Assembly: GCF_030013595.1 (NCBI RefSeq)
Contig: NZ_CP122768.1
Reading direction: 5' to 3' (one strand)
Source of the DNA: Escherichia coli
GTDB lineage: Bacteria; Pseudomonadota; Gammaproteobacteria; Enterobacterales; Enterobacteriaceae
Length of the DNA stretch: 64,000 nt
In this document: positions 1-64,000 of the stretch, piece by piece
How the letters are laid out: every line of letters starts with the position of its first letter
Numbering within the stretch: position 1 is the first letter of the stretch
The notes under the pieces: model-generated
Database searches by the model: none
What the model saw: the letters and a program-made list of their open reading frames with translations, nothing else
Told to the model about the DNA's origin: nothing
Made by a program: the position numbers and the translations under genes

Positions 1-158
1 GAATACCCGCCCGATGCGCCTTTATAGGCGGGCGGCAACCAGACCATATTGATACCAATATCATTAAAACCGTCGGCGCGCTCGGCCAGTTCAGGCCAGA
101 GCTTACCGCCTTCCGGGTAATACCAGTGAAAACATTGTAACAGCGTGGGATTACGCAT
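1..158 (-). CDS. amyA: Cytoplasmic alpha-amylase, 5' end only (gene continues beyond window start)
   Basis: Reverse translation from ATG at 156-158 gives [31 protein letters not shown]..., matching the AmyA N-terminus; position after fliT as in E. coli. Confidence 0.6.
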
Positions 159-235
159 TCTTCGACTCCATTCAAGGGGAACATTAGAAGCGTAGCCGTA
201 ATCGGATTATTCGCGAGCCATCGGCTCGTTAAGAT

Positions 236-601
236 TCAAAAGAGGTTATCCTGCGGAGCCAGCACAAAGCCGCCCTGATCGCCATAGGCACTTAACACCG
301 ATTTTTGCATCGATGACTGACCGACCAGTTTCGCCAGTTCATCCATCCGAATCTGTAATAACTGCTTCACCTTGCTTTCGTTATCGAGAATCAGGCGCAG
401 CATCGGGCGGAGTTGCTCCTGCATCGTGGTGGACGGCTCAACCTCTTCAGTCAGGTGTGCAATCTCCTGCACCGCATTCACATACGCCATTTCGCTGGCG
501 ATGAGTTCGTCCCACTGTTCTTCCGTTGCCAGGCGTAACATGAGCTGGCTTTTTTCGACGAGTTGTTGCCAGGCGAAATACAAATGCGGTGCGTGGTTCA
601 T
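236..601 (-). CDS. fliT: Flagellar export chaperone / FlhDC anti-activator FliT
   Basis: 121-aa [36 protein letters not shown]...; synteny fliD-fliS-fliT. Confidence 0.85.
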
Positions 602-1011
602 CAGACTGGGTCCTGAATCAAAGAAGGGGAGAGTAACGACTCTTTCCAGGCATCGGCAATATTGCGCATTAATGCTTCCACTTCTTCGACTGCGGAGACA
701 TCGTTGCGTAAATTGGCTTGCAGCAAGCGCCTGACCATATAGCTATAAAGAGCAATCAAGTTTTGGGTTAATTCGTCTTTGCTCTCTTCATCAAGACTCA
801 CCCGCAGCCCGTTCTCAATGATGTTGATCGCTTTTGACAAAGAGACGCCTTTGCCTTGCTGATTGTTGTCCTGCATAAACAGGCGCGCTCTAACCAGTGC
901 GCTCAGCACTCCATCAAATAGCATGGTGACCAGCTGTTGCTGGCTGGCGCTCATTACGGCGCTTTCGACGCCAATTTGTGCATAGGCCTGGGTGCCTTTT
1001 GCCGCGTACAT
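601..1011 (-). CDS. fliS: Flagellin-specific chaperone FliS
   Basis: 136-aa ORF, stop overlaps fliT start; recognised FliS sequence and synteny. Confidence 0.9.
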
Positions 1012-1035
1012 GACCTGTCTCCCGATAAATAATGA

Positions 1036-2442
1036 TTACTTGGAATTACTGTTGTTTTCGAACTGCTGCGTTAAGTAGCTGCTGGTGCTATTTAACGAGG
1101 TCATTAAAACGTCCAGTTGGGTAAATTGTTCTTTGTAGCGAGCGACCTGCGCATCAATGCGATCGCTGGCGGCGTTGTAGTCTTTAGTTAACTTATTCAG
1201 GGTCTTACTAACGCCATCGGTAGCGGCTTTAATAATGCCCGTTGTCGAAAGCCAACTGGTCAGGTTGCTGCCGATGGTGGTCGTGATGCCGGTTTTTTTA
1301 CCATCGCCAACAATCAATGCACCTACGCCGCTGGCATCTTTTTTCAATGCAGCGGTGAGTTTGTCGGCATCCAGCTCCAGTTTGCCATCGCTGGGATCGG
1401 TCGTGATACCAATCTGCGCCAACGTTTTATAGTTGGAAGAACTAACGGTATTACTCAGCATCGACTTCAACTGCGTCTGAATCGTCCGCAACGTGGAGTC
1501 GCCGAGCAGTGCGCCATTGCTAGAACTCTGGCTATCAGCTCCCGCATCTACGGCGGTGTATTTGGTCAGGCTGCTGAAGGTATCTATTAGCGAGTTATAG
1601 GCATTCACCCAGTCTTTAATCGCCGTTTGCGCTTTGGAGGTGTCCTGAGTGATGGTCAGCGTCTGGTTGCCCGTGGTGACATCGTTCAGGTTCAGGGTGA
1701 TGTTTTCCAGCGCGTCGCTGATGGTGTTGCTGCTGTTCTCGATGGCGACGTTGTTGACCGTCAGCTGCGCATTCTGGGCGGCGACCGAGACCTCCATGCC
1801 GTTGCTGCTGGCACTGGCGTCATAGCCTATAAAACTTTGTAGCGCATCATCACCGCTAACCGAGAGCGTCATCGCATTGTCAAGGCCGGTGTCATTTGAT
1901 GTGACTGACAGACGATATTCACCGTTACCCACGTTAATGATGCTCGCGCTAACACCCGATTTTGCGTTGTTGATGGCATCACGGATCCCGCTTAACGACG
2001 AGTTAGCCGCGCTGATATCAATGGTAATCGGATCTTTGTCGCCGCCTTGTTGAATGGTGAGTTTGCTGTCGCTGGTGGCGATCGCCGTTTTCGTATCGTC
2101 TCTGGTGGTACGCGTGGTCAGGGTTTGCGCCTGCGCCAGATGGGTGACGCTGATGGTGTATTTCCCGGCGATGGCGTTACCTGCGGTGGTGGCACTGAAC
2201 GCGGTGGTGCTGCTGGTGGTGCTGGTGGCGGAAAAAAGATCGGCTTTAGACAATGCAGTATTGGCGGTCTGGAAAGTCGTCAGCGCGCTTTTCAGCGTAC
2301 CGTAGGCGCTAAGTTTAGCGGTAAACGACGATTGCTGATTTGAAATAGGGGTTAGCGTCGCTTTTTGCGCGGCGGTGAGGCTATCAAGGATTGAACTTAA
2401 ATCCAGGCCTGACCCGACTCCCAGCGATGAAATACTTGCCAT
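1036..2442 (-). CDS. fliD: Flagellar filament cap protein FliD
   Basis: 468-aa ORF with Ser/Thr-rich repetitive sequence typical of FliD; divergent from fliC. Confidence 0.9.
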   Translation of the reverse strand: MASISSLGVGSGLDLSSILDSLTAAQKATLTPISNQQSSFTAKLSAYGTLKSALTTFQTANTALSKADLFSATSTTSSTTAFSATTAGNAIAGKYTISVTHLAQAQTLTTRTTRDDTKTAIATSDSKLTIQQGGDKDPITIDISAANSSLSGIRDAINNAKSGVSASIINVGNGEYRLSVTSNDTGLDNAMTLSVSGDDALQSFIGYDASASSNGMEVSVAAQNAQLTVNNVAIENSSNTISDALENITLNLNDVTTGNQTLTITQDTSKAQTAIKDWVNAYNSLIDTFSSLTKYTAVDAGADSQSSSNGALLGDSTLRTIQTQLKSMLSNTVSSSNYKTLAQIGITTDPSDGKLELDADKLTAALKKDASGVGALIVGDGKKTGITTTIGSNLTSWLSTTGIIKAATDGVSKTLNKLTKDYNAASDRIDAQVARYKEQFTQLDVLMTSLNSTSSYLTQQFENNSNSK

Positions 2443-2485
2443 GCGATTTCCTTTTATCTTTCGACACGTAAAACGAATACCGGGG

Positions 2486-2513
2486 TTATCGGCCTGAATT
2501 GCGCAAAGTTTAC
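2486..2513 (-). promoter_or_regulatory. Sigma-28 (FliA) class 3 promoter for fliDST
   Basis: Minus strand reads TAAACTTT-N11-GCCGATAA, matching the sigma-28 consensus TAAAGTTT-N11-GCCGATAA. Confidence 0.6.
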
Positions 2514-2604
2514 GTTTAATTGTTTTTTTTAATAGCGGGAATAAGGGGCAGAGAAAAGAGTATTTCGGCGACTAACAAAAAATGGCTGTTTGTGAAAAAA
2601 ATTC

Positions 2605-2631
2605 TAAAGGTTGTTTTACGACAGACGATAA
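2605..2631 (+). promoter_or_regulatory. Sigma-28 (FliA) promoter of fliC
   Basis: TAAAGGTT-N11-GACGATAA about 75 bp upstream of the fliC start codon. Confidence 0.65.
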
Positions 2632-2707
2632 CAGGGTTGACGGCGATTGAGCCGACGGGTGGAAACCCAATACGTAATCAACGACTTGCAATATAGGATA
2701 ACGAATC

Positions 2708-4360
2708 ATGGCACAAGTCATTAATACCAACAGCCTCTCGCTGATCACTCAAAATAATATCAACAAGAACCAGTCTGCGCTGTCGAGTTCTATCGAGCGT
2801 CTGTCTTCTGGCTTGCGTATTAACAGCGCGAAGGATGACGCCGCAGGTCAGGCGATTGCTAACCGTTTTACTTCTAATATTAAAGGCCTGACTCAGGCTG
2901 CACGTAACGCCAACGACGGTATTTCTGTTGCACAGACCACCGAAGGCGCGCTGTCCGAAATCAACAACAACTTACAGCGTATTCGTGAACTGACGGTTCA
3001 GGCTTCTACCGGGACTAACTCTGATTCGGATCTGGACTCCATTCAGGACGAAATCAAATCCCGTCTGGACGAAATTGACCGCGTATCCGGTCAAACCCAG
3101 TTCAACGGTGTGAACGTACTGGCGAAAGACGGTTCGATGAAAATTCAGGTTGGTGCGAACGATGGCCAGACTATCACTATCGACCTGAAAAAAATTGACT
3201 CTGATACGCTGGGGCTGAGTGGGTTTAATGTGAATGGTGGCGGTTCTGTCGCTAACACTGCTGCATCTAAAGCTGACTTGGTAGCTGCTAATGCAACTGT
3301 GGTCGGCAACAAATATACTGTGAGTGCGGGTTACGATGCTGCTAAAGCGTCTGATTTGCTGGCTGGAGTTAGTGATGGTGATACTGTTCAGGCAACCATT
3401 AATAACGGCTTCGGAACGGCGGCTAGTGCAACGAATTACAAGTATGATAGTGCAAGTAAGTCTTACTCTTTTGATACCACAACGGCTTCAGCTGCCGATG
3501 TTCAGAAATATTTGACCCCAGGTGTTGGTGATACCGCTAAGGGCACTATTACTATCGATGGTTCTGCACAGGATGTTCAGATCAGTAGTGATGGTAAAAT
3601 TACGGCAAGCAATGGAGATAAACTCTACATTGATACAACTGGGCGCTTAACGAAAAACGGCTCTGGTGCATCTTTGACTGAGGCTAGTCTGTCCACACTT
3701 GCAGCCAATGATACCAAAGCGACAACCATTGACATCGGCGGTACCTCTATCTCCTTTACCGGTAATAGTACTACGCCGGACACTATTACTTATTCAGTAA
3801 CAGGTGCAAAAGTTGATCAGGCAGCTTTCGATAAAGCTGTATCAACCTCTGGAAACAATGTTGATTTCACTACCGCAGGTTATAGCGTAAACGGCACAAC
3901 TGGCGCTGTAACAAAAGGTGGTAATTCGGTTTATGTTGATAACAACGGGGCGTTGACCACATCTGATACTGTAGATTTTTACCTACAGGATGATGGTTCA
4001 GTGACTAACGGCAGCGGTAAGGCAGTTTATAAAGATGCTGACGGTAAATTGACGACAGATGCTGAAACAAAAGCAGCTACGACAGCCGATCCCCTGAAAG
4101 CTCTGGACGAAGCCATCAGCTCCATCGACAAATTCCGCTCCTCCCTCGGTGCCGTTCAAAACCGTCTGGATTCTGCGGTGACCAACCTGAACAACACCAC
4201 TACCAACCTGTCTGAAGCGCAGTCCCGTATTCAGGACGCCGACTATGCGACCGAAGTGTCCAATATGTCGAAAGCGCAGATCATTCAGCAGGCCGGTAAC
4301 TCCGTGCTGGCAAAAGCTAACCAGGTACCGCAGCAGGTTCTGTCTCTGCTGCAGGGTTAA
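2708..4360 (+). CDS. fliC: Flagellin (550 aa; conserved N/C termini, divergent central domain)
   Basis: N-terminus [55 protein letters not shown] and C-terminus ...[11 protein letters not shown] are canonical flagellin; middle is Thr/Ser/Gly-rich variable region. Confidence 0.9.
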
Positions 4361-4402
4361 TCGTCGTACCTGATTAACTGAGACTGACGGCAACGCCAAA
4401 TT

Positions 4403-4502
<100 letters not shown>

Positions 4503-4533
4503 ACTTGAATGGTAATTTGTCAGCAACGTGCTT

Positions 4534-4556
4534 CCCCGCCACCGGCGGGGTTTTTT
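4534..4556 (+). terminator. Rho-independent terminator downstream of fliC
   Basis: GC hairpin ccccgccaccggcgggg followed by a T-run. Confidence 0.6.
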
Positions 4557-4678
4557 CTGTCCGCAATTTACCGGTAACCCCCAAATAACCCCTCATTTCA
4601 CCCACTAATCGTCCGATTAAAAACCCTGCAGAAACGGATAATCATGCCGATAACTCATATAACGCAGGGCTGTTTATC

Positions 4679-5398
4679 GTGAATTCACTCTATACCGCTG
4701 AAGGTGTAATGGATAAACACTCGCTGTGGCAGCGTTATGTCCCGCTGGTGCGTCACGAAGCATTGCGCCTGCAGGTTCGACTGCCCGCGAGCGTGGAACT
4801 AGACGATCTGCTACAGGCGGGCGGCATTGGGTTACTTAATGCCGTCGAACGCTATGACGCCCTACAAGGAACGGCATTTACAACTTACGCAGTGCAGCGT
4901 ATCCGTGGCGCTATGCTGGATGAACTTCGCAGCCGTGACTGGGTGCCGCGCAGCGTGCGACGCAACGCGCGTGAAGTGGCACAGGCAATAGGGCAACTGG
5001 AGCAGGAACTTGGCCGCAACGCCACGGAAACTGAGGTAGCGGAACGTTTAGGGATCGATATTGCCGATTATCGCCAAATGTTGCTCGACACCAATAACAG
5101 CCAGCTCTTCTCCTACGATGAGTGGCGCGAAGAGCACGGCGATAGCATCGAACTGGTTACTGATGATCATCAGCGAGAAAACCCGCTACAACAACTGCTG
5201 GACAGTAATCTGCGCCAGCGGGTGATGGAAGCCATCGAAACGTTGCCGGAGCGCGAAAAACTGGTATTAACCCTCTATTACCAGGAAGAGCTGAATCTCA
5301 AAGAGATTGGCGCGGTGCTGGAGGTCGGGGAGTCGCGGGTCAGTCAGTTACACAGCCAGGCCATTAAACGGTTACGCACTAAACTGGGTAAGTTATAA
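4679..5398 (+). CDS. fliA: Flagellar sigma factor sigma-28 (FliA)
   Basis: 239-aa ORF, GTG start, MNSLYTAEGVMDKHSLWQRYVPLVRHEALRL...; recognised FliA. Confidence 0.9.
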   Translation: MNSLYTAEGVMDKHSLWQRYVPLVRHEALRLQVRLPASVELDDLLQAGGIGLLNAVERYDALQGTAFTTYAVQRIRGAMLDELRSRDWVPRSVRRNAREVAQAIGQLEQELGRNATETEVAERLGIDIADYRQMLLDTNNSQLFSYDEWREEHGDSIELVTDDHQRENPLQQLLDSNLRQRVMEAIETLPEREKLVLTLYYQEELNLKEIGAVLEVGESRVSQLHSQAIKRLRTKLGKL

Positions 5399-5443
5399 CG
5401 TCAGTAAATGCCGCACTTTAACTTTGACTACCAGGAGTTCTTA

Positions 5444-5995
5444 ATGATGGTGCAGCACCTGAAAAGACGGCCATTAAGCCGCTATCTTAAAGACTTTAAA
5501 CACAGCCAGACCCATTGCGCGCATTGCCGTAAATTACTCGATCGTATTACCCTCGTTCGCGATGGCAAAATAGTGAATAAAATCGAGATTTCCCGCCTGG
5601 ACATGCTTCTTGATGAAAATAGCTGGCAAGTGGAACAAAAATCATGGGCGGCATTGTGCCGATTTTGCGGTGATTTACATTGTAAAACGCAGAGTGATTT
5701 TTTCGATATTATCGGCTTTAAGCAATTTCTTTTTGAGCAAACTGAAATGAGCCCTGGTACGGTGCGTGAATATGTCGTTCGTCTGCGCCGTTTGGGGAAT
5801 CATCTTCACGAGCAAAATATTACCCTCGATCAGCTGCAGGACGGTTTCCTTGATGAAATCCTCGCCCCGTGGCTGCCCACCACCAGCACCAACAATTACC
5901 GCATCGCGTTACGGAAGTATCAACACTATCAGCGTCAAACGTGTACCGGACTTGTGCAGAAATCCTCCAGCCTGCCTGCTTCTGATATATATTAA
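5444..5995 (+). CDS. fliZ: Regulator FliZ
   Basis: Immediately downstream of fliA; start taken at internal MMVQHLKRRPL as I recall for FliZ (track ORF begins at 5408). Confidence 0.8.
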   Translation: MMVQHLKRRPLSRYLKDFKHSQTHCAHCRKLLDRITLVRDGKIVNKIEISRLDMLLDENSWQVEQKSWAALCRFCGDLHCKTQSDFFDIIGFKQFLFEQTEMSPGTVREYVVRLRRLGNHLHEQNITLDQLQDGFLDEILAPWLPTTSTNNYRIALRKYQHYQRQTCTGLVQKSSSLPASDIY

Positions 5996-6082
5996 ATAAG
6001 AATAAGATGTAGCGGAGTTGTTTTTGTGTTTACAAACAATGGCTCTACACTGCAAACAGACATAACAACATTCGGGGTGAAT

Positions 6083-7974
<1,892 letters not shown>

Positions 7975-7988
7975 CTCCGGAAACGCTC

Positions 7989-8657
7989 ATGCAAGAAAGT
8001 ATACAACTGGTTATTGATTCCTTGCCGTTCCTGCTGAAAGGGGCTGGGTATACGCTGCAACTCAGTATCGGCGGCATGTTTTTTGGCTTACTGCTAGGGT
8101 TTATTCTCGCGCTGATGCGCCTTTCACCAATCTGGCCCGTGCGCTGGCTGGCGCGTTTTTATATCTCTATTTTTCGTGGTACGCCACTCATCGCACAACT
8201 GTTTATGATCTATTACGGCTTGCCGCAGTTTGGCATCGAACTAGATCCCATTCCGTCAGCAATGATTGGTCTGTCGCTAAACACTGCCGCCTATGCTGCC
8301 GAAACGCTGCGTGCCGCCATTTCTTCTATTGATAAAGGTCAGTGGGAAGCTGCTGCCAGTATTGGTATGACGCCGTGGCAGACCATGCGTCGCGCGATTT
8401 TGCCACAGGCGGCGCGGGTGGCGTTGCCGCCGCTGTCGAACAGCTTTATCAGCCTGGTAAAAGATACGTCGCTGGCCGCGACAATCCAGGTGCCGGAGCT
8501 GTTCCGTCAGGCGCAGTTGATTACCTCGCGCACGCTGGAAGTGTTCACCATGTACCTGGCGGCTTCGCTCATCTACTGGATCATGGCGACAGTATTATCG
8601 ACGTTGCAGAACCATTTTGAGAATCAACTTAATCGCCAGGAGAGAGAACCAAAATGA
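7989..8657 (+). CDS. tcyL: L-cystine ABC transporter permease
   Basis: 222-aa polar amino-acid ABC permease with multiple hydrophobic segments; synteny (yecS). Confidence 0.85.
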   Translation: MQESIQLVIDSLPFLLKGAGYTLQLSIGGMFFGLLLGFILALMRLSPIWPVRWLARFYISIFRGTPLIAQLFMIYYGLPQFGIELDPIPSAMIGLSLNTAAYAAETLRAAISSIDKGQWEAAASIGMTPWQTMRRAILPQAARVALPPLSNSFISLVKDTSLAATIQVPELFRQAQLITSRTLEVFTMYLAASLIYWIMATVLSTLQNHFENQLNRQEREPK

Positions 8658-9406
8658 GTGCCATTGAAGTCAAGAACCTGGTGAAAAAATTCCACGGTCA
8701 GACGGTGCTGCACGGTATCGACCTTGAGGTGAAGCCTGGCGAAGTAGTGGCAATTATCGGTCCAAGTGGTTCCGGCAAAACCACGTTGCTACGCAGCATA
8801 AATCTGCTGGAACAACCGGAAGCGGGAACCATCACCGTTGGCGATATCACCATTGATACTGCACGTTCATTAAGTCAGCAAAAATCGCTGATTCGCCAGT
8901 TGCGTCAGCACGTCGGGTTTGTCTTCCAGAACTTTAATTTGTTTCCGCATCGTACGGTGCTGGAAAACATTATTGAAGGGCCGGTGATCGTCAAAGGTGA
9001 ACCGAAAGAAGAGGCCACGGCGCGCGCTCGCGAGCTGTTGGCGAAAGTTGGGCTGGCAGGTAAAGAAACCAGCTATCCACGTCGTTTGTCTGGCGGTCAA
9101 CAGCAGCGTGTCGCGATTGCGCGAGCGCTGGCAATGCGTCCTGAAGTGATTTTGTTTGACGAGCCAACGTCGGCGCTGGATCCAGAGCTGGTGGGCGAAG
9201 TCCTGAACACCATCCGCCAGCTGGCGCAGGAAAAGCGCACCATGGTGATTGTGACGCACGAAATGAGCTTTGCCCGGGATGTTGCGGACCGGGCGATCTT
9301 TATGGACCAGGGGCGGATAGTCGAGCAGGGGGCCGCAAAAGCGTTATTTGCCGATCCCGAGCAGCCTCGCACCCGCCAGTTCCTCGAGAAGTTTCTGCTG
9401 CAATAA
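8654..9406 (+). CDS. tcyN: L-cystine ABC transporter ATP-binding protein
   Basis: Walker A GPSGSGKTT, ABC signature LSGGQQQR, Walker B ILFDEPTSALD; overlaps tcyL stop (yecC). Confidence 0.85.
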   Translation: MSAIEVKNLVKKFHGQTVLHGIDLEVKPGEVVAIIGPSGSGKTTLLRSINLLEQPEAGTITVGDITIDTARSLSQQKSLIRQLRQHVGFVFQNFNLFPHRTVLENIIEGPVIVKGEPKEEATARARELLAKVGLAGKETSYPRRLSGGQQQRVAIARALAMRPEVILFDEPTSALDPELVGEVLNTIRQLAQEKRTMVIVTHEMSFARDVADRAIFMDQGRIVEQGAAKALFADPEQPRTRQFLEKFLLQ

Positions 9407-9635
9407 TAAGAAAAAATCAGCCCCGACGATTCACCTGTCGGGGCGGGACGCCATTTCAAGCGTAATAAAAGTGCTTAACAAATCAGCATAACTCATTAAT
9501 AACATAAGAGAATACGATAGCTTGCAAAAGTAATTCATTGCCTGAATAATATAAATTATATATAAATCTTATTTATGTGATAGTTTGAATTATCATTATA
9601 AATGATACTCACTCTCAGGGGCGTTGCGGTTTACT

Positions 9636-10358
9636 ATGCAGGATACGGATTTTTTCAGCTGGCGTCGCACGATGCTGTTGCGTTTTCAGAGGATGGAGGC
9701 CGCAGAAGAGGTCTACCATGAAATAGAGCTTCAGGCTCAGCAGCTGGAGTACGATTACTATTCGTTATGTGTTCGCCACCCGGTACCATTCACGCGACCT
9801 AAAGTGGCTTTCTACACCAATTACCCTGAGGCGTGGGTTAGTTATTATCAGGCAAAAAATTTTCTCGCAATTGATCCGGTGCTGAACCCTGAAAACTTTA
9901 GTCAGGGCCATTTAATGTGGAATGATGACTTATTCAGCGAAGCACAGCCGTTATGGGAAGCTGCGCGCGCACATGGTTTACGCCGCGGTGTCACTCAGTA
10001 TTTAATGCTGCCAAATCGGGCGCTGGGCTTTTTGTCCTTTTCCCGTTGCAGCACGCGCGAAATACCCATTCTTAGTGATGAACTGCAATTAAAAATGCAG
10101 TTACTGGTGCGCGAAAGTCTGATGGCTCTGATGCGTTTAAATGATGAAATAGTGATGACGCCAGAGATGAATTTCAGCAAGCGCGAAAAAGAAATTCTGA
10201 AATGGACGGCGGAAGGGAAGACATCAGCAGAGATAGCGATGATTTTGTCAATCTCTGAGAATACGGTCAATTTCCATCAGAAAAACATGCAGAAAAAAAT
10301 CAATGCACCAAATAAGACCCAGGTGGCCTGTTACGCGGCCGCTACTGGCTTAATTTGA
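9636..10358 (+). CDS. sdiA: LuxR-family quorum-sensing regulator SdiA
   Basis: MQDTDFFSWRRTMLLRFQRMEAAEEVYHEI... with C-terminal LuxR HTH (track ORF starts 12 nt upstream). Confidence 0.85.
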   Translation: MQDTDFFSWRRTMLLRFQRMEAAEEVYHEIELQAQQLEYDYYSLCVRHPVPFTRPKVAFYTNYPEAWVSYYQAKNFLAIDPVLNPENFSQGHLMWNDDLFSEAQPLWEAARAHGLRRGVTQYLMLPNRALGFLSFSRCSTREIPILSDELQLKMQLLVRESLMALMRLNDEIVMTPEMNFSKREKEILKWTAEGKTSAEIAMILSISENTVNFHQKNMQKKINAPNKTQVACYAAATGLI

Positions 10359-10386
10359 GCGCTTTTCTTTCTGCGTGCCAGATGCA

Positions 10387-10421
10387 AAAACCGGCTGAAA
10401 GGCACGCTCTCAGCCGGTTTT
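10387..10421. terminator. Bidirectional terminator hairpin between convergent sdiA and yecF
   Basis: aaaaccggctgaaaggcacgctctcagccggtttt, with A-run/T-run on either side. Confidence 0.55.
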
Positions 10422-10424
10422 ATA

Positions 10425-10649
10425 TTACTGACGGTAGGCTTGTTTAATTTGCTTAACCGTTTTGGAAAATACTGCAGCCTGGGTTTCGTCTTCGATCAGC
10501 GCAAGCTGTTTTTCCATCTTTAACATCACGCGGCCCGCGTCAGCTTGTCCCATCGCCTGCAGCATCAGCGTCAGCATCGCTTTCAGGCAGGAGACTTCAT
10601 TTGCCAGTTCTTGATTATTCTCGGCAGTAGAAAAATCAGGCGTACTCAT
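10425..10649 (-). CDS. yecF: Small protein YecF (DUF2594)
   Basis: 74-aa ORF between sdiA and uvrY, position as in E. coli. Confidence 0.7.
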
Positions 10650-11107
10650 TTATTTTCCTCGTCATGTTGCAATGAAAATTTGCGGTGAAAAATGTTAAGG
10701 CGGCGGAGTATACCATAAGCTTCGCTAAAAATAGCAGTGGTTGTTTTTTGAGCGTGATATCGGCAGTGCTATAAAATACGTTAATATAATGACCAATAAA
10801 TATTTTTATCATGAATGTTTTTTGCCCGTATTGTTCGGGTTAATTAATGTTACATATTCAGCGGGCTGATTTTCATTTTTGCTGAATAAAGTCAATTTTT
10901 GTCACATTTCATCGCAGGGCTTACAGTGAAACGATCCCGGAAGCCGTTGGTGACGGGCGTGACCATAACTGTGGACAATCGAATTTACAAAAACGAGAGA
11001 AAAATCGAATACCCACCATTTTTAACGTTTCAAAGTTGCAATAAAAACCGCTAATATACGAATGACTAACTATCAGTAGCGTTATCCCTATTTCTGGAGA
11101 TATTCCT

Positions 11108-11764
11108 TTGATCAACGTTCTACTTGTTGATGACCACGAACTGGTGCGCGCAGGGATACGACGCATTCTGGAAGATATAAAGGGTATAAAAGTCGTCGGT
11201 GAGGCATCGTGCGGTGAAGACGCCGTTAAGTGGTGCCGGGCAAATGCCGTTGACGTGGTGCTAATGGACATGAGTATGCCGGGCATTGGCGGTCTTGAGG
11301 CGACGCGTAAAATCGCGCGTTCCACAGCTGATGTCAAAATCATCATGCTTACCGTCCATACAGAAAACCCTTTACCAGCGAAAGTCATGCAGGCCGGTGC
11401 TGCGGGCTACCTCAGCAAAGGCGCGGCTCCGCAGGAAGTCGTGAGTGCGATCCGTTCTGTCTATTCAGGGCAGCGTTACATTGCTTCTGACATCGCTCAA
11501 CAAATGGCGTTAAGCCAGATCGAACCAGAAAAAACAGAAAGCCCATTTGCCAGTTTGTCTGAACGTGAATTGCAGATTATGCTGATGATCACCAAGGGCC
11601 AGAAGGTCAATGAGATCTCAGAACAGCTCAATCTCAGTCCGAAAACGGTGAACAGCTACCGCTATCGTATGTTCAGTAAACTAAACATTCATGGCGATGT
11701 TGAGCTGACTCACCTGGCAATTCGCCATGGTCTGTGTAATGCGGAGACATTATCAAGTCAGTGA
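11108..11764 (+). CDS. uvrY: Response regulator UvrY (BarA/UvrY two-component system)
   Basis: TTG start; [26 protein letters not shown]... receiver domain plus LuxR-type HTH. Confidence 0.9.
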
Positions 11765-13593
11765 GTGATCAGTTTGACGCAAAAGCGTTTTTAAAAACCG
11801 TAACCAGCCAGCCAGGCGTTTATCGCATGTATGATGCTGGTGGTACGGTTATCTATGTCGGCAAAGCGAAAGACCTGAAAAAACGGCTTTCCAGCTATTT
11901 CCGTAGCAACCTCGCTTCGCGCAAAACCGAAGCGCTGGTCGCCCAGATCCAGCAAATTGATGTAACGGTTACTCATACAGAAACCGAAGCGCTGTTGCTG
12001 GAACACAACTACATCAAACTCTATCAGCCGCGTTACAACGTTTTGCTACGCGATGATAAATCTTATCCTTTTATCTTCCTGAGTGGCGATACTCACCCGC
12101 GTCTGGCGATGCATCGTGGTGCGAAGCATGCCAAAGGTGAATATTTCGGCCCGTTCCCGAATGGCTATGCCGTACGTGAAACACTGGCGCTACTGCAAAA
12201 GATATTCCCCATTCGCCAGTGCGAAAATAGTGTTTATCGCAATCGCTCGCGTCCGTGTCTGCAATATCAGATAGGGCGCTGTCTGGGACCGTGCGTTGAA
12301 GGACTGGTGAGTGAAGAAGAATACGCTCAGCAGGTCGAGTATGTGCGCCTGTTTTTGTCTGGCAAAGATGATCAGGTGCTTACGCAACTCATTAGCCGTA
12401 TGGAAACTGCCAGCCAGAATCTGGAGTTTGAAGAAGCGGCACGTATTCGCGACCAAATTCAGGCGGTGCGACGCGTCACCGAAAAACAGTTTGTGTCCAA
12501 TACCGGCGACGACCTTGACGTTATTGGTGTGGCGTTCGATGCGGGCATGGCTTGTGTCCACGTATTGTTCATTCGTCAGGGTAAAGTGCTCGGCAGCCGC
12601 AGCTATTTCCCGAAAGTGCCTGGCGGTACGGAACTGAGCGAGGTGGTGGAAACCTTCGTAGGTCAGTTCTATTTACAAGGCAGCCAGATGCGCACCTTAC
12701 CGGGTGAGATCCTGCTCGATTTTAATCTTAGCGATAAAACGCTGCTCGCCGATTCCCTTTCAGAACTGGCGGGACGCAAGATTAATGTTCAAACTAAACC
12801 TCGCGGCGATCGGGCGCGTTATCTGAAACTCGCGCGCACCAATGCGGCGACGGCCTTAACCAGCAAACTTTCGCAGCAATCTACCGTTCACCAGCGACTG
12901 ACCGCACTTGCCAGCGTGTTGAAATTGCCGGAAGTGAAGCGGATGGAGTGCTTTGACATCAGCCATACCATGGGTGAACAAACCGTCGCTTCCTGTGTGG
13001 TGTTTGATGCTAACGGCCCGCTGCGTGCGGAGTATCGGCGCTATAACATTACTGGCATTACGCCGGGCGATGATTATGCGGCGATGAATCAGGTGCTGCG
13101 TCGGCGTTATGGTAAAGCCATCGACGACAGTAAGATCCCGGATGTGATCCTTATTGACGGCGGCAAAGGCCAGCTTGCGCAGGCGAAAAATGTCTTCGCC
13201 GAACTGGATGTCTCATGGGATAAAAATCATCCGCTGCTACTTGGCGTTGCCAAAGGAGCAGATAGGAAGGCTGGGCTGGAAACGCTGTTCTTTGAGCCGG
13301 AAGGTGAGGGATTCAGTTTGCCGCCAGATTCTCCCGCGCTGCATGTTATCCAGCATATTCGCGACGAATCACACGATCACGCGATTGGTGGGCACCGTAA
13401 AAAACGGGCGAAGGTCAAAAATACCAGTTCCCTGGAAACCATTGAAGGCGTCGGGCCAAAACGTCGGCAAATGTTGTTGAAATATATGGGCGGTTTGCAA
13501 GGTTTACGTAACGCCAGCGTTGAGGAAATTGCAAAAGTGCCGGGTATTTCGCAAGGTCTGGCAGAAAAGATCTTCTGGTCGTTGAAACATTGA
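11761..13593 (+). CDS. uvrC: Excinuclease ABC subunit C
   Basis: 610-aa ORF, GIY-YIG N-terminus ([25 protein letters not shown]), overlaps uvrY stop. Confidence 0.9.
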
Positions 13594-13649
13594 TGTCTCT
13601 GTAGCAACATAGGGGTAATCTTACTGACAACAGATAGTTACCCGTCATT

Positions 13650-14198
13650 ATGCAATTTAATATCCCTACGTTGCTTACACTGTTCCGTGTCATCCTTATC
13701 CCATTCTTTGTATTGGTCTTTTATCTGCCTGTCACCTGGTCGCCGTTTGCCGCCGCGCTCATTTTCTGCGTCGCGGCGGTGACTGACTGGTTCGATGGTT
13801 TTCTGGCACGCCGCTGGAACCAGAGTACCCGGTTTGGTGCTTTCCTTGACCCTGTAGCAGATAAAGTTCTCGTGGCTATCGCCATGGTGCTGGTAACCGA
13901 GCATTATCACAGCTGGTGGGTGACCTTACCGGCAGCAACGATGATCGCCCGTGAAATTATTATTTCTGCGCTACGCGAATGGATGGCGGAGTTGGGTAAA
14001 CGCAGTAGCGTGGCTGTCTCCTGGATTGGGAAAGTGAAAACCACTGCCCAGATGGTGGCGCTGGCCTGGCTGCTGTGGCGTCCGAACATTTGGGTTGAGT
14101 ACGCCGGTATTGCACTTTTCTTTGTGGCTGCGGTACTGACTCTGTGGTCAATGTTGCAATATTTGAGCGCTGCGCGTGCAGATTTGCTTGATCAGTGA
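13650..14198 (+). CDS. pgsA: CDP-diacylglycerol--glycerol-3-phosphate 3-phosphatidyltransferase
   Basis: 182-aa membrane ORF with CDP-alcohol phosphatidyltransferase motif ([11 protein letters not shown]...G...DPVADK). Confidence 0.9.
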
Positions 14199-14248
14199 TC
14201 GTTTCGGCGCAATTTTCAGCAAACGATCAAAAGTGGTGAAAAATATCG

Positions 14249-14276
14249 TTGACTCATCGCGCCAGGTAAGTAGAAT
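14249..14276 (+). promoter_or_regulatory. Sigma-70 promoter of the glyW-cysT-leuZ tRNA operon
   Basis: TTGACT - 16 bp - TAGAAT about 75 bp upstream of tRNA-Gly. Confidence 0.5.
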
Positions 14277-14349
14277 GCAACGCATCGAACGGCGGCACTG
14301 ATTGCCAGACGATAATAAAATCAAGTTATTAACTGATTGCTTGATGAAT

Positions 14350-14425
<76 letters not shown>

Positions 14426-14479
14426 GTTTAAAAGGCATCGGCGTCAAGCGGATGTCTGGCTGAAAGGCCTGAAGAATTT

Positions 14480-14553
14480 GGCGCGTTAACAAAGCGGTTA
14501 TGTAGCGGATTGCAAATCCGTCTAGTCCGGTTCGACTCCGGAACGCGCCTCCA
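14480..14553 (+). tRNA. cysT: tRNA-Cys (GCA)
   Basis: GGCGCGTTAACAAAGCGGTTATGTAGCGGATTGCAAATCCGTCTAGTCCGGTTCGACTCCGGAACGCGCCTCCA read directly. Confidence 0.92.
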
Positions 14554-14565
14554 CTTTCTTCCCGA

Positions 14566-14652
14566 GCCCGGATGGTGGAATCGGTAGACACAAGGGATTT
14601 AAAATCCCTCGGCGTTCGCGCTGTGCGGGTTCAAGTCCCGCTCCGGGTACCA
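14566..14652 (+). tRNA. leuZ: tRNA-Leu (TAA), long-variable-arm type; 3' part lies inside prophage attL
   Basis: GCCCGGATGGTGGAATCGGTAGACACAAGGGATTTAAAATCCC...GGTTCAAGTCCCGCTCCGGGTACCA read directly. Confidence 0.92.
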
Positions 14653-14722
14653 TGGGAAAGATGAGAATAAAATCAAAGCAATAAGCAGTGTCGTGAAACC
14701 ACCTTCGGGTGGTTTTTTTGTG
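14597..14722. repeat. Prophage attL: 126-bp direct repeat (3' 56 nt of tRNA-Leu plus downstream terminator)
   Basis: Same 126 bp at 60374..60499 with one mismatch (gatgaga vs gataaga); flanks differ on both sides. Confidence 0.85.
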
Positions 14723-14782
14723 TCTTCTTTCTCATTTCCGAAGATGCGTCCGAAGATGATTTTTCTCTGGACGCATCATCAT

Positions 14783-15826
14783 TCATTTTCTCTGGCCACC
14801 AACTACGGGCACTACTTTAACTTTTCGGTCATATGCTGCTGTCTGTCGTGGGTTCTTATGCCCGGAAATTGCTTGCTTCTCTTCCAGGCTGCCTTCCAGA
14901 TCAGAGATACCTTTTGCTTTCAGATCATGAAATGTGAAGTCTATTTGCAGATGAGGATATTTTTCCTGTGCTGCCGCTTTGACATCACGCCAACGAGAGT
15001 TAAAACCATCACGGGTGTACTTGCCTCCGGTAGTTTGATGAATCACAAACAGGCTACTGATTCCCGGTTTTAATGGCAGAGAACGAGCCAGAGCTATCGC
15101 TTTCTGCAGACGAGGCGACCAGGCTTTGATTTGCTTAACGCCGGTTTTTCCCTGACGAATGTAGATCCCGGAATCGAACAGCTGGTCTTTCTGTAATGAA
15201 AGTACATCACTCTGTCTGGCCACACATAAGTAGGCAATCTCCATTGCCACGCGAACAACATCAGGAGACACTTCATAAACGGCCTGATATTCTTCATCCG
15301 TAATATAACGTTCGCGTGCTGTCTCTTTAAACTGCTTAACTCCCTGACAAGGATTCCTCTGGACATAACCTCGTTCATAACCCCAACGGAATACCCTGGA
15401 CATAAAGCTTTTTTCCCTATTTGCCTGAGTTCGGCTTGATAAACCGCGTTGATCCATATAGCGCCGAATATGTTCAGGTTTGATTTTATCCGGGTCGATC
15501 TTCCCGAAGACAGGCAGAACTTTTCCGGAATATTTTGTGTAGTCTTTCCTGGTTTCGACTGCCAAATCCATAAAATCAGGGGAGGTCATGAATTGTTCCG
15601 CGAGCGCCTGAAAAGTATTTCTTTCTTTTTCGTCACCGACCGCTTTTTCATATGCCAGCCATACGGCTGATCGTGGCGCATCCAATGCGCACAGGCGTAT
15701 CGCTTTGTTATCTTTATTCCTGAATTCGTAGGCCGCTTTGCCCTGGTAAACACGAGGCGGCATCCAGTTATCTGCTGGGTTCTTTCTCTTTCCGGCCATT
15801 AAATATTGCTCCAAAATCAGGTTCAT
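14783..15826 (-). CDS. int: Prophage tyrosine integrase
   Basis: 347-aa ORF next to attL/tRNA, opposite orientation; C-terminal region (...HDLKAKGISDLEG...SGHKNPRQTAAYDRK) resembles tyrosine-recombinase catalytic region. Confidence 0.85.
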   Translation of the reverse strand: MNLILEQYLMAGKRKNPADNWMPPRVYQGKAAYEFRNKDNKAIRLCALDAPRSAVWLAYEKAVGDEKERNTFQALAEQFMTSPDFMDLAVETRKDYTKYSGKVLPVFGKIDPDKIKPEHIRRYMDQRGLSSRTQANREKSFMSRVFRWGYERGYVQRNPCQGVKQFKETARERYITDEEYQAVYEVSPDVVRVAMEIAYLCVARQSDVLSLQKDQLFDSGIYIRQGKTGVKQIKAWSPRLQKAIALARSLPLKPGISSLFVIHQTTGGKYTRDGFNSRWRDVKAAAQEKYPHLQIDFTFHDLKAKGISDLEGSLEEKQAISGHKNPRQTAAYDRKVKVVPVVGGQRK

Positions 15827-16031
15827 CTTCTTTTCGCGTCGTCACCTCCTGTAAATTGCGAAATTTTATTGGGTTCAAGAAATGGCCCCAGGTTGTTTTT
15901 GGGTGCCCGTCAGCCCTTTCCATGAAGAAAATTCCAGCCCGGCGAAGAGCCTCACATTGCTTTGATTTAAGTGGGCTTCCCGTCAGCTCGACCATTTCTT
16001 CTCTGGTGATTATGTCGTGATCGCTTTTCAT
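15768..16031 (-). CDS. Putative excisionase / small DNA-binding protein
   Basis: 87-aa ORF immediately upstream of int and overlapping its start, as for lambdoid xis; no diagnostic motif. Confidence 0.35.
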   Translation of the reverse strand: MKSDHDIITREEMVELTGSPLKSKQCEALRRAGIFFMERADGHPKTTWGHFLNPIKFRNLQEVTTRKEDEPDFGAIFNGRKEKEPSR

Positions 16032-16240
16032 GGTCTTTCCTCATTATGTAGCTTATTGCGTCATCTGCCTTCTGGCAGGCACGGGCAATATCAGACTCGG
16101 TCAAAGTCTGTTTCCTGACGCTGGCCGACAGTCGGCCAATTTTGATATCAAATGCGGAGAGCAGAGTTGCTCCCGGTTGCCATCGCAGCATTGTGATCCT
16201 CCGGTTACTGGTGAAACGCAATGCTAGCGATGGTGAGTTT

Positions 16241-16423
16241 TTATTTCTGATTAGGCGTAATCAGTTCTGGTGGGGGGAATGCCGATTTCTCCCGCGTGAC
16301 CTTAATGTTTTCTGGCAGGTGTAGCCCAAGTTCGCAGCGACTCCGTGCTTCAATAATGCCATTGGTACCATCGGCAAGTACCAGGTGAACCGCGTCACCA
16401 CGCTTTAATGTGAGTTTAAGCAT
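16241..16423 (-). CDS. Small early protein with CsrA-like sequence pattern
   Basis: 60 aa MLKLTLKRGDAV...GLHLPENIKVTREK; gapless alignment to CsrA (MLILTRRVGETL...GVNAPKEVSVHREE) conserves M1 L2 L4 T5 G9 G33 P37 V42 R44 E45. Confidence 0.3.
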   Translation of the reverse strand: MLKLTLKRGDAVHLVLADGTNGIIEARSRCELGLHLPENIKVTREKSAFPPPELITPNQK

Positions 16424-16992
16424 TAGCGTACCCTCAGCGAACGTTCGCCGCGTTCCAGATGTGCGCCTGGTACCGGGTTTAATAACTCGGCTGGTGGTGT
16501 TTCTCCACGCGCCAGTATTTCGGCGGCAACCGCCTCCGCAGATTCAATCACTTCTTTAATGGCTCGCTTGTTTGGTGTAATAACCGTTTCTACATCAACA
16601 AGTGACACGCCTTCATACTCATCCGGGATCTTATCTTTGCTATCGATAATTACCCGGATAGCCCCCTGTGCATCAGTAAATGTGTTTTTTGCGGTTTTTA
16701 GTTTATCCAGGCCAGCAGCTTGCAGGCAGGCGAGCATATGCTTCCGAATTGCTTTTTCCTTGCCTTCAAAGGACGTCTTACGGGTAGCCAGGCGAGACAT
16801 TTCTTCAGCGCAGGTACTGGCATTGCCCTGTAAATTACGGCAGATGACCATCATGGCGTCCAGTTTGTCTCCCAGTTCTCCTTCCATACCTTCAAGCGTG
16901 TCGGCGATCATCTCTGGCGTCAGTTCGTCGGAGGTTTCTAACAGGTCAATCAGACTGGCATATTCTTTTGCAATAGCGATAGCAGTGCTCAT
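16423..16992 (-). CDS. Phage recombination-module protein (Gp157-like, tentative)
   Basis: 189-aa acidic ORF directly downstream of the annealing-protein gene; family from memory. Confidence 0.4.
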   Translation of the reverse strand: MSTAIAIAKEYASLIDLLETSDELTPEMIADTLEGMEGELGDKLDAMMVICRNLQGNASTCAEEMSRLATRKTSFEGKEKAIRKHMLACLQAAGLDKLKTAKNTFTDAQGAIRVIIDSKDKIPDEYEGVSLVDVETVITPNKRAIKEVIESAEAVAAEILARGETPPAELLNPVPGAHLERGERSLRVR

Positions 16993-19214
16993 GCTGTTTG
17001 CTCCTGTGCTGCGGTGAGGGCGGTGAGGCGTTCGGTTTTGATTTCATTCAAACGGCGCAGGCGCGAACCAAGATAAGTTGAATACTCCTTATCACCTTTG
17101 GATTCTGCGGCCTTGCGGTGAACTTCTACTTCCCGCGCAATAAGGCCATAGACTTTATTAACTTCATTGGGGGTTACGGCTGCAGCCAGTGTTTTGGCAA
17201 CACCTGAGAGTCGTTCATCCAGTTCTTCACGCAGTCGGGTAGCATCCTCTGCTTTCTCGCTTGCCTTCTTAATACTGTATTCTGTATTCAGCTCGGCGGT
17301 GTAGGCACTATCGTTATGCATATCCATATAAACATCTGCCGCAAATCCCAGATGAGATAGTGCTTTGACGGTGGCATCAGTAAGAGACTTTTTGGAGGCC
17401 TCTTTTTCCATTACCAGTGCCCCTTTGTTATTTTTTGATATGTAATCCGTGTGGCCATATGACGGAATAAATCCTTTCACTCCGTTCCAGATGTACCAGA
17501 GATCTATCCGGATGGTGTGTACTGACAGGCAGAACAGGGAACCGTCAGCATCCCTGACAGGTTTTTGTCCAATAATTTTCCCTGTCTGATCCTGTATAGG
17601 TTCAAGTAATGGCACACCGCGATCCACTCGCTCCTCCTTGATTTCAACTCCCCAACCAATGCCTTCCATTCCCAGCACTTCAGTCGCACGCATCAAAATA
17701 TATTGTGCGCGTATGGAGTGCAGTCCTGCACCGTAATCATTATGTGTGACATACGCAGGATCGGTCCGCTGAACGCGATTCCAGATAGCCAAATTTGCTT
17801 TGCTCTGGTCATCATTCATTGCTGACAGATAATGCTCCATGCGAATTGATGCAGTTTTTTCCTCGGCATGGGGCGGCTCAACCAGCGCGTCAACGTTCTG
17901 CACCAGGTCTTTTACCTGCTCGCTAAGTTTTTCTTGTGGAGGAGTCTCTTCTGCCGGGGTAATAGCTGCAGGTTCCCTCTGTGATACGGCGTTATTTTCA
18001 GGTACGTCATACACATGGCGAGGCGTGACAAACTGCTCACGCAACTGCTGCAAACTACGTTCTCCAGCATTTGCTGCTTCGCTTTTTTCGCCCTGATTTG
18101 AGGGTGTTTCTGACATCATTCCATCAATTGAGAATCGCCCGCCGCCGTGGTTGGTGACTTTTACATCATCCTTTGGTGCTGTTTCCTTTGGCTTCTCTTC
18201 AACAGCATTTGCATCACGCTGCCCGTTAGCTTGCAGCCAGTTGTCGATGTGACTGCGCAGGGATTGCGGGAAGTGGTACGTGTCTTTTGCGGGGGCGCTC
18301 TGAATAACACCGAATACTGATGCGCGGTCATAGGCAAGGATCTGATCCGTTGTGCGCAAGGCCATTGACCAGCGTTTAAAATCCTCCCGATCCTGGCTGA
18401 TTATTTCGTCTGCCGCTTTCAGGACGCTGGGGGTGATTTTTTCCGGGCCAACGGGTAACAGGGCGCAGGCAATTTCACGATCCAGTGTGGCGTGAGTCTG
18501 TTGGTAAGGACGTGCGGATGCTGTTTCTGGTTTTACCTCCGGCAGCATTTCATCGCGTTTACCGGGATTCTCTACCCATTTTTTTATAAATTTGGAGATA
18601 GTCCAACTGGTCGGGTTTTGTTCCTGGGTATCGCAACTTGCCAAAATTGCATGTACCAGATTATTCAATCCAGCAATATGCATGTACTCGATGGGCTTAC
18701 ACGCCACCATGGCATCAAGAACGATGCGGTTAAACGCGTCAACCTCATCCTCACTGTCAGTATCACTGTTGTCGAGCATCTCCAGGTATTCACGCGTCTG
18801 CGCAAGCAATTCACTGTCGACTTCGTTGGCGTCGTGGCTGAACAGCAGGACGGCGGCGAAGCGTTCACGAGCCGGCAGTTTCATCAGGTCGTTAACCTGT
18901 GCGATATCTGCTGAACCGCTATCTGAATCAGCGGGGGTGTTAACTACCCATTTTTCGCCATCAAAACTGTGTTCTGTGGCAAACGTCTCATCAAACTCAC
19001 CGACGCCAGGGCGCGGTTGGCCCGGGGCATCTTCCCAGATTTTAGGTTTGAAATAGTTGTCGCCGTGGTCAGGGTAGGCTTCCCACAATTTGCCGATGAT
19101 GATGTTCTCGGCAACTTTTTTGTTAGGGGCGTCGATGGCGATGGCCAGCGCCGGGATCGCGCCGTTTTTGAGCGCGCCTTTTTTCGCTTCTAACAAGCCG
19201 TTAAAGATGGTCAT
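16989..19214 (-). CDS. Large early protein with C-terminal Erf/Rad52-type single-strand annealing domain (tentative)
   Basis: 741-aa ORF, RBS GAGGAAAGACCA before ATG; C-terminal ...KEASKKSLTDATVKALSHLGFAADVY resembles the Erf signature; N-terminal ~450 aa acidic, unrecognised. Confidence 0.5.
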   Translation of the reverse strand: MTIFNGLLEAKKGALKNGAIPALAIAIDAPNKKVAENIIIGKLWEAYPDHGDNYFKPKIWEDAPGQPRPGVGEFDETFATEHSFDGEKWVVNTPADSDSGSADIAQVNDLMKLPARERFAAVLLFSHDANEVDSELLAQTREYLEMLDNSDTDSEDEVDAFNRIVLDAMVACKPIEYMHIAGLNNLVHAILASCDTQEQNPTSWTISKFIKKWVENPGKRDEMLPEVKPETASARPYQQTHATLDREIACALLPVGPEKITPSVLKAADEIISQDREDFKRWSMALRTTDQILAYDRASVFGVIQSAPAKDTYHFPQSLRSHIDNWLQANGQRDANAVEEKPKETAPKDDVKVTNHGGGRFSIDGMMSETPSNQGEKSEAANAGERSLQQLREQFVTPRHVYDVPENNAVSQREPAAITPAEETPPQEKLSEQVKDLVQNVDALVEPPHAEEKTASIRMEHYLSAMNDDQSKANLAIWNRVQRTDPAYVTHNDYGAGLHSIRAQYILMRATEVLGMEGIGWGVEIKEERVDRGVPLLEPIQDQTGKIIGQKPVRDADGSLFCLSVHTIRIDLWYIWNGVKGFIPSYGHTDYISKNNKGALVMEKEASKKSLTDATVKALSHLGFAADVYMDMHNDSAYTAELNTEYSIKKASEKAEDATRLREELDERLSGVAKTLAAAVTPNEVNKVYGLIAREVEVHRKAAESKGDKEYSTYLGSRLRRLNEIKTERLTALTAAQEQTA

Positions 19215-19244
19215 TGGTCTTTCCTCATTACAGGTCAGTGGTCT

Positions 19245-19565
19245 TTAGTAGGGGATTTCATCAGTATCTGGCGTGTATTCGATGCAAAGTAACTGCTGGA
19301 TTTTGTCATCGATAGCAGCAATACGCTGTTGGGCGTCGGCGACTGTTTTCTGTTTTTGCTCATACAGCTGCTCGACCTGCAAACCGATGATGTCGATTGG
19401 CTGGGGCTGGTTGACGGTAATTTCAATTTCGCGGCTTTCCAGAAGGATGTACCTGTCTGGAAAATTTTTTGACATATCAACAGTCGCAACAAGCAGCTTT
19501 TCGTGGCTGAAAGTTGAAGTTGCATAATTAATAAAGAGTGTTACTGGGATGGTGCGCGCTTCCAT
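19245..19565 (-). CDS. Hypothetical early-left operon protein
   Basis: 106-aa ORF with AAGGAG RBS; first gene after the ORF-poor leader. Confidence 0.45.
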   Translation of the reverse strand: MEARTIPVTLFINYATSTFSHEKLLVATVDMSKNFPDRYILLESREIEITVNQPQPIDIIGLQVEQLYEQKQKTVADAQQRIAAIDDKIQQLLCIEYTPDTDEIPY

Positions 19566-20416
19566 AGCGACTCCTTGGTGATGTATACTCGGGACCGATC
19601 AGCGAATATTGATCAGCTTCCATAGCGTCAGTGTCGTTGGTCTTTCCTCATCACAAGTTTGGTCACTTGTGATAAATCCGAATGGTTTGGTCGCCGTTCG
19701 GGGTAACTGGCCCGCCTTGTGCGGGTCTTTTGCTATCTAAAGGGTGCCGGTTACGTTTCCGGCGTCGTTATGTTTCCATCACGACCGTACGGGGCTGGTC
19801 TTTCCTGTTTTGAGCTGGTCAGGCTCATGGTCAACGCTGGTCAGGCGTGGTACTTCCTCCGGTCTTTCCCTGGTGTCACGCTGCGGGTTTGGCCTCTCCT
19901 GTTGGGGACTCAGGCACAGCGATAAAACCTGGCTGTGTGAAAAAATGGCCCATCGTGCGGACTGGGCAAAGGCTAAACACAGCAAATTGATGATGGGCGC
20001 CCGGAATCGAACCGGGTAACGGGCAGGGAGTTCCCGTTAAACACCTGTTCACCACAACCGGGAGCGCACTCCGCCATTTCAAAATTTAACGACAAAGCTC
20101 AAAGTTGAGTCGATGAAGTGCGCTCTCGTGTTGTAGCCAGGACTCTTCCCTGGTGGTCACACCGTATCGCCTTGATGGTGAATCAATCGCTCATACCTGG
20201 CTGTGGCTTGCACATTCCGGCTAGCTGCTATGGAGACAACGCGTTAAGGCTCCGCTTCCATCCAGACCGCTTCGACACATGTGCCATATGCCGGCGAAGT
20301 CTTTCCCTCTGTCATCGTGTTGGCGCCGACGCGCAAAATTTGATGCCGTCTTTCCGGCTGTCAGAACGTGTTTCTGAACAACTGCCGCTGGGTAAGCGTT
20401 GTTGATGAAAGTGACT

Positions 20417-20436
20417 TTACAATTTGTATTTGTAAT
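20417..20436. promoter_or_regulatory. Putative left operator (OL-like) palindrome
   Basis: ttacaatttgtatttgtaat with TTACAA / TTGTAA half-sites, same half-site as at 21010..21048 on the other side of the repressor gene. Confidence 0.4.
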
Positions 20437-20561
20437 GGTCAACGTATTTTTAAAAAATAATTTGTAGTTAGGGGCAAAAAAATATTCACTGTGTAAAGGT
20501 GTTTTTGTGTTAGGGGGAAAGTTGCATGCCAGCAGCGGCTGGCCTGGAAATTTGAACTGAA

Positions 20562-20975
20562 CTATTTTGTCTGGTTTTTGGCTTCAAGTAGTTCTTTTAG
20601 CAGTAGATCGAAGTGCTCTCTTTTTTCTTTTAGCTCATTGATTAATTTATTTTTTTCGCTCTCAGGCAGTCCTCTGAATAGTTGCAGTAGAGCCTGTTCT
20701 TGCGGGGTTAGTTCTTGATTGTAATTACCCGGGTGTAGCGTGGATTCATCCAAATATTCACCTTCATTCATGAAGAAAAAATGAACAGGGTATCCGGTCA
20801 CTTTTGCTAGCTTGTCTAATTTATCTTTTCTTGGAGTTACCCCATTACACCATGCCTGAACTGATTGAGCCGTAACCCCAATATGGCGAGCTAACTCAGA
20901 TTGAGACCAGCCTAAGTCTTTTAGAATCCGTTGTAGTCGGCTAGCAAAAGCCATGTTTTTCGTTTTTGTGTTCAT
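20562..20975 (-). CDS. Prophage repressor (CI/RacR-like, XRE-family HTH)
   Basis: HTH LGWSQSELARHIGVTAQSVQAWCNG; divergent from cro-like gene; exact start uncertain (track ORF extends to 20990 with TTG). Confidence 0.6.
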   Translation of the reverse strand: MNTKTKNMAFASRLQRILKDLGWSQSELARHIGVTAQSVQAWCNGVTPRKDKLDKLAKVTGYPVHFFFMNEGEYLDESTLHPGNYNQELTPQEQALLQLFRGLPESEKNKLINELKEKREHFDLLLKELLEAKNQTK

Positions 20976-21009
20976 ACCGTAAGGATACAAGGTTTAATTG
21001 TAGGGAGCA

Positions 21010-21048
21010 TTGCAAATATAATTTGTAATTACAGTTATGATTTGTAAT
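21010..21048. promoter_or_regulatory. Putative right operator region (OR-like) between repressor and cro-like gene
   Basis: ttgcaaatataatttgtaa palindrome plus a second atttgtaat half-site. Confidence 0.45.
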
Positions 21049-21073
21049 GATGGCGCGGACACAAGGAGTCCAT

Positions 21074-21304
21074 ATGGATAAACAACTGCAAGACAAAATT
21101 CTTTCCGTAATGAGTCAATCCGAGTTAGGGCGGCGATTAGGGAAAAAACCACAAACGGTAAGCCTCTGGTTCAAAGGAAGGGTTCCCGGTGAAGAGGTTT
21201 TGCGCACATCTGAAGCTCTTGAATGGCGCGTGACCCCCCATGATCTTAGACCGGATCTTTACCCAAACCCAGATGACAGCTTGCCTAAAACGAAAGCAGC
21301 TTAA
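21074..21304 (+). CDS. Cro/YdaS-like HTH regulator
   Basis: AAGGAG RBS before MDKQLQDKIL...; HTH SQSELGRRLGKKPQTVSLWFKG; divergent from repressor. Confidence 0.55.
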   Translation: MDKQLQDKILSVMSQSELGRRLGKKPQTVSLWFKGRVPGEEVLRTSEALEWRVTPHDLRPDLYPNPDDSLPKTKAA

Positions 21305-21362
21305 CTGTTGGTGAGCCCCAAATCTGATTAAGCGTAATCAATTTTTAGCGACAGGAGACGCT

Positions 21363-21839
21363 ATGGAAAACCAAGAGGAATTACAAAAAGAGATTTTGAC
21401 CTGGGCGGCAAGGGCAGGGCAGGAACTCGTCACGATTGAAATCTGCCGGGCCTGGTTCAGTCAGGGACGCAATGATGAGTTGAGACTACATGAATTTGAG
21501 GACGCGGACGGCAATGTGGACTGGAGAGCCATCAACAACAATCGGCAGAAAATCTTTCGCTGGTTACGTGGCGAGACAACGGCGGCGCGCCGAAAAACTC
21601 AGGTGCTGGCCAGTGTGATGAAAGCCGTGCTACCCGCAGAACGGCGGGCGCGTCTGGAGTCGCCGGGCGATCCCGTTTTGCTGGCAACGCTGGCGGCAAA
21701 AGAAGGGGTGGAAGCGATTAACGCTGTACATCTCCACTTCGCGCCAGAGATAACTATTCAGGAAATTGACGAAGCAATAGCGGCGCTGGTAGCGACGCGA
21801 GGGGCAGTGATAAGCACTGCGCAAGGCCATCATGCATGA
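21363..21839 (+). CDS. YdaT-like / CII-like early regulator
   Basis: 158 aa; ...NRQKIFRWLRGET... resembles Rac YdaT as I recall; position after cro. Confidence 0.45.
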   Translation: MENQEELQKEILTWAARAGQELVTIEICRAWFSQGRNDELRLHEFEDADGNVDWRAINNNRQKIFRWLRGETTAARRKTQVLASVMKAVLPAERRARLESPGDPVLLATLAAKEGVEAINAVHLHFAPEITIQEIDEAIAALVATRGAVISTAQGHHA

Positions 21840-21878
21840 GCGCCTGACCAGCGTTTAACTTATACCGAGGAAAGACCG

Positions 21879-22103
21879 ATGTTAAGACATATTGACCGCA
21901 TTACCTGGCGTAACGGCTGGCACCTGAATGGACGCCCGGCACATGTTGCAGAGATCCAACCTATTTTTGATGGGCGTATGGCTGCCGCGCTTTCGGTGTG
22001 GGAGCAGTATGAATCCAGGAAGGTCGAGTTGCGCGACAAAGGGCTGAGCAATGCGGACTATGAAGCCGGTTGTCGTCAGATAGCCGAAGCTCTGGAGATC
22101 TGA
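21879..22103 (+). CDS. Hypothetical early protein
   Basis: 74-aa ORF preceded by the recurring ACCGAGGAAAGACC leader motif. Confidence 0.4.
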   Translation: MLRHIDRITWRNGWHLNGRPAHVAEIQPIFDGRMAAALSVWEQYESRKVELRDKGLSNADYEAGCRQIAEALEI

Positions 22104-22105
22104 GT

Positions 22106-23182
22106 ATGAGTCGTTTGCTGATTAACGAAAACCCCCTTCAGGTCCTGCCCACGTTGGCATGCACTATAGGGTTGAATGAAGCCATCGTTCTACAGCAAAT
22201 CCACTACTGGCTGAATTCATCTCAAAATTTCTTCGAAAATCGCCACTGGGTGTACAACAGTGTGACCGATTGGCAAGAACAATTCCCGTTCTGGAGCGAG
22301 TCGACAATAAAACGCGTGCTGGCCAATCTGGAAAAATTGAATGTGGTATTTACTGGGAACTTTAACAGTGATGCCTGGGATAAAACCAAGTGGTATTCAA
22401 TCAATTATGCCCAGTTATGTAAGATTGAAGAGACAACATTCCCTGTGGCCAATCGATTAGGTCAAGTTGACCCAATCGAAGAGGTCAATGTGACCCAAGC
22501 ATCAGGTCAAGTTGACCCATGCGCTAAGGTCAAAATGACCCAATCTCTTACAGAGAATACAACAGAGAGTACTACAGAGAGTACTACAGAGATAAAAGAT
22601 CCCCCTTACCCCCAAAAGGGGGAGGGCGAGGAAATCATTCTCGCTGACGCTCAAAAAGCTCTGAACTACTACAACGAGAAAGTCGGTACACGCTGCCGCG
22701 ACGTTAAACCGTTTGTCATGCTGCTGACTGCCACCACCACCCGCGCTGGTTACAGCGTGGCTGAGATTCAGTTAGTAATTCGTTGGGTTATTGCGACATG
22801 GCGCCGTCGTAGCGGAAGCGTGCCGAAACCTGCGAACATTTGCCGCGTAAACCGGTTTGACGGATATCTGGCTGACGCTGAGGCGTGGGCCACTGCTGAG
22901 GCTGCCGTTGACCCTGCTGAAGTTGTGAAGGGCTACAACGAGATTCTGGGCGACCTGCTACCTATAGCTGAAATTGATACTGACCGCCGTCGGGCAATCC
23001 TGCGCCTGCTGGCACATATGCGCACGCAAACTCTTGGCGCATTTATCGGCTACTTCGAAAAATTCCGCGATAACGCCCCAGACTTCTATTTCGGCGGCGA
23101 ATATCGCACCGGCTGGCGGGCAGGGTTTGATTACCTGATGAAGCCAGAAACACTGCGTAAAACCAGGGAAGGGGCATTATGA
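22106..23182 (+). CDS. Replication initiator (lambda O-like, ori iterons inside the gene)
   Basis: GGAG RBS before MSRLLINENPL...; four GGTCAA-NN-TGACCCA iterons and a TESTTESTTE-encoding repeat in mid-gene; followed by helicase. Confidence 0.6.
   Translation: MSRLLINENPLQVLPTLACTIGLNEAIVLQQIHYWLNSSQNFFENRHWVYNSVTDWQEQFPFWSESTIKRVLANLEKLNVVFTGNFNSDAWDKTKWYSINYAQLCKIEETTFPVANRLGQVDPIEEVNVTQASGQVDPCAKVKMTQSLTENTTESTTESTTEIKDPPYPQKGEGEEIILADAQKALNYYNEKVGTRCRDVKPFVMLLTATTTRAGYSVAEIQLVIRWVIATWRRRSGSVPKPANICRVNRFDGYLADAEAWATAEAAVDPAEVVKGYNEILGDLLPIAEIDTDRRRAILRLLAHMRTQTLGAFIGYFEKFRDNAPDFYFGGEYRTGWRAGFDYLMKPETLRKTREGAL
22460..22543. repeat. Origin iterons: 4 copies of GGTCAA(NN)TGACCCA at ~23-bp spacing
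   Basis: ggtcaagttgaccca / ggtcaatgtgaccca / ggtcaagttgaccca / ggtcaaaatgaccca, followed by (actacagagagt)n. Confidence 0.6.
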
Positions 23183-24570
23183 ATCCAGAAGAACTGGAAG
23201 CGATCGTTCTCGCTGGTCTGATTAACGGTGGCGCGACGCCTGACGCGTTTGATGTGATTGCCACTACTCCGGAGGAAGCCTTCAGCATCGTGTTTCACCG
23301 TCGCGCTTTCAGCGAAATCAAAAAGCAGGCACTGGCGAACGGCATGATCGACATGTTGTTTATCAGCGAAGCGCTGGGCGGTTCCAGCCTTGCGGATCTG
23401 TCTCAAATATCCCGGATCCCGGCAACGGTACCGAATCTGAAAGGCTATGCCGGGAAAATGGTGCGGGCATGGCGGAGCCGCAAAATGGCGGCATTGTTGC
23501 AATCTGGCGCGGATGGTATCCGTAACGCTGTAAACCAGAGTCAGCGTGATGAGGTTATTGAATCTCATGTTGCTCAGGTGCTGGATATGAGCGCCGCTAC
23601 CGGCACAGTCCAGCCGGTACACATCAAAGAGCTGTTACCGCTCTACATTGACACCGTTGATAAACGGATGTCTGGCGACGCGCAGGAAATGATGCTGAAA
23701 ACCGGAGTCGAGGATCTGGATGTCGCCCTGGGCGGTATCAACATGACCGACCTTGTTGTGGTTGCCGGTCGTCCAGGCATGGGGAAAACGGAATTTACCC
23801 TGAAGATTATCGATGGCGTTACCGCAGATGGCGGCGGCGCACTGTTTTTCAGCATGGAAATGGGCGCTCAGCAGATTGTTGAACGTACCGTTGCCGGGGC
23901 TGGGAATATGTCCACGTCGCGTCTGCGTAATCCAAAAGAAATGGACGATGAGGATTTGACCAGATTAACCGCCGCGCTTGCAATCATGCAGGATCGCGAT
24001 ATCTGGATTGTTGATGCCACTGATTTGACGATTGAGCAGATCCGCGCCATTGCAGAGACTCATAAACGCCGTTATCCGCACCTGAAGTTGATTGGTGTTG
24101 ATTACATGGGCCTGATCAAAAAACCGAAGGCCGAGCGCCACGATCTCGCTGTCGGGCATATCTCCCGCAACATGAAGACTATGGCCATGCGTCTGCATAC
24201 CCCTGTTTTTGCTCTTAGCCAGCTTTCCCGCCAGGTGGATTCTCGACCTGCTGGCCAGCGTCGCCCGGTGATGTCGGACCTGCGCGATTCCGGCAGTGTT
24301 GAGCAGGACGCTGACAGCATTTTGTTTTTGTACCGCGATGAAGTTTACACACCTGATTCACCTGCAAAGGGTATCGCCGAGGTGATTATCGGTAAAAACC
24401 GTTCTGGCGGGGCAGGTGAAATTATTTATCAGGAATTCCGGAATGGGCATTTCCTGCCAATTGATCAACACGTAGCACGCGAAAAATTACGCATCCAGAA
24501 GGAGGCAGAGCAACCGAGAAAACGTGAAAAACGGTATTCAAACAAAAACTTTAATACGGACCCATTTTAA
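23179..24570 (+). CDS. Replicative DNA helicase (DnaB family)
   Basis: 463 aa; Walker A GRPGMGKTEF, DnaB-like C-terminal motifs (SQLSRQVDSR, DLRDSGSVEQDADSILFLYRDEVY). Confidence 0.8.
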   Translation: MNPEELEAIVLAGLINGGATPDAFDVIATTPEEAFSIVFHRRAFSEIKKQALANGMIDMLFISEALGGSSLADLSQISRIPATVPNLKGYAGKMVRAWRSRKMAALLQSGADGIRNAVNQSQRDEVIESHVAQVLDMSAATGTVQPVHIKELLPLYIDTVDKRMSGDAQEMMLKTGVEDLDVALGGINMTDLVVVAGRPGMGKTEFTLKIIDGVTADGGGALFFSMEMGAQQIVERTVAGAGNMSTSRLRNPKEMDDEDLTRLTAALAIMQDRDIWIVDATDLTIEQIRAIAETHKRRYPHLKLIGVDYMGLIKKPKAERHDLAVGHISRNMKTMAMRLHTPVFALSQLSRQVDSRPAGQRRPVMSDLRDSGSVEQDADSILFLYRDEVYTPDSPAKGIAEVIIGKNRSGGAGEIIYQEFRNGHFLPIDQHVAREKLRIQKEAEQPRKREKRYSNKNFNTDPF

Positions 24571-24608
24571 CCACGCATGACCAGCGTGAAATAACCGAGG
24601 AAAGACCA

Positions 24609-25019
24609 ATGACCACCATTTCAGGCAAATTAGAGTACCCGTCGGACAAAGGACACATAGACGACGGTAAAAACTATCTCGACGTCATTTTGTGGAATAT
24701 GAACGCCGGGCCACGTGCGCGCACTCGTGCGGTTTTTGTACCAAGACCCAAAGCAGGCAATTTTTCAACACCAGCTCAGCCTGCCCGTCAGGCATCCGTA
24801 GCCGCAGCGCCAGCAGTGAAATGTAAGGGTAAAACGCACATCGGGATCGCGATTCGCAGAAATGGTGAGCGGCAAGTGAAACTCCACGAAACAGCGACAA
24901 CCTGGTGTGCTTCACCGCATGAAACTTACGACAAGATAACCGGGCAGCGCATTGGTGCGCCTGGTCGCTGTCGCCTGCTGTTGAGCTCCATCACTCCGAT
25001 AGAAAAGAAAGGGGCGTGA
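24609..25019 (+). CDS. Hypothetical nin-region protein
   Basis: 136-aa ORF preceded by ACCGAGGAAAGACCA leader motif. Confidence 0.4.
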   Translation: MTTISGKLEYPSDKGHIDDGKNYLDVILWNMNAGPRARTRAVFVPRPKAGNFSTPAQPARQASVAAAPAVKCKGKTHIGIAIRRNGERQVKLHETATTWCASPHETYDKITGQRIGAPGRCRLLLSSITPIEKKGA

Positions 25020-25020
25020 T

Positions 25021-25257
25021 ATGACCGGGCAATCAGATTACCTGCCGCCCGGCTTACCACACAACCGCGCCAAATGGCCCCAGGAATACCAGCTTAAAGA
25101 GCACTACGACATGCGAGCGGCGGCGCTGATCCGCCAACTCTTTGAGAAACGTATTCCGAGGGGAAGCGTGATTGAGCAAATCGGAATGACGCCGGATACA
25201 TACCGGGAATTTTTCAGAGAGCGTCTGAACTACTGGAGAGGGGTGATGGAACAATGA
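25021..25257 (+). CDS. Hypothetical nin-region protein
   Basis: 78-aa ORF, tightly packed with neighbours. Confidence 0.35.
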   Translation: MTGQSDYLPPGLPHNRAKWPQEYQLKEHYDMRAAALIRQLFEKRIPRGSVIEQIGMTPDTYREFFRERLNYWRGVMEQ

Positions 25258-25565
25258 AATACAAACGGTGGGTGCGTGCGGAAGTCGTAATCATCAAACA
25301 ATGTGCAGGCAGCATGACAGTTGAACGTATAGGGCAGCTTATTGGCAGAACCGGTGCAGCGGTACGCACAAAAGCGCGCGAGCTGAAAATCTGTATGTAT
25401 CTGCGGGGTAATTATCATCAGTCAGCGAAATACTGCCAGGAGGATATCGAGCTGGCAAGGGAATTACATCAGTCGGGTATTAATCGCCAGGATATCGCGG
25501 AAAAACTCGAAATGCCGATCGGAGCGGTGAATCAGTTTGTTTATTTTGAGCGGAGGATTTCATGA
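25254..25565 (+). CDS. Putative HTH DNA-binding protein
   Basis: 103 aa with two HTH-like segments (MTVERIGQLIGRTGAAVRTKAREL; INRQDIAEKLEMPIGAVNQF). Confidence 0.35.
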   Translation: MKYKRWVRAEVVIIKQCAGSMTVERIGQLIGRTGAAVRTKARELKICMYLRGNYHQSAKYCQEDIELARELHQSGINRQDIAEKLEMPIGAVNQFVYFERRIS

Positions 25566-25786
25566 AAGAACTTTTTCTGGCATTTGTGCCCCGGTTTATT
25601 AATGACCAGATCGCACTGACTAATAATGGTGAACAATATGAAATTGCCTGCAGCATGGTGGATGTGAATCCTGGCGAACGGTATGACGCGATGTGTGACC
25701 TGAAAATATTTACCTGGCTGGGTTGGGCTATTCCGTGTGGAGAACCAACCAATATTCGCCCATTTGAGAGCAGGGAGGCTGTATGA
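25562..25786 (+). CDS. Hypothetical protein
   Basis: 74-aa ORF overlapping neighbours by 4 nt. Confidence 0.3.
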   Translation: MKELFLAFVPRFINDQIALTNNGEQYEIACSMVDVNPGERYDAMCDLKIFTWLGWAIPCGEPTNIRPFESREAV

Positions 25787-25949
25787 GTGAATTGAAAATA
25801 CGAATGAACCCAAGTCGCAAGGCGATCAAATTTGCGCAGTGTGTCTTGCAGATGGCTGAAGGTGAATGTTATATAAAAGAGTGTCATGGATAACAAGGCA
25901 CTCACTATCAATGATTATCTGTTAAAAAAGCAATCGACAAGGAGTTGAA

Positions 25950-26207
25950 ATGCAGACTCAATTAAAGGTTAAAGGCGGTTATAGTCATTTTTTCTTCGCC
26001 AATATTGAAGTCTCACAAAGAGAGTCAAATGGCGGTTTGGTTGTCGTTAGGGATGTTAATATACCTATTACAACAACAACTCTCTCTCTGTTAGAGAATT
26101 ACGCTGTAGGGCAGGTGTTGACGTTAGAACAAAAGAATGGCGATTTTTTTGATGTGTATTACGTTGGAACTGATGGGAATAACTTTCAGTTTTCAACGCA
26201 CTGCTAA
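25950..26207 (+). CDS. Hypothetical AT-rich small protein (3' end lies in repeat copy A)
   Basis: 85-aa ORF with AAGGAG RBS; its last ~90 nt reappear degenerate at 31186.. Confidence 0.4.
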   Translation: MQTQLKVKGGYSHFFFANIEVSQRESNGGLVVVRDVNIPITTTTLSLLENYAVGQVLTLEQKNGDFFDVYYVGTDGNNFQFSTHC

Positions 26208-26350
26208 TTTATCAAGGCCCTGTGAGCAGGGCCTTCGAAAGCCTACTAAAGTCTGTTTCATAGAGAGAGTTATTTGCGATTAAAAAGGTATTTGGTCACG
26301 ACCAGCACGATAGAGAATACATCTTTCAAAGTACCGCCCATATAAAACAG
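26118..26350. repeat. Imperfect direct repeat, copy A (~230 bp)
   Basis: Roughly 80-85% identical by eye to 31186..31413 (ttgacgttagaacaaaa ... aaaaggtatttggtcacgacca). Confidence 0.7.
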
Positions 26351-26649
26351 TTACATATGCACTTGATGACTAAGCTGGCACCAGGTTAACACCATGCGCC
26401 AGCTTGAAGGAGACTTCAGTTATTGGTTTCTGAGGAAAGCGATTCTTGAAAGGGTCATTTGCGTCTGGCAGTCGACCATTTTCTTGACTTCAGCATCTGT
26501 TCCTTTCTTGACTTCAGCATCTGTTCCCTGCATTGAAACTTTACCGCACATAGCATCCTTAGTTTTGATCCACTGGCGCTGAGAAGGCAGCAACTTGAAC
26601 CGCCCCGGAAATCCTGGAGACTAAACTCCCTGAGAAAGAGGTAAACAGG

Positions 26650-26976
26650 ATGACTAAAAATACTCGTTTTTCCCCCGAAGTCCGTCAGCGGGCGATTCGT
26701 ATGGTTCTGGAAAGTCAGGATGAATATGACTCACAGTGGGCGGCAATTTGTTCCATTGCCCCAAAGATTGGCTGTACGCCGGAGACTCTGCGTGTCTGGG
26801 TTCGCCAGCATGAGCGGGATACCGGGGGCGGTGATGGTGGGCTCACCAGCGCTGAACGTCAGCGTCTGAAAGAGCTGGAACGTGAAAATCGTGAACTGCG
26901 CCGCAGTAACGATATCCTTCGCCAGGCTTCCGCTTATTTTGCGAAGGCGGAGTTCGACCGCCTCTGGAAAAAATGA
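26650..26976 (+). CDS. IS3-family transposase OrfA (HTH)
   Basis: [41 protein letters not shown]...; ends in AAAAAATGA frameshift window (A-run 26968-26973). Confidence 0.85.
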
Positions 26977-27863
26977 TGCCACTGCTGGATAAGCTGCGTG
27001 AGCAGTACGGGGTCGGACCGGTATGTAGCGAACTGCATATTGCCCCGTCAACGTATTACCATTGTCAGCAACAGCGACATCATCCGGATAAACGCAGTGC
27101 CCGTGCGCAGCACGATGACTGGCTGAAGAAAGAGATACAGCGCGTATACGATGAAAATCACCAGGTATACGGTGTGCGTAAAGTCTGGCGTCAGTTGTTA
27201 CGGGAAGGTATCAGAGTGGCCAGATGCACTGTGGCACGTCTCATGGCAGTTATGGGACTTGCCGGTGTTCTCCGGGGTAAAAAGGTCCGCACTACCGTCA
27301 GCCGGAAAGCCGTTGCCGCAGGCGACCGCGTAAACCGTCAGTTCGTGGCAGAACGACCTGACCAGCTGTGGGTGGCTGATTTTACTTACGTCAGCACATG
27401 GCAGGGCTTCGTCTATGTGGCGTTTATCATTGATGTGTTTGCCGGATACATCGTGGGGTGGCGGGTCTCATCGTCTATGGAAACGACATTCGTGCTGGAT
27501 GCGCTGGAGCAGGCGTTGTGGGCCCGTCGTCCGTCTGGCACCATCCATCACAGCGATAAAGGCTCTCAGTATGTGTCACTGGCCTATACGGAGCGACTAA
27601 AAGAAGCCGGATTACTGGCATCAACAGGGAGTACAGGCGACTCGTATGACAACGCGATGGCTGAGAGCATCAATGGTCTTTACAAAGCGGAGGTAATACA
27701 CCGTAAGAGCTGGAAAAAACGTGCAGAAGTGGAACTGGCCACACTAACGTGGGTGGACTGGTATAACAATCGACGATTGCTGGGAAGGCTGGGCCATACT
27801 CCTCCGGCAGAAGCAGAAAAAGCTTATTATGCTTCCATCGGAAACGATGATCTGGCAGCCTGA
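26973..27863 (+). CDS. IS3-family transposase OrfB (DDE catalytic domain), -1 frame relative to OrfA
   Basis: 296 aa with DDE integrase-core-like region (...[31 protein letters not shown]...[10 protein letters not shown]...[15 protein letters not shown]). Confidence 0.85.
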
Positions 27864-29436
27864 GTTCACAGATAAAACACTCTCCAGGAAACCCGGGGCG
27901 GTTCAACTCTTTTTTCTTCGCCGGGGTTAACTTGCTCCAGACGGTATTCAAATCAGAGTCAGCATTTGCAAATGCCATTCGGGACTGATCAAGGCTTTCA
28001 GATTTTTGCGGCTGAAGTTGTGCCTGCCTCTCTTTTTGCTTCTCCGCCTCATACCTGGCCTGTTCCTGTGCCCTGAGTTGCACCTGTTGTTCCGCTTCAA
28101 TTTGACTCTGTTGGGCATCCTTAGCCTGCTGGATTTTCTGCTGCTCAACGATCGGGTTGATAATGGAAAGCGATGTCAGTAAAGCGGCGCCCACTGATAT
28201 CGGATTATCAGAAGAGGTTTTTACAAAAACGTTTTTCTGATCGTCGGTCGCCTGCACGGTGTAGGTGATACGCCTTGAAAAGGCGTTTGCGTTGTTCTCC
28301 AAAAACAGATTTTCCATTTGCTTATCGAGATTACGATTAAAATTCTTTCTGTAAGCATCTGAAAGCTGGACGTACTCGTTCGCAGGTAGAGTCATCGTCA
28401 CGGTCCCTTCACAAGTTTTCATTGTGCTGCCCGTGTCACTTGATGTTGTGGAGATTTCAGAGACGGCTAGTTTGATCTTGTCCAGTGTGCTTCGTTTGGT
28501 CTGATTAGTGACATCAGGGTATTTATCGACCTGTTCAGAGAGTCCTTCATAAGCAGATTTTTTTAATAAATCCATGAGAGCTGATTGGGTCATTTCCGAA
28601 GAACAACCGATCTCATCTTTTTTGTTATCACAGCCTGTAAGGGCAATGGCGAGTAAGAGTACTGAGTATTTTAATCTCATGAATTCCCTTTAGAGTAAGG
28701 ATTGGTTTTTAAGACGCGGTCTGTAATCAGTTCCGAGAGCTACAGTAAACAACGCTGAGCACTGAACGCATCACAGGCAAGGTAAAAGGTGATATCGGCA
28801 AAGGCTGTGAAACCTTTAATTCAACAGATGGGAACGGTATGCACAGGATCCTGTAACGACGCTCCCAAAACTGGAAACCTGTAAGGCATGTTTTCGCTGC
28901 TGAACTTAATATACGAACCTGCACTATCATGAACATATTTTATATCGTTATACCCCGAGTGATTGTGCCCGGCAATGGATAGTGTCCTGGAGGAATTATT
29001 TCTAATGTAAAAGGAAGATATTTAATTTCGATGTGGGATTATTACCTGTCTATAAGAACAATGACTTTATCTGGCAGTAAGCAGACATCTATTAGCTTAC
29101 TGAAGGGGGGCTGTGATTTGACCATTAACGGCATGAGATATATTGTCTATTGGTGATTGTTCTGAGGCCGATATCACGTTAACGACCAAGTAAAATAACA
29201 TGAAAAATTATTTATTAATGATTGCCAGCATTAAATGTAGTGATACCTCATTAGCAGGGTGCTCCGCAATGACTGCGATGAACTAAAAAATCAGTCATAA
29301 CCATGAAAAAAACAAGTGTATCAGCGAAATTAAATCTGGTGAAAGCATTTAATTACTTGTTAATGACGCAATAAAAACATACTATGGAAATGTAACAGCT
29401 AATCTACAGTTCTTGTCAATAGGGGCGCACAAGAAA

Positions 29437-30027
29437 ATGTTAAATGAATTTAAGGAAAAGCTACTATCCGACGATATCCGCGATGTCTACCAACGATACC
29501 TTTTAGGACATGACATCTGGTATTTTCGGGAACAAAAAAAATCAATAACCTTTGCTAAAGATTATGATGAGTTTAAGCTATATATGTCTAAGAAGCTTGA
29601 AATTCATGTAAATAATATTGCAATTGTTGGAAGTGCTAAGATGGGATTCAGCTTGAGCCCTGATAAAAATTATCGAACATTTAACGATGAGTCAGATATA
29701 GACTTGGTTTTAGTATCCGACAGAATTTATAAATCTTCCTGGATGGCATTTATTGAATTACAATCAAAGAATTATTTGCCTGTATATGCTCCTGTAGCTA
29801 AAAATATTTTCAAAGGATTCGTGTCATTGAAGGAGTTAGATATTAGAGTCGATTTTTTTAATAAATGGTCCCGTAACGTTGAACCATTAAAAAAAGACAT
29901 TCAAACTATTTTTGGAATACCTAACGACATCAACTACAGAATTTATGACTCTTGGGAGTCCGTTGAACGCTATCACATAGCTGGGTTGAATAGTCTAAAA
30001 GATAAGTTACAAGGACAATTGATATGA
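29437..30027 (+). CDS. Nucleotidyltransferase-fold protein (Pol-beta superfamily signature), function unknown
   Basis: IAIVGSAKMGFSLSPDKNYRTFNDESDIDLVLVSD = hG[GS]...[DE]hDh motif; AT-rich; stop overlaps next start (ATGA); track ORF begins at TTG 29413. Confidence 0.5.
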   Translation: MLNEFKEKLLSDDIRDVYQRYLLGHDIWYFREQKKSITFAKDYDEFKLYMSKKLEIHVNNIAIVGSAKMGFSLSPDKNYRTFNDESDIDLVLVSDRIYKSSWMAFIELQSKNYLPVYAPVAKNIFKGFVSLKELDIRVDFFNKWSRNVEPLKKDIQTIFGIPNDINYRIYDSWESVERYHIAGLNSLKDKLQGQLI

Positions 30028-31082
30028 GAGCTATTGATCTAATTAAAGTTGAATCGAAAGACATTAAATGGTTGACGGATAATTTGAAATCAGGTGTTAT
30101 TACAGTTGATAATTCATATCAGAGAAAATATATCTGGCAGCAAAAAGACCAAGTGGCCTTAATTGAGACAATATTAATTGGCTACCCAATCCCTGAGATT
30201 TACCTTTGGGCAAATAATACTGATCCTGACACTGGAGATACTAAATATTCAATTGTAGATGGACAGCAAAGGCTAACCACAATCCAGCGATATTTAAATG
30301 ATGAGTTTAAGTTAAGCAAAGCAGCTATAGATGATAAAGAAGCCGACTATAGTGGGAAAATTTTTTCAGAATTGTCGGCAGATAACAAACGTGATTTTTG
30401 GCGATACCAATTCTCATCCAGATTTATTAATGAATCATTGAGATATGATGAGATTGCAAAGTTATTTTTACGTCTAAATAGAACAAATACTACGTTAAAT
30501 CCTCAAGAACTTCGTAATGCTGAATTTAATGGCGAGTTTTTAAGATTAGCCGAAGAAATTGCACAAAATGAATTTTGGGATAATTATAAGATATTTACTC
30601 AGTCAGATATCCGTCGGATGCAAGACATTCAATTCATCAGCACATTATTGATTTTCTTACGAATGGGTATTGAGCAGGATAATACACAAAAATCAATTAA
30701 TCGAGTGTATGATCAATACAATGAGAATTACCCTGAGGCGACTGAGGACAGAATTATCTTTAACGAAGTGTTAAGGATCATATCTCAAATTATCAACAAT
30801 AAACAAGTATTAGAATCAGTTGTAAAGAAAAAAGGCCATTTGTATTTTATATTTGTGCTGGCATACTATTATTTACAGCTTAGTAAATCTAAGCTTGTTG
30901 ATATGAATGTTATTAGTTCAAAGCTCGAGGATTTTTTTAATATTTATGAGTTAAATGAACAAGATAACCCCCATCCACTGGTTGAGGAATATAGATTCCT
31001 CAGCCAAGAGGGTTCAAAGAAGAGTCATAACAGACAGCGTAGATTTGATATTTTGAAAGAATTTTGCTCTTTACATGATTAA
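30024..31082 (+). CDS. DUF262 / ParB-like protein (GmrS-type N-domain only, no DUF1524/HNH half)
   Basis: YQRKYIW...IVDGQQRLTTI and ...LNRTNTTLNPQELRNAEF motifs typical of DUF262; 352 aa; AT-rich. Confidence 0.6.
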   Translation: MRAIDLIKVESKDIKWLTDNLKSGVITVDNSYQRKYIWQQKDQVALIETILIGYPIPEIYLWANNTDPDTGDTKYSIVDGQQRLTTIQRYLNDEFKLSKAAIDDKEADYSGKIFSELSADNKRDFWRYQFSSRFINESLRYDEIAKLFLRLNRTNTTLNPQELRNAEFNGEFLRLAEEIAQNEFWDNYKIFTQSDIRRMQDIQFISTLLIFLRMGIEQDNTQKSINRVYDQYNENYPEATEDRIIFNEVLRIISQIINNKQVLESVVKKKGHLYFIFVLAYYYLQLSKSKLVDMNVISSKLEDFFNIYELNEQDNPHPLVEEYRFLSQEGSKKSHNRQRRFDILKEFCSLHD

Positions 31083-31185
31083 ATGACGAAAGTGGGTTGT
31101 TTATAAGAATTGAATAAACAACCCATCATTTTAATGTACTCTGAATCCTCTCATTCTTAGTGAAATATTGTTTTTAGAACACGTA

Positions 31186-31413
31186 TTGACGTTAGAACAA
31201 AAAATAGATTTTTTTGTGATGTATTACGTTGGAGTTGATGGGATAATTATATGTTTTCAATACATTGTTAATTTATCAAGACCCTGCGACTAAGGTGTTC
31301 GAAAATCGACTAAAGTCTGTTTCATAGAGAGAGTTACTTGCGTTTAAAAAGGTATTTGGTCACGACCAACACGAGGCCGAATACCTCAGTTTAAGTACCG
31401 CTCATGTACAACA
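31186..31413. repeat. Imperfect direct repeat, copy B (~230 bp)
   Basis: Degenerate duplicate of 26118..26350, including a decayed copy of the 3' end of the 25950..26207 gene. Confidence 0.7.
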
Positions 31414-31603
31414 GTAACGTTTGCTGATAGTGTCGCATTATCTTGCAGAGGACGCAGGTTAAATAGAACAAGCATATGTACCTGGTTTTTGTAATATTGG
31501 GTATAACATATGCTTTATAGGAGCGCGCTCAATGACCAACCGAGAAAGAATCTCCTGACAGATACAGTTATTTTCACCCTCTCCATAACATAAGGGAGTT
31601 TTT

Positions 31604-32152
31604 ATGTCGGAAGTGAGTATCGTAGAAGACGCCCCACGCCCAGTAGTCGCCGAATTGGCAGATCTGTTACAAGCACAACCATTTCATCAGAATCAATATG
31701 ATAACTTATGTCGCTTTATGATTTATTTTTCCCTGGCTGAATCAAAGTTAACATCAATGGCTGCTGGCCTTGGTAGAACTGACGCACTGGCACAGGAACT
31801 GGTTGTGCATAACGGCATGGACAGTCAGACCATAGATGATTGCTATCGTTATTTTATACGACGCTATCGAGACAGCCCTGATAGCGATTACCGCTTCAAT
31901 AAACTGGCCCCGCCTGAGTATGTTAAGAATGCAATCAGAGAACGCTTTGTTACGCTACTTCAGATACAGTCTCCAACAATTGAAGATAAAATCAGCTTTG
32001 TGTTCAAAGTGATTTTTAGGTTACGGCATAATCTTTTCCATGGAGAAAAATGGTCTTACAACCTCGAAGACCAGGAAGCTAATTTTTCACATGCCAGCAA
32101 TGTACTACTATCCTGTTTGACTCTTACTCGCGGGAGTATGTGGCACCCTTGA
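31604..32152 (+). CDS. HEPN-motif protein (putative RNase / abortive-infection-like effector)
   Basis: AAGGGAG RBS; 182 aa containing FRLRHNLFHGEK, which fits the Rx4-6H HEPN motif. Confidence 0.45.
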   Translation: MSEVSIVEDAPRPVVAELADLLQAQPFHQNQYDNLCRFMIYFSLAESKLTSMAAGLGRTDALAQELVVHNGMDSQTIDDCYRYFIRRYRDSPDSDYRFNKLAPPEYVKNAIRERFVTLLQIQSPTIEDKISFVFKVIFRLRHNLFHGEKWSYNLEDQEANFSHASNVLLSCLTLTRGSMWHP

Positions 32153-32403
32153 ATGCTGGATGGATATTACGTATCGTCTGATAAGGGGTATCCAGATGTG
32201 GCTTGCAAAGAATGCCTGAGCATGTCTGTTATCGCAGAGGCGATCCTGCGCAAGCAGCCAGCTGAGTACCTGCATCTAACGCAGACCAGCTGCTCTTAAA
32301 CCGACTTCATTATCAAACATTATTTATTTTTAGCGACTACTTACTACATCTAGTGGTAGCTGAAATAAAATAACCTGCATATAGTGATTTTCGTCGTTTA
32401 AGT

Positions 32404-32500
32404 GCTTGACAATTCTGCACATGGCATTTAACGGTGTCTGTGGTAAACTATCCACAGAATAGTCAACAGTGTTGGATTGTGGATAATCGCCGGATATATG
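32404..32500 (+). promoter_or_regulatory. Putative promoter with palindromic operators upstream of small gene
   Basis: TTGACA at 32404; perfect palindrome tctgtggtaaactatccacaga; second inverted repeat gttggattgtggataatc; strong RBS GGGAGG. Confidence 0.4.
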
Positions 32501-32510
32501 GGGAGGATAA

Positions 32511-32705
32511 ATGGCTAAATATGAACTTCGACCACTGTCAGATAGCCGTAAGGCTGACATTGCTCGCAGTGCATTAGCACAAAATAGAGCCCCTGCTAAG
32601 CCTACTGCTTCAATGTCCTCTGGCTCTGCTTCAATACAGAGATCACGAGATACTGCGCGAGTAATGATGGATCGTGCATTCAGGACAGTTGTAGCCAAAG
32701 GATAA
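32511..32705 (+). CDS. Small hypothetical protein (64 aa)
   Basis: Strong RBS gggaggataaATG; followed by a clean terminator. Confidence 0.45.
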   Translation: MAKYELRPLSDSRKADIARSALAQNRAPAKPTASMSSGSASIQRSRDTARVMMDRAFRTVVAKG

Positions 32706-32722
32706 TTTTACTTTAATTGATT

Positions 32723-32749
32723 AAAGCGCCTTTTTCTGGCGCTTTTTTA
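32723..32749 (+). terminator. Rho-independent terminator
   Basis: agcgcctttttctggcgct hairpin plus T-run. Confidence 0.6.
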
Positions 32750-32764
32750 TTGCGGAAAAACCAA

Positions 32765-33445
32765 ATGGAAAAGCTCTGGGTTTTTACTCAATTAGTTACA
32801 GGGAAAGATGACACATCTGGCTTTTTGGCTTACGCGCTCTATAAGCACGACAAAAATGAATATGCAGAGAAGTTGCGTAGTAGTGGCGAATATACAGAAG
32901 AAGATATTAACGCCCAACTGAAGATCTTTCATGAGCAGACAGTTAACTCGCCAGGCCGAATTGAGTCTTACAAAGAAAAAGCAGAAGCCATCGTCACAAA
33001 CTTAACAGACCAGATAGATGCTGATATCCGGCTTGAGTACGATGCACAGTTAGCCGGTGCTAACTTGCAGGATGTTGAAATAGAACGGCTGAAAGCAGAA
33101 ATACAGGCTATGAAAGCATCACGTGAGAGCGAGCTAAGGAAGGCTGGAGAGGATGCTATTCTCAATTTTCATCGCATGGTTGAAATCACCCAGGCACGCA
33201 AACGTGGGCGTGTTTCCCGCTCGTTAGGATGGTACTGGAATGGGTTTGCCAGCATTTTCGCCACAATAACCTTCGCTGTCATTGTCTATGGTATTTGTAC
33301 TTGGGCATTGCCACAAAAATCCAGAGACGACATTGTGGATGGAGCGTTTAAAAATCTACAGGGATCGTTATTCCAACAGCCAAACATTCAATTTAATAAA
33401 GACAAAAACGAGAACGCTCAGCAACCTAACACAAGTGCCGAATAG
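32765..33445 (+). CDS. Coiled-coil protein with C-terminal transmembrane helix
   Basis: Start at MEKLWVFTQ after the terminator; hydrophobic segment GFASIFATITFAVIVYGICTW; track ORF begins at 32717 inside the terminator. Confidence 0.45.
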   Translation: MEKLWVFTQLVTGKDDTSGFLAYALYKHDKNEYAEKLRSSGEYTEEDINAQLKIFHEQTVNSPGRIESYKEKAEAIVTNLTDQIDADIRLEYDAQLAGANLQDVEIERLKAEIQAMKASRESELRKAGEDAILNFHRMVEITQARKRGRVSRSLGWYWNGFASIFATITFAVIVYGICTWALPQKSRDDIVDGAFKNLQGSLFQQPNIQFNKDKNENAQQPNTSAE

Positions 33446-33622
33446 TATCCCCGCGATGCTCCGGTAGCCTCACCATCTCGCGGGGCTTGCCTTTCCAGGT
33501 GATTGACATGATTACCAGTTTCTGAATACCGTTTTCAACGGTACTGAGCACCCAGGTGACGGTGAAACGTGAAGAATATCGCACCTTATTAAAGGTGCAG
33601 CCCCTCAAAAGAGGGGCTATTC

Positions 33623-33856
33623 TCACTTCTGCAGTATCTCGCCAATACCTGCCAGGTTCTCATCCATCTTGTCACCGTTTTCGATAAGGATGGAGTTGAG
33701 CCGATTCAGTTGCATAGCAATTTCAAGTTTGATTAAAGTATCTACCGATACATCAGTTTCTTTTGCTAACTTAGTAAGAGCCTCAGCCCGATTGGCTAAA
33801 TTAAAATCATCGAACTCATAACGACTTCTGCACGGCTGGTTGCCTAACGTACCCAT
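33623..33856 (-). CDS. Hypothetical small protein (77 aa)
   Basis: Minus-strand ORF with GAGGAA RBS; hairpin gcccctcaaaagaggggc just downstream of its stop. Confidence 0.4.
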   Translation of the reverse strand: MGTLGNQPCRSRYEFDDFNLANRAEALTKLAKETDVSVDTLIKLEIAMQLNRLNSILIENGDKMDENLAGIGEILQK

Positions 33857-34097
33857 AGTGATTCCTCATGATATAAAGACCCAACAATATAAATTACCAG
33901 GCACATCATAAGATAGGGGCCCAGCCCATATTTTCAAATATTTGCAAGTATCACCGTTCAGTCTAAAAACTTGGATGGTTGTTTCACGAGTCATAACAAA
34001 ACCCTGACTCGGCGGGTTTTCTTTTTATAGAACTCTGCGATGCGACAACGAATAATAAATTGTGCAAATAGTGCTGTTTTTATTATTCGAGGTGGAT

Positions 34098-34730
34098 ATG
34101 AGATCATTCTATGAGGACTGGCCTGAAACGTTTGTCACCCGACTTGACATGCTGCGGGCGCTGGATAACCGGGGGGCAACCCGGAGACTCTACACAAAAC
34201 GTACAGGGGCGATTTACAACGCGCTGGCAGACGAGGTTCGTGAGGCTGTGACTGGATTCAATACCAGTGAACTCGACTTAGGACCACTCTACCGGTATTA
34301 CAAACGTGGAGGAGAGAGCGACGCGCTGGCAGACACACTGATCGCACTGGCGCCGACTGTGTGCAGGCGCGTAATGATTTCCCCTGACGTATATACAATA
34401 CCGTACCTGTTTTTTGCGCTGTTGATAGCGCGAGGAGAGGACGACGATGCACGTGATTTTTTCAATATGATGATGCGGCCACTAATCGTGGCGTACCGGT
34501 TCAAACAACTGGCGCGTTATCTGGGAACAAAGGGCGGAGGGAGGCCACAGCACAGGCTAAAAGACGAGGCATTACAGATTGCAGAGGTTTTTTTCACAAA
34601 TAATCCCCACGCACGGGTTAGTGCGGCGGTGGCACGTATTAACGAAATTCTCGTAAAAAAATATGCTGACGTTCCGGCGGAGTCAACTATTAGAAAATGG
34701 TTAACCCATGTTTATGGAAATGAAAAATAA
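34098..34730 (+). CDS. Hypothetical protein (210 aa)
   Basis: RBS gaggtggatATG; track ORF extends upstream from a GTG at 34062. Confidence 0.45.
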   Translation: MRSFYEDWPETFVTRLDMLRALDNRGATRRLYTKRTGAIYNALADEVREAVTGFNTSELDLGPLYRYYKRGGESDALADTLIALAPTVCRRVMISPDVYTIPYLFFALLIARGEDDDARDFFNMMMRPLIVAYRFKQLARYLGTKGGGRPQHRLKDEALQIAEVFFTNNPHARVSAAVARINEILVKKYADVPAESTIRKWLTHVYGNEK

Positions 34731-34877
34731 TAACCATAAACCGTTTTTTCCGGGAATAAACCGTTTAATCAAATTCACGCGGTGAATATAATTGCTCATT
34801 ATTCCCCCATTGCATTTGATGTTATGACATACGATAAAAAATACTGTATATATACAGGGTTTCTGTCAGGGGGAAAT

Positions 34878-35057
34878 ATGAACACACACGAGGCGATCAG
34901 CAAATTACCGGATACGTGCCGGGCTGTAATCAAACGAGAAGAGGGGCGCGTAGTGATTGTACGCGTCCTCAGCGACGACGAGCGGATTGCCAGCCTGCTG
35001 GCGTTTCTCGAGTTGGCAGAAACAGCTGGATATACTATTACACCCCCTGACGCGTAA
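34878..35057 (+). CDS. Hypothetical small protein (59 aa)
   Basis: Internal ATG with GGGGGA RBS. Confidence 0.3.
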   Translation: MNTHEAISKLPDTCRAVIKREEGRVVIVRVLSDDERIASLLAFLELAETAGYTITPPDA

Positions 35058-35134
35058 TACGCGGTATAATACTGGTGCTGGTCTGAACACCCGGCACCAT
35101 TTTCTGAGCACTGCCGCGCCACCTGGAGTTAAAC

Positions 35135-35731
35135 ATGGCGCAGCATTCATTTATCAGGGTATCCGGCGGTTCGCTAATACCCGCGACACCAGACACGCAA
35201 CGCTGGTTGACTGAACGAGTCAAACCAGATGCTGTTGTGTATGCAGATTTCAAACAGGCGCGTAATCCCGCGTTTCATCGTAAATTTTTCTCACTTCTAA
35301 ACCTGGGCTTTGATTACTGGCATCCGTCCGGAGGGGCTATTTCTCCTGCGGAGCGCGAACTGGTCCATGGCTACGTTAAGTTACTGGCGTATTACGGTGG
35401 ACACGGTGATGTCATGGCAGAGCTGGCTGATCAGTATCTTCTCGATGAGTCGGAAAAGCGCGCGGGGAATATCAGTGCGGTGAAGTCGTTCGAGGCGTTT
35501 CGCGCCTGGGCGATTATGGAAGCTGGGTTTTATGACGTTCATCAGATGCCGGATGGCAGTTTGATGCGCGTACCTCGTTCAATCTCGTTTGCTGCGATGG
35601 ACGATCTTGAGTTCGGTCAACTGTATTCAGCCGTTTTAGATGTGCTGTGGAATTATATTTTGTTCCGCACGTTTGCCTCTCAGGAGGCCGCTGAAAATGC
35701 TGCCGCGCAGCTGCTGGATTACACATCATGA
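35135..35731 (+). CDS. Lambdoid nin-region protein (DUF1367-like, tentative)
   Basis: 198-aa ORF with GGAG RBS just upstream of the YbcO-like and Q-like genes. Confidence 0.45.
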   Translation: MAQHSFIRVSGGSLIPATPDTQRWLTERVKPDAVVYADFKQARNPAFHRKFFSLLNLGFDYWHPSGGAISPAERELVHGYVKLLAYYGGHGDVMAELADQYLLDESEKRAGNISAVKSFEAFRAWAIMEAGFYDVHQMPDGSLMRVPRSISFAAMDDLEFGQLYSAVLDVLWNYILFRTFASQEAAENAAAQLLDYTS

Positions 35732-36021
35732 AAAAAATCGACCTGAGAAAAGCTGCATGCGGTCGCGCTTGTACTGTGCGTATCCCCGGTGTGTGTAATC
35801 ACAATCCGGAAACCAGTGTACTGGCTCACTACCGCCTCGCCGGAACGTGCGGCACAGCCATCAAACCTCACGATATGCAGGGCGCTATCGCCTGCAGTGC
35901 GTGTCACGATGCCATCGACGGGCGTACAAAAACGGATTACGAGCACGACTCATTGTTGTTGATGCACGCTGAAGGAGTTTTCAGAACACTGGCTATCTGG
36001 CGCGATGAGGAGTTTATCTGA
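35728..36021 (+). CDS. YbcO-like Cys-rich nin-region protein (putative nuclease)
   Basis: 97 aa with CxxxC ... CSxCHDAIDGRT pattern; resembles DLP12 YbcO as I recall. Confidence 0.45.
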   Translation: MKKIDLRKAACGRACTVRIPGVCNHNPETSVLAHYRLAGTCGTAIKPHDMQGAIACSACHDAIDGRTKTDYEHDSLLLMHAEGVFRTLAIWRDEEFI

Positions 36022-36692
36022 TGAGTAACGAGTATTTATTGGAATATACCCGCATAAAACTGCGTGCTGCATTACGGGATTTGTCTGGTGGTTCTAAGGG
36101 GCAACTGGAAGCATTGTGTGAGCACCCGCCAGCAGATAAAAACGCATACCCACGCAAACATATTCATCGTGTGCAACTGGAGGACCGGACCGTTGATGCT
36201 CTGGTTCCGCCAGTTTATGCCCTGGAAAGTTTCAGCAGACGTCGCCCCGCGCCGCCGATGAATGATTTTGAATTCGCTGATTCATCGTGGCGCCGTGCCG
36301 TGAACGCGCTCGACGTTAGCCAGCAGGCGTGGTTGCGCTATTGCTACGGTGGTAACCTGGCGTTCAAACACCAAACAGCTATTTGTGAGGCTGTCTGGAG
36401 TCGCTATAAAGGAAACATCTCTGCGTCAACTCAGAGAAAAGTAGTCAAGCGCCTGCTTTCGTTGGTGTGGTTGTCCGTGCAGGCGGTCGCAGCAGCAAAT
36501 AAACGCGAGGATTTTAAGGAGATGGCCGGATCTGCGCTAGCTGGAATGTTGTCTGTTTCTCGTTCCACCTGGTGCGAAACATACTCCCCGCACTGGGTAG
36601 GAATGAAAGAGGCGGTGAGAGCACTTGATGAAGTGGCACTTTTTGCAACTTTGCATCATTATCAGAACCATTTAGACGACGTTTGCGTATAA
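36021..36692 (+). CDS. Late-gene antiterminator Q-like protein
   Basis: 223-aa ORF directly upstream of a promoter/terminator pair and the lysis cassette. Confidence 0.5.
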   Translation: MSNEYLLEYTRIKLRAALRDLSGGSKGQLEALCEHPPADKNAYPRKHIHRVQLEDRTVDALVPPVYALESFSRRRPAPPMNDFEFADSSWRRAVNALDVSQQAWLRYCYGGNLAFKHQTAICEAVWSRYKGNISASTQRKVVKRLLSLVWLSVQAVAAANKREDFKEMAGSALAGMLSVSRSTWCETYSPHWVGMKEAVRALDEVALFATLHHYQNHLDDVCV

Positions 36693-36760
36693 TGCTTGCA
36701 AAACCGAACAAAATAGGCCATATTTAACGCTAATTTGGTATGTTGCCAAATTTCTAAGAA

Positions 36761-36784
36761 CCTCGCCACGGCGGGGTTTTGTCG
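36761..36784 (+). terminator. tR'-like terminator in late-operon leader
   Basis: cctcgccacggcgggg hairpin plus ttttgtcgttt between the Q-like gene and holin. Confidence 0.5.
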
Positions 36785-36804
36785 TTTCTGAATCAGGAAA
36801 AATC

Positions 36805-37188
36805 ATGTCTGAACCTCTAACCGCTGGCGTTGCTGCTGGCTCGGCGGGGGTGACGTTTGCTGCGTTATTTCCTGAGGCAACACCTGCAGTGATGATCTGT
36901 GCGCTGGCAGGCGCAGCTCTCTATGTGTTGTCATCCGGGCAGCATCGATTCTGGAAGCAGGTTATTTTCGCACTCATTTCGTTTGTTGGCGGTGTGTATT
37001 GCGCTGAGACAGCATCAGCCATCATTACCGGTATTCTGAATGCGGTGCTGAGTCACCTGAACCCTCCCGTAACAGTAAAAGTCTCTCCCGCCATTGGTGC
37101 ACTGGTTGCATCAGTAATCAGCGTTACATCACTGTTGCGGATCATGTCACAAGCTCGTTTATGGAAATCAGATAAGGGGATGAAATAA
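36805..37188 (+). CDS. Putative holin
   Basis: 127-aa membrane protein with several hydrophobic segments, first late gene before endolysin. Confidence 0.5.
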   Translation: MSEPLTAGVAAGSAGVTFAALFPEATPAVMICALAGAALYVLSSGQHRFWKQVIFALISFVGGVYCAETASAIITGILNAVLSHLNPPVTVKVSPAIGALVASVISVTSLLRIMSQARLWKSDKGMK

Positions 37189-37460
37189 TGACCCTGCACT
37201 CTGTCCTCATCAATGCCAATGCAATTATCTGTCTGATGCTGGCACTGCGGTTGATGTTTTTTCAAAAAACAGGCCGCTATCGTTTTTTTATCTCACTAAC
37301 TGCTTACCTGGCGATTCTGTCTGCTGCGTGGATAGCCCTACGAATTTTTTACGGGAAATATACGCAGGTTGATCCCGCAGAGTTCTTTCTCAACCTCACC
37401 ATCTGTATTGCTGTCTGGCGGGCACGAGGAAATATTTCAAAAATAACAGGAGACAGGTAA
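37188..37460 (+). CDS. Putative holin/antiholin-like membrane protein
   Basis: 90-aa hydrophobic ORF between holin and endolysin. Confidence 0.4.
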   Translation: MTLHSVLINANAIICLMLALRLMFFQKTGRYRFFISLTAYLAILSAAWIALRIFYGKYTQVDPAEFFLNLTICIAVWRARGNISKITGDR

Positions 37461-37939
37461 TGACCGATCCTAAATGGCTAATTGAGGCACGAAAAAATCT
37501 CGGCATCCGGGAAATGAAAGGGAAGCAACATGCTGCAGAAATTGTGCAGTACTGGAAAGATATCAAACGCGGCGGTATTAAGGATGACGAAACACCATGG
37601 TGCGCCGCCTTCACCGGAGCAATGCTGGAACGTGTTGGTATTCGCTCAACGCGTTTTGAGTCTGCGAATTCTTATCTCGATTGGGGTAATGAACTGAAGG
37701 AGCCCGCCTATGGATGCATTGCTATTCTGTCTCGGTCTGGCGGTGGCCACGTTGGTTTTGTTGTCGGGAAAAATGCCGCCGGGGATTTAATGATTTTGGG
37801 TGGCAACCAGGCAGACGCAGTGAATATCAAAGCGTTTCCGAGCTCACGCGTTACCGGCTATCGCTGGCCAACAGGTCAAACGGATGTTCCACAATCACTT
37901 CCATTGGTGAATGCTGAGAAATCTATCTCAGAAGCGTAG
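37460..37939 (+). CDS. Putative endolysin (Cys/His peptidase-type cell-wall hydrolase)
   Basis: 159 aa; ETPWCAAF and GGHVGFVVG motifs suggest CHAP/NlpC-like peptidase; position in lysis cassette. Confidence 0.5.
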   Translation: MTDPKWLIEARKNLGIREMKGKQHAAEIVQYWKDIKRGGIKDDETPWCAAFTGAMLERVGIRSTRFESANSYLDWGNELKEPAYGCIAILSRSGGGHVGFVVGKNAAGDLMILGGNQADAVNIKAFPSSRVTGYRWPTGQTDVPQSLPLVNAEKSISEA

Positions 37940-37946
37940 GTAAAAT

Positions 37947-38138
37947 GTGAAAAAACTCCTCTTAGCTGTCGCGTTCTTCACGCTGGCAGGCTGCACACAT
38001 TCGACATACACCGAAGCGACTCGCGCTGACGGCAGCAGCATTAAACACGTGACGATCGCGCCGGGTACGAAGATTACTACTGCGAACGGTGGTTGTATTG
38101 ATTCAACCGGTGTCGTAACGGCTTGTCAGGCAAAGTGA
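37947..38138 (+). CDS. Small lipoprotein (possible outer-membrane spanin component)
   Basis: MKKLLLAVAFFTLAGC lipobox signal; 63 aa; end of lysis cassette. Confidence 0.45.
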   Translation: MKKLLLAVAFFTLAGCTHSTYTEATRADGSSIKHVTIAPGTKITTANGGCIDSTGVVTACQAK

Positions 38139-38239
38139 TTGTAACTTGCTGTTTTCGGTATTAAGTACCTTGAATTAGGTTTACGAGTTGGCATTATAGA
38201 AAAACTATATGGTTCACTAATGTGACATAAGGAAATATT

Positions 38240-38488
38240 ATGCCTAAGTTAAAACTTGTTAAGACATTGCTATTGCCAGGTAATAATAAGTATGAGATTT
38301 ATGCAAGAAATGAATATAGCAACGTAGAACAAATTATTCACTATAAACTGCGCTCTTGTAAGAACGAGCAAGGCCAGGATGGAATGTCTGAGGCGCAATG
38401 GGTTATTTATGATCCATTGTTTCCATTACCAGATGACCGCAATTATGCAAGTGTATCAAATATAGACGACTATCTGGTCGATTGCTAA
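38240..38488 (+). CDS. Hypothetical moron protein (82 aa)
   Basis: AT-rich; RBS aaggaa; terminator directly downstream. Confidence 0.4.
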   Translation: MPKLKLVKTLLLPGNNKYEIYARNEYSNVEQIIHYKLRSCKNEQGQDGMSEAQWVIYDPLFPLPDDRNYASVSNIDDYLVDC

Positions 38489-38496
38489 GTGAAATC

Positions 38497-38518
38497 AAAC
38501 CGCCTATGGGCGGTTTTT
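38497..38518. terminator. Bidirectional terminator between convergent moron genes
   Basis: aaaccgcctatgggcggttt with A/T runs on both sides. Confidence 0.55.
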
Positions 38519-38561
38519 ATTGCCATCACCATGGGAAGACATATAGTAATGGCATTTATCA

Positions 38562-39032
38562 TTATTCTTTGACGATAATGCTCGACTCTGCTGCTTCGCT
38601 ATCTTTCTTGGCAGAAAGCTCAGCTTTCAACTTCGAAAGGAGAGATGCTTCCATTGCATTAAGTATTGATTCGGTTTCAGAGTTAAATCCAGTGAATTTG
38701 ATAATGCGTTTCGTAACTTTTCCTTTTTCAGCGCTTGCTGCCAGACCGACATCGGTAGCGCTAACTTTCGCGCCTACGTCGCCCTTCAGCGAGTTGCCGT
38801 AATATTCTTCTATTTCGACAGTTTCAGAGATTAAAGTGCGTCTGGCGATGGCAAGTTCTTGCTCGATTTTTGAATAGGAATGTAGAGCCTCAGCTGTAAT
38901 CTCCTCGCTCTCTACTGGGAATGTAGGATTTCTGGTATCGCGAACACTAATATCTCTAACGTCAAAACCAATAATATTCGAGGTAGCAGTTGTTGCTGCG
39001 AGTTTGAGTATTGTCAAAACCAGTTCATTCAT
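38562..39032 (-). CDS. Hypothetical moron protein (156 aa)
   Basis: Minus-strand ORF with GGAGG RBS, convergent with 38240..38488. Confidence 0.4.
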   Translation of the reverse strand: MNELVLTILKLAATTATSNIIGFDVRDISVRDTRNPTFPVESEEITAEALHSYSKIEQELAIARRTLISETVEIEEYYGNSLKGDVGAKVSATDVGLAASAEKGKVTKRIIKFTGFNSETESILNAMEASLLSKLKAELSAKKDSEAAESSIIVKE

Positions 39033-39632
39033 TTTTAGCCTCCAGAGAATTGATTTAAGAATAACAAGTTAATGAAAAATTCCAAATGGCAAACCGGGAC
39101 TGGGCTTGAGCTTCAGAAGCGGTTCCTGTCCGAGTACGTCAAATCATGTGTATCACCGAAAGAATGGTGTGACGCGCAGGGACTGAGCTTCGCAACAGCT
39201 CGCCGACGTATAAAAAACAACTGCGCAATGTGCCAAAGAGCTGGTGGCTGATGAAAGAGACGTTTTACTTAAACGAGAGGCCGCCTTTTTTGTTTCAAGG
39301 CGGCACACATTCAACAGATTAAGGTAACCGATTTGACCATTTAGTTGCGCGCCAGTTGTTCTGAACCATAATCACCTGAAGTATCTCATCTGAAGGCTCC
39401 GCTTCGCGGCGTAAACATTCTCTTAAAGTTGAACAATGTAGATAAGAGGAGCTCGCACGAGTTTGATAGACCTGATGCGAGCCCCCGATTCCTGTCCTGA
39501 AAGGGAGATAGCCCCCCTGGTCGCGGGTCCTTTCCGAAATCCAAAACACCGAGGGTCGGTAGACGCGCAAAAACTCACTCGTTTTTAGTATTTTTTCATT
39601 TTGGGTATTTCCGGTTCCGGTGAGGATTTTTA

Positions 39633-40199
39633 ATGGCAAGTCAGGCTGAGGTCGCAGCACATTTACTGCTATCTGATCGTCGTCTGCGCGATCTTGCAAA
39701 ACTTCCGGGAGCTCCAGTCCCCCAAGGACGTGGCGATTGGGAACTTGACGCATGGCGCCATTTTTATATTCGTTATCTCCGGAGCAATAGACGCGACACA
39801 ACTAGTAATGACGAACCGGAAGCGGGGGACAATTCTCCCGAAAAAAATCGCGAGCAGTGGTTGAAAAATGAGGAACGGCAGGAGCGAATCCTGATGGCTC
39901 GCGTGAAACGCCGCATTCTTGCTAAACGCTACGCGCCAATTGAATTAATCAGCGTAGCTGTATCTCGCGTCGCAGTTGAATTACGTACCCGTGTCGAATC
40001 GTGGCCACCACGGTTAAAAAAGGTGTGGCCGGAAATGCCGCAGGAGGCGAGCAGTGTATTACGAGAGGAGCTGGCAATAGCCCTGAATGAACTGGCAGAC
40101 ATACGAATCGACTTCAGCGATTACGATGTCAGCGATATCGAACGCGATCTCGACAGGGTTGAATCCCTTGCGCGTGACGATACCGATGACGGGGGTTGA
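39633..40199 (+). CDS. Terminase small subunit (Nu1-like)
   Basis: 188-aa ORF immediately upstream of and overlapping the large terminase. Confidence 0.5.
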   Translation: MASQAEVAAHLLLSDRRLRDLAKLPGAPVPQGRGDWELDAWRHFYIRYLRSNRRDTTSNDEPEAGDNSPEKNREQWLKNEERQERILMARVKRRILAKRYAPIELISVAVSRVAVELRTRVESWPPRLKKVWPEMPQEASSVLREELAIALNELADIRIDFSDYDVSDIERDLDRVESLARDDTDDGG

Positions 40200-42048
40200 G
40201 TGGGCTGATAAACATTTTTATCTTCCCGAAGGCTCAAGCCATATTGCTGGCCACTGGACGACTCAGCCGGTCCAGGTAGTGATGTTAAATATGATGACGA
40301 ACGACGCGATAAAAATCGTGTCTGTTCGCAAATCAGCTCGTCTCGGTTATACAAAAATACTCGTCGCGGCGCTGCTCTATTTCGCTGAGCACAAAAAACG
40401 TAGTGCCGTGGTCTATCAGCCTATCGATGACGAATCGGATGGATTTGTCGCCGACGAGGTTGACCCCGCTATCGCCGAAATGCCGGTGATTCAGAAAATT
40501 TTCCCCGACTGGGATAAAAGCAACGAGCGTAACAATCTCCAGCGTAAAGAGATGAACGGGGCGATTATCGATTTTCGTGGCGCGAGTGCACCAGGAAATT
40601 TCCGGCGACTGACGAAACAGGTTGTCGAGGGTGACGAAGTCGACGGCTGGCCGCTGGAGGTTGCAAAAAAAGGCAAGGGCGAGGGCTCGCCCATCGAGCT
40701 GGCGCTCGTTCGAATTAAAGGTGCAGCGTACCCAAAAGCAATTTTCGGTTCGACGCCGACCGTTACCGGCAAAAGCCATATAGAAATGTTGGAAGACGCG
40801 GCTGATCTGACGTTTCGTTTTTACCTGAAGTGTCCGCATTGTGGCGAGGAGCAGGTCCTGGTATTTGGTTTCGACGGTATCGAATACGGTCTCAAGTGGG
40901 ATGACAGCCTGCAGACCAACGAGTCGAAATCGTCGTCCGCGTATTACCAGTGCTGCCACTGCCCGGAGCATTTTTACTATCGCGATCTCGAAAAAATGGA
41001 GCTCGCGGGGCGCTGGATAGCAGAGGACTGCACCTAGACGCGGGACGGCATTCATTTTTTTGATCACGACGGTGGTGTCGTTCGCGCGCCGAAACACGCG
41101 GCGATCGTGATAAACGCCCTGTATTCACTGAATCTCGACGGCTGGGGCGAGATTGTCAGCGAGTGGCTGAAAGCGAAAGGCGACCCACTCAAAGAAAAAA
41201 CGTTTCATAACACGACGCTCGGCGAGCTCTGGAGCGACGTGGCCAGCGAGCAGCTGGAGCACGATATTCTCGTTAATCGCCGGGAAAAATACGCCAGCCA
41301 GGTTCCTGACGGTGTTGTTTATATAACCGGCGGCATCGACTCTCAGACGTCCGGGCGCTACGAGTGTTACGTGTGGGGCTGGGGATCTGAGGAGGAGTGT
41401 TGGCTGATTGATAAAACAATCGTCCTCGGTCGCTACGACGAGGAGGACACGCTGCAGCGCGTCGACGGAGTGATTCGTAAACAATACCAGCGCAGCGACG
41501 GGACCACAATCGGCGTCAGTCGTTGGGCGTGGGATACCGGTGGTATAGACGCGCAGGTCGTTTATAACCGCTCGCTCAAACTCGGTCCGCTGTGGGTCAT
41601 TCCGATCAAAGGCGCGAGCTCATACGGCCAGCCGGTCGTAAATATGCCGCGTACCCGTAACGCGAATAAAGTTTATTTATCGTTAATCGGTACTGATACG
41701 GCAAAAGATTTGCTCGCGATGCGTCTGCCGCTGGAACCCGACCCTAAATCGGCGACACCGGGCGCAATTCATTTTCCCAACGACGATGAAATATTCGGCA
41801 CGACAGAGGCAAAACAGCTCGTCTCCGAAGTTCTGATCCCAAAACTCATTAACGGTCGCGTCGTTTATCGCTGGGACAATCAGGGCCGGCGAAATGAAGC
41901 GCTCGACTGCTGGGTGTACGGACTGGCGGCGCTGCGTATCAGTAAAATTCGTTTTCAGCTCAATCTCGAGACGCTCGCTGAGCAACGGAAAAAATCACAA
42001 AACAAACTGTCTCTCGAGGAGATGGCCAGAATGCTCGGAGGGAGCTAA
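40186..42048 (+). pseudogene. Terminase large subunit (lambda gpA-like) with in-frame amber codon at 41035..41037
   Basis: VEWADKHFYLPE..., CPHCGEEQ, ...TRDG..., GIDSQ, WGWG, NEALDC all align to lambda gpA as I recall it; TAG sits where gpA has Trp (IW-TRDG); reading continues in same frame; start ambiguous (40087 or 40186). Confidence 0.75.
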
Positions 42049-42281
42049 TGACGTCGCGCGAGGTTTTAACAGAACGACTGCTGGAAGCGGAAATCGCTCT
42101 GCACAAATTATTAACGGGTAAATCGACCGTGTCGCTGTCTCACGGCGATTCAGCAGGAAATAACCGGAGCTATCAATACTCGCAGGCGAGTATTGAGCAG
42201 CTCCGAACGTACATTATCGAGCTGAAATCACAGCTCGGTCTGAGTACGGGACGCCGTCGGCCCGTGGGAGTTCGATTATGA
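42048..42281 (+). CDS. Head-tail joining protein (lambda gpW-like)
   Basis: 77 aa, pattern similar to lambda W; between terminase and portal. Confidence 0.5.
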   Translation: MTSREVLTERLLEAEIALHKLLTGKSTVSLSHGDSAGNNRSYQYSQASIEQLRTYIIELKSQLGLSTGRRRPVGVRL

Positions 42282-43852
42282 CTGCTCCGCAGCAGCTGCT
42301 CGGGCCTGACGGTAAAACGCCACTACGCCGTTACGCGGGGTATAACGGCGGCGGTCCCGGTTTCGGTGGCCAGCTGATTGACTGGAACGCACCACAGCAG
42401 AGCGCCGACGCAGCACTGTTGCCGAATTTTTATCGCGGTAACGCGCGAGCAGACGATCTCGTTCGCAATAACGGCGTCGCGTCGAACGCCGTGCAACTGC
42501 ACCAGGATCATATCGTCGGCAATCTGTTTAAGTTGAGTTATCGCCCTAACTGGCGTTACCTCGGCATATCTCGCGAGGACGCCAGGGCGCTGGCGCGTGA
42601 CGTCGAGGTAGCGTGGACTGAATACGCCGAGGACCCTCACTGCACGATTGATATCGAGCGGAAACGGACGTTCACAATGATGATCCGCGAGGGCGTGGCT
42701 ACTCACGCTTTCAACGGTGAAACCTGCGTACAACCAGTCTGGGAGAGTAGTGCCGGCAGCGTTTTTCGGACGCGATTCAAAATGGTCTCACCGAAACGGA
42801 TTCGAAATCCGGGTTACGCAGCTGACACTCAATTTCGCCGCGCCGGTGTTGATATCGATAAAAACGGGGCCGCGGTCGGGTACTGGATAGCCGAGGATAC
42901 TTACCCTCTCGGCGGAGTCGGTAAATGCCGGCGTATCCCAGCACAGCTCAGCAGCGGCAGACACGCATTCATCCACATATTCGAGCCGCTCGAGGACGGA
43001 CAGACCCGCGGGGACAATATTTTTTACAGCGTCATGGAGCGCCTGAAAATGCTCGATACGTTGCAGCAAACACAGCTGCAGAGCGCCATCGTGAAAGCGA
43101 TGTACGCCGCGACAATCGAATCAGAGCTCGATAGCCAGCAGGCGTTTGAATATATCGCCGGCGCGGGTACTGATATCGATTCGAACCCGCTGAATTCGTT
43201 TATTCAGAGTTACGTGACGTACTACAACGGCGCAAATATCAAGCTCGGTGGCGTGAAAGTTCCCCACCTGCATCCCGGCGACAAACTCAGTTTACAGACC
43301 GCTCAGAATGCTGATGCTGGTTTTAGTTCACTGGAAAAATCACTCCTGCGTTACGTTGCAGCTGGCGTTGGCGCGTCATACGAAGAACTGAGCCGGGACT
43401 ACAGCCAGGTCAGTTACTCCAGCGCCCGGGCCAGCGCTAACGTCAGCTGGCGATTTTTCATGGGGCGTCGACGTTTTATCGCCGCGCGACAGGCGTCGCT
43501 GATGTTCTGCTGTTGGTTTGAAGAGGCGCTGGCACGCGGGATTATCACTCTGCCTAGCTCCGCGGTTCGGTCGTTTTATGAGGCGCGGAACTCCTGGACG
43601 AACGCGCTCTGGATCGGTGCTGGCCGAATGGCGATCGACGGACTGAAAGAAGTTCAGGAGAGCGCAATGCGAATCACGACTGGCCTCAGCACGTATCAGA
43701 ATGAACTGGCGCTGCAGGGGCAGGACTACGAAGAGGTTATGGAGCAACAGGAATACGAAATTCAGCGCCGGCGCGAAATGGGGTTGAGCGAGCCGTCCTG
43801 GTCTGTCTCTCATCCTTCAAATACCAACGATAACGGCTGGGGAGGTAACTGA
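42278..43852 (+). CDS. Portal protein (lambda gpB family)
   Basis: 524-aa ORF after terminase/W; lambda-type head gene order. Confidence 0.75.
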   Translation: MTAPQQLLGPDGKTPLRRYAGYNGGGPGFGGQLIDWNAPQQSADAALLPNFYRGNARADDLVRNNGVASNAVQLHQDHIVGNLFKLSYRPNWRYLGISREDARALARDVEVAWTEYAEDPHCTIDIERKRTFTMMIREGVATHAFNGETCVQPVWESSAGSVFRTRFKMVSPKRIRNPGYAADTQFRRAGVDIDKNGAAVGYWIAEDTYPLGGVGKCRRIPAQLSSGRHAFIHIFEPLEDGQTRGDNIFYSVMERLKMLDTLQQTQLQSAIVKAMYAATIESELDSQQAFEYIAGAGTDIDSNPLNSFIQSYVTYYNGANIKLGGVKVPHLHPGDKLSLQTAQNADAGFSSLEKSLLRYVAAGVGASYEELSRDYSQVSYSSARASANVSWRFFMGRRRFIAARQASLMFCCWFEEALARGIITLPSSAVRSFYEARNSWTNALWIGAGRMAIDGLKEVQESAMRITTGLSTYQNELALQGQDYEEVMEQQEYEIQRRREMGLSEPSWSVSHPSNTNDNGWGGN

Positions 43853-45159
43853 TGCCGTGGAATAATTTTCCGCACCTCGCCGCCCGGGCGTTCAATCAAC
43901 CGCTGTTGCTGGAGCCCACTTACGCGCGTGTATTTTTTTTGGCGCTGAGCGATCGGTTCGGTGCCAGACGACTGATTGATACAGCGTCCGGAGAGGTAAT
44001 GAGCAGCGACGAAATGAACGCGCTCGCGATGGGGTGGGACAGCAGCGAGCGATCGCGTCAGAAGTCGTACCGCGTGGAGCGTGGTATAGCCGTTCTGCCT
44101 GTTACCGGGACGCTGGTTCATAAATTGGGTTATATCAATCCGGTCAGTGGGATGAGCGGTTACGACGGAATCGCAAAACGTCTGCAGCAGGCGATTGCTG
44201 ATCCCGATGTTAAGGGGGTCTTGCTGGATATTGACTCCCCTGGCGGTGAGGTCGCCGGCGCGTTTGATACCGCTGATCTAATCGCCCGGGCGCGAGAGCA
44301 AAAACCGGTGTGGGCGCTGGCCAGCGATACGGCCTGCAGCGCCGCATATTTGCTGGCGTCAGCGTGTTCGCGCCGGCTGATAACGCAGACCGGCACGGTT
44401 GGTTCAATCGGTGTTCTGATGGCCCACCGCTGTGTCGAAAAGGCGCTGGAGATTGCCGGCGTTGACGTGACACTGATTTACGCCGGCGCGCACAAAGTCG
44501 ACGGTAACCCGTATTCCCAGCTGCCTGACGACGTTCGCGACGAATTCCAGCTGAGTATTAACAGCACGCGCGAGCAGTTCGCGCAAAAAGTCTCGGATTA
44601 TACCGGTCTGAAAAAATCCAGGGTGCTGGCCACGGAGGCCGCAGTATTTACCGGCGCAGACGCGATCAAATCTGGTCTCGCTGATCAACTCGTTAATTAC
44701 GCAGACGCTATCGCAGTGATGGCCGACGCACTGAAACCAAAAATGGAGCGATTTATGCCAGGTACAGAAACCACGGCGGAGACCACGACAACAGAACAAA
44801 CCGCGGACACGTCCACGGTCGCGCCGGTTGTGTTAAACACGGAGCAGATTCGCACGGACGCCGCATCGGGTGAACTGGCGCGCGTAATGGCCATTATCAA
44901 CTGCCCCGAAGCTGTCGGTCGCGAAGCACAGGCAAAAGCGCTCGCCGGCGTCCCCGGGATGACCGTCGAGCAGGCGCAGGTGGTCCTCGCGGCAGCACCG
45001 CAAACGGCGCAGGCGCGGACAGAAACGGCGCTCGATACACTAATGAGCACTGAATCACCGGCAACGATTCAGGATGCCGGCAGCACTACGGCAACAGGAA
45101 CAACCGCAAACGTCTCGATGCTCGTCGCGGCAGGGCGTTCAATTTTAGGGGATGAATAA
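43852..45159 (+). CDS. Head maturation protease / scaffold (lambda gpC-like, S49 family)
   Basis: 435-aa ORF after portal with ClpP/SppA-like region (GVLLDIDSPGGEVAG...). Confidence 0.65.
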   Translation: MPWNNFPHLAARAFNQPLLLEPTYARVFFLALSDRFGARRLIDTASGEVMSSDEMNALAMGWDSSERSRQKSYRVERGIAVLPVTGTLVHKLGYINPVSGMSGYDGIAKRLQQAIADPDVKGVLLDIDSPGGEVAGAFDTADLIARAREQKPVWALASDTACSAAYLLASACSRRLITQTGTVGSIGVLMAHRCVEKALEIAGVDVTLIYAGAHKVDGNPYSQLPDDVRDEFQLSINSTREQFAQKVSDYTGLKKSRVLATEAAVFTGADAIKSGLADQLVNYADAIAVMADALKPKMERFMPGTETTAETTTTEQTADTSTVAPVVLNTEQIRTDAASGELARVMAIINCPEAVGREAQAKALAGVPGMTVEQAQVVLAAAPQTAQARTETALDTLMSTESPATIQDAGSTTATGTTANVSMLVAAGRSILGDE

Positions 45160-45488
45160 TGACCACAGAAACGTATAGCCCAGATGATTTTATTCTGGGA
45201 CCCGATCTCGTTGTGACGACCGTCGGTCATTTTCAGGGCGGGATCAACGTACCCCGGCTGACGCCGGTCATGGTGGATGCTACCGCGGGGTCGTTTAAAG
45301 TGTGGGACGGCTCAGTCGGTAAAGCTGTCGGCCTTACGGCCACTGCGGTCAATACGGGCTCCAGTACTGTAGACTGCTCGTACTATAAATCAGGATCGTT
45401 CCGTTATACGGCGATTAACTGGGGGACGGTTACCGACGTAGCTAAACGCAAATCAGCGTTTGCTGGTACGCCGATCAGCGTCAGCTGA
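45159..45488 (+). CDS. Head decoration protein (gpD-like)
   Basis: 109-aa ORF between protease and major capsid gene; terminator hairpin follows at ~45509-45533. Confidence 0.5.
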   Translation: MTTETYSPDDFILGPDLVVTTVGHFQGGINVPRLTPVMVDATAGSFKVWDGSVGKAVGLTATAVNTGSSTVDCSYYKSGSFRYTAINWGTVTDVAKRKSAFAGTPISVS

Positions 45489-45547
45489 TAGCCCCAAGAA
45501 TTCAAAACAAGCCGCCTACGGGCGGTTTTTTTATACAGGATATATAA

Positions 45548-46582
45548 ATGAGCGATTCGTTTACTACGTCAGAACTGATTACCGCAACGCAGCAGGTATT
45601 TAAGTTCAATCCGTTGTTTTTAAGATTGTTTTTCCGTGAGACCTATACGTTTAAGAGCGAAGAGGTTTTTCTGGATAAAATCCCGGGAAAAGTGAACATG
45701 GCCGTGTATTGCGCGCCGATGATCACCGGCAAAGTTGACCGCACTCGCGGCTATTCAACGAACCATTTCAAACCGGGTTACACGAAGCCGAAGCACACGA
45801 TCAATCCGAATATGAGCATCAAGCGCTCCGCCGGTGAGCAGATTGGCCAGCCGGAAATGCCGGTCGAACGTCGTGCAAAAATCATCATGCAGAATCTGCT
45901 CGACGAGGAGCTCAGCATCAGCCAGCTCGAAGAGTTCCAGGCAGTGCAGGCGGTTCTGTACGGTAAGTACACCGTCTCCGGCAGCAATATCGAGACCTAT
46001 GAGATCGACATGAGCCGCAGCGCGACGAATAACGTTACTCAGTCCGGTTCGACAGCCTGGTCTACGCAGGACGCGGAAACGTATGACCCGAGCGACGATA
46101 TCGAATCCTACGCGGACCTCGCCTCCGGTGCAGTCAACGTCATCATTATGGACGGTAAAGCCTGGAAGCAGCTTAAACGCTTTAAAAAATTCTGGACGGC
46201 GCTGGATACGCGTCGCGGCTCAAACAGCCAGCTCGAGATCGCGCTGAAAAACCTGGGCGACGTTGTTAGCTTTAAGGGCTATTACGGTGACACAGCGTTG
46301 TTTGTCTACAAAGGACAATACATCGATCCGGAGACAGGCACTGAAAAGCGTTATATGCCGGATAGCACGATGATTTTGGGCAACACAAAAAATCGCGGAC
46401 TCCGCACTTATGGCGCAATCCAGGACGAAGACGCTTTGAAAGAGGGTATCAGCGAGGCCACGCGCTATCCGAAAGTCTGGACCACTACCGGTGATCCGGC
46501 AGTGACGCAGACAATGACCCAATCCGCGCCAGCAATGGTGCTCACGGACGCTGATGCGTTTGTCGTCGTAAAAATCGCGTAA
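45548..46582 (+). CDS. Major capsid protein (lambda gpE-like)
   Basis: 344-aa ORF in major-capsid position; terminator hairpin after stop (~46583-46604). Confidence 0.75.
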   Translation: MSDSFTTSELITATQQVFKFNPLFLRLFFRETYTFKSEEVFLDKIPGKVNMAVYCAPMITGKVDRTRGYSTNHFKPGYTKPKHTINPNMSIKRSAGEQIGQPEMPVERRAKIIMQNLLDEELSISQLEEFQAVQAVLYGKYTVSGSNIETYEIDMSRSATNNVTQSGSTAWSTQDAETYDPSDDIESYADLASGAVNVIIMDGKAWKQLKRFKKFWTALDTRRGSNSQLEIALKNLGDVVSFKGYYGDTALFVYKGQYIDPETGTEKRYMPDSTMILGNTKNRGLRTYGAIQDEDALKEGISEATRYPKVWTTTGDPAVTQTMTQSAPAMVLTDADAFVVVKIA

Positions 46583-46616
46583 GAGCCGAAAGGCTCTTTT
46601 TTGTTAAGGAAGCAAC

Positions 46617-47030
46617 ATGAGCACAAAAACAGAATTGCTGGCGCGCATTGACGATCTGAGCGCTCAGCTCGGTCGCGAATTACCGCGCAGCGGGACTATT
46701 GCTGAACTGGAATCAATCGTCGCTGGCGCTGAGTCAGAGCTCGATATTTTGAACGAGCAATCCGGTGACGCGAGTGATGCCAACATTAATGCGAACGCAT
46801 CAGATGAAACTGATGATGACAGCGCAGAACAACCGTCAATCGCGAGCACGACGTCACAACCAGAACTGTCTCCCGCTACGCGCCGCGTTAAGCTGCGTAA
46901 CACGCTGGATGTATATCACTACGTGAACGGGCGTCGCGTTCGCGAGATTGTTGCCGCTGGCCGTGAAATTGTTGTTGATTCACCAGAGGTTGCAGACCTC
47001 ATCGCAGCTGATCACGTTTACGCTCTATGA
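46617..47030 (+). CDS. DNA packaging protein (gpFI-like)
   Basis: 137-aa acidic ORF after capsid gene. Confidence 0.45.
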   Translation: MSTKTELLARIDDLSAQLGRELPRSGTIAELESIVAGAESELDILNEQSGDASDANINANASDETDDDSAEQPSIASTTSQPELSPATRRVKLRNTLDVYHYVNGRRVREIVAAGREIVVDSPEVADLIAADHVYAL

Positions 47031-47407
47031 GCTACTACGATGACCTCCGGGCCGGCGATGAGGAGATGATTCTGGAGTGGGGACGGCCCGTTAAATTACG
47101 CGGTAAAACCGACCCCATTATCGCTATTTTCAACGAGCCTTACGCGCGCGTTGACGTTCCTCACGCTGGTTTTATTACCGGTACAGTAACGAGCCTGACA
47201 GCGCTCTCAGACGACGTCGCCGGCATTGTTGCGCGTGACGTCGTCCGGGTTCCAAAGCAGCGCAGCATCGAACCTGACGGCTCTGTTACCTGGTCTGGCT
47301 GGACCGATTACGTGGTTAAAGAGTCTCAGCCAGACGGTGTCGGGCTCACGAATATTTTTTTAGAGCCTCATACGTCCAGCGAAAACAGCGAGTATTCAAA
47401 ATACTAA
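47027..47407 (+). CDS. Head-tail joining protein (gpFII-like)
   Basis: 126-aa ORF overlapping FI stop. Confidence 0.45.
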   Translation: MSYYDDLRAGDEEMILEWGRPVKLRGKTDPIIAIFNEPYARVDVPHAGFITGTVTSLTALSDDVAGIVARDVVRVPKQRSIEPDGSVTWSGWTDYVVKESQPDGVGLTNIFLEPHTSSENSEYSKY

Positions 47408-47437
47408 GTGGGACCGCGGTCCTACTAAGGGGGAACC

Positions 47438-48118
47438 GTGGCCGATTTACGTAGTAACGCGCAGATGTTCGATATCGATGTTTCGGCGCTGGAGCAGCTC
47501 AGAGTCGAAATCAGCGCGACGCAACATCAAATGTTAATGGCATACAACAGGGCGCTGAACCGAACTGCAAAACATATGCACCGAATTTCAGCAGGAATGA
47601 TTTTGACTGCACTGGCAGCTAAAAATCATAAGGCCGTAGATAAACGAATCAAACCGTTCATTAAGCGCCGCGATTTTACAAAAGAAGGGGCAGGAGATCT
47701 GAGTAGCGTAAAACTCTGGTACGGCCTGAACGATTTCCGTGTATCTGAGCTAAAGGGGCGATTACAAAATCCCAGGAAGCAGAAGCAGCCTCGCAATCCA
47801 GAGACCGGTCAATTTTTGAAAACAAAAAAAGGCGCTCGAGGGGCAACTTTTACACCCAAAAGTGCAGGGCTGGCGATGCTGAGCTGGCCCGATTCATTCG
47901 TAGCGAAACGCTACGGTGCGAAAAGTGTCTGGATTCGACTGGCTCGCGGAGGAATCGAAGAGGCTCGCGTACCGGTGCACGAAGCGCTGGAGGATGCTAT
48001 CGATGATTATATTTTTGAAAACATTGGCACCGTGTTCATGGGTTTTTTTGAACAGGACTTGCGTGGTCGCGTGAAAGGTAATGTCCACGTAGACCCAAAA
48101 ACAGGGAAACGATTATGA
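47438..48118 (+). CDS. Hypothetical virion morphogenesis / tail completion protein
   Basis: 226-aa ORF between head and baseplate genes. Confidence 0.35.
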   Translation: MADLRSNAQMFDIDVSALEQLRVEISATQHQMLMAYNRALNRTAKHMHRISAGMILTALAAKNHKAVDKRIKPFIKRRDFTKEGAGDLSSVKLWYGLNDFRVSELKGRLQNPRKQKQPRNPETGQFLKTKKGARGATFTPKSAGLAMLSWPDSFVAKRYGAKSVWIRLARGGIEEARVPVHEALEDAIDDYIFENIGTVFMGFFEQDLRGRVKGNVHVDPKTGKRL

Positions 48119-48651
48119 GCGGACTGGATGCATTTGACGAATATCTTGATCGCGTTAAAGGCGCGGTTTTACAAATACCGTTCATCAAAACATTCGGCAT
48201 TTATCCAGAAATTCCGGCAGGATTTGAAACGCCAGCTCTGTTCCTGGAAATCAGCAACTGGTCACAGAGTGACGAATCGGTTCCAGGCTCAATTCAGTCA
48301 GTCGAGCTGTCGTGTAATTTGTATTTGCTGCGTGAGTTTGCGGCTGATCAGTACGGACTGAAATCGCAGAATGCAGCGCTCTATATGACGAGCTGGATTA
48401 ATGGGCGAATGTTTGGTGCCGGAACTAAACCAGCAAAATTCAGCGACGCGGAACCGTGTGACTGGATTAAAAACGGGCAGTCAGTCGGTTCGCATTCAGT
48501 TCAGTGCGTGTCGTTCACGCAGGTTGTAGGCGTTGGTCCAGATATTTTCGATTATCCCTCACAGGGAACCCTGAAAAATATATACGTCGGAATAGCGCCA
48601 GATATCGGCGCAGAACATGAGGGCGACTACTATGGCCCAATCGGACGATGA
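48115..48651 (+). CDS. Hypothetical virion morphogenesis protein
   Basis: 178-aa ORF, translationally coupled to neighbours. Confidence 0.35.
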   Translation: MSGLDAFDEYLDRVKGAVLQIPFIKTFGIYPEIPAGFETPALFLEISNWSQSDESVPGSIQSVELSCNLYLLREFAADQYGLKSQNAALYMTSWINGRMFGAGTKPAKFSDAEPCDWIKNGQSVGSHSVQCVSFTQVVGVGPDIFDYPSQGTLKNIYVGIAPDIGAEHEGDYYGPIGR

Positions 48652-49534
48652 ATATGCCGCAGCGGAGAACGCGCGTCGGCTGCGTGACGCAGTTAAACGC
48701 GGCACGATAGCTGCAGTTAAAATGAATCCTCCCCGTTGCCGCGTCTCATTTGGCGGCGAGCACCAGTCAGGCTGGCTACAGTGGTTTACACACGCAACGT
48801 CTGAGCGCGTCGACTGGAGCGCTCCATCAGTGGGTGATCCCGTTACCGTTGTTTCTGAGGGCGGGGACACGCGGAACGGTGTAGTTATGCTCGGGTTACA
48901 CATTGACGACAAAGCTCCGCCCAGTAGTGACCCACATGATCATGTCACTGCATACTGTGACGGGGCTACGATGACGTATAACACAAAAAATCACACTCTG
49001 ACATGGCAGGGCGTACCGGACGGCGTAGTAAAAATACTCGGTGAGTCTGAAATAGAAATATTCGGACGTGCAGACGTTACTATTAATAGCGAAAACGTTG
49101 TCAATATTCACGGTGGAAAATTAATTAACGCAGACGCTGATATTATTAATGTGACAGCGACAGATACAATTAACGCACATGCTGATTTAGTGAACGTTAT
49201 AGCAACGAGTTCTGTTAGTGTTACTGCTGCGAACAGAATATCGCTGACAGCTCAAACAATCAGTGCGTGGGCTCCGGGTGGGATAACACTAGCTGGTCCA
49301 ACTCATATTACCGAGACATTAGTAGTAGATAAATTAGCGACATTCCATAACGATATTTCTGTCACTGGAGATAACGGTGGAACAGGTAATATCACAACTC
49401 GCGGTAGTGTGTTAGCAGGGCAAGAGGTGCAGGATCGACAAGGCACAATAGCTGAAGTCCGCACAACGTATAACGGACACACTCATATATGTCCGGACGG
49501 GGAAACACAACAACCGAACCAACCAATGGCGTAA
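48617..49534 (+). CDS. Baseplate spike protein (P2 gpV-like)
   Basis: 305 aa; first gene of a V-W-J-I-H order. Confidence 0.6.
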   Translation: MRATTMAQSDDEYAAAENARRLRDAVKRGTIAAVKMNPPRCRVSFGGEHQSGWLQWFTHATSERVDWSAPSVGDPVTVVSEGGDTRNGVVMLGLHIDDKAPPSSDPHDHVTAYCDGATMTYNTKNHTLTWQGVPDGVVKILGESEIEIFGRADVTINSENVVNIHGGKLINADADIINVTATDTINAHADLVNVIATSSVSVTAANRISLTAQTISAWAPGGITLAGPTHITETLVVDKLATFHNDISVTGDNGGTGNITTRGSVLAGQEVQDRQGTIAEVRTTYNGHTHICPDGETQQPNQPMA

Positions 49535-49878
49535 ATATGCTTGGAATGGACCGTAACACTGGTAAACCTTTATCCGGGGTTGACCACATTTGTCAGTCTA
49601 TCGTTGATATTTTAACGACCCCGCTGGGAACACGTGTAATGCTGCCGGAATATGGAAGCAAATTATTTGACCTCGTTGATAATCCCACTGATCCGTCGCT
49701 TGCTATGAGAATAATGATGGAAAGTGCAGGAGCAATAGCACGCTGGGAACCACGCGTCAGAATTGACAGAATAAATGTGTTAGCAGTGGATATCGGGAAA
49801 ATAACAATATTAATTATCGCAACAGATATCGAAACACAACAGCGATTAGAGTTTAATAATATGGAGCTGATATTTTGA
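49489..49878 (+). CDS. Baseplate protein (P2 gpW-like)
   Basis: 129-aa ORF after V. Confidence 0.55.
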   Translation: MSGRGNTTTEPTNGVNMLGMDRNTGKPLSGVDHICQSIVDILTTPLGTRVMLPEYGSKLFDLVDNPTDPSLAMRIMMESAGAIARWEPRVRIDRINVLAVDIGKITILIIATDIETQQRLEFNNMELIF

Positions 49879-50795
49879 TAACATTAACAGTTCAGAATTC
49901 GATAGTGAAAACTATTGATATGAGTCTGCTGCCGCCGCCCGCGTTTGTTAAAACCCCGCTATTTTCAGATGTTAAATCTAATCTATTGTCAGAGCTGCAG
50001 ATATTATATCCACAATTTAACGCACTCCTGGAGTCAGACCCGGCCGTTAAACTGCTGGAAATAGTTGCATACAGAGAAATTATCATTACAGCGCGGGTAA
50101 ATCAGGGGATGCTCGCGGTATTACTCGCGTTTGCAAAAGAGTGGGACCTCGACCAGATTGGCGCTAATTTTGACTGCCTGCGGCTGTTGATAACGCCAGC
50201 TAATCGTGATGCGATTCCCCCGACTGAGGCGGTTTACGAGAGTGACGACGAGTATCGTCATCGCATACAGCTATCGTGGTACGCGCGGAATACTGCCGGC
50301 AGTACAAACGCGTATAACTATTTCGCGCTATCGAGTGATCCCGACGTTCTGTCAGCTCAGGCATACGGACCGCCGGTGACACAACCAGGGTACGTCGATA
50401 TGTATGTCCTGTCGCGAACCGGCGACGGCACTCCGCCTCAATCACTACTGAATACAGTTAATGCAGCGCTGTCTCCTGATGACACCCGACCGCTAACCGA
50501 TTTCGTTACAGTAAAACCTGCGTCGAACCTGAATTACCGGGTTGAGGCCGTTATCGTAGCCGGGCTTGGACCCGACCAGAACGTTTTGCTTAACGGTGCT
50601 CAGAGCGATTTGGCGATATATGTGGATACGCAGCATAAAATCGGAGCGACGGCAGCTCTGTCAGGAATTTACGACGCGATACATCGTGACGGCACTGAAC
50701 GTGTGATTCTGATATCGCCAACAGAGGACGTGATTGCTGGCGTCGGACAGGCTCCGCACTGCACTGAAATTAAACTCAGCGTGCAAATGGGGTAG
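49875..50795 (+). CDS. Baseplate protein J
   Basis: 306-aa ORF in J position. Confidence 0.65.
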   Translation: MITLTVQNSIVKTIDMSLLPPPAFVKTPLFSDVKSNLLSELQILYPQFNALLESDPAVKLLEIVAYREIIITARVNQGMLAVLLAFAKEWDLDQIGANFDCLRLLITPANRDAIPPTEAVYESDDEYRHRIQLSWYARNTAGSTNAYNYFALSSDPDVLSAQAYGPPVTQPGYVDMYVLSRTGDGTPPQSLLNTVNAALSPDDTRPLTDFVTVKPASNLNYRVEAVIVAGLGPDQNVLLNGAQSDLAIYVDTQHKIGATAALSGIYDAIHRDGTERVILISPTEDVIAGVGQAPHCTEIKLSVQMG

Positions 50796-50797
50796 CT

Positions 50798-51424
50798 ATG
50801 GCAAGTCAAAGTGTGCTGCCTCCGAACGCAATAACTCCCGAGAGGGCGCTTGAGGTTGTTTTATCTCACGTCGGCGATCTGCCTGGCGATATTCGAATTA
50901 TTAAAAATCCCGATTTGTGCCCTGCAAATCTGTTGCCGTGGCTGGCGTGGGAGTACGCGGTCACCTACTGGAACCCCGACTGGAGTGAGCAGCAAAAACG
51001 CGAAATTATTAAGGCCGCAGCCTGGCAAAATAAATATCGCGGCACGCGTGGTGCCGTCGAACGAGCATTATTAACGGTGGGATTTGAGAGCAAAATGAGA
51101 GAGTGGTTTGAAGCCACGCCCAGGGACGACCCGTATACATTCGCAATTAAAATATATCTGCTAAAAAGTATAGGGTTAGATTTAGAACTATTGAATACCT
51201 TTATTGCACAAATATTTGATGCAAAAAATTGCCGTTCCTTATTAAAAGAAATAAATTTTGAAACGGGTGTCGATGGTGAGTTTTTTATAGCTGGTGCACC
51301 TTACGCGAAAATAGGCGTAAATATTCCAGCAGACGGCGACGGCGGTGTAAAAATTAACGGCGGGCTATATATATCAGGCTCACCAATTGTTAGTTTAAAT
51401 GTGGAGATAGGGCCAAATGGCTGA
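50798..51424 (+). CDS. Tail protein I-like
   Basis: 208-aa ORF in I position. Confidence 0.55.
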   Translation: MASQSVLPPNAITPERALEVVLSHVGDLPGDIRIIKNPDLCPANLLPWLAWEYAVTYWNPDWSEQQKREIIKAAAWQNKYRGTRGAVERALLTVGFESKMREWFEATPRDDPYTFAIKIYLLKSIGLDLELLNTFIAQIFDAKNCRSLLKEINFETGVDGEFFIAGAPYAKIGVNIPADGDGGVKINGGLYISGSPIVSLNVEIGPNG

Positions 51425-52595
51425 AAATAAAATTTACGCAGTACTGACAGACCGGGGGGCACAACTTGAGGCCGCGGCATTAGCATCAGGTGTGCCGGTA
51501 GTACTGAATAAATTCGTTATTGGTGACGCGAACGGAAACGACGACGTAACACCGGACCCGTCACGAACAGTATTAATTCACGAAACGTATCGCGGAGATA
51601 TTAAATCGTCAGAAAATAGCGGCAATCAGGTTATTTTTACACTGTACGTACCACCGGAAACCGGCGGTTATACTATTCGAGAGGTTGGAATATTAACAGA
51701 TAAAGGCGAGCTGTACTCTGTAGCACGCTCGCCGGATATTTTAAAACCCACGGACAGCAACGGCGCGCTGATTTCAATCACATATAAATACACTCTCGCG
51801 GTGTCCAGCGCGTCTACTGTTAACGTTGTCATTGATAACAGTAGTGGAATGAGCCAAGCAGATGCAGATAAGCGTTATTTGCAGATAAGCAAAAATTTAT
51901 CTGAAATTAAAGATAAGGGCGCGGCGGCGCAACAAGCTGGGCGAGAAAATCTCGGCGTTAACTTAAATAACTATTATAAAAAAGAAGAGATAGATAATAA
52001 ATTTTCAGAAGTGGATAATGAGTTAAATAATATAAACCCAGTCATGACGGTTAACCATTTACAGCCTGATTCTGACGGCAATGTTAATGTGGATTCGGGA
52101 TACGCAAAACTGGGCGGCGACGGGGCATTTAATTTAGTTGCTCTGTTTCCGCAGCAATCTGAACCTGACGCGACAAATAAAACCATGCCTGGTTACCGGC
52201 TTTCTTCTGTGATATTTAAAGCGAATCCCAGCCTTGAAATTTTGGCTCATGGATATTTATTTGGATTGTGGGAATTAATTGCCATTCCGTTAGTGACAGT
52301 ATCTAGCGGATACGAACTGAATGGCGGTGTTTCTGGTGCTGTAATGGCTCGGCGAATTCCTGTTGGCAATATAAACAAATTCAGCAATATAAAAAAACCT
52401 CATTATCCTCAGGGCCGTGGCGTGGTGGGAACGTATGAAACTGCCTACATAAACATTGAATGCGATATTGAGGGAGTTGGAACCGGACTAATATTCACGA
52501 CAAATAATAATGATGTTGAGGAATACGGTCGTCAATTATATCAAAACGCAATAAACGGTATGTACGGCACAGTAACAAACGGTTATCAAAGTTGA
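51417..52595 (+). CDS. Tail fiber protein (P2 gpH-like N-terminal domain)
   Basis: 392 aa; N-terminus (...VIGDANGNDD...TVLIHETYRGDI...VPPETGGYTIREVGILTDKGELYSVA) follows the P2 H N-terminal pattern. Confidence 0.6.
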   Translation: MAENKIYAVLTDRGAQLEAAALASGVPVVLNKFVIGDANGNDDVTPDPSRTVLIHETYRGDIKSSENSGNQVIFTLYVPPETGGYTIREVGILTDKGELYSVARSPDILKPTDSNGALISITYKYTLAVSSASTVNVVIDNSSGMSQADADKRYLQISKNLSEIKDKGAAAQQAGRENLGVNLNNYYKKEEIDNKFSEVDNELNNINPVMTVNHLQPDSDGNVNVDSGYAKLGGDGAFNLVALFPQQSEPDATNKTMPGYRLSSVIFKANPSLEILAHGYLFGLWELIAIPLVTVSSGYELNGGVSGAVMARRIPVGNINKFSNIKKPHYPQGRGVVGTYETAYINIECDIEGVGTGLIFTTNNNDVEEYGRQLYQNAINGMYGTVTNGYQS

Positions 52596-52607
52596 TGGAG
52601 GTAATAA

Positions 52608-54107
52608 ATGAGCACTAATTTTTTGCACGGCCCCCGCACGCTCGAATACGACGACGGAACAAAAGAGATCAGCACGGTCGATATTTCCGTTATCGGTATC
52701 GTCGGCACTGCCCCGGATGCGAGCGCCCCCACATGCGCATCACTACTATGGGGATCAGAACTCGCAGATAATCTTGTTCAGTTTTCCACTGTCATGCCTG
52801 GGGCCGACGGAAACAACTGGATTGTCGAAATCGTCAATCTCGGTATTAACGGGAATGTAGCAACTCCAGGATACAGCACACTGCCCGACGGTTCGAGAAA
52901 ATTAACAATGATCACGGACGGTGCCATGACTCCGTCAAAAATGTACGATCAGAACCAGCAGTATAAAGAAGGACTCCAGATTGGAGAATATATTAACGTC
53001 ACATTCGGTGGTGATCACGCAGGAACGGGGACTGTATTCGCGCTCCCCCCAACAAATTTATCCGGTGGTAAAGACGAATCGTTCAAATATAATGTTCCGA
53101 CGTTAATTGCAGGCAGTCAAAAAAAAGCTGGATTGCTCGGTGGGTCTGGCACCCTTCCTCCCGCTGTATCTGAAATCCTAAATCAGGATGACGCTATTAT
53201 TGTTGTTGTCCGCGTTGAAGAAGACAGTGACGAAACAAAAATGAGGCAGAACGTCGTTAACGGGATTAACGCATTGTTGACGTCTGCACAAATAAATCAA
53301 GTGACTCCGAGAATTTTAATTGCTCCAGATTATAGTGCTAACGATTATATCGCTGAACAACTTGAAGTGGTGACAAATAAATTACGAGGTGTTGGGTATA
53401 TCGATTCACCGCGAGGCGCTACGCCTGCTGACGTTGTGAATCGTCGTCAGAGATATGGCGCCAGGATGGAAATTTTACGCCCTCGCGTTTATTCTACGAG
53501 TGATGTCAGTGGGTTATCTCGTCCGTATTCAGCTATCGCTGCTGGTTTGCGAGCCAGAATTGATAATGAAAAAGGATTCTGGTGGAGTAAATCGAACCAG
53601 AATATCTACGGAGTTACAGGGCTTGAACAAGTCGACGATTTTATTATTGGTGAGACAAACTGCACAGCGAACCTGTTGAACGCCAGTCAGGTCAGCACAA
53701 TTATTCGCTATGACGGGTTCCGGCACTGGGGTAACTATCTGTGTAGCCTCAGTCCCCAATGGTCCTTTGAATGCGTTCGTCGAACAGCTGACGTAATTGA
53801 GGATTCTATAGCCCGGGCAATGATGACCGATTTTATTGATCGTCCGATAGATCTGCACCTCGGAACAGACGTTGTCGAGTCGATAAACGCATATCTGCAC
53901 AAATTAGAGGAGCAGGGCGCGATTAACGGAGGGCGTGCGTGGTTAGACGGTGAGCTGAATACAAAAGAAAGTCTGGCCGCTGGTAATCTTTATATTAATG
54001 TTGATTTTGGTCCGAAATCTCCGGCACAAACAATTACGTTAATGTACCGCATTAATAATGACTATACAGTTGAAGCACTGGCCTCACTTTTTAAAGAAAC
54101 AGCCTGA
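52608..54107 (+). CDS. Contractile tail sheath protein
   Basis: 499-aa ORF followed by tube gene; myovirus sheath position. Confidence 0.75.
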   Translation: MSTNFLHGPRTLEYDDGTKEISTVDISVIGIVGTAPDASAPTCASLLWGSELADNLVQFSTVMPGADGNNWIVEIVNLGINGNVATPGYSTLPDGSRKLTMITDGAMTPSKMYDQNQQYKEGLQIGEYINVTFGGDHAGTGTVFALPPTNLSGGKDESFKYNVPTLIAGSQKKAGLLGGSGTLPPAVSEILNQDDAIIVVVRVEEDSDETKMRQNVVNGINALLTSAQINQVTPRILIAPDYSANDYIAEQLEVVTNKLRGVGYIDSPRGATPADVVNRRQRYGARMEILRPRVYSTSDVSGLSRPYSAIAAGLRARIDNEKGFWWSKSNQNIYGVTGLEQVDDFIIGETNCTANLLNASQVSTIIRYDGFRHWGNYLCSLSPQWSFECVRRTADVIEDSIARAMMTDFIDRPIDLHLGTDVVESINAYLHKLEEQGAINGGRAWLDGELNTKESLAAGNLYINVDFGPKSPAQTITLMYRINNDYTVEALASLFKETA

Positions 54108-54124
54108 TAATTCGGAGAGTAAAT

Positions 54125-54637
54125 ATGTCAGATAGCAACGCTTACCGCGCGTTTGCGCTATTCGTGCAAGGTGAACGGGTTTTAAATTGTACTGAATATA
54201 CTCCTGTTGATATGAAAATAATCGAGGACGAGTTTAAAACAGGCGCGATGGATACAGCCATAACACTGGATGGGGGGATGGAGAAAATGTCAGCCAGTTT
54301 TAAAGTTTCTGGTTCTGATTCTGGTGTTATGAGCTATTTCGGGTTAATACCGGGAGTCAAGACGCGGTTTGAAATTCGTAGTGCGTACACAGACTCCTAT
54401 GGAATAAATTTTGAGCGTATTGATACCTACGAGGGACTTATTACGGCAATCACTGATGACGCTCAGGGGACTGATTCAAAATCGTCAGTGGGGCAATCAG
54501 TAACGATTGCTCCGAGCTATTATAAACGAGTTCAAAATGGACGAATTATTTACGAAATTCATCCTGCAAAAATGAAGCGTGTTATCAACGGTGTTGATGT
54601 TCTTGCAGGCGTCGCTCGAATCCTTCATGTATATTAA
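54125..54637 (+). CDS. Tail tube protein
   Basis: 170-aa ORF directly after sheath. Confidence 0.7.
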   Translation: MSDSNAYRAFALFVQGERVLNCTEYTPVDMKIIEDEFKTGAMDTAITLDGGMEKMSASFKVSGSDSGVMSYFGLIPGVKTRFEIRSAYTDSYGINFERIDTYEGLITAITDDAQGTDSKSSVGQSVTIAPSYYKRVQNGRIIYEIHPAKMKRVINGVDVLAGVARILHVY

Positions 54638-54649
54638 AAGGTAAGTAAA

Positions 54650-54931
54650 ATGGAATCCTTATTAGACAGTATGACTATTACGCTCTCTCGCCCGTTTATT
54701 ATTAAGGGCGAGAGTTGCGATACAATTACTATTCGCGAACCAAAATTACGCGACCGCATTATGTTCAGTAACGATAAAAGTGGTCTTGAAGAGCGGACAG
54801 CGACAATGCTGGCGCGCCTGGCAAATCTGGAGCGAGATGATTTATATGCACTGCCTGCGTGCGATTACGATCAAATGGAGGCCGCGTTTAACGAACTGGT
54901 AAAGCCCCCGAAAGGCCGACGTCAGATATAG
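54650..54931 (+). CDS. Tail assembly chaperone-like protein
   Basis: 93-aa ORF between tube and tape measure. Confidence 0.4.
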   Translation: MESLLDSMTITLSRPFIIKGESCDTITIREPKLRDRIMFSNDKSGLEERTATMLARLANLERDDLYALPACDYDQMEAAFNELVKPPKGRRQI

Positions 54932-55039
54932 TTATTCTGATTCCGTTTATTGCGAAAAAACTTGCCATCCCGCCCGATACGCAAATGGACCTGCCGTATC
55001 GGGTTTTTAATTTCTATGTAAACGAGGTCATGAAAACCG

Positions 55040-56680
55040 ATGGCTATTTCTCAAAACTTTAAAACTCAGGTTGTATTCGGGGGGCGAATAGACCCGTCGT
55101 TTCGGCGTGGTACAACAGAACTCAACGATGCAATTCGGCAGACGTCGTCTACTGTCGGAAAATTAACGAAAAGCCAGGATAAATTAAAAGACAAAATCGC
55201 AGCAATGAAACTGGCGGGTAAAGACGTTTCTGATTTATCTGCTCAGTATCAAAAGCTGGACCGTCGGATAAAAGCGACAACACAGGACCAGGAAGCTCTG
55301 AATACTCAGCTCGCTAAAAAACAGCGGCTGGAGAAATGGACGGGGCGCGCAAAAGGGGCTGCAAAATGGGGAGGGCGAGCGGCTGCAAGAACGATAAAGG
55401 CAACAGGAAAAGGCATCAAATGGGGGACGCTTGGCGCGGCGGGGCTCATTGGCGGTGCAGCTGCTGGTGCGCTGGCAATGAATGCAGAGACGTCAGAAAA
55501 ACTCGGTCTGGCGAAGTCCTACGGCGTTGGCGTCGAAAAATACGCCGCGTGGGACAATATCGGTAAAGCAGCCGGGCTTAACGGCGAAAATATCGGGGAT
55601 TTGTCAGAAGAACTTACAAATAAAATCGGCGAAATCGGAAACGAAAAAAACCTGAATCCCATGTTGTTTCAAATCGGCCTGACGAAAAAACGAATGGCTA
55701 GCTGGGATCGGGAAAAACAGTTTAATGAGGTTATGCGTCGCATCTCTGAAATGAAAGATGAGAAGCAAGCGGCGAGTCTTGCTGACCAGCTCATGGGGGG
55801 CGAAGCTAATAAAATCATGACGTATATGAAGGCCACTGGTAAAAGTTGGGAACAGACAATGGCCGACGCGCAAAAATCGAATCTGTTAACAAAAGAGGGT
55901 GCGGAAGGAGCGGCGCGTGCGCATGTATCAGTGACAAATCTGTGGGGCTCTATTACGTCGGGGCTTGCAGATACACTCGGTAAAATCGGGGGGGAACTCG
56001 CGCCGACGTTTGACTCAGTACGCGAAACATTTACAGCATGGTTTAAGGACAATCAGGGCGGATTTGTCAGCACAATTACTGAGTGGGTAAAGCCCGAAAG
56101 CATGAAAAAAATGTGGGAGGGGATAGTCAGTTTTGGCGAAGCTTGCGTTAAATTCGGAAAAATAATTTGGGCAGTAGCAAAAAAACTTGAGTGGTTAATT
56201 CCGGACGAGAAAACAGACGAGGAACAGCGCGTATATAACGAAGAATATAATAAGGCGTATCAGGAATTCATGGATAGTGGTGGTAAATATTCACCGAATC
56301 CCGGACAGGCAGCAGATAATGTAGCAAAAGCAAAAGCCGACGAAGCCGTAGATAATATGCGACACCCTGAACGTCTTGCTCGTGCAAAATCACAGGCTGA
56401 ATCAATGCTCTCATTTGCTAACCCGTTTACTGGATTAATAAATAAAAACTCAACGCCTGAATCACAAAACTCAGCAACGTTGAATATTGACGCGCTGAGA
56501 CAGGCAGTCGCAACTCCTGCTCCAGAGCAAAACAATAAAATTGAAATCAATATTGTCGGAGCAACTGATCCGCAATCAATACAGCAATCTGCAGCATCGG
56601 GGGTGCTCGATGGGTTGAGACAAGTTGCGAGTTCGTACAATCGTGGCGCGATGTTTGATAAACCAGCTCCGGCGGGGTGA
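55040..56680 (+). CDS. Tail tape measure protein
   Basis: 546 aa, Ala/Gly/Lys-rich with coiled-coil-like repeats; position before U-X-D. Confidence 0.65.
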   Translation: MAISQNFKTQVVFGGRIDPSFRRGTTELNDAIRQTSSTVGKLTKSQDKLKDKIAAMKLAGKDVSDLSAQYQKLDRRIKATTQDQEALNTQLAKKQRLEKWTGRAKGAAKWGGRAAARTIKATGKGIKWGTLGAAGLIGGAAAGALAMNAETSEKLGLAKSYGVGVEKYAAWDNIGKAAGLNGENIGDLSEELTNKIGEIGNEKNLNPMLFQIGLTKKRMASWDREKQFNEVMRRISEMKDEKQAASLADQLMGGEANKIMTYMKATGKSWEQTMADAQKSNLLTKEGAEGAARAHVSVTNLWGSITSGLADTLGKIGGELAPTFDSVRETFTAWFKDNQGGFVSTITEWVKPESMKKMWEGIVSFGEACVKFGKIIWAVAKKLEWLIPDEKTDEEQRVYNEEYNKAYQEFMDSGGKYSPNPGQAADNVAKAKADEAVDNMRHPERLARAKSQAESMLSFANPFTGLINKNSTPESQNSATLNIDALRQAVATPAPEQNNKIEINIVGATDPQSIQQSAASGVLDGLRQVASSYNRGAMFDKPAPAG

Positions 56681-57105
56681 CAATGAGTGATGCAATAAAC
56701 GGTGCTGAAGACATCATGCTCGGCTTGGGTGATTTCATTTTTGCTATATCAACAGTAGCGTACAACAAACTGCAACGTAGTGACGCCTGGCGCTGGGCTC
56801 AGCAAACACGATTCGGGAAAAACGACGCGTTGCAGATAACTGGACGACCGAACCCCACTATCACGATTGATGGAAAAATAAACGCGTTATTTCTTGACGG
56901 GTGCGGCGTTGGCCTGTTGACGGATTTGCGGGCATTGGGAAACACGGGAGAACCCCAGCAGCTAGTGCTGGGGACTGGGGAAGTGAAGGGGTACTGGGTG
57001 CTGCGGGAACTAACTGAAACGCAAAACAGCTTTTTGATGGGCGGAACCCCAAAATCGCAGGACTTTTCACTCACGCTCGAATATTATGGAGTTTCGCTAG
57101 ATTAA
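56677..57105 (+). CDS. Tail protein (P2 gpU-like)
   Basis: 142-aa ORF overlapping tape-measure stop. Confidence 0.5.
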   Translation: MTMSDAINGAEDIMLGLGDFIFAISTVAYNKLQRSDAWRWAQQTRFGKNDALQITGRPNPTITIDGKINALFLDGCGVGLLTDLRALGNTGEPQQLVLGTGEVKGYWVLRELTETQNSFLMGGTPKSQDFSLTLEYYGVSLD

Positions 57106-57262
57106 TACAAAATCAAGCGCTACCAGAGCACTTAACAAGTATAAAAATAAAAAAAACTACGAACATAAATGTAAAACAACCTGATGGTATTTTTTTGACG
57201 CCGAAATACTAATACCTCTCCGACTACTAAAATTAATTCTCATTATGAAATCCTTTTAATTA

Positions 57263-57487
57263 ATGGGGCCCCAAATGATTACATACACTACACGGGACGG
57301 TGACCGTCTCGATCAGATCTGCCTTGCTGTCTACGGGAGAACAGCAAAAACGACAGAAACCGTGTTATATCAGGTTTTAAATTACGGCGTAACGGATATG
57401 TGTGCCGTGTTTCGTGCAGGAGAAAAAATTGTTTTACCAGAAATCGACCCCGAACCGGTTAAAAAAGAAACGCAATTATGGGATTGA
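57263..57487 (+). CDS. Tail protein X-like
   Basis: 74-aa ORF between U and D. Confidence 0.5.
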   Translation: MGPQMITYTTRDGDRLDQICLAVYGRTAKTTETVLYQVLNYGVTDMCAVFRAGEKIVLPEIDPEPVKKETQLWD

Positions 57488-57490
57488 TGA

Positions 57491-58534
57491 ATGAGTGATT
57501 ACGTAAATACTGGCGTGGAAGCATGGAAGCCCAATTTTTATATATCTGCTGATAATGAAAACATCACGGATAAAATAAGAAAAGGTTTGATCAATATCAC
57601 GCTCACAGATTATGGTGGTTCGAGTAAACAGACAGACGAATTACGCGTAGCAATCGTTTCTGAAACTCTGAAAATTCCGGCCCGCGGAGTAAAAATCAGT
57701 ATTGGGCTCGGTTTCGGTAATCAGATAATTGATAAGGGTGTATACATCGTTGATGGTGCGAGCAGTGGCGGTGAACCCCGGGTAGTTGATTTCACAGCAA
57801 AAGCAGCGCCGATGAACGCATCAAAAGGCTCTCCGACAGTTCAGAGCAAAAAAACTCGCTCCTGGAGCGACGTCACTGTCAGCAATATCGTTGCAACAAT
57901 AGCGAGCGATAACGGGCTAAAACCACGCGTATCAAAGCGGTTTGCAGACAATATTATCACGCAACTCGATCAAGTCGGCGAGTCAGATATGCACCTGATG
58001 TCGAGACTAGCAACACGATTCGATGCGGTGAGTAAACCCGCGGGAGGGTACTGGATATTCCTGCCGCGCGGCGCGGGCGAATCTGTTAGCGGAGCGCCGC
58101 TTCAGCACTACACGCTCACGCGTCGTGATAACTCCAGCTGGGGTTATTCACGAAACGGACAAAGTGGCGATAGTGGTAGCGGTGGCGAAAATCCGGAACC
58201 GACGTATCTGATTAAATATCACGACACAGCAACTGGGCAGATCAAAGAATTGCGGACAGGTAGTGGCGGCGATCCTGTCATTGAATGGCCGACAGTTGAG
58301 CCGTCGCTCGACGCAGCGAAAGAAGCTGCACCAGGGCTCAAGGGCGGTGCAGCTAAAAAAGAGTTCTCTATGACGTACACGACGCCAGCGACGCTCGATT
58401 TAGTGTCGCTGACAGCAGAATGCAAAGTCACAACTCAAGGATTCGGGACCGAGGAGGACCGGGACTGGACTATCAACACGCTGAGCCTGACGCTTGCTGA
58501 AAACGGCTTTTCGGTTCGACTGTCACTGGAGTAA
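57491..58534 (+). CDS. Tail protein D-like (late control D)
   Basis: 347-aa ORF, end of the contractile-tail gene set. Confidence 0.65.
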   Translation: MSDYVNTGVEAWKPNFYISADNENITDKIRKGLINITLTDYGGSSKQTDELRVAIVSETLKIPARGVKISIGLGFGNQIIDKGVYIVDGASSGGEPRVVDFTAKAAPMNASKGSPTVQSKKTRSWSDVTVSNIVATIASDNGLKPRVSKRFADNIITQLDQVGESDMHLMSRLATRFDAVSKPAGGYWIFLPRGAGESVSGAPLQHYTLTRRDNSSWGYSRNGQSGDSGSGGENPEPTYLIKYHDTATGQIKELRTGSGGDPVIEWPTVEPSLDAAKEAAPGLKGGAAKKEFSMTYTTPATLDLVSLTAECKVTTQGFGTEEDRDWTINTLSLTLAENGFSVRLSLE

Positions 58535-58539
58535 ATGAA

Positions 58540-59487
58540 ATGGCAGTAATATCGGGTGTATACGCAAACGGGATCGGTGGGCCAGTTGTCGGCGTTCAGT
58601 TAGTATTAACAGCGCGGGTCACGAGTTCAGGCGTAGTAATGACCACCGTTGTAGAGCAAAAAACAGGCGCGGCGGGTGAGTACAAATTTGATATGAAGCC
58701 CGGCGTTTATGTCGTCACTGGTTGTGGCGCGTATCTGGGCGTGATTAATGTTAATCCGGACAGCCCAGACGGTACGCTAAACAACTATTTAACTAATTTT
58801 AGCGCAGACGAAATGACGCCGGCGGCGCTGACCGAGATCCAGGAACTGGTTAACGAGGCGAAGGCCGCGGCGGCTACTGCTCAGGATGCTGCTGCGCAGG
58901 CGATAACCGCAGTAGAAAAAATCGGCACGCCTGCGCCGTACATCCCGCCAGCGTGGGACGCCCCGGGGAGCACAATTTTTGGATATCTTTATATTGATAA
59001 AGGCACGTCATATCTACGGCCGGGGGAGATTGTTTCCGCGTCGTCAATTTACGTTGGCAACGTGACAATGATCGATAAGGGGAGCGGCCCGATGATCGGC
59101 ATGAGTCACACGCAGCAGCCCAGCGGTGGGAGTTGGCGTTTGCAAGGCAGCACAACACCAAATACAGACGCGAGTGTTAAATCAATGCGCAGCGCATTGA
59201 TTTTTCTCAGAATTGATAGCGACAGCCTGTTAACGCCCTCTCTGTTAAAAAGCGGTCGCGGCTCTGCGCGGGTGCGTAATTGCCGTTACGTAAACGCAGA
59301 GGGGACCTCGATTGATTGCGAGATTTTCACAGCAAACAGATGGATTCCGTTTACAGCGGCCGCTGATGACGTAACTGATTGGGGACGAAAAATTTTCAGC
59401 GACGCCCTAGCCGGTTTGTACGGTGTGATTGGCGTATTCGGCGCCCCCCTTTTTCCAGCTAATTGCAGTGAATCACCAGTAGTCTAG
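58540..59487 (+). CDS. Tail-fiber-related protein with Stf-like N-terminal domain
   Basis: N-terminus MAVISGVYANGIGGPVVGVQLVLTARVTSSGVV... resembles lambdoid side-tail-fiber N-termini; C-terminal part unrecognised. Confidence 0.4.
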   Translation: MAVISGVYANGIGGPVVGVQLVLTARVTSSGVVMTTVVEQKTGAAGEYKFDMKPGVYVVTGCGAYLGVINVNPDSPDGTLNNYLTNFSADEMTPAALTEIQELVNEAKAAAATAQDAAAQAITAVEKIGTPAPYIPPAWDAPGSTIFGYLYIDKGTSYLRPGEIVSASSIYVGNVTMIDKGSGPMIGMSHTQQPSGGSWRLQGSTTPNTDASVKSMRSALIFLRIDSDSLLTPSLLKSGRGSARVRNCRYVNAEGTSIDCEIFTANRWIPFTAAADDVTDWGRKIFSDALAGLYGVIGVFGAPLFPANCSESPVV

Positions 59488-59732
59488 CCCCCTGACCATC
59501 ATGGTGTAACAGGAGTTCGCTTGGCTGAAACGGATTCTCGGCGCGGTTATCTCTTGAGTAAATGAAACGGACTTGGGGAGGCTATAGAGAGCGCCAATTT
59601 AGTATTAACGACAGTCGACTGCAAACGGCACCTGCGTTATTTTTATGTGTAAGCCGAAGGACGAAGAGCCTCTGGTGCTGGACGTTGTTATCGTTAGATG
59701 CTGACAATTTTTAATATTGGGAGTTTTCAAAC

Positions 59733-60152
59733 ATGGTCGTTAAAAATGCTCTTGCCTGTGGGATTATGCTTGCTCTTGTCGGTTGTGCTACAAAACCTGT
59801 CTCAAATGAACAAGCCACACCTGTTCCTGAAAAACAAATAATCAGTACCGCGTTACTCGAAAAACGAGACGGTACGGGAGAGGTGATCATCAAGCGTGAC
59901 TCGGGGTTCTTTGGAAGCGCGTGCTTTTCCCGTGTTTATGTTGATGGTAAAGAGGTGGCAGATTTAGGTACAGCTCAGAAAGTCGTTGTATACCCAACGA
60001 TTGGAGATCATGTCTTCAGCGCGTGGCCTAAAGGGGTATGTGGCGGTGGCATGAGCGAACAGGCGGGCAAGGTGACAACAGAACGTACTTTGATGTATCG
60101 CATAGGGTATGGATCAAACGGTGAATATGGCATTCACCCAACTGCGTTTTAA
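59733..60152 (+). CDS. Prophage-end lipoprotein (moron)
   Basis: MVVKNALACGIMLALVGC lipobox; 139 aa; last gene before attR; hairpin at ~60172-60200. Confidence 0.5.
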   Translation: MVVKNALACGIMLALVGCATKPVSNEQATPVPEKQIISTALLEKRDGTGEVIIKRDSGFFGSACFSRVYVDGKEVADLGTAQKVVVYPTIGDHVFSAWPKGVCGGGMSEQAGKVTTERTLMYRIGYGSNGEYGIHPTAF

Positions 60153-60373
60153 TTTGTGTTGGGGTATGTGAGTTTTTCTCATACCCCTTTACCTCACTTT
60201 GCTCTTGACTGTTTGGTCACATCAAGGCGCAAAACATCACCATTTTTTGCCAAAAACCTTCAGAAGATGATGAGTAAGACGTGTCATAACTATATGATTA
60301 TTTGATATTCACACACACCATTATGTCCGGATAATTTACCATAATCATTTGAAATTATTGCACAAAACGAACA

Positions 60374-60499
60374 ATTTAAAATCCCTCGGCGTTCGCGCTG
60401 TGCGGGTTCAAGTCCCGCTCCGGGTACCATGGGAAAGATAAGAATAAAATCAAAGCAATAAGCAGTGTCGTGAAACCACCTTCGGGTGGTTTTTTTGTG
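60374..60499. repeat. Prophage attR: second copy of 126-bp repeat (includes 3' 56 nt of tRNA-Leu, 60374..60429)
   Basis: Identical to 14597..14722 except one base. Confidence 0.85.
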
Positions 60500-60624
60500 C
60501 CTGCAACTTGTCGTTACACCCTCCTTAATTTTTAATCACCGGCAAAGCCACTCAAAAAGTATCTCTGTTACGGACCGACATGTAAGATAGGTGCTGGCGA
60601 GTTGAGATCCACAAGGAAAAGCGT

Positions 60625-61290
60625 ATGAAAACGGGACCGTTAAACGAAAGTGAGTTGGAATGGCTGGACGATATTCTGACCAAATACAACACTGACCACG
60701 CCATTCTTGATGTGGCGGAGCTGGACGGTTTATTGACGGCGGTGTTGAGTTCTCCGCAAGAGATTGAACCGGCACAGTGGCTGGTTGCCGTGTGGGGTGG
60801 GGCTGACTATGTGCCACGCTGGGCGTCAGAGAAAGAGATGACGCGCTTTATGAACCTGGCTTTTCAGCATATGGCCGATACCGCAGAGCGTCTGAACGAA
60901 TTCCCGGAGCAGTTTGAGCCGTTATTCGGCTTGCGAGAAGTCGATGGCAGCGAGCTGACGATTGTTGAGGAGTGGTGCTTTGGCTATATGCGGGGCGTGG
61001 CACTTTCTGACTGGTCAACGTTACCCGATTCGTTAAAACCAGCGCTGGAGGCGATTGCGCTGCACGGTACTGAGGAAAACTTCGAGCGGGTAGAGAAGAT
61101 GTCGCCAGAAGCGTTTGAAGAGAGCGTAGATGCCATTCGACTGGCGGCGCTTGATCTACATGCGTACTGGATGGCGCATCCGCAGGAAAAAGCTGTTCAG
61201 CAACCGATCAAAGCAGAAGAGAAACCGGGGCGTAATGATCCTTGCCCGTGCGGTAGTGGTAAGAAATTTAAGCAGTGCTGCCTGCATTAA
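60625..61290 (+). CDS. yecA: UPF0149/SEC-C motif protein YecA
   Basis: 221 aa ending in [18 protein letters not shown] (SEC-C metal-binding motif); position next to leuZ. Confidence 0.85.
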
Positions 61291-61351
61291 GAGATCAAAT
61301 TGGGTGTCAGCGTTAATTCTGGCACCCAATAAGGAATTTGAGGCTATCTGA

Positions 61352-62563
61352 TCACCCCACTTCTGGTAACAAGCCTGCTGCAATCAAAAATTGCACGCTA
61401 ATCACAGCAATACCACAGAGAAACACCACCACCAGCGCCGGACGACCACCTTTCACCCGGTAACCCGCCTGAGGATTGTGCTTTCTGCTTTGCCAGGTCA
61501 ACAGCGAAGGGATAATCAATGCCAGTACCGCCAGCGCCACACCGGCGTAACCCAGCGCCATCACAAATCCTCGTGGATAAAACAGTGCAAATGCTAACGG
61601 CGGCAGAAAGGTAATTGCACCAGTTTGCAATCGTCCACCAACGGTATTTGAACGCTGAAACAAATCTGCCAGATAATCAAATAAACCTAACGCAACGCCG
61701 AGAAATGACGTGGCGAGGGCTAAATCAGCAAATAAATGCACCGCCAGCTCAACATGCGGAGAGGCCACCATTTCGCGTAATGCCTGTAACAGCCCGTTTA
61801 ATCCGGCATGATTAGCCAGCAATCCCATAAAGGTTGTTGAATCAATGCTGCCAAGCGTTGCCACCTGCCAGAAAATATATGCCACCAGGGGGATCGCACT
61901 ACCGGTTATAAACACCCAGCGTAGCTTACGAATGTTGCCATCCATATAGCTGACAATACTCGGCACGCTACCGTGAAAACCAAACGACGTAAAAATCACC
62001 GGGATTGCAGACAGTGCCAGCCCCTGTTGCAACGGCAGGGTTAAAAGATTCACTTTGTGAATATGCGGTAGCAGTAGTACCAGCATTACCACCAGAAAAA
62101 TAATCTTAGCGCTGAACAGAAAACGGTTAAACAAATCGACCAGCGATGTCCCGACACAAACCACGCCACCGGCAACAAAAGTGAACAACAGCACGCCAGC
62201 GGTTGCCGACATTGAAATACCTGTCCAGTCGCTGATGCTGGAGGCCAACAATTCACCAGCCCCGCTGATGTATGCCGCAGTCAGAGCATACATTAAGAAC
62301 ATCATACTGAAGCCTGTCAGCCACTGACCGTAGCGTCCCAGATAGCGTTTTGCCAGCGTGCCCAGACCGGTATCTGCCGGGACATGCTGGTACACCTCCA
62401 GTAGTAATAGCGCCGTGTAGCACATCAACGCCCAAAGCCCAATCAACAAGATTAACGTGACGCTAAAACCAACACCTGCCGCAGCCAGCGGCATTGCCAG
62501 CATGCCTGCGCCAATTGTGGTTCCCGCCACGATAAAAACACTTCCCAGAGTTCTGTTTTTCAC
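61352..62563 (-). CDS. tyrP: Tyrosine-specific permease
   Basis: 403-aa polytopic membrane protein of the aromatic amino-acid permease family; TyrR box upstream. Confidence 0.88.
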
Positions 62564-62654
62564 GCTTTCTTCTGTCCTGACGATCTTTATGAGTGATATC
62601 TGCGGCGCAGGTTAAGGCATAACGGCTGCTTCGTCAAACCGGCGTTACATATGG

Positions 62655-62672
62655 TGTAAATATAAATGTACA
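62655..62672. promoter_or_regulatory. TyrR box in tyrP regulatory region
   Basis: TGTAAATATAAATGTACA matches TGTAAA-N6-TTTACA. Confidence 0.55.
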
Positions 62673-62753
62673 ATAAAATGCATTCAGTCCTGCGCTGGCG
62701 CAAAGTCTTGGTAAGCGGCAATCGCTACGCTAGCCTTTTTTCGAGGAGGAACG

Positions 62754-62993
62754 ATGGACTCTATTCACGGTCATGAAGTGTTAAATATGATGATTGAATC
62801 AGGTGAGCAATATACGCATGCCAGTCTGGAAGCTGCGATTAAAGCGCGTTTTGGTGAACAGGCACGTTTTCACACTTGCTCGGCAGAAGGGATGACAGCG
62901 GGAGAGCTGGTAGCGTTTCTGGCAGCAAAAGGCAAATTTATACCTTCGGAAGAAGGTTTTTCGACCGATCAGAGTAAGATTTGCCGTCACTGA
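62754..62993 (+). CDS. yecH: Small protein YecH
   Basis: 79-aa ORF with GGAGG RBS between tyrP and ftnA. Confidence 0.65.
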   Translation: MDSIHGHEVLNMMIESGEQYTHASLEAAIKARFGEQARFHTCSAEGMTAGELVAFLAAKGKFIPSEEGFSTDQSKICRH

Positions 62994-63030
62994 TTTGAAA
63001 CGGCGGCAGTAAACCTGCCGCCGGAGAACA

Positions 63031-63528
63031 TTAGTTTTGTGTGTCGAGGGTAGAGAGTTCTTTGTCGATAAAATACAAACCTTCGCCGCTTTTGCCTGCC
63101 AGACTTAATTTATCAATAATCGATTTGAACAGTTTCTCTTCTTCATGCTGCTCAGAAACATACCATTGCAGGAAATTAAATGTTGGGTAGTCCTGATTGG
63201 TCATTGCAGCATGAGCCAGTTCGTTAATTTTCTGCGTGATTAATTGTTCGTGTTTATAGGTTTCCTGGAATAATTCATCAAGTGAGGAATATTCAGCAAA
63301 CGGAGATTCAACGGTATTAATACGCGGTAAATTGCCGGTATCAGTCAGATAATCAAACAGACGCTGCATATGCGTCATCTCTTCCTGGGCGTGACGGCGC
63401 AGGAACGCGGCAGCACCTTCGAAGGTATGATAGCTGCACCAGGCGCTCATTTGCTGATAAAGCAGTGAAGAGTACAGTTCCAGGTTCATCTGCTCATTAA
63501 GTTTTTCAATCATTTCTGGTTTCAGCAT
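63031..63528 (-). CDS. ftnA: Ferritin (non-haem iron storage)
   Basis: [31 protein letters not shown]... ferritin-like four-helix sequence; start at internal Met of track ORF. Confidence 0.85.
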
Positions 63529-63698
63529 GATAGTGCTCCACAAAGGTTATATTTGTTGCTGTGGCGTCACTATAATTTGTTATTTTATTATTTGCAAAAG
63601 GTAAAATATAAACTTCATTTATTAAAAATACGAATGGGAATAAAACGCATTACCGCTATTTCTTTAATCAGCGAAGATCCCCTCGCTGATTAAAATAT

Positions 63699-63953
63699 TT
63701 AGAGAAAGACAGGGAAGGCGGAATGATGGCACTGATATGACAAAGTGAATTCCGTATTCAAACATAAGGAACCCGCAAAGAGGCTACAGTTGCCTACTGG
63801 CTGACCAAAGGGGATAGCGTGGGTATAGCCTTCCTGCTGGCATGCGCGATCGGCGATCCCGCGACTGACATAACGATCGGTATGGGCATGCTGCAAAAAA
63901 GCCTGGTCATAAACCAACCGTACAATACCTGTTGCCGCGTCAACTTCGCTCAC
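63699..63953 (-). CDS. Hypothetical small ORF (84 aa)
   Basis: ORF only; not recognised, and strand does not match what I expect for yecJ. Confidence 0.2.
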   Translation of the reverse strand: MSEVDAATGIVRLVYDQAFLQHAHTDRYVSRGIADRACQQEGYTHAIPFGQPVGNCSLFAGSLCLNTEFTLSYQCHHSAFPVFL

Positions 63954-64000
63954 ATGGGCCTGGCGAGTAACCGTACACCCCGCCAGCGTTATTAATGAAA

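Follow-up and report, generated by a model that had tools for sequence, protein, structure and literature searches.

The early-left leader of an Escherichia coli prophage without an N gene as a mosaic of conserved non-coding RNA modules

What occupies the space between the early-left promoter and the first protein gene of a lambdoid prophage that has no N gene? In lambda, the Arg-rich N is the first gene of PL, whereas positions 19566–20416 of the window, the 64,000-nucleotide stretch of Escherichia coli DNA analysed here (contig NZ_CP122768.1), hold no such gene. The original prediction, made from the letters of the DNA, described this interval as an ORF-poor leader and offered either decayed genes or a structured RNA, such as a put-like antitermination element or an sRNA, as its explanation. 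Our analyses revealed that this 0.85 kb downstream of PL is a mosaic of conserved non-coding RNA modules, and that these modules are common to many otherwise unrelated temperate enterobacterial phages. The reading that we favor, with a probability of roughly 0.6, is that the PL transcript carries the interval as an untranslated 5' leader, assembled from shared non-coding RNA modules and joined by a convergent sRNA gene, and that this leader produces sRNAs and gates the downstream genes.

The leader is headed by a PL-like promoter on the minus strand (TTGACC, 17 nt, TAAAGT; 20414–20442), which overlaps the operator-like ACAAATACAAATTGTAA repeats and is the sole sigma-70-like site seen on that strand between 19200 and 21100; no second minus-strand promoter was found between the terminator at 19940 and the first gene. 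The PL transcript would start at about 20407, and where relatives differ in their immunity regions, the conserved leader still starts at CAUCAAC, a few bases past the -10 hexamer. Its 5' part (20300–20407, minus strand) carries the small hairpins CAACAAC..GUUGUU, CAGAA..UUCUG and GCCG-GAAAGA-CGGC together with two GGAAAGAC copies, and is kept in BUCT708-type phages with indels lying within loops, the structure being read from the alignment.

The first convincing early-left protein gene encodes 106 residues (19245–19565, minus strand; RBS AAGGAGU; PHROG 2479, E 2.4e-50) and is followed by a gene for a 741-aa protein of the exonuclease family (PHROG 2489). Between PL and this gene, as originally described, there are only short, overlapping ORFs of at most 95 aa. 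Searches of eight of them against Pfam and PHROGs gave no match (best E-values 0.06–0.1), and no ORF is suitable as an N-like protein. The homologous 1 kb carries no annotation by PGAP, and alignment with BUCT708, a phage 72% identical, shows many indels that are not multiples of three and frames that are not conserved. A 73-aa ORF containing ARRRQ (20221–20442) was considered as an N-like protein and rejected: its TTG start lies inside the promoter, it has no family match, and its frame is broken by indels in BUCT708. The predicted 31-codon upstream ORF does exist (19528–19623, minus strand), out of frame over the start of the 106-aa gene. In BUCT708-type phages this frame starts at a canonical GAGGAAAGACCAAUG, the AUG of which is ACG in the window; the substitute AUG stems from a 17–20-nt insertion duplicating the CGCUAUGGAAGC of the 106-aa gene start, and in the L190 type the frame has no start codon at all.

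Past this 5' part lies an RNA of 165 nt (20133–20299, minus strand), hereafter the core RNA, which our model R1 finds once in the window, at 133.6 bits (E 2.6e-35), and which begins 108 nt past the probable PL transcript start. Three hairpins (H1, the variable H2 and another variable one), an H-type pseudoknot built from UUGA/UCAA and CACC/GGUG, and a terminal hairpin whose loop reads GAAGAGU make up its structure. The single-stranded runs UGGCACAUG, AGCGGUC, UAGCCGGAAUGUGCAAG and GGCGAU are invariant or nearly so throughout the family. Because automatic RNAalifold on a MAFFT alignment gave a poor structure, the model was built by hand and tested by pair counts, and six helices, including the pseudoknot, are supported. 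The core RNA is conserved through compensatory changes: in the first alignment both sides have changed in 14 of the 30 pairs and 90% of cells pair, against 29–49% when the partners are slid, and in an independent set from bacterial genomes the corresponding values are 16 of 30 pairs and 94%, with none of 500 shuffles as high. The covariance check proposed in the original prediction thus found compensatory changes in two independent sets. A candidate long-range helix, GCACAU/AUGUGC, has two near-invariant sides, and the single variant (L183) is uncompensated.

The core RNA is widespread. It is present in 1732 of 5426 complete E. coli genomes (about a third) and in more than 120 viral contigs, and 22 of its 24 loci in the genome collection are in Enterobacterales records. 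Its phage hosts include P1, P7, epsilon15-like phages, Shiga-toxin phages and lambdoid phages of the mEp460 type, whose array alone occurs in 124 phage records. An Rfam search with the core RNA gave no match.

On its 3' side the core RNA adjoins a long stem-loop (20055–20133, minus strand), formed by the 5' strand CAACACGAGAGCGCACUUC (20133–20115) and the 3' strand GGAGUGCGCUCCCGGUUG (20072–20055), with a duplex energy of -27.1 kcal/mol and a 42-nt apical insert carrying the conserved GUCGUUAAAU. This stem belongs to a class in which the CAAC and GUUG ends are fixed and the internal sequence varies. The 91 distinct examples in related arrays have a median z of -4.75 against shuffled strands; the antisense strand was discarded as a control because CAAC..GUUG is its own reverse complement, and shuffles were used instead. 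Such stems come after or border the core RNA and other modules, precede the core RNA in Tyrion-type phages, and in related phages separate it from tRNA-Arg(UCU), sRNA-17-type or RprA-like RNAs. A circular permutation of the core RNA was also considered here; it is simpler to regard the stem as a separate module, which also precedes the core in Tyrion-type phages. The modular layout was evident on inspection of the flanks. Across the 42 distinct contexts, the first ORF with 70 aa or more always starts well past the core RNA, and between the two we found a strict intrinsic terminator in 20 contexts; the RprA-like seed occurs in 13 and tRNA-Arg(UCU) in 8. Comparable untranslated polycistronic transcripts come from rRNA and tRNA operons and from the tRNA cluster of phage T4, which also makes stable RNAs; there, tRNA-like structures and long stems paired from flanking sequence set the processing sites; the array stems differ from these in their fixed CAAC/GUUGUGG ends and conserved apical inserts.

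We also considered whether the stems carry an rrn-type boxA/boxC signal for Nus antitermination (YGCUCUUU...GUUGUGGUG). This was dropped as a conserved feature because the internal sequence of many stems is unrelated (for example AUUCCGAUUAUCGUUG) and boxA would be sequestered in a helix. The boxA-like YGCUCUUU found in the 3' strand of some relatives' stems is not conserved, and the window has CGCUCCC. Hairpins with GAAAGA or GAAGAG loops, examined for comparison with boxB, are present in the interval. The excess of C over G was uninformative on Rho sites, because no strong bubble was seen.

The next module is a predicted sRNA of about 120 nt (19938–20058, minus strand), the boundaries of which were set by analogy with sRNA-17. 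It comprises a 6-bp hairpin (20021–20038), a T-arm-like hairpin CCCGG-UUCGAUU-CCGGG (20000–20016), an RprA-like seed UGCUGUGUUUAGCC (19971–19984) and a terminator-like site, GCCCA..UGGGC followed by CAUUUUUU (19940–19967). Across seed and terminator, the region common to both RNAs, it matches E. coli rprA, the gene for an Hfq-dependent sRNA of the host, at 38 of 47 positions (about 81%, by direct count). The Rfam RprA model (RF00034) scores 34 bits (E 0.11) in the window and 50.2 bits (E 0.0012) in BUCT708, both below the gathering score of 70. The likeness does not extend to the 5' domain of RprA, which aligns poorly: the T-arm-like hairpin stands in place of the rpoS-pairing domain. Moreover, RprA is transcribed from an Rcs-controlled promoter (PMC5861431), whereas the RNA of the window is predicted to lie within a phage early operon. 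The element UGCUGUGU.UAG is invariant in four phage versions of the RNA, and the same seed stands before three different terminators in different phages. BUCT708 keeps the RprA-like part without the T-arm-like hairpin, and the predicted fold of the RprA-like stretch is not unusually stable (z -1.87). A tRNA gene or pseudogene at 19992–20078 was rejected, since ARAGORN found none and the best match to the Rfam clan, tRNA-Sec, reached 19.3 bits against a gathering score of 47.

The analogy with sRNA-17 gives the array a mapped member. RACE and Northern blotting were used to map this RNA in E. coli K1 RS218, a lysogen with an mEp460-like prophage, and its authors described it as having its own ArcA-regulated promoter (PMC7719688). 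We placed it in the array through the mEp460 sequence, where 193 nt counted back from the terminator end run exactly from GUUGUGG to the U-run, matching sRNA-17, and the supplementary alignment rows of that study start at these two ends. From its terminator we infer that sRNA-17 is encoded on the leftward array strand, a point not stated so in PMC7719688. The RNA of the window occupies the same slot: it is predicted to start with GUUGUGGUGAA after the first stem and to stop at the next terminator. Its body is nevertheless unrelated, as the sequences differ beyond the first 11 nt and the window version has about 120 nt with an RprA-like seed. In SfV, the sRNA-17-type RNA carries the RprA-like seed in place of its own. 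The literature on Pas sRNAs and Stx2c phages held nothing bearing on this locus.

Beyond the terminator lies a lineage-specific conserved block (19740–19937, minus strand) with the hairpins CACAGC..GCUGUG (19915–19937) and GCCGG-AAACGUAA-CCGGC (19746–19763), two copies of GGAAAGACC and two of CUGACCAGC. Between 19810 and 19935 its identity to BUCT708 exceeds 90%, against about 72% in the flanks. The block is replaced or shortened in some close relatives (L190, L200), and among phage records it was found only in BUCT708/709.

The last module is encoded on the opposite strand. The original prediction had noted a palindrome, tcacaagt-ttggtc-acttgtga, at 19651–19672. The palindrome is there, and it belongs to an IsrB-like antisense sRNA on the plus strand (19637–19733), which consists of a 5' UUGGUCUUUCCUCAU, two hairpins with UUGGUC loops, the first of which is the palindrome itself (19650–19673) and the second of which lies at 19678–19701, and the terminator GGCCCGC-CUUGU-GCGGGUC followed by UUUUGC (19709–19733). 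All variants have the same fold. In hairpin 1 both sides have changed in seven of nine pairs, all of which remain paired, and the loop is constant between relatives. Several pairs of hairpin 2 are G-U; read from the other strand they would become A-C mismatches, so that they fit the plus strand only. In every variant the T-run of the terminator is on the plus strand as well. The Rfam isrB model (gathering score 35) reaches 33.3 bits in the relative L075 and 15.2 bits in the window, and no promoter was found for this RNA, although TATACT at 19584–19589 is a candidate element. IsrB (RF01386), an Hfq-binding sRNA of Salmonella islands and prophages, shares the three-hairpin layout, the UUUGGUC loop and the GCCCAC type of terminator; the window copy differs from it in being antisense to the PL leader, in showing UUGGUC three times and in scoring only those 15.2 bits.

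The UUGGUC loops are complementary to a recurrent ribosome-binding context of the phage, GAGGAAAGACCAAUG. The repeated minus-strand motif singled out in the original prediction is part of this context. Five copies of GGAAAGAC indeed lie on the minus strand of the interval (starts at 19640, 19798, 19862, 20299 and 20348), but the motif is not confined to the leader: ten copies occur in the window, against 1.74 expected and none of 100 shuffles reaching ten, and all ten run in the sense direction of one or other of the two early operons, real genes using at least four of them as their ribosome-binding context. The GGAAAGACC motif is the phage's ribosome-binding context rather than a nut- or put-type signal. 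Small antisense immunity RNAs with loops that pair with repeated targets overlapping early-operon ribosome-binding sites are found in other phages, namely C4 of P1 and sar of P22. The predicted pairing of the IsrB-like loops with a repeated ribosome-binding context resembles theirs; the Rfam C4 model found no match in the window, and there is no sequence relation. A ranking of possible trans targets of the antisense RNA by duplex energy gave no excess over background.

Taken as one leader, these modules suggest the following scheme. When PL fires, RNA polymerase would transcribe the array. The RprA-like RNA would begin at the GUUGUGG boundary, either because the transcript is processed there or because a new one starts internally, would end at the intrinsic terminator near 19940, and may act in trans through its invariant seed UGCUGUGU(G/U)UAG. 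The 106-aa and exonuclease genes would be reached only by polymerases that pass this terminator, so we propose that the leader is an attenuator. The IsrB-like RNA, with its three UUGGUC elements, may pair with GACCAA in the leader and in the GAGGAAAGACCAAUG context, by which early-left expression would be held down. The least certain step is how transcription or the transcript survives across the 840-nt untranslated, terminator-containing leader, and the core RNA is the best candidate for this role. Weighing against the scheme are the RprA and IsrB scores below their gathering thresholds, the ordinary fold stability of the RprA-like stretch, the failure to find a promoter for the antisense RNA, the separate promoter described for sRNA-17, the background-level duplex energies of possible targets and, for the core RNA, its loss from SfV and its mid-operon position in P1-like phages.

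For the core RNA, one candidate function, which we advance tentatively, is that of a cis-acting, protein-independent antiterminator or anti-Rho element, put-like in action but unrelated to put; the leader would then exist chiefly for antitermination, with the sRNAs as by-products. The nascent RNA would bind the polymerase or block Rho and thereby permit passage through the array terminators and the untranslated stretch. The missing N-like gene is in keeping with such a role, and so are the terminators between the core RNA and the first gene in at least 20 of the 42 contexts. The single-stranded runs, being invariant, hint that the RNA touches some conserved machine of the host. Of 33 distinct upstream contexts, 12 have a promoter with at least 9 of 12 consensus positions that ends 7–123 nt before the core RNA, compared with 21% of shuffles, which places it near a promoter in many contexts; further promoters before it are visible by eye in several. 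In four contexts it lies 100–200 nt upstream of an ORF with no intervening terminator and is therefore part of an mRNA there. A put-like RNA has been proposed by others for LLS, an N-less lambdoid phage that has its closest repressor relative in a phage of the mEp460 type (PMC12315714).

The comparison with put itself also marks the weaknesses of this explanation. As in HK022 and HK639, the window has a structured RNA just past an early promoter of an N-less lambdoid, with terminators further along the operon. The put RNA, however, is about 70 nt long, with two stems in a V shape, and HK022 has it in both early operons (PMC9378689); the annotated HK639 version has 126 nt, whereas the core RNA has 165 nt, at least five helices and a pseudoknot, and the window has one copy, after PL only and none after PR. 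With filters off, model R1 scored at most 7.1 bits anywhere in HK022 and at most 3.8 bits in the HK639 region with the annotated putL-like RNA. Judged by sequence and structure, the core RNA is not a put homologue, so the put-like element of the original prediction survives only as a possible analogy of function. Unlike put in that system, the core RNA also occurs in non-lambdoid phages: in P1-like phages it lies mid-operon, 20 nt after the CCA end of an encoded tRNA and with no adjoining promoter, and in epsilon15-like phages it lies within a small unit between late genes. SfV has lost the core RNA and kept the downstream modules, so early-left expression cannot depend strictly on this RNA.

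Another possibility, to which we give somewhat less weight still, is that the core RNA is a stable trans-acting RNA, processed from the array as tRNAs are, that binds or imitates some part of the host cell; it could, for instance, divert a defence nuclease as a decoy, or have RNase P, Hfq/ProQ or the ribosome as its partner. Processing-type stems at its borders and adjoining tRNA genes would suit such an RNA, as would the self-contained units that have their own operator-controlled promoter and terminators. Its near-invariant sequence across phages of different lifestyles points the same way, as do the up to four copies per genome and the 319 copies on plasmids. Several contexts, however, have no 3'-end signal before the next ORF, and none of the likenesses to host RNAs proved sound: those to RNase P RNA and 4.5S RNA are short and lie in variable parts.

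It appears unlikely that the core RNA senses a ligand as a riboswitch or processes the array as a self-cleaving ribozyme. The conserved junction nucleotides, variable peripheral hairpins, pseudoknot and 5'-leader position would all fit, and arrays need defined cleavage points. Yet no terminator or sequestered ribosome-binding site directly follows the core RNA, the next terminator being about 165 nt away, the downstream genes share no metabolic theme, and no known riboswitch or ribozyme family matched even at E-values up to 10.

It is more improbable again that the CAAC...GUUG inverted repeats are DNA recombination sites, similar to integron attC, that shuffle RNA cassettes. Modules are shuffled between phages, mosaic joints lie near the stems, and the repeat ends are conserved while the interior varies. 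However, the ends (R)CAAC and GUUGUGG are unlike RYYYAAC/GTTRRRY, the second R being replaced by U, and they have no associated recombinase. The G-U pairs of the stems and the RNA end mapped to GUUGUGG speak for a function at the RNA level. Recombination of the DNA and a role in the RNA are not mutually exclusive.

Finally, the proposal that the interval consists of decayed early genes with GGAAAGACC copies as orphaned ribosome-binding sites can hardly be sustained and is largely refuted for 19938–20299 and 19637–19733: although the motif is the phage's ribosome-binding context, a BUCT708 start codon at 19640 has been lost in the window, and the BUCT708 annotators called a 37-aa ORF in the distal part, what is conserved is base-paired stems with compensatory changes, the indels do not come in threes, no ORF matches a protein family, and the same modules are non-coding in unrelated phages, which leaves at most a few tens of bases around 19640 and part of 19740–19870 to this explanation. 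The sequence has been kept as RNA structure across unrelated phages. Comparison of homologous phages for intact proteins and for conserved structure favored RNA on both counts, and the structured, conserved RNA of the original prediction, including sRNAs, is borne out by covariation and by RNA models.

These findings bear on how temperate phages of enterobacteria organize their early operons. About one in three complete E. coli genomes contains this common, highly conserved structured RNA with no annotation, and spurious phage ORFs have been drawn over it. It may represent a new type of phage RNA that targets conserved host machinery, most plausibly, though with much reserve, as a protein-independent antiterminator or anti-Rho element unrelated to put. 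If so, it would enable transcription across terminators both in N-less temperate phages (mEp460, cdtI, those of the Stx2c type and this prophage) and in phage ncRNA arrays. For early-operon expression in N-less lambdoid phages, where others had only guessed at a put-like RNA, the core RNA provides a concrete candidate that can be mutated. The CAAC/GUUGUGG stems would then define a previously unrecognised cassette system for phage sRNAs, including mimics of host sRNAs such as the RprA-like seed. The modular layout also accounts for the published sRNA-17, which becomes a single cassette within a larger system. The repeated carriage of the RprA 3' seed by phages suggests deliberate interference with RprA targets or with Hfq, and an antisense RNA directed against the phage's own ribosome-binding context may be a second control of the early-left operon besides the repressor.

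The interval 19566-20416, about 0.85 kb behind the early-left promoter PL, is a real feature of this prophage, made up of closely packed non-coding RNA modules. The tRNA cluster glyW-cysT-leuZ (14350-14652, plus strand; tRNA-Gly(GCC), tRNA-Cys(GCA) and tRNA-Leu(UAA)), which adjoins the integrase end on the left, is probably the integration site. The immunity region contains a cI-like repressor (20562-20990, minus strand), a cro-like gene (about 21075-21304, plus strand) and a leftward promoter, TTGACC and TAAAGT spaced by 17 nt (20442..20414, minus strand). The first leftward protein-coding gene (19245-19565, minus strand; PHROG 2479) is followed in the early-left operon by a 741-aa exonuclease-family gene. 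As the original prediction held, the interval is ORF-poor, with short overlapping ORFs only, and lacks an N-like gene: none of its ORFs has a Pfam or PHROGs match. The stretch homologous to the interval carries no NCBI pipeline annotation; the same sequence, 1.2 kb long, recurs in 480 of 5426 complete E. coli genomes, where identity is mostly 95-99%. In the early-right region, an ALIL pseudoknot (RF01497, 119 bits; 26931-27047, plus strand) marks the frameshift site of an IS3-family transposase; the near-identical prophage H1 has its IS3 copy in the early-left exonuclease gene instead.

The interval is conserved as RNA, not as protein. A distant nucleotide search returned two types of match, the syntenic leader of phage BUCT708 (OM816834.1; 72% identity) and a stretch of about 170 nt, at 70-76% identity, in unrelated phages, where it is mostly annotated as non-coding. 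The latter lies between the terminase and portal genes in the epsilon15-like phages SPN1S, Tyrion and PAT1, near the lysis genes in Klebsiella phage SopranoGao, and, in P1-like SJ46, with a tRNA of anticodon CAU on one side and the ban helicase gene on the other; it was later detected in P1 and P7 themselves. In the pairwise alignment of the window with BUCT708, indels that are not multiples of three are frequent. BUCT708 is recorded as a 'Stenotrophomonas phage', a host that looks doubtful given the synteny of the phage with the E. coli prophage and the 19 nt of its RprA-like RNA, AAUUGCUGUGUGUAGUCUU, that are identical to enterobacterial rprA.

The shared stretch corresponds to a 165-nt pseudoknotted RNA at 20133-20299 (minus strand), the core RNA, a very common, unannotated RNA family supported by covariation. 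A conserved 18-mer led to at least 120 viral contigs, and a second pattern, from another part of the RNA, recovered the same family. The segment GUAGCCGGAAUGUGCAAG is nearly invariant, with five single-base variants among 131 sequences; a sixth non-matching sequence lacks the element. The structure, built by eye from compensatory changes, comprises three hairpins (H1, the long and variable H2, and another variable one), an H-type pseudoknot whose stem 1 (ACGA/UCGU type) encloses the 5' strand of stem 2 (CACC/GGUG), and a terminal hairpin with the loop GAAGAG(A/U). Across 27 representative sequences, standard pairs occupy 90.1% of cells (29-49% with slid partners), 14 of 30 pairs show double-sided changes, and none of 500 shuffles reaches the covariation score. 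The frequent G-U pairs identify the PL-sense (minus) strand as the RNA strand. When this alignment is turned into a covariance model and searched against the window, a single hit results, scoring 133.6 bits.

An independent set was drawn from bacterial assemblies, one genome per species, by exact 17-mer matches. Twenty-four of 36 matches are true cores (115-166 bits), where about 35 chance matches are estimated for a collection of that size. Aligned to the model, pseudoknot excepted, they are 94.4% paired, with double changes in 16 of 30 pairs and 0 of 500 shuffles scoring as high. All but two lie in Enterobacterales records; the others, on 1.7-3 kb MAG contigs labelled Bacillota and Lachnospiraceae (L210 and L222; 158 and 140 bits), are most likely mis-binned enterobacterial phage fragments in Firmicutes MAGs. 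Of the 5426 complete E. coli genomes, 1732 carry the family; a single genome may hold as many as four copies, 319 copies are on plasmids, and among the records listed no annotation covers the core RNA itself. The structured RNA anticipated by the original prediction is borne out. The core RNA matches no Rfam family, either at E values up to 10 or at gathering thresholds across 17 related loci; RprA and isrB matches to other modules were obtained below their gathering scores.

At all loci inspected, the core RNA is flanked according to a repeating plan, in which the core is followed by a stem of 16-20 bp and then by the next module. The 5' strand of the stem begins with CAAC, the 3' strand closes with GUUG and then UGG, and the insert measures 4-90 nt. 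With a cut-off of -16 kcal/mol, 91 different stems were counted (median z -4.75 against shuffled 5' strands). Their interiors range from GAGAGC/GCUCUC to wholly different sequences and their ends are constant, which argues for a structural signal rather than a boxA-type sequence signal. The stem of the window (20133-20055, minus strand) carries GUCGUUAAAU in its apical insert, a motif that recurs in stem inserts of other phages. The following module varies by phage and includes tRNA-Arg(UCU), an RNA starting with UGAAUGCGCAGG and an RNA with GCUGUGUGUAGUC and a terminator, among others. Some apical inserts hold one or two perfect T-arm-like hairpins, such as CUGGUUCAAUUCCAG and AGGGUUCGAAUCCCU, as located in SPN1S (about 2400-2500, minus strand) and L101. 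The stems may thus derive from elongated tRNA acceptor stems or imitate them. In four P1-like loci (L007, L013, L020, L029), the core RNA starts 20 nt past the encoded CCA end of tRNA(CAU), upstream of ban, and the short linker UAUUUGGUUGUAACA is common to this junction and several lambdoid arrays. Tyrion carries an int-alpA RNA motif (RF02996, 44 bits; 447-511, minus strand), oriented like the core and located about 1 kb downstream; it may be another non-coding RNA cassette in the same unit.

One such module has already been mapped experimentally. sRNA-17 of E. coli K1 RS218, from an mEp460-like prophage, was defined by 5'/3' RACE and Northern blotting, has no Rfam match, and was assigned its own ArcA-regulated promoter by its authors (PMC7719688). 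The supplementary sequences of that study match the mEp460 array: counting 193 nt back from the terminator U-run leads exactly to GUUGUGGUGAAUGCGC, the 3' edge of the first stem, and the supplementary alignment rows start at this GUUGUGGUGAAUGCGC edge and at the terminator end of the mEp460 module. sRNA-17 would lie in the sense orientation of the array, as the terminator ends that strand only. Whatever the origin of its 5' end, sRNA-17 demonstrates that modules of the array build up as separate RNA species in a lysogen. In mEp460 (1679-1867, minus strand, and 3916-4469), a C4 antisense RNA of 83.6 bits and an IsrK RNA of 67 bits stand beside the Rha antirepressor gene, an arrangement resembling a P1 immI-like second immunity region, and the annotated ORFs mEp460_036 and mEp460_037, which run opposite to the non-coding RNA array, are probably spurious.

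The sRNA-17 slot of the window is occupied by a predicted RNA at 19938-20058 (minus strand), which consists of GUUGUGGUGAA, a 6-bp hairpin, a perfect T-arm-like hairpin (CCCGG-UUCGAUU-CCGGG) and AUUUGCUGUGUUUAGCCUUUGCCCAGUCCGCACGAUGGGCCAUUUUUU; the stability predicted for its fold is unexceptional (z -1.87). The Rfam RprA model scores 34 bits here (E 0.11) and 50.2 bits in BUCT708 (E 0.0012), against a gathering score of 70. By our own count, the seed and terminator are identical to authentic rprA, a reference verified in 5421 genomes, at 38 of 47 positions. The likeness is confined to the 3' half, and we do not file the module under RF00034. The 12-nt UGCUGUGU(G/U)UAG does not vary among the window, BUCT708, SfV and L083 despite three different terminators, and 13 of 42 distinct array contexts contain GCUGUGU(G/U)UAG(U/C)C; on these grounds it behaves as expected of a selected seed. 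In BUCT708 (3389-3508, minus strand), the model also aligns the RprA 5' hairpin UUAUAAAUCAA to the stem insert GUUGUUAAAUCAA. Common ancestry of chromosomal rprA and the phage modules is a possibility suggested by these sequences. Because no further sigma-70-like promoter was detected in the minus strand from the terminator up to the first gene, the early-left genes should depend on read-through, and the terminator would make the PL leader an attenuator. Across the 42 contexts, the first ORF of at least 70 aa lies well downstream of the core, typically by about 400 nt, and in 20 a strict intrinsic terminator intervenes.

The distal block 19740-19937 is specific to the lineage of this prophage and is replaced in some close relatives; 19810-19935 is more than 90% identical to BUCT708. 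Beyond it, the palindrome (19651-19672) and the 31-codon upstream ORF lie where the first reading placed them. The palindrome arms differ wholly among four lineages, are always paired and enclose a constant UUGGUC loop, with G-U pairs where the minus strand would have A-C mismatches, which assigns the hairpin to a plus-strand RNA. A second hairpin follows with the same loop (two of its nine pairs are U-G in the window), and then a terminator with its T-run on the plus strand in every variant. This predicted IsrB-like RNA (19637-19733, plus strand) scores 15.2 bits with the Rfam isrB model in the window and 33.3 bits in the relative L075 (gathering score 35); no promoter for it was found. GCTTCCATAGCG is duplicated at 19565-19576 and 19617-19628 (plus-strand coordinates) and reads on the minus strand as CGCUAUGGAAGC, the start of the 106-aa gene. 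The duplicate lies within a 17-20-nt insertion that is absent from BUCT708- and L190-type relatives and supplies the AUG of the upstream ORF.

The GGAAAGAC motif is strongly enriched (10 copies against 1.74 expected). All ten copies of the GGAAAGACC motif lie on the early-operon sense strand, and four, at 19223, 16039, 21870 and 24600, belong to real gene starts of the form GAGGAAAGACC(A/G)(A)AUG; at 19640, the motif precedes AUG in BUCT708-type phages and ACG in the window. The plus-strand RNA contains UUGGUC three times and, if its 5' end is at or before 19637, also UUGGUCUUUCCUCAU, a 15-nt perfect complement of AUGAGGAAAGACCAA, a sequence shared by the leader and the ribosome-binding site of the 741-aa gene. 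From these complementarities, we propose that it acts as an anti-RBS antisense RNA in the style of P1 C4. In a simple duplex-energy ranking, the proposed targets could not be told apart from background.

As to the role of the core RNA, a cis function in elongation or termination and a trans-acting stable RNA released by processing appear about equally plausible. The former is favoured by the missing N-like gene, the terminators downstream of the core, its position simply within a 5' UTR in some contexts, and the put-like RNA already proposed for N-less lambdoids such as LLS (PMC12315714). Moreover, 12 of 33 distinct upstream contexts have a promoter (a match at 9 or more of 12 consensus positions) that ends 7-123 nt ahead of the core, against 21% in shuffles, and further promoters are visible by eye. 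However, the core has no homology to put; no copy follows the early-right promoter PR; P1-like phages have the core in mid-operon, and epsilon15-like phages have it in small autonomous units; and SfV has lost it yet keeps the downstream modules. A riboswitch or ribozyme is less likely than either the cis or the trans-acting reading. The composite is a variation on known kinds, phage leader RNAs and phage-borne sRNAs; its core RNA may yet prove to represent a new class.

Follow-up and report, generated by a model that had tools for sequence, protein, structure and literature searches.

A predicted tRNA-like domain in the early-left leader of a lambdoid prophage lies at the tRNA position of a modular phage RNA

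We analysed a 64,000-nucleotide stretch of Escherichia coli DNA (hereafter the window), which carries a lambdoid-type prophage adjoining leuZ. In a RefSeq genome that is 100% identical to it, the minus-strand genes are those for the integrase, DUF4224, Gp157, an exonuclease and a 106-aa protein. Beyond the 106-aa gene lies about 1 kb without annotation, then an HTH repressor gene, followed by a divergent cro-like gene, YdaT and DnaB. An IS3-family insertion sequence (26650-27863, plus strand), with an ALIL frameshift pseudoknot at 26931-27047, sits among the early-right genes of the prophage, and the identical RefSeq strain has a further IS3 copy, inserted in its exonuclease gene. The features of the region between the repressor gene and the 106-aa gene, in the order of leftward transcription, are as follows.

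20414..20442, minus strand: PL-like sigma-70 promoter, TTGACC-17-TAAAGT, the sole promoter-like site in 19200-21400
About 20405, minus strand: start of the conserved leader, about 7-10 nt past the promoter, at CATCAAC just after the -10
20137..20293, minus strand: conserved 5' domain ('domain X'), with the CGGCAUAUGGCACAUGUGUCG hairpin, GGUAGCCGGAAUGUGCAAGCC, UUCACCAUC..GGCGAUACGGUGUGAC and then a CCAGG-GAAGAGU-CCUGG hairpin
20115..20134, minus strand: ACAAC and the 5' strand of the long-range helix P1 (GAGAGCGCACUUC), from RNAalifold and family covariation
20054..20072, minus strand: 3' strand of P1 (GGAGUGCGCUCCC, 20072-20060), a G, and GUUGU (20058-20054)
19996..20053, minus strand: predicted tRNA-like cloverleaf of four arms, about 58 nt, from RNAalifold and covariation
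20053-20050 with 19999-19996, minus strand: its acceptor-like stem, GGUG with CGCC
20049-20040, minus strand: its arm 1, D-like, AAC-AGGU-GUU with an invariant GG
20039-20017, minus strand: its arm 2, UAACGGG-AACUCCCUG-CCCGUUA
20016-20000, minus strand: its T-arm, CCCGG-UUCGAUU-CCGGG
19940..19988, minus strand: module like processed RprA, with the AAUUUGCUGUGUUUAGCCUUU seed, a terminator hairpin GCCCA...UGGGC (19967-19948) and a U-tract (19945-19940)
19967-19940, minus strand: intrinsic terminator, from terminator prediction
19566..19939, minus strand: distal leader, containing additional hairpins and RBS-like GGAAAGAC copies and extending to the first gene
19565-19245, minus strand: first gene of the leftward operon, 106 aa

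Among 34 distinct homologous loci, the promoter/operator DNA varied by immunity type and conservation began at CATCAAC. We therefore concluded that ~20405 to 19566, a segment of about 840 nt, makes up the early-left operon's leader. Of 5426 complete E. coli genomes, 479 contained it, so that this prophage type occurs in about 9% of them, and it was never annotated there; RefSeq (PGAP) likewise had nothing annotated at the element described below.

The original prediction had noticed a tRNA-like T-arm hairpin on the minus strand of the early leader. On re-reading 20040-19991, we obtained the sequence exactly as it had been quoted (TTAACGGGAACTCCCTGCCCGTTACCCGGTTCGATTCCGGGCGCCCATCA), and the placement was also right, as the hairpin lies about 350 nt into the leader, between the promoter (20442-20414) and the terminator (19967-19940) and ahead of the first gene of the leftward operon, which begins at 19565. 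The arm consists of CCCGG (20016-20012), TTCGATT (20011-20005) and CCGGG (20004-20000), and its RNA has a 7-nt loop, UUCGAUU, on a 5-bp stem whose last pair is G-C. It is a perfect match to the consensus, with the stem ending at G53-C61 and the loop reading U54-U55-C56-R57-A58-N-N. A second hairpin, arm 2 (TAACGGG at 20039-20033, the 9-nt loop, CCCGTTA at 20023-20017), abuts the T-stem with zero spacer. From shuffles, 0.04 copies of the T-loop core GGTTCGAWTCC would be expected; the 64-kb window has one.

Conservation of the element in related prophages, the absence of which, along with that of any tRNA-like hit, had been put forward as decisive against it, was then evident in homologous leaders. 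A scan of viral contigs with the neighbouring GGCGGAGTGCGCTCCC returned about 38 of them. All had GGCGGAGTGCGCTCCC and, further 3', AAUUGCUGUGUGUAGUCUU(U/G)GC and a terminator with a variable stem sequence; the variable module between these two landmarks fell into five types.

Type A, Escherichia including the window: tRNA-like piece
Type A', three contigs (two viral, one from a metagenome): tRNA-like piece with changes
Type A'': tRNA-like piece kept; the leader diverges right after CCGGGCGC and has neither seed nor terminator
Type B, e.g. 'Stenotrophomonas' phage BUCT708: a CACG-UAGCCAG-CGUG hairpin and no more
Type C, L129, a further integrative element: module nearly absent

The A'' leaders (L148, L150, L154, L232 and L252) have a recombination junction directly after CCGGGCGC. 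As they keep the tRNA-like domain without the RprA-like module, the two modules are separable and not obligatorily coupled, and the internal terminator is dispensable. Types B and C, with a small hairpin and with nothing, respectively, indicate that the tRNA-like module is itself dispensable for the family. The module was also found in E. whittamii and in viral and metagenome contigs. Further lineages were not obtained from a scan of genome contigs (E. whittamii only), from a metagenome scan (8 loci, no new variants) or with the 106-aa neighbour as a protein anchor (close relatives only).

Is the element a tRNA? In its default mode ARAGORN found glyW, cysT and leuZ (14350-14652) as the only tRNAs of the window and no canonical tRNA gene at 19985-20070, and its tmRNA search was negative. 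Rfam at gathering thresholds returned those three tRNAs and the IS3 pseudoknot only, with neither a tRNA nor a tmRNA match at the element. The relaxed ARAGORN mode suggested with the original prediction did give calls there, but the identities disagreed between lineages (Val, none, Gly), and on these ARAGORN and Rfam results we rejected a real tRNA or tmRNA. The geometry also departs from that of a tRNA: the acceptor-like stem has 4-5 bp, and arm 2 has 7 bp and a loop of 8-9 nt, where a canonical tRNA has a 7-bp acceptor, a 5-bp anticodon stem, a 7-nt loop and CCA. That the element has no CCA end was correctly stated at the outset; 3' of the T-arm the sequence runs on as CGCCC-A-UCA in type A and CACCC-A-ACC in A'. 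Under permissive Rfam settings a tRNA-Sec alignment reached 19.3 bits (gathering score 47), overlapped on its 3' side by an RprA match of 34 bits. We rejected the acceptor stem of the tRNA-Sec alignment (GGAGUGCGC/GCGCCCAUC), which is broken in A' without compensation; GGAGUGCGCUC is the 3' strand of helix P1. A blastn comparison with tRNA and tmRNA genes had been proposed as a further check. A 91-nt query against 50,697 phage records matched through the T-arm only (18-19 nt, E of at least 3), which lent no support to a specific tRNA origin. The 17-mer T-arm is found in many viral tRNAs and tmRNAs, and its flanks are common to none.

The original prediction also held that the element cannot be folded into a complete cloverleaf, and this did not stand. 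From the A and A' sequences, RNAalifold predicted a compact four-arm junction immediately 3' of a 13-bp helix, P1, that is consistent with all substitutions seen. Types A and A' are about 23% diverged, and each of the nine stem substitutions between them keeps the pairing. Compensatory double changes were observed at four pairs (three in the 7-bp hairpin, and the first T-stem pair, from C-G to U-A), and one-sided changes through G-U at three more; these counts come from three lineages and essentially one independent divergence, A vs A'. Over five distinct sequences 98% of the stem cells are paired, the unpaired ones being solely those of the optional pair G20055-C19995 in two A'' sequences; this pair was counted in the covariation and conflicts with the ACAAC/GUUGU pairing. 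None of 500 shuffles did equally well, nor did any slid register. The T-loop is invariant in all lineages, the other loops, that of arm 2 included, vary, and the G-U intermediates are compatible with a minus-strand RNA only. The minimum-free-energy fold of the A'' variant is the cloverleaf, while A' has a competing, more stable fold, and, with z of -0.7 to -1.0, the folding energy is unremarkable. Despite the single divergence, the predicted junction and the pair-preserving changes lead us to conclude that the element, as modelled, is a constrained tRNA-like RNA domain and not a tRNA. The noticed pair of hairpins is thus part of a small tRNA-shaped domain within a long conserved non-coding RNA.

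The rest of this RNA was traced next. By blastn, the leader part 20293-20122 matched non-coding DNA of the epsilon15-like phages SPN1S, Tyrion and PAT1, of Klebsiella phages and of the P1-like phage SJ46. With a 20-mer of domain X as anchor (GTAGCCGGAATGTGCAAGCC), more than 120 viral contigs and 130 unique loci were collected. Rfam has no family for domain X or for any of these units. Domain X is a conserved stretch of about 160 nt with long invariant segments (GGUAGCCGGAAUGUGCAAGCC, UCACCAUCGUGGCGAUACGGUGUGAC), and P1 is flanked by ACAAC...GUUGU, of which the GUUGU at 20058-20054 can pair with the upstream ACAAC. The structured RNA occurs at 20137-20293 and 20054-20134 of the window (minus strand), at 2501-2790 of L004, and in the more than 120 viral contigs (L266-L374). 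We rejected a coding role for a small ORF within domain X (ATGGCACATGTG...); its frame is not conserved and the indels are not multiples of three.

RNAalifold predicted P1 as 13 bp, GAGAGCGCAYUYC with GGAGUGCGCUCCC. Over the family we compared 60 distinct strand pairs, derived from 45 distinct 3' strands; at least 10 of 11 positions were paired in 46 of the 60, and in 49 of the 60 the helix came directly after a YAAC motif, although the strand sequences are wholly different between members (e.g. TGATTCCGATT with AATCGGAATTA). Immediately 3' of P1, the junction GUU|GUGG opens a slot of varying content. In SPN1S the order of the unit is promoter, the same 5' domain, a P1-like helix (GAGAGCAUUG/CAGUGCUCUC), CGUU and a genuine tRNA-Arg(UCU), which has the G of GUGG as its base 1, followed by a spacer, a GAUGCUGUGUAG... 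seed and a terminator. A tRNA-Arg starting exactly at GUU|GUGG was present in 17 of the 130 unique loci, and seven P1-like loci had a tRNA(CAU) about 95 nt upstream of domain X. In other slots there are tRNA-like domains (L280/L332, L315, L261) that have both a D-arm and a T-arm and carry large insertions, and still others have unrelated hairpin domains closed by GUUGUGGUG/CACCACAAC. From this slot survey, the T-arm domain of the window sits where a conserved phage RNA unit has its tRNA slot, and it begins with the same acceptor bases, GUGG. The domains of L280/L332, L315 and L261 have a normal-looking acceptor, D-arm and T-arm and, at the place of the anticodon arm, insertions of 14-40 nt; ARAGORN calls a tRNA with an intron in the L315 slot. 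These domains look like intermediates between a genuine tRNA-Arg and the reduced pseudo-tRNA of the window.

In alignments with BUCT708, SPN1S and ST512-KPC3phi13.3, domain X, the ACAAC/P1/GUUGUGG junction, the seed and the terminator were collinear. Judged from these alignments, the leader family is an unannotated and apparently undescribed modular phage RNA of the order domain X - P1 - slot - seed - terminator.

The host regulator RprA is linked to RpoS, to envelope stress and to biofilm and conjugation control. The A' leader matched annotated chromosomal rprA by blastn with 90.4% identity over 52 nt (E = 2e-9; about 4975 E. coli genomes), covering the seed region and the terminator. The match starts at AAUUGCUG, the first base of the 47-nt processed RprA. 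This form, RprAproc, is the last 47 nt of RprA, coexists with the full-length RNA and has its own regulatory activity (PMC9262595). The window copy (19988-19940) is more diverged, with two seed substitutions relative to RprA. With the model of full-length RprA (RF00034) only the 3' half aligned well, and its 34 bits fell short of the gathering score of 70. The phage module thus resembles the processed form, carrying AAUUGCUGUGUGUAGUCUUUGCCC and the terminator, and differs from RprA in that the 5' two-thirds of the latter, including the narP-pairing region (nts 30-70), are absent. These alignments indicate that the phage 3' module is homologous to rprA. The look-alike (seed AAUUGCUGUGUGUAGUCUUUGCC and terminator) lies at 19940-19988 of the window (minus strand), ~3650-3760 of L145 (minus strand) and 8497-8648 of L129. 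It follows the slot in many phage homologues, and a small integrative element that is unrelated has it at the 3' end of an ORF of 281 aa. For a prophage-borne RprA-like RNA, STnc6030 and the Pas sRNAs, we found no matching description in the literature. A pairing of the seed with sequence just past the terminator (7 bp, GCUGUGU/ACACAGC) was also considered and rejected, since shuffles did as well in about 40% of trials.

Our interpretation starts from the sequence, its context, its conservation and covariation, the positional equivalence to tRNA-Arg and the homology of the 3' module to rprA. The suggestion of a tRNA-mimicking RNA element gained support from two of these, namely that the hairpin pair is conserved with compensatory changes and that it sits at the tRNA-Arg position of homologous units; the domain is a tRNA mimic and is probably derived from a tRNA.

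We propose that it marks a cut site. Where the slot has a real tRNA-Arg(UCU), maturation must sever the transcript both at GUU|G, by RNase P, and directly 3' of the tRNA, by RNase E with trimming, and would thereby release a 5' structured RNA, the tRNA and an RprAproc-like 3' trailer. In the window the decoding tRNA would have been replaced by, or reduced to, a tRNA-shaped domain. In this domain the T-arm appears to be retained, together with a D-like arm that contains GG and a short helix resembling an acceptor stem; an anticodon arm of the usual geometry and CCA are absent. RNase P would recognise the 5' side of this domain near 20056/20055, and RNase E would cut the A/U-rich AUCAUCAAUUU (19994-19984). 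These cuts would free an RNA of about 49 nt, of the Hfq type and with an RprAproc-like seed. With an acceptor-like stem of 4-5 bp and no CCA, the domain may or may not be recognised by RNase P. The cleavages, the binding of Hfq and any effect on host RprA targets are what we infer from this arrangement. It is probable that the domain marks a site where the transcript is cut; that it is a tRNA-like four-way junction still serving as processing 'punctuation' in the early-left leader we consider an even proposition. The role is proposed from the necessary severing at the real-tRNA slots together with the precedents of 3'ETS-leuZ and of RNase P.

The first precedent is encoded in the window itself. 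RNase E excises the trailer 3'ETS-leuZ from the glyW-cysT-leuZ tRNA precursor, and the trailer pairs with Hfq-dependent sRNAs, according to the account of Lalaouna et al. 2015 given in PMC6191717. Like it, the leader has a tRNA-shaped unit directly before a short terminator-ended RNA. The layout of a genuine tRNA 5' of a terminator-bearing trailer is exact in SPN1S and the other homologous units with a genuine tRNA-Arg; the window instead has a pseudo-tRNA there, which is not a functional tRNA, and its trailer is RprA-like and no RyhB/RybB sponge. The unit further differs in lying in a phage early leader behind a structured 5' RNA of about 330 nt, from which its excision is proposed here. The second precedent is that E. 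coli RNase P matures phage leader RNAs, namely P4 CI RNA, P1/P7 C4 RNA and phi80 M3 RNA (PMC5499578). These are likewise small RNAs made from phage leader transcripts, but they are hairpin-like and 'lack a T loop equivalent' (PMC5499578), whereas the leader of the window has a T loop, no Rfam C4 match and no complementary target boxes above shuffles. We rejected a P4 CI/P1 C4-like immunity RNA as the identity of the leader, as the Rfam C4 model gave no match at E≤10.

Outside bacteria, tRNAs or tRNA-like cloverleaves of mitochondrial polycistrons and of MALAT1/mascRNA are the signal for RNase P and a 3' endonuclease that separates the flanking RNAs. The likeness is a cloverleaf inside a longer transcript, and the difference is that those systems are eukaryotic or organellar. 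We know of no example from a bacterial phage leader with a T-loop-bearing pseudo-tRNA. The tRNA-like domains of tmRNA and of YrlA (bacterial Y RNAs) also have a T-arm and an acceptor-like helix without a normal anticodon arm and lie inside larger non-coding RNAs; the window domain differs from them in having no CCA end, tag reading frame or Ro-binding stem, and its context and partners are different.

Among the other readings, the one that survives best is that the T-arm is a structural module of the tertiary fold, docking another RNA part or a protein, and no cleavage signal. T-loops serve as structural modules in RNase P RNA, rRNA and riboswitches. T-loop-like hairpins recur in the P1 interior of SPN1S and SopranoGao (CUGG-UUCAAUU-CCAG, GUUCGAUUCGGAC), the extensive structure of the family and its long invariant single-stranded stretches suggest tertiary contacts, and an invariant T-loop on covarying stems fits such a role. 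However, the domain sits exactly at the position of a genuine tRNA and has the same first bases GUGG. The slot is, moreover, the most variable part of the family and nearly empty in types B and C, which is hard to square with an essential tertiary role. We regard this reading as a minority one, with perhaps a chance in five.

Somewhat less probable is a non-functional relic, a decayed phage tRNA gene carried along in the leader. The silence of ARAGORN by default and its inconsistent relaxed calls, the missing CCA, the inability of arm 2 to decode given its 7-bp stem and 8-9-nt loop, the narrow distribution and the free swapping of slot content among relatives all agree with it. Neutral decay would nevertheless break helices, and here nine out of nine A-A' stem substitutions preserve pairs at that divergence while the 7-nt T-loop is unchanged; in about 25 A-type copies, the stems show just an A-U to G-U change and one single-base deletion. 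A decaying relic is therefore disfavoured by the pair-preserving substitutions. The earlier suggestion of a tRNA gene remnant is plausible only as descent from a phage tRNA in the slot, since the specific match to tRNAs is limited to the generic 17-19-nt T-arm.

That remnant had been taken for a possible old att site, in which case an integrase would have left behind the 3' half of a host tRNA. Prophages often enter tRNA genes and the present one adjoins leuZ, but we rejected this reading as very improbable. The element lies ~4.2 kb from the integrase gene, within a transcribed, constrained RNA, and it has neither identity to the 3' part of leuZ, whose T-arm is different (GCGGG-TTCAAGT-CCCGC), nor a tRNA match past the generic T-arm in viral contigs and phage records. 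The same slot, furthermore, carries complete tRNAs or unrelated domains in non-integrated phage genomes. The leuZ gene and its 3' trailer with the terminator (14653-14720; region 14566-14782, plus strand), the known sRNA sponge 3'ETS-leuZ, are apparently intact. As int starts only past this trailer and terminator, integration took place downstream of the tRNA transcription unit and not inside the tRNA. A chance match to the T-loop consensus, to which a short motif and an unremarkable folding z-score might point, we consider the least credible reading of all and refuted by the conservation of the element, given the rarity of the 11-mer in the window, the compensatory conservation and the positional equivalence to tRNAs.

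Returning to the punctuation reading, we also put forward, tentatively and with less confidence than the reading itself, that these leaders are a widespread undescribed modular RNA family of enterobacterial temperate phages (lambdoid, epsilon15-like and P1-like), in which the tRNA or pseudo-tRNA would be a processing cassette that splits the transcript into a structured RNA of about 300 nt and a mimic of processed RprA in the host Hfq network. If this is true, the conserved 3' half of RprA, a core-genome sRNA, and the phage module would share ancestry, with horizontal transfer in either direction. If the leader is cut as proposed, it would be a bacterial/phage case of tRNA-like "punctuation" making a regulatory small RNA from an operon leader, and of a phage that keeps the processing function of a tRNA after its decoding function was lost. 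Annotation pipelines miss both a phage-borne look-alike of processed RprA and a large conserved phage RNA family that is absent from Rfam.

Some further features of the leader were observed. A terminator-like hairpin with a T-run lies on the plus strand at 19709-19727 inside the leader and gives a weak Trp-leader-like match, a possible sign of antisense transcription or of a terminator that works in both directions. For an HK022 put-like antiterminator, which we rejected, nothing was found in support, and PMC9378689 offers no sequence for comparison. The motif GAGGAAAGACC(A/G)ATG forms the ribosome-binding region of four early genes (19214-19227 and 16031-16043 on the minus strand; 21866-21881 and 24596-24611 on the plus strand). 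The leader has six more GGRAARAS copies on the minus strand, none with a start codon, at 20355-20348, 20306-20299, 20150-20143, 19869-19862, 19805-19798 and 19647-19640, and one leader copy reads GAGGAAAGACCAACG (ATG to ACG). We rejected antitermination of the N/boxB type through GAAAGA-loop hairpins, the 106-aa product of the first gene having no arginine-rich motif. The leader GGRAARAS copies may act as decoys that draw ribosomes or a GGA-binding protein (CsrA, for example), or may be relics of gene junctions; several of them form GAAAGA loops on hairpins of 4-5 bp, the stems of which covary between phages.

Follow-up and report, generated by a model that had tools for sequence, protein, structure and literature searches.

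Closest described systems and layout of the locus

The described immunity regions closest to the one analysed here are those of prophage CP-933P of Escherichia coli O157:H7 and the Rac prophage of K-12, and the repressor also resembles those of the Gifsy phages of Salmonella. In CP-933P, the gene for a short repressor diverges from that for a YdaS-type Cro, which is followed by a YdaT-type CII (PMC8630535, PMC9986795). Several OR dyads overlap PR and PRM, and an OL/PL set lies downstream of the repressor operon (PMC8630535). The system is known for its footprinted OR repeats, its OL/PL set and a YdaT-activated PRE (PMC8630535, PMC9986795), and a YdaT palindrome, of consensus TTGATT-N6-AATCAA, lies between ydaS and ydaT (PMC9986795). 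Rac carries the corresponding genes for RacR, YdaS and YdaT, with three inverted repeats of 3-nt centre in the intergenic region between repressor and ydaS, of which O1 lies over the ydaS promoter and O3 where the repressor gene begins (PMC9638921, PMC5700373). The repressors of Gifsy-1, -2 and -3 (GfoR, GtgR and GfhR) are proteins of ~136-138 aa without a self-cleavage domain; they are not cleaved but are inactivated by antirepressors, and the phages are induced via a LexA-controlled dinI-antirepressor operon (PMC3121763).

The window, by which we mean the whole 64,000-nucleotide stretch of E. coli DNA analysed, carries a prophage with the following genes and marker:

20562..20975, minus strand: repressor gene, 137 aa; N-terminal XRE helix-turn-helix and C-terminal helical hairpin, without an S24 peptidase domain
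21074..21304, plus strand: cro analogue, 76 aa, YdaS family helix-turn-helix (PF15943, 35.7 bits against a cut-off of 30; phrog_35)
21324..21341, strandless: YdaT (CII-analogue) palindrome CTGATTAAGCGTAATCAA, one mismatch to the consensus; marks the right edge of the immunity module
21363..21839, plus strand: cII analogue, 158 aa, YdaT family (PF06254, 57.4 bits against a cut-off of 21; phrog_163)

As far as can be read from the sequence, this architecture matches the CP-933P/Rac type down to the YdaT palindrome, and only the operator sequence is new. The YdaT-family protein is annotated by PHROGs as a CII-like activator, and the palindrome at the ydaS/ydaT junction is present in all relatives of the locus. 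The half-site is GTTTAGTAA in CP-933P and TTACAAAT/ATTTGTAA in the window; CP-933P has four 18-bp repeats at OR where the window has three 19-bp sites, and its repressor gene is followed by the paaA2-parE2 toxin-antitoxin genes, whereas nothing follows the repressor in the window. The original prediction had proposed a comparison with Rac-like operators: the YdaS/YdaT architecture is indeed shared, but the operator sequence is not that of Rac, TTAGGC-n3-GCCTAA (PMC9638921). Rac half-sites read (T/A)TAGGC, RacR O3 overlaps the ATG, unlike its counterpart in the window (OR3 below), and no OL set has been described for Rac, in contrast to the OL1-OL2 pair found here. A literature search for the half-site of the window returned nothing relevant.

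A second palindrome of the YdaT type (CTGATTAGGCGTAATCAG, 16247-16264), almost identical to the copy at 21324-21341, spacer included, lies ~215 bp upstream of a xis-like gene (15768-16031) and int (14783-15826). It also occurs in two of the heteroimmune loci described below (L024 and L026), and is a candidate for a CII-dependent PI analogue.

The repressor gene had been predicted to encode a protein of XRE type, in agreement with its XRE/HTH_3 family match; the family search returned helix-turn-helix families only and no S24 domain. By comparison between relatives, its true start is the upstream ATG at 20975 (137 aa) rather than the second ATG annotated in RefSeq (130 aa), because the upstream ATG is in frame in all five lineages and in the Salmonella orthologue the second reads CTA. 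The AlphaFold model (mean pLDDT 79) has a five-helix helix-turn-helix domain at residues 3-68, a disordered linker at 73-87 and a helical hairpin at 91-136. Foldseek matched it to XRE helix-turn-helix domains including those of the 434 repressor (36% identity, rmsd 1.5-1.7 Å), P22 c2 and SinR, and the closest solved sequence relative of the DNA-binding domain is again the 434 repressor (E 4.5e-5, ungapped alignment of 57 residues). A full-length alignment with the Gifsy-2 repressor gives 33% identity (E 5e-23), and the two proteins have in common a C-terminal LLxLFxxLPExEK helix that is also found in the heteroimmune L024 repressor. From these matches and the predicted fold, the repressor is to be classed as a short Gifsy-type protein without a self-cleavage domain and with a 434-like helix-turn-helix. 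The Gifsy-2 repressor gene is surrounded by repeats of GAACC/GGTTC type, unlike the dyads of the window. No sequence relative of solved structure was found for the Cro analogue.

Probable operator dyads and promoters of the proposed switch

Five copies of a dyad of the form TTACAAAT-N3-ATTTGTAA, with mismatches scored over its 16 specified positions, lie on either side of the repressor gene:

20417..20435, strandless: OL1, 19-bp dyad TTACAATTTGTATTTGTAA; occupies the pL spacer and the first 3 nt of the -10, a position kept in relatives
20449..20467, strandless: OL2, degenerate dyad TTTAAAAAATAATTTGTAG, four mismatches; 6 bp upstream of the pL -35
20985..21003, strandless: OR3, weak dyad ATACAAGGTTTAATTGTAG, five mismatches with the core TACAA-N9-TTGTA intact; overlaps the predicted PRM -10
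21010..21028, strandless: OR2, TTGCAAATATAATTTGTAA; its right half includes the predicted PR -35
21029..21047, strandless: OR1, TTACAGTTATGATTTGTAA; directly abuts OR2 and fills the predicted PR spacer

On the strength of their sequence and placement, we consider it highly probable that these five dyads act as operators in a lysis/lysogeny switch of lambda type, serving both the repressor and Cro. Their invariant core is ACAA-N7-TTGT. OR1, OR2 and OR3 fall within 20985-21047, between the divergent repressor (minus) and cro (plus) genes, and OR3 ends 10 bp upstream of the repressor ATG. Taking the A of that ATG as +1, the centres of OR3, OR2 and OR1 lie at -19, -44 and -63; those of lambda OR3, OR2 and OR1 lie at about -19, -42 and -66. 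The centre of OL2 is 32 bp from that of OL1, and both its position and the 32-33 bp spacing are the same in the Salmonella and Klebsiella relatives. OR3 and OL2 are poor matches (five and four mismatches of 16), and the case for them as operators comes mainly from positional conservation.

The exact half-site ATTTGTAA occurs five times in the 64 kb, and three of these copies lie within 631 bp (at 20428, 21021 and 21040). With up to three mismatches allowed, the full dyad occurs in the 64-kb window only at 20417-20435 (one mismatch), 21010-21028 (one) and 21029-21047 (two), against 0.51 matches per window expected by chance; at least three matches were obtained in 2 of 100 shuffles. Since the motif is AT-rich and located in AT-rich intergenic DNA, a local null was restricted to the intergenic stretches 20400-20561 and 20976-21073 (63-65% A+T). 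Dinucleotide shuffles of these (n = 5000) gave a mean of 0.0028 sites at up to two mismatches, and in none of the 5000 were there three sites. In both counts the consensus had been built from the very sites then counted.

The original prediction had placed palindromes with a shared half-site on both sides of the repressor gene, and their coordinates were right to within 1 bp; its assignment of the right-hand set to the divergent repressor/cro promoter region likewise agrees with the positions of genes and sites. The set of sites it proposed stands for the three strong dyads and has to be extended by the two weaker, position-conserved ones that it missed (20449-20467 and 20985-21003).

The promoters to which the dyads are referred are as follows:

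20414..20442, minus strand: pL, with TTGACC (20442..20437), a 17-bp spacer and TAAAGT (20419..20414); predicted start ~20407/20406
21023..21051, plus strand: predicted PR, read from the sequence, with TTGTAA (21023-21028), a 17-bp spacer and AATGAT (21046-21051)
21010-21015 and 21033-21038, plus strand: alternative placement of PR, with TTGCAA, a 17-bp spacer and AGTTAT
20982..20987, minus strand: predicted PRM -10, TATCCT, separated from the ATG by 6 nt

A promoter scan of 19200-21500 found pL as the sole sigma-70-like promoter, and its hexamers are kept in relatives (-35 TTGACC or TTGACG; -10 TAAAGT, TAGAGT or TAGATT). It points into a leader of ~840 nt and then into an operon of exonuclease, Gp157, xis and int. 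Because the left-hand site lies inside a sigma-70-like promoter pointing away from the repressor gene, that site with its promoter is the pL/OL analogue. The PR and PRM hexamers were placed by eye; they are conserved in relatives, and their match to sigma-70 falls short of what the promoter scan required. For PR, the relatives retain the pattern TTGYAW-17-AATNAT, and the predicted PR mirrors pL in having an operator in its spacer. Under either placement of PR, it is covered by OR1 and OR2.

Read in the orientation of the repressor gene, the order is OR1, OR2, TGCTCC and OR3, with OR3 overlapping TATCCT. Five lineages share AAACCTTGTATCCT-N6-ATG without change except in the 6 nt, which vary, and a Shine-Dalgarno sequence is absent upstream of the repressor ATG. 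From this arrangement we infer TATCCT to be the PRM -10 and the repressor mRNA to be leaderless, as is that of lambda cI. A leaderless mRNA has been shown experimentally for paaR2 of CP-933P (PMC8630535). The window contains no terminator-like site between the repressor stop codon and pL, so that PRM transcripts may read into the pL leader.

The working of the switch that we infer from these positions concerns binding itself, the transcription starts, the order in which sites fill, PRM activation and looping. Dimers of the 137-aa repressor would recognise TTACAAAT-N3-ATTTGTAA, as probably would dimers of the YdaS-like Cro. With OR1 and OR2 on the spacer and -35 of the rightward cro-ydaT promoter, bound repressor would shut off PR, and repressor at OR2, at about -44 from the repressor start, could activate the weak, leaderless PRM. 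The weak OR3 over the PRM -10 could provide negative autoregulation, or repression of PRM by Cro. On the left, a dimer at OL1 would lie between the -35 and -10 of the leftward promoter for the recombination, excision and integration operon, and one at OL2 immediately upstream of it. Neighbouring dimers may be joined by oligomerisation via the C-terminal helical hairpin, which might possibly also tie OL to OR, ~590 bp away.

Repressor types and the exchangeable immunity module

The narrow family of the repressor in the protein database consists of E. coli proteins of 99-100% identity, a Salmonella protein of 88% (P0002), a Klebsiella protein of 67% (P0006) and two others of 67-68% (P0004 and P0005). 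Across the relatives of 65-88% identity, residues 9-66, the helix-turn-helix, are near-invariant (...GWSQSE[LM]AR[HR][IV]GVTAQSVQ[AS]WC[NG]GVTPRKDK...), and the linker and tail diverge. The Cro proteins of same-type relatives are 76-82% identical, with a near-invariant helix-turn-helix. Every locus fetched with a 65-88% identical repressor (Salmonella, Klebsiella and others) has the 3+2 layout, with three OR sites spaced 19 and 25 bp start to start and two OL sites 32-33 bp apart on the pL analogue, downstream of the repressor operon. The three strong sites are present in all nine of the nine loci that have the window's repressor over at least its first 108 residues. The original prediction had named half-sites that fail to follow the repressor type as an outcome that would count against it; in the comparison as run, every locus that retains the recognition helix also retains the sites.

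The entire OR intergenic region is 85% identical among relatives, and its conservation is thus not specific to the sites. Among eight distinct E. coli sequences, variation was found at 1 of 80 specified site positions and at 8 of ~185 positions elsewhere, a difference that is not significant with so few changes. Of 5426 complete E. coli genomes, 479 carry the 1.1-kb stretch at no less than 95% identity, and a megablast search against 50,697 phage records found no match to the region at the DNA level.

In strain APEC20/16 (L001), the same immunity region is carried by a prophage adjoining tRNA-Ser and mtfA, and cro is annotated there as frameshifted; the integrase of the window prophage adjoins a tRNA-Gly/Cys/Leu cluster (tRNA-Leu at 14566-14652, in the region 14350-15826). 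In relatives (L013-L022, at ~3404-3904 of those loci), the repressor is followed by a 157-aa gene without a Pfam family, in the position of lambda rex. It was seen in all relatives that cover the stretch (Salmonella, Klebsiella and L020/L021), L022 ending at that point, and it is absent from the window (20468-20561).

Loci of another repressor type provide a second comparison. When the comparison loci were extended through the first gene of the pL operon, six heteroimmune ones (L024-L028 and L037) proved to have 95-99% protein identity to the window in cII and 93-98% in the first pL-operon gene, with a repressor only 33% identical and an unrelated cro. Dyads of the window type are absent from these six loci even at three mismatches, and TAAC-N4-GTTA occurs instead, with three copies at OR and two, 34 bp apart, at OL. 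Between the two module types, therefore, the 3+2 logic is preserved and the operator sequence is changed. The homology to L024 and L026 extends as far as 20410 and begins again at 21322, shortly ahead of the YdaT palindrome; these two points delimit the unit that is exchanged:

20411..21321 (911 bp), strandless: exchangeable immunity module, with repressor, cro and all five operators, from about pL +1 to just past cro

Directly visible in the sequences are the dyads, their symmetry, their placement relative to genes and promoter-like hexamers, their positional conservation among relatives, and their co-variation with the type of repressor and cro. The co-variation agrees with the immunity specificity that had been ascribed to the half-site, in that the sites are missing, and another palindrome is found instead, where repressor and cro have been swapped in a near-identical backbone.

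The swap also bears on what the dyads are. One alternative is that the half-sites are mainly -35-like hexamers (TTGTAA and TTGCAA) in AT-rich DNA and their palindromy is incidental, with the repressor binding elsewhere or at some of the sites. Both hexamers resemble TTGACA, one of them is the predicted PR -35, and the promoters are exchanged along with the operators in the swap, so that the missing sites alone cannot separate the two roles. However, pL has a distinct -35 of its own, TTGACC, and OL1 occupies the spacer, whose sequence RNA polymerase does not read; the 19-bp dyad symmetry recurs five times with its N3 centre fixed, and shuffles of the AT-rich DNA never reproduce the sites. The heteroimmune module, moreover, has a palindrome of its own that is unlike a -35 and recurs in the same 3+2 layout. 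We regard an origin as promoter elements as very improbable.

A second alternative accepts the dyads as operators but assigns them to one regulator only, either the repressor or the YdaS-like Cro, the other binding different or overlapping repeats. This would be in keeping with the CP-933P footprints, which hold both inverted repeats and pseudosymmetric 'operators' (PMC8630535), and with the report that Rac YdaS does not repress racR (PMC9638921); here, too, the helix-turn-helix sequences of Cro and repressor are mutually dissimilar. Nevertheless, no second repeat family common to OR and OL was detected in 19500-21100, and repressor and Cro are swapped together with the sites, and we think division of the two regulators between different repeats improbable, though less so than incidental palindromy. 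With the dyads taken as operators common to both proteins, the locus is very probably an ordinary lambda-style switch with a previously undescribed DNA specificity.

The operators of phage 434 have the form ACAA-N6-TTGT (14 bp), with ACAA...TTGT as the outer bases. The window operators have the same ACAA...TTGT, in their case as an ACAA-N7-TTGT core inside a 19-bp site, and the N7 rather than N6 core places the switch, 434-like as it is, outside the 434 specificity group. Gln28 and Gln33 of the 434 repressor align with Ala in the window repressor, which retains just two of the 434 contact residues, Gln29 and Ser30; the 434 repressor also has a RecA-cleavable C-terminal domain, whereas the window repressor is without one. 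The CI of Klebsiella phage ST16-OXA48phi5.1, 42% identical to the window repressor, is accompanied by ACAAG-N5-CTTGT twice at OR and by one site with an ACAA-N7-TTGT core at OL, and core and spacing are the same as in the window. The CI of Stx2_95 has a very similar recognition helix (SAQSVQYW) and is without such sites, which rules out a simple rule leading from recognition helix to half-site.

By analogy with the Gifsy phages, induction probably proceeds via an antirepressor rather than by self-cleavage. A search for LexA boxes in the 64-kb window gave 18 matches against 17.5 expected, none with fewer than two mismatches, and a LexA-controlled dinI-antirepressor operon like that of the Gifsy phages (PMC3121763) was not found there. 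The ORFs tested included no member of an antirepressor or DinI family, and the gene may be outside the window or of an unknown family.

It is conceivable, although we offer this as a speculation that may well prove wrong, that the locus represents a common, uncharacterised immunity group (479 of 5426 E. coli genomes; 0 of 50,697 phage records, at the DNA level) in which the DNA-binding head has been exchanged on a C-terminal helical domain common to the L024 type and Gifsy. Heteroimmune prophages of this clade could hence be co-induced by one shared non-LexA antirepressor. The 434-like head would read the ACAA core with a spacer 1 bp longer than that of 434.

The comparison defines an immunity specificity, an operator map and a 911-bp exchangeable module for a type of prophage present in ~9% of complete E. 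coli genomes. These can be used in predicting superinfection immunity and cross-regulation between co-resident prophages, and they supply an orthogonal repressor/operator pair for experiments, with TAAC-N4-GTTA as the heteroimmune partner. Their value is practical rather than conceptual, and the understanding of such switches is unchanged.

The pL leader and other features of the prophage

The ORF-poor leader that separates pL from the left operon's first gene (19566-20406, minus strand, ~840 nt) is a mosaic. Relatives lack or replace blocks such as 20299-19987 and 19985-19750, among others, and in some a gene (DUF6948) or ~510 bp is inserted at 20364/20340. The minus-strand leader RNA folds more stably than shuffled sequences (z -3.35).

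Repeats of GGAAAGAC in the leader were considered as boxB-like hairpins, a reading that was dropped because real genes in both early operons have this motif as their ribosome-binding context. In the form (GA)GGAAAGACC-n-ATG, often after TGACCAGCG, it precedes several early genes, at the starts 19224 and 16040 (minus strand) and 21869 and 24599 (plus strand). Six 'orphan' copies in the leader, at 20355, 20306, 20149, 19869, 19805 and 19647 (minus strand), have no ORF, and the cassette junctions fall near these copies. They look like conserved inter-gene linkers acting as mosaic joints, or remnants of lost genes.

On the pL strand, the stretch from the repressor gene to the left operon contains a single terminator-like site, a stem-loop with a U-run at 19938-19990 (minus strand; GCCCAGUCCGCACGAUGGGC CAUUUUUU), preceded by AAUUUGCUGUGUUUAGCCUUU. 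Rfam gives the segment a weak similarity to the 3' part of the sRNA RprA (34 bits, gathering score 70, E 0.13), and the 5' half of this match crosses a cassette junction. Homology to RprA was not supported by a blastn search of E. coli genomes, which returned prophage copies only and not rprA, the short query giving the search low power. At 20000-20016 (minus strand), CCCGGTTCGATTCCGGG resembles a tRNA T-arm and is followed by CGCCCA. ARAGORN called no tRNA in the pL leader; the segment may be a tRNA or attP fragment.

Further to the right in the window, a perfect palindrome (CTGTATATATACAG, 34844-34857) closely follows a promoter-like TTGCAT-17-GATAAA, and 20 bp after it begins a 59-aa ORF (34878-35057; phrog_340, function unassigned) that precedes ninB. 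The ORF matches hypothetical proteins only. As a LexA box the palindrome was rejected: its half-sites are LexA-like but their spacing is CTGT-N6-ACAG, not N8. A role as operator for a small inducible gene is possible. The replication genes are followed, at 26650-27863, by an inserted IS3-family transposase pair (HTH_Tnp_1 and rve), and a gene further right, at 30024-31082, has a GmrSD N-terminal domain and is probably a defence gene.

Follow-up and report, generated by a model that had tools for sequence, protein, structure and literature searches.

In bacteriophage lambda, the replication origin lies in the middle of gene O, the O protein binds the iterons found there and unwinding takes place in an A+T tract (PMC7466680; PMC3349717), and O also binds A+T-rich single-stranded DNA (PMC7466680; PMC3349717). 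The number of iterons is four in lambda and six in Stx phages (PMC7466680), and cloned lambda iterons inhibit the replication of phages with the lambda replication region (PMC3349717). Rep of the RepA_N plasmid pSK41 binds, through its N-terminal 120 residues, to four Rep boxes located centrally in rep, the linker encoded by these boxes is dispensable when Rep is supplied in trans, and the C-terminal domain of Rep is exchangeable (PMC5703833). The iterons of RepA_N systems are semi-palindromes converging on an A-tract (PMC7145576). An origin inside the initiator gene is already known from lambda and P22 and would not surprise a specialist.

The locus described here lies in a 64,000-nt stretch of Escherichia coli DNA, the whole of which was analysed and is referred to as the window. 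We propose that positions 22459-22626, in the linker-coding part of an initiator gene, are very probably the vegetative (theta-type) replication origin of a lambdoid E. coli prophage, judging from the sequence comparisons below. No paper and no experimental evidence on the origin of this initiator family was found in the searchable literature, and none was found there on origin mapping for the Firmicute phages with initiators of PHROG 428 or 6493.

The initiator gene and its surroundings

The rightward early operon of the prophage has the order repressor (minus strand), cro-like gene, cII-like gene, small ORF, initiator and DnaB helicase (Table 1), and the start of the helicase gene overlaps the stop codon of the initiator. 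In the initiator, a linker with the putative origin connects a winged-helix domain at the N-terminus to a C-terminal domain resembling that of P22 gp18. The latter (aa 268-358) shares 38% identity over 92 aa with the gp18 C-terminus (blastp, E 2.6e-17), matches PHROG 345 'O-like' (E 1.6e-22) and is presumed to be the helicase-recruiting part. Submitted as a whole to Pfam (E up to 0.01) and NCBIfam, the initiator protein gave no match. A Staphylococcus phage protein shares 52% identity with residues 1-142, proteins of other staphylococcal phages share 59-60% with residues 1-104, and a Stenotrophomonas phage protein shares 72% with residues 165-358; by these matches the gene is a mosaic.

The top structural matches of the predicted N-domain fold are the RepA_N initiators 4pql, 4pt7 and 4pta, a similarity that is modest, with generic winged-helix proteins scoring nearly as high. 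A Pfam scan of 28 N-domain family members returned weak generic winged-helix matches only, with no match to RepA_N in any of them and none to Phage_rep_O at E up to 1. Profile alignment by hhalign against lambda O and P22 gp18 showed no similarity to the N-domain, with a probability below 1%, and a PDB sequence search with the N-domain returned nothing useful. Going by the model, the iteron-binding domain looks RepA_N/DnaD-like. The ORF had been called O-like in the original prediction, which describes its architecture and C-terminus well but not its N-domain, for which no homology to lambda O is detectable.

Table 1. Positions, in window coordinates, of the early genes and of the parts of the putative origin.
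Feature	Position	Strand	Basis or remark
Repressor gene	20562-20990	-	early region
cro/YdaS-like gene	21047-21304		early operon
cII/YdaT-like gene	21363-21839		early operon
74-aa ORF	between cII/YdaT-like gene and initiator gene		
Initiator gene, 358 aa	22106-23182	+	ORF list, ATG at 22106; PHROG 428 'replication initiation protein', E 1.5e-72
N-terminal DNA-binding domain, coding region (about aa 1-115, modelled)	22106-22450	+	
Iteron 1, AGGTCAAGTTGACCCA	22459-22474	+	read in frame 0 as GQVDP
Iteron 2, AGGTCAATGTGACCCA	22482-22497	+	other frame, EVNVTQ
Iteron 3, AGGTCAAGTTGACCCA	22504-22519	+	read as GQVDP
Iteron 4, AGGTCAAAATGACCCA	22527-22542	+	copy adjoining the A+T tract
Purine-rich, moderately A+T-rich tract of 12-nt units (TACAGAGAGTAC)	22546-22596	+	TRF; conserved in relatives; position of the lambda/P22 tract
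C/G element, CCCCCTTACCCCCAAAAGGGGG, C5/G5 inverted repeat	22601-22622; extended hairpin 22603-22626	+	read directly
C-terminal domain coding region (aa 268-358), homologue of the P22 gp18 C-terminus	22907-23179	+	blastp and PHROG
DnaB-type replicative helicase gene	23179-24570	+	Pfam DnaB_C 2e-69, DnaB 5e-07

Iterons

Four AGGTCAAnnTGACCCA repeats with a spacing of 23/22/23 occupy 22459-22542 in the linker-coding part of the initiator gene, and exact matches to their core, GGTCAANNTGACCCA, begin at 22460, 22483, 22505 and 22528 on the + strand, which bears out the four iterons at ~23-bp spacing of the original prediction. When up to two mismatches to GGTCAANNTGACCCA are allowed, the window contains seven matches. 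Six of them are the four iteron sites, because two of the palindromic sites match on the opposite strand too, and not one of 100 shuffles reached seven (mean 1.24). The remaining match in the 64 kb, at 61013 with two mismatches, looks like chance. Tandem Repeats Finder (TRF) reports the same array as a 23-nt period with 4.3 copies at 22449-22545.

Each iteron is a GGTCA-N3-TGACC palindrome with dyad symmetry around an A-tract. Iterons 1 and 3 encode GQVDP, iterons 2 and 4 encode (E/K)V(N/K)(V/M)TQ in a different frame, and the period of 22-23 nt is no multiple of 3. Since successive iterons are read in two frames, the repeat is a DNA element and not a protein repeat. The iterons cover initiator residues 119-146 and, together with the 12-nt repeats that follow, about residues 119-163 of the 358-residue protein, which places them beyond the modelled N-domain (1-115) and ahead of the region of C-terminal homology. 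The first CAGAGA sits 13 nt after the CAAAATG of iteron 4, and the same fixed distance was read from the sequences of Firmicute relatives.

A DnaA-dependent origin was also considered and rejected, the DnaA-box scan giving no enrichment and no box in the origin: there is no exact box (TTATNCACA) in 22300-22700 and one with a single mismatch (22405-22413), and the total for the whole window is 62 against 55 expected by chance.

Iterons in related initiator genes

Homologues were taken from annotated Klebsiella, Hafnia, Staphylococcus, Bacillus and Lactobacillus mv4 phages and from 80 viral contigs. Of 69 distinct homologous genes, 65 have a CAGAGA/CCAGAGA motif in the stretch downstream of the N-domain, and nearly all homologues that bear it have 3-6 palindromic iterons at 22-23 nt spacing ahead of the motif. 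Iteron arrays, whose presence in homologous initiator genes was to be expected from the original prediction, are thus found at the same place in genes from two phyla. Phages of all five genera named above have such an array there, with CAGAGA-repeat DNA behind it.

The outer bases of the iterons vary by clade around a common CAAAATG core, the clade forms being GGTCAAnnTGACC, GTACCCAAnTTGGGTAC, GTATCAAAATGATAC, GTTCAAAATGAAC, TGCTCAAAATGAGCA and GGACAAAATGGCC (the types are also labelled GGTCAA, GTACCCAA and GTATCAAAATGATAC). Because the iterons are clade-specific, the variation fits with their carrying the replicon specificity. Some residues of helix 65-77 go with iteron type, as Tyr73 does with GTATCAAAATGATAC, but phylogeny confounds this correlation and it was not relied on. 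Close relatives differ by whole units, in frame: one, of 354 aa, lacks a single 12-nt unit (the E. coli variants of 1065 nt), and in another a 45-nt duplication gives six iterons.

The 12-nt CAGAGA tract

Directly downstream of the iterons and inside the ORF 22106-23182, TRF finds the short tandem repeat that had been predicted there, as a 12-nt period with unit TACAGAGAGTAC, 3.7 copies and 90% matches at 22549-22592, encoding the peptide LTENTTESTTESTTEI. Over 22546-22600 (55 nt), A+T makes up 65% and purines on the + strand 67%. In the duplex-stability profile the tract contains some 40-mers that are among the least stable in the gene; across the window they rank in the lowest 5-8% for stability, not an extreme position, and the stretch immediately upstream of the iterons is as unstable. 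Duplex stability alone would not have picked out the repeat tract. Given its place and its conservation in relatives, we infer that 22546-22596 is a candidate unwinding and helicase-entry region. The modest A+T content (60-65%, compared with 78% in lambda) weakens this assignment.

At a fixed distance immediately behind the last iteron lies CCAATACCAGAGACTACACAGAGACTACTACAGAGA in Firmicute relatives and CTTACAGAGAATACAACAGAGAGTACTACAGAGA in enteric ones. The CAGAGA DNA is translated as PIPE(T/N)TQR in some genes and as TNTRDYTE in others, the two frames being used 15 vs 11 times among 26 representatives (N-domain identity <85%) and 96 vs 24 times among 120 loci with the exact Firmicute form. 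Columns of the CAGAGA core are 70-99% conserved, compared with 39% identity at third codon positions of the N-domain, and the conservation shows no relaxation at third positions. Between the window and Klebsiella phages, the N-domains of which are about 40% identical, DNA similarity is limited to 22453-22584. Judged by these alignments, the 12-nt repeat is a conserved DNA element and not an incidental one.

One variant, L021, has ACACAAAAGA in place of the ACACAGAGA of the others. This is the lambda/P22 form, and it suggests that the lambda/P22 type of tract and the CAGAGA type are related. As this N-domain is present in 118 of the 120 CAGAGA carriers and the remaining two are truncated, recognition by the N-domain and shared inheritance of the CAGAGA sequence are inseparable here, and the conservation could reflect common descent with the N-domain.

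The C/G element

The extent given in the original prediction, 22460-22600, takes in the iterons and the 12-nt repeat and omits CCCCCTTACCCCCAAAAGGGGG, which lies directly downstream at 22601-22622. This inverted repeat folds at -8 kcal/mol on the + strand and at -10.2 kcal/mol on the - strand (z -3.15). The annotated rep_origin of P22 ends in CCCCCTTACCCCCTAAAGGGGG, one base off CCCCCTTACCCCCAAAAGGGGG. A scan for exact CCCCCTTACCCCCNAAAGGGGG found 56 viral stretches that represent 34 distinct contexts, 33 of them inside an open reading frame and most preceded by visibly repeated sequences of many kinds. The element is translated in three frames, as TPLPPKGG (18 contexts), PPYPQKGE/PPYPPKG- (7) and TPLTPQRG (6). 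When ten carriers were compared with Pfam, the N-terminal match was Phage_rep_O, HTH_36, DUF1376, DUF6291 or nothing, and behind the element these ten have several different C-terminal sequences. Counting the window family with the four Pfam types, the element stands downstream of iteron arrays with at least five types of N-terminal domain. Its carriers, metagenomic contigs among them, appear to come from several bacterial phyla.

A looser viral scan, C5N3C5N4G5, was swamped by homopolymer runs and was used after these had been filtered out. It yielded at least 54 contexts, with TTA as the commonest spacer among the matches listed. An 8-mer repeated at least three times in the upstream 160 nt was present in 21 of the 51 usable contexts listed and in 11 of 1020 controls, so that among the matches listed the association with upstream repeat arrays has a Fisher p of 1.6e-22. 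The motif and its peptides were not found in a phage context in the searchable literature (older subscription papers on P22 were outside its reach); literature matches to CCCCCTTACCCCC were to vertebrate mitochondrial control regions and to one unrelated paper, and were discarded. Our preferred reading of the C/G element, which is a guess, is that of a boundary or hairpin element of the opened region.

Comparison with described origins

The original prediction had recognized the lambda layout, with the origin inside the initiator gene and a different iteron sequence, and the annotated origins of lambda and P22 agree with the locus feature by feature. The lambda origin, like the putative one in the window, occupies the middle, linker-coding part of its initiator gene, between an N-terminal origin-binding half and a C-terminal partner-binding half. 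There are four iterons in both, with a dyad around an A-tract (ATCCCTCAAAACGAGGGA in lambda, AGGTCAAAATGACCCA in the window), at residues 117-144 of O (starts 117-139) and 119-146 of the window protein, and they are followed on the same, promoter-distal side by a purine-rich A+T tract with short tandem repeats and then by an inverted repeat. The spacing in the annotated lambda and P22 origins is 20/24/23. The differences from lambda are in the parts themselves. The N-domain is without detectable sequence similarity to O, and the downstream partner is a DnaB-type helicase whereas that of lambda is a P-type loader. The lambda tract is 41 nt long with 78% A+T and 73% purine (ACACAAAAGACAC...ACAAAAGA...), whereas that of the window is less A+T-rich (65%) and built of 12-nt CAGAGA units. 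Where the window has the C5/G5 element, lambda has a GTCAGAG...CTCTGAC repeat.

The likeness to P22 extends to the partner and to the tract. In both, the initiator is followed by the phage's own DnaB-like helicase (46% identity to P22 gp12, E 1.8e-136), the C-termini of the initiators are homologous (38% identity), four iterons are present (residues 118-146 of gp18), the A+T tract contains a short tandem repeat (ACAAAAGACAATAT in two copies in P22) and the origin closes with the near-identical C/G element CCCCCTTACCCCCTAAAGGGGG. However, the iterons of P22 (TTTACCnnATCGGTAAAAC) and its N-domain, of the Phage_rep_O type, are unrelated to those of the window, and its C/G element is read as TPLPPKGG instead of PPYPQKGE.

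The RepA_N initiators of the Firmicute plasmids pSK41 and pTZ2162 and of the Vibrio cholerae PLE (RepA) provide the best structural matches of the N-domain, and the window iterons resemble theirs in being central in the rep gene, semi-palindromic and convergent on an A-tract. The C-terminal domain of pSK41 Rep binds the host primase, whereas that of the window protein is gp18-like and paired with a phage helicase. The iteron-plus-CAGAGA layout itself is common to the window and to the DnaD-like or 'replisome organiser' initiators of Firmicute phages (PHROG 428 and 6493). Identity of the N-domain is 52-60% to Staphylococcus phage proteins (StauST398-3, SP276) and 42-50% to Bacillus phage proteins, but in the Firmicute phages this domain is joined to DnaD-type or TIGR02220 C-termini and accompanied by separate helicase loaders.

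Alternative explanations

The reading of the segment as an origin is supported because position, number, spacing, orientation and flanks match those of the mapped lambda, P22 and pSK41 origins. The same match tells against the iterons being regulatory initiator sites (for autorepression, titration, handcuffing or exclusion of related phages) with replication starting elsewhere, for example in the A+T-rich immunity region. Plasmid and lambda iterons do have regulatory or inhibitory roles as well (PMC3349717 for cloned lambda iterons), and the least stable DNA of 20000-25000 lies near 20420-20450 and 21010, outside the initiator gene; however, unstable intergenic DNA is expected in the divergent promoter/operator regions found there, and regulation is compatible with origin function. 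We regard a start elsewhere as very unlikely. Hardly credible is that the repeats are nothing more than a low-complexity protein linker (GQVDP/EVNVTQ, TESTTE) and have no function as DNA. The stretch is rich in Thr, Glu and Pro, as is typical of flexible linkers, and copy number differs between strains, but the frame analysis contradicts such a reading: with a period of 22-23 nt, no multiple of 3, successive iterons fall in different frames, the CAGAGA DNA is kept while encoding either PIPE(T/N)TQR or TNTRDYTE, the C/G element encodes TPLPPKGG, PPYPQKGE or TPLTPQRG, and conservation is not relaxed at third positions.

Two further explanations concern the elements downstream of the iterons. The CAGAGA repeats and C5TTAC5NA3G5 might be recombination joints at which specificity modules (N-domain plus iterons) and helicase-recruiting modules are swapped, and not parts of initiation. 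Both sit where the homology of the genes breaks, the similarity to Klebsiella phage DNA being confined to 22453-22584; one N-domain family is joined to P22 gp18-like, TIGR02220 or DnaD-type C-termini; and one carrier, L120, combines a different N-terminus with CAGAGA repeats, the C/G element and a window-like C-terminus. Nevertheless, for the elements to stay nearly identical across phyla, selection must act on their sequence as such, and the CAGAGA repeats keep a fixed distance from the last iteron and stand where lambda has the A+T tract that unwinding requires (PMC7466680). The roles of joint and of initiation part can coexist, and recombination in place of initiation is an unlikely explanation on the whole, though the least so of those weighed here. 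Somewhat less probable again is that the C/G element acts on RNA or transcription, as a leftward antisense terminator, the source of a primer 3' end or the seed of an R-loop. The minus-strand hairpin, the more stable of the two (-10.2 kcal/mol, z -3.15), scores terminator-like together with its T-rich tail at 22623-22600; yet terminator-like matches in the region number 3 against 3.2 in shuffles, several carriers, such as L095 and L101, have no T-rich tail on the minus strand, and a promoter scan near the origin found no internal or antisense promoter and hence no leftward one.

Proposed mechanism and significance

For the segment as a replication origin, the following course of initiation can be proposed. 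Dimers of the N-terminal winged-helix domain would bind the four dyad-symmetric iterons, the spacing of two helical turns placing them on one face of the helix and bending the DNA into an initiator-origin complex. This complex, together with negative supercoiling and rightward transcription through the gene, would destabilize the adjacent tract at 22546-22596, and the P22 gp18-like C-terminal domain would recruit the phage's own DnaB-type helicase and load it onto the opened strands. The C5-TTA-C5-AAAA-G5 element would mark the far edge of the opened region, either as a G+C clamp or as a single-strand hairpin that offers helicase or primase a junction between single strand and duplex. Under this scheme the iterons would provide the replicon-specific recognition, with the A+T tract and the C/G element as shared parts.

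The notable feature of the locus is a pair of sub-elements that are conserved at the DNA level in more than one reading frame, initiator family and host group. That the origin joins replicon-specific iterons to two generic and hitherto undescribed DNA parts, the 11-12-nt CAGAGA repeats, which are kept in phages from Staphylococcus to E. coli, and C5-N3-C5-N4-G5, is a tentative proposal that we consider possible and rather doubtful. If a common host factor or a required DNA structure did underlie C5-N3-C5-N4-G5, the element would be a near-universal signature of phage theta origins, and such a signature would let origins be predicted from sequence alone. The two sub-elements can be tested as candidate sequences that origin opening and helicase entry require, and they offer a practical signature for phage origins hidden inside genes. 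The family also offers a natural series of matched N-domain/iteron pairs in which the evolution of specificity in winged-helix initiators can be followed.

At the level of the locus, the segment would supply both the origin and, in all likelihood, the incompatibility determinant of a common E. coli prophage type. Two E. coli isolates from pigs have the 358-aa gene at 100% identity and about twenty other complete genomes have it at 98.7-98.9%, and 74 of 5426 complete E. coli genomes contain a match to it. A related origin segment is found in 1978 of the 5426 genomes, in genes usually annotated as 'hypothetical protein' or 'phage replication protein O'; most copies of the gene described here bear the annotation 'hypothetical protein' only.

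A CRISPR spacer matching the predicted origin

E. coli TC24 (NZ_CP171637.1) has a type I-E CRISPR array in which one spacer is 100% identical to the predicted prophage replication origin of the window. The matching protospacer in the window is directly preceded by AAG, the canonical I-E PAM. Judged from sequence, an origin-identical spacer together with a protospacer carrying AAG indicates that immunity against the origin of the window replicon has been acquired by E. coli.

Coordinates of the spacer match and of genes neighbouring the replication module
Feature	Position	Location or extent	Assignment
TC24 spacer match, window	22511-22543	from within iteron 3 through iteron 4	
TC24 spacer, L092 (E. 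coli TC24 locus, NZ_CP171637.1)	1201-1233	in the CRISPR array	
74-aa ORF, window	21879-22103	between cII-like gene and initiator	PHROG 2465, E 8.8e-42; function unknown
Overlapping pair of ORFs (108 and 296 aa), window	26650-27863	~2 kb downstream of replication module	look like orfA and orfB of an insertion sequence of the IS3 family

Variation of the origin among related initiator genes

Two of the compared loci, L010 (IMGVR_UViG_3300000059_000099) and L009, are natural variants of the window origin. A 45-nt in-frame duplication gives the L010 origin six iterons. L009 and most E. coli copies lack one of the window's 12-nt units.

The initiator family has a second enteric branch; it is very common and is represented by L089 and L090, which are E. 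coli prophages with immunity regions of the dicC/YdaT type. The origin of this branch has 5 iterons of the GGTCAAAATG type plus 2-4 CAGAGA units, and the C/G element, the C5/G5 inverted repeat that follows the CAGAGA tract in the window, is absent from it. The place of the helicase gene after the initiator is taken by DUF977 in L089 and by a gene annotated as “ATP-binding protein” in L090.

The CAGAGA element is absent in two homologues of the initiator N-terminal domain, from viral contigs L057 and L085, and no iteron array is visible in L085 when read past this domain. The origins of both may lie outside the initiator gene, in which case both would be useful as natural controls.

In the searchable literature, the C/G-type sequence CCCCCTTACCCCC was found only in vertebrate mitochondrial control regions and one unrelated bacterial paper. 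The mitochondrial motif resembles conserved sequence block II, whose C-run/G-run sequence helps form the mitochondrial replication primer; the likeness is intriguing and may be a coincidence.

Neighbouring genes

The 74-aa ORF occupies the same position as orf48 in P22. The putative insertion sequence, which resembles IS629/IS1203, lies past the replication module, and the prophage may therefore be disrupted there.
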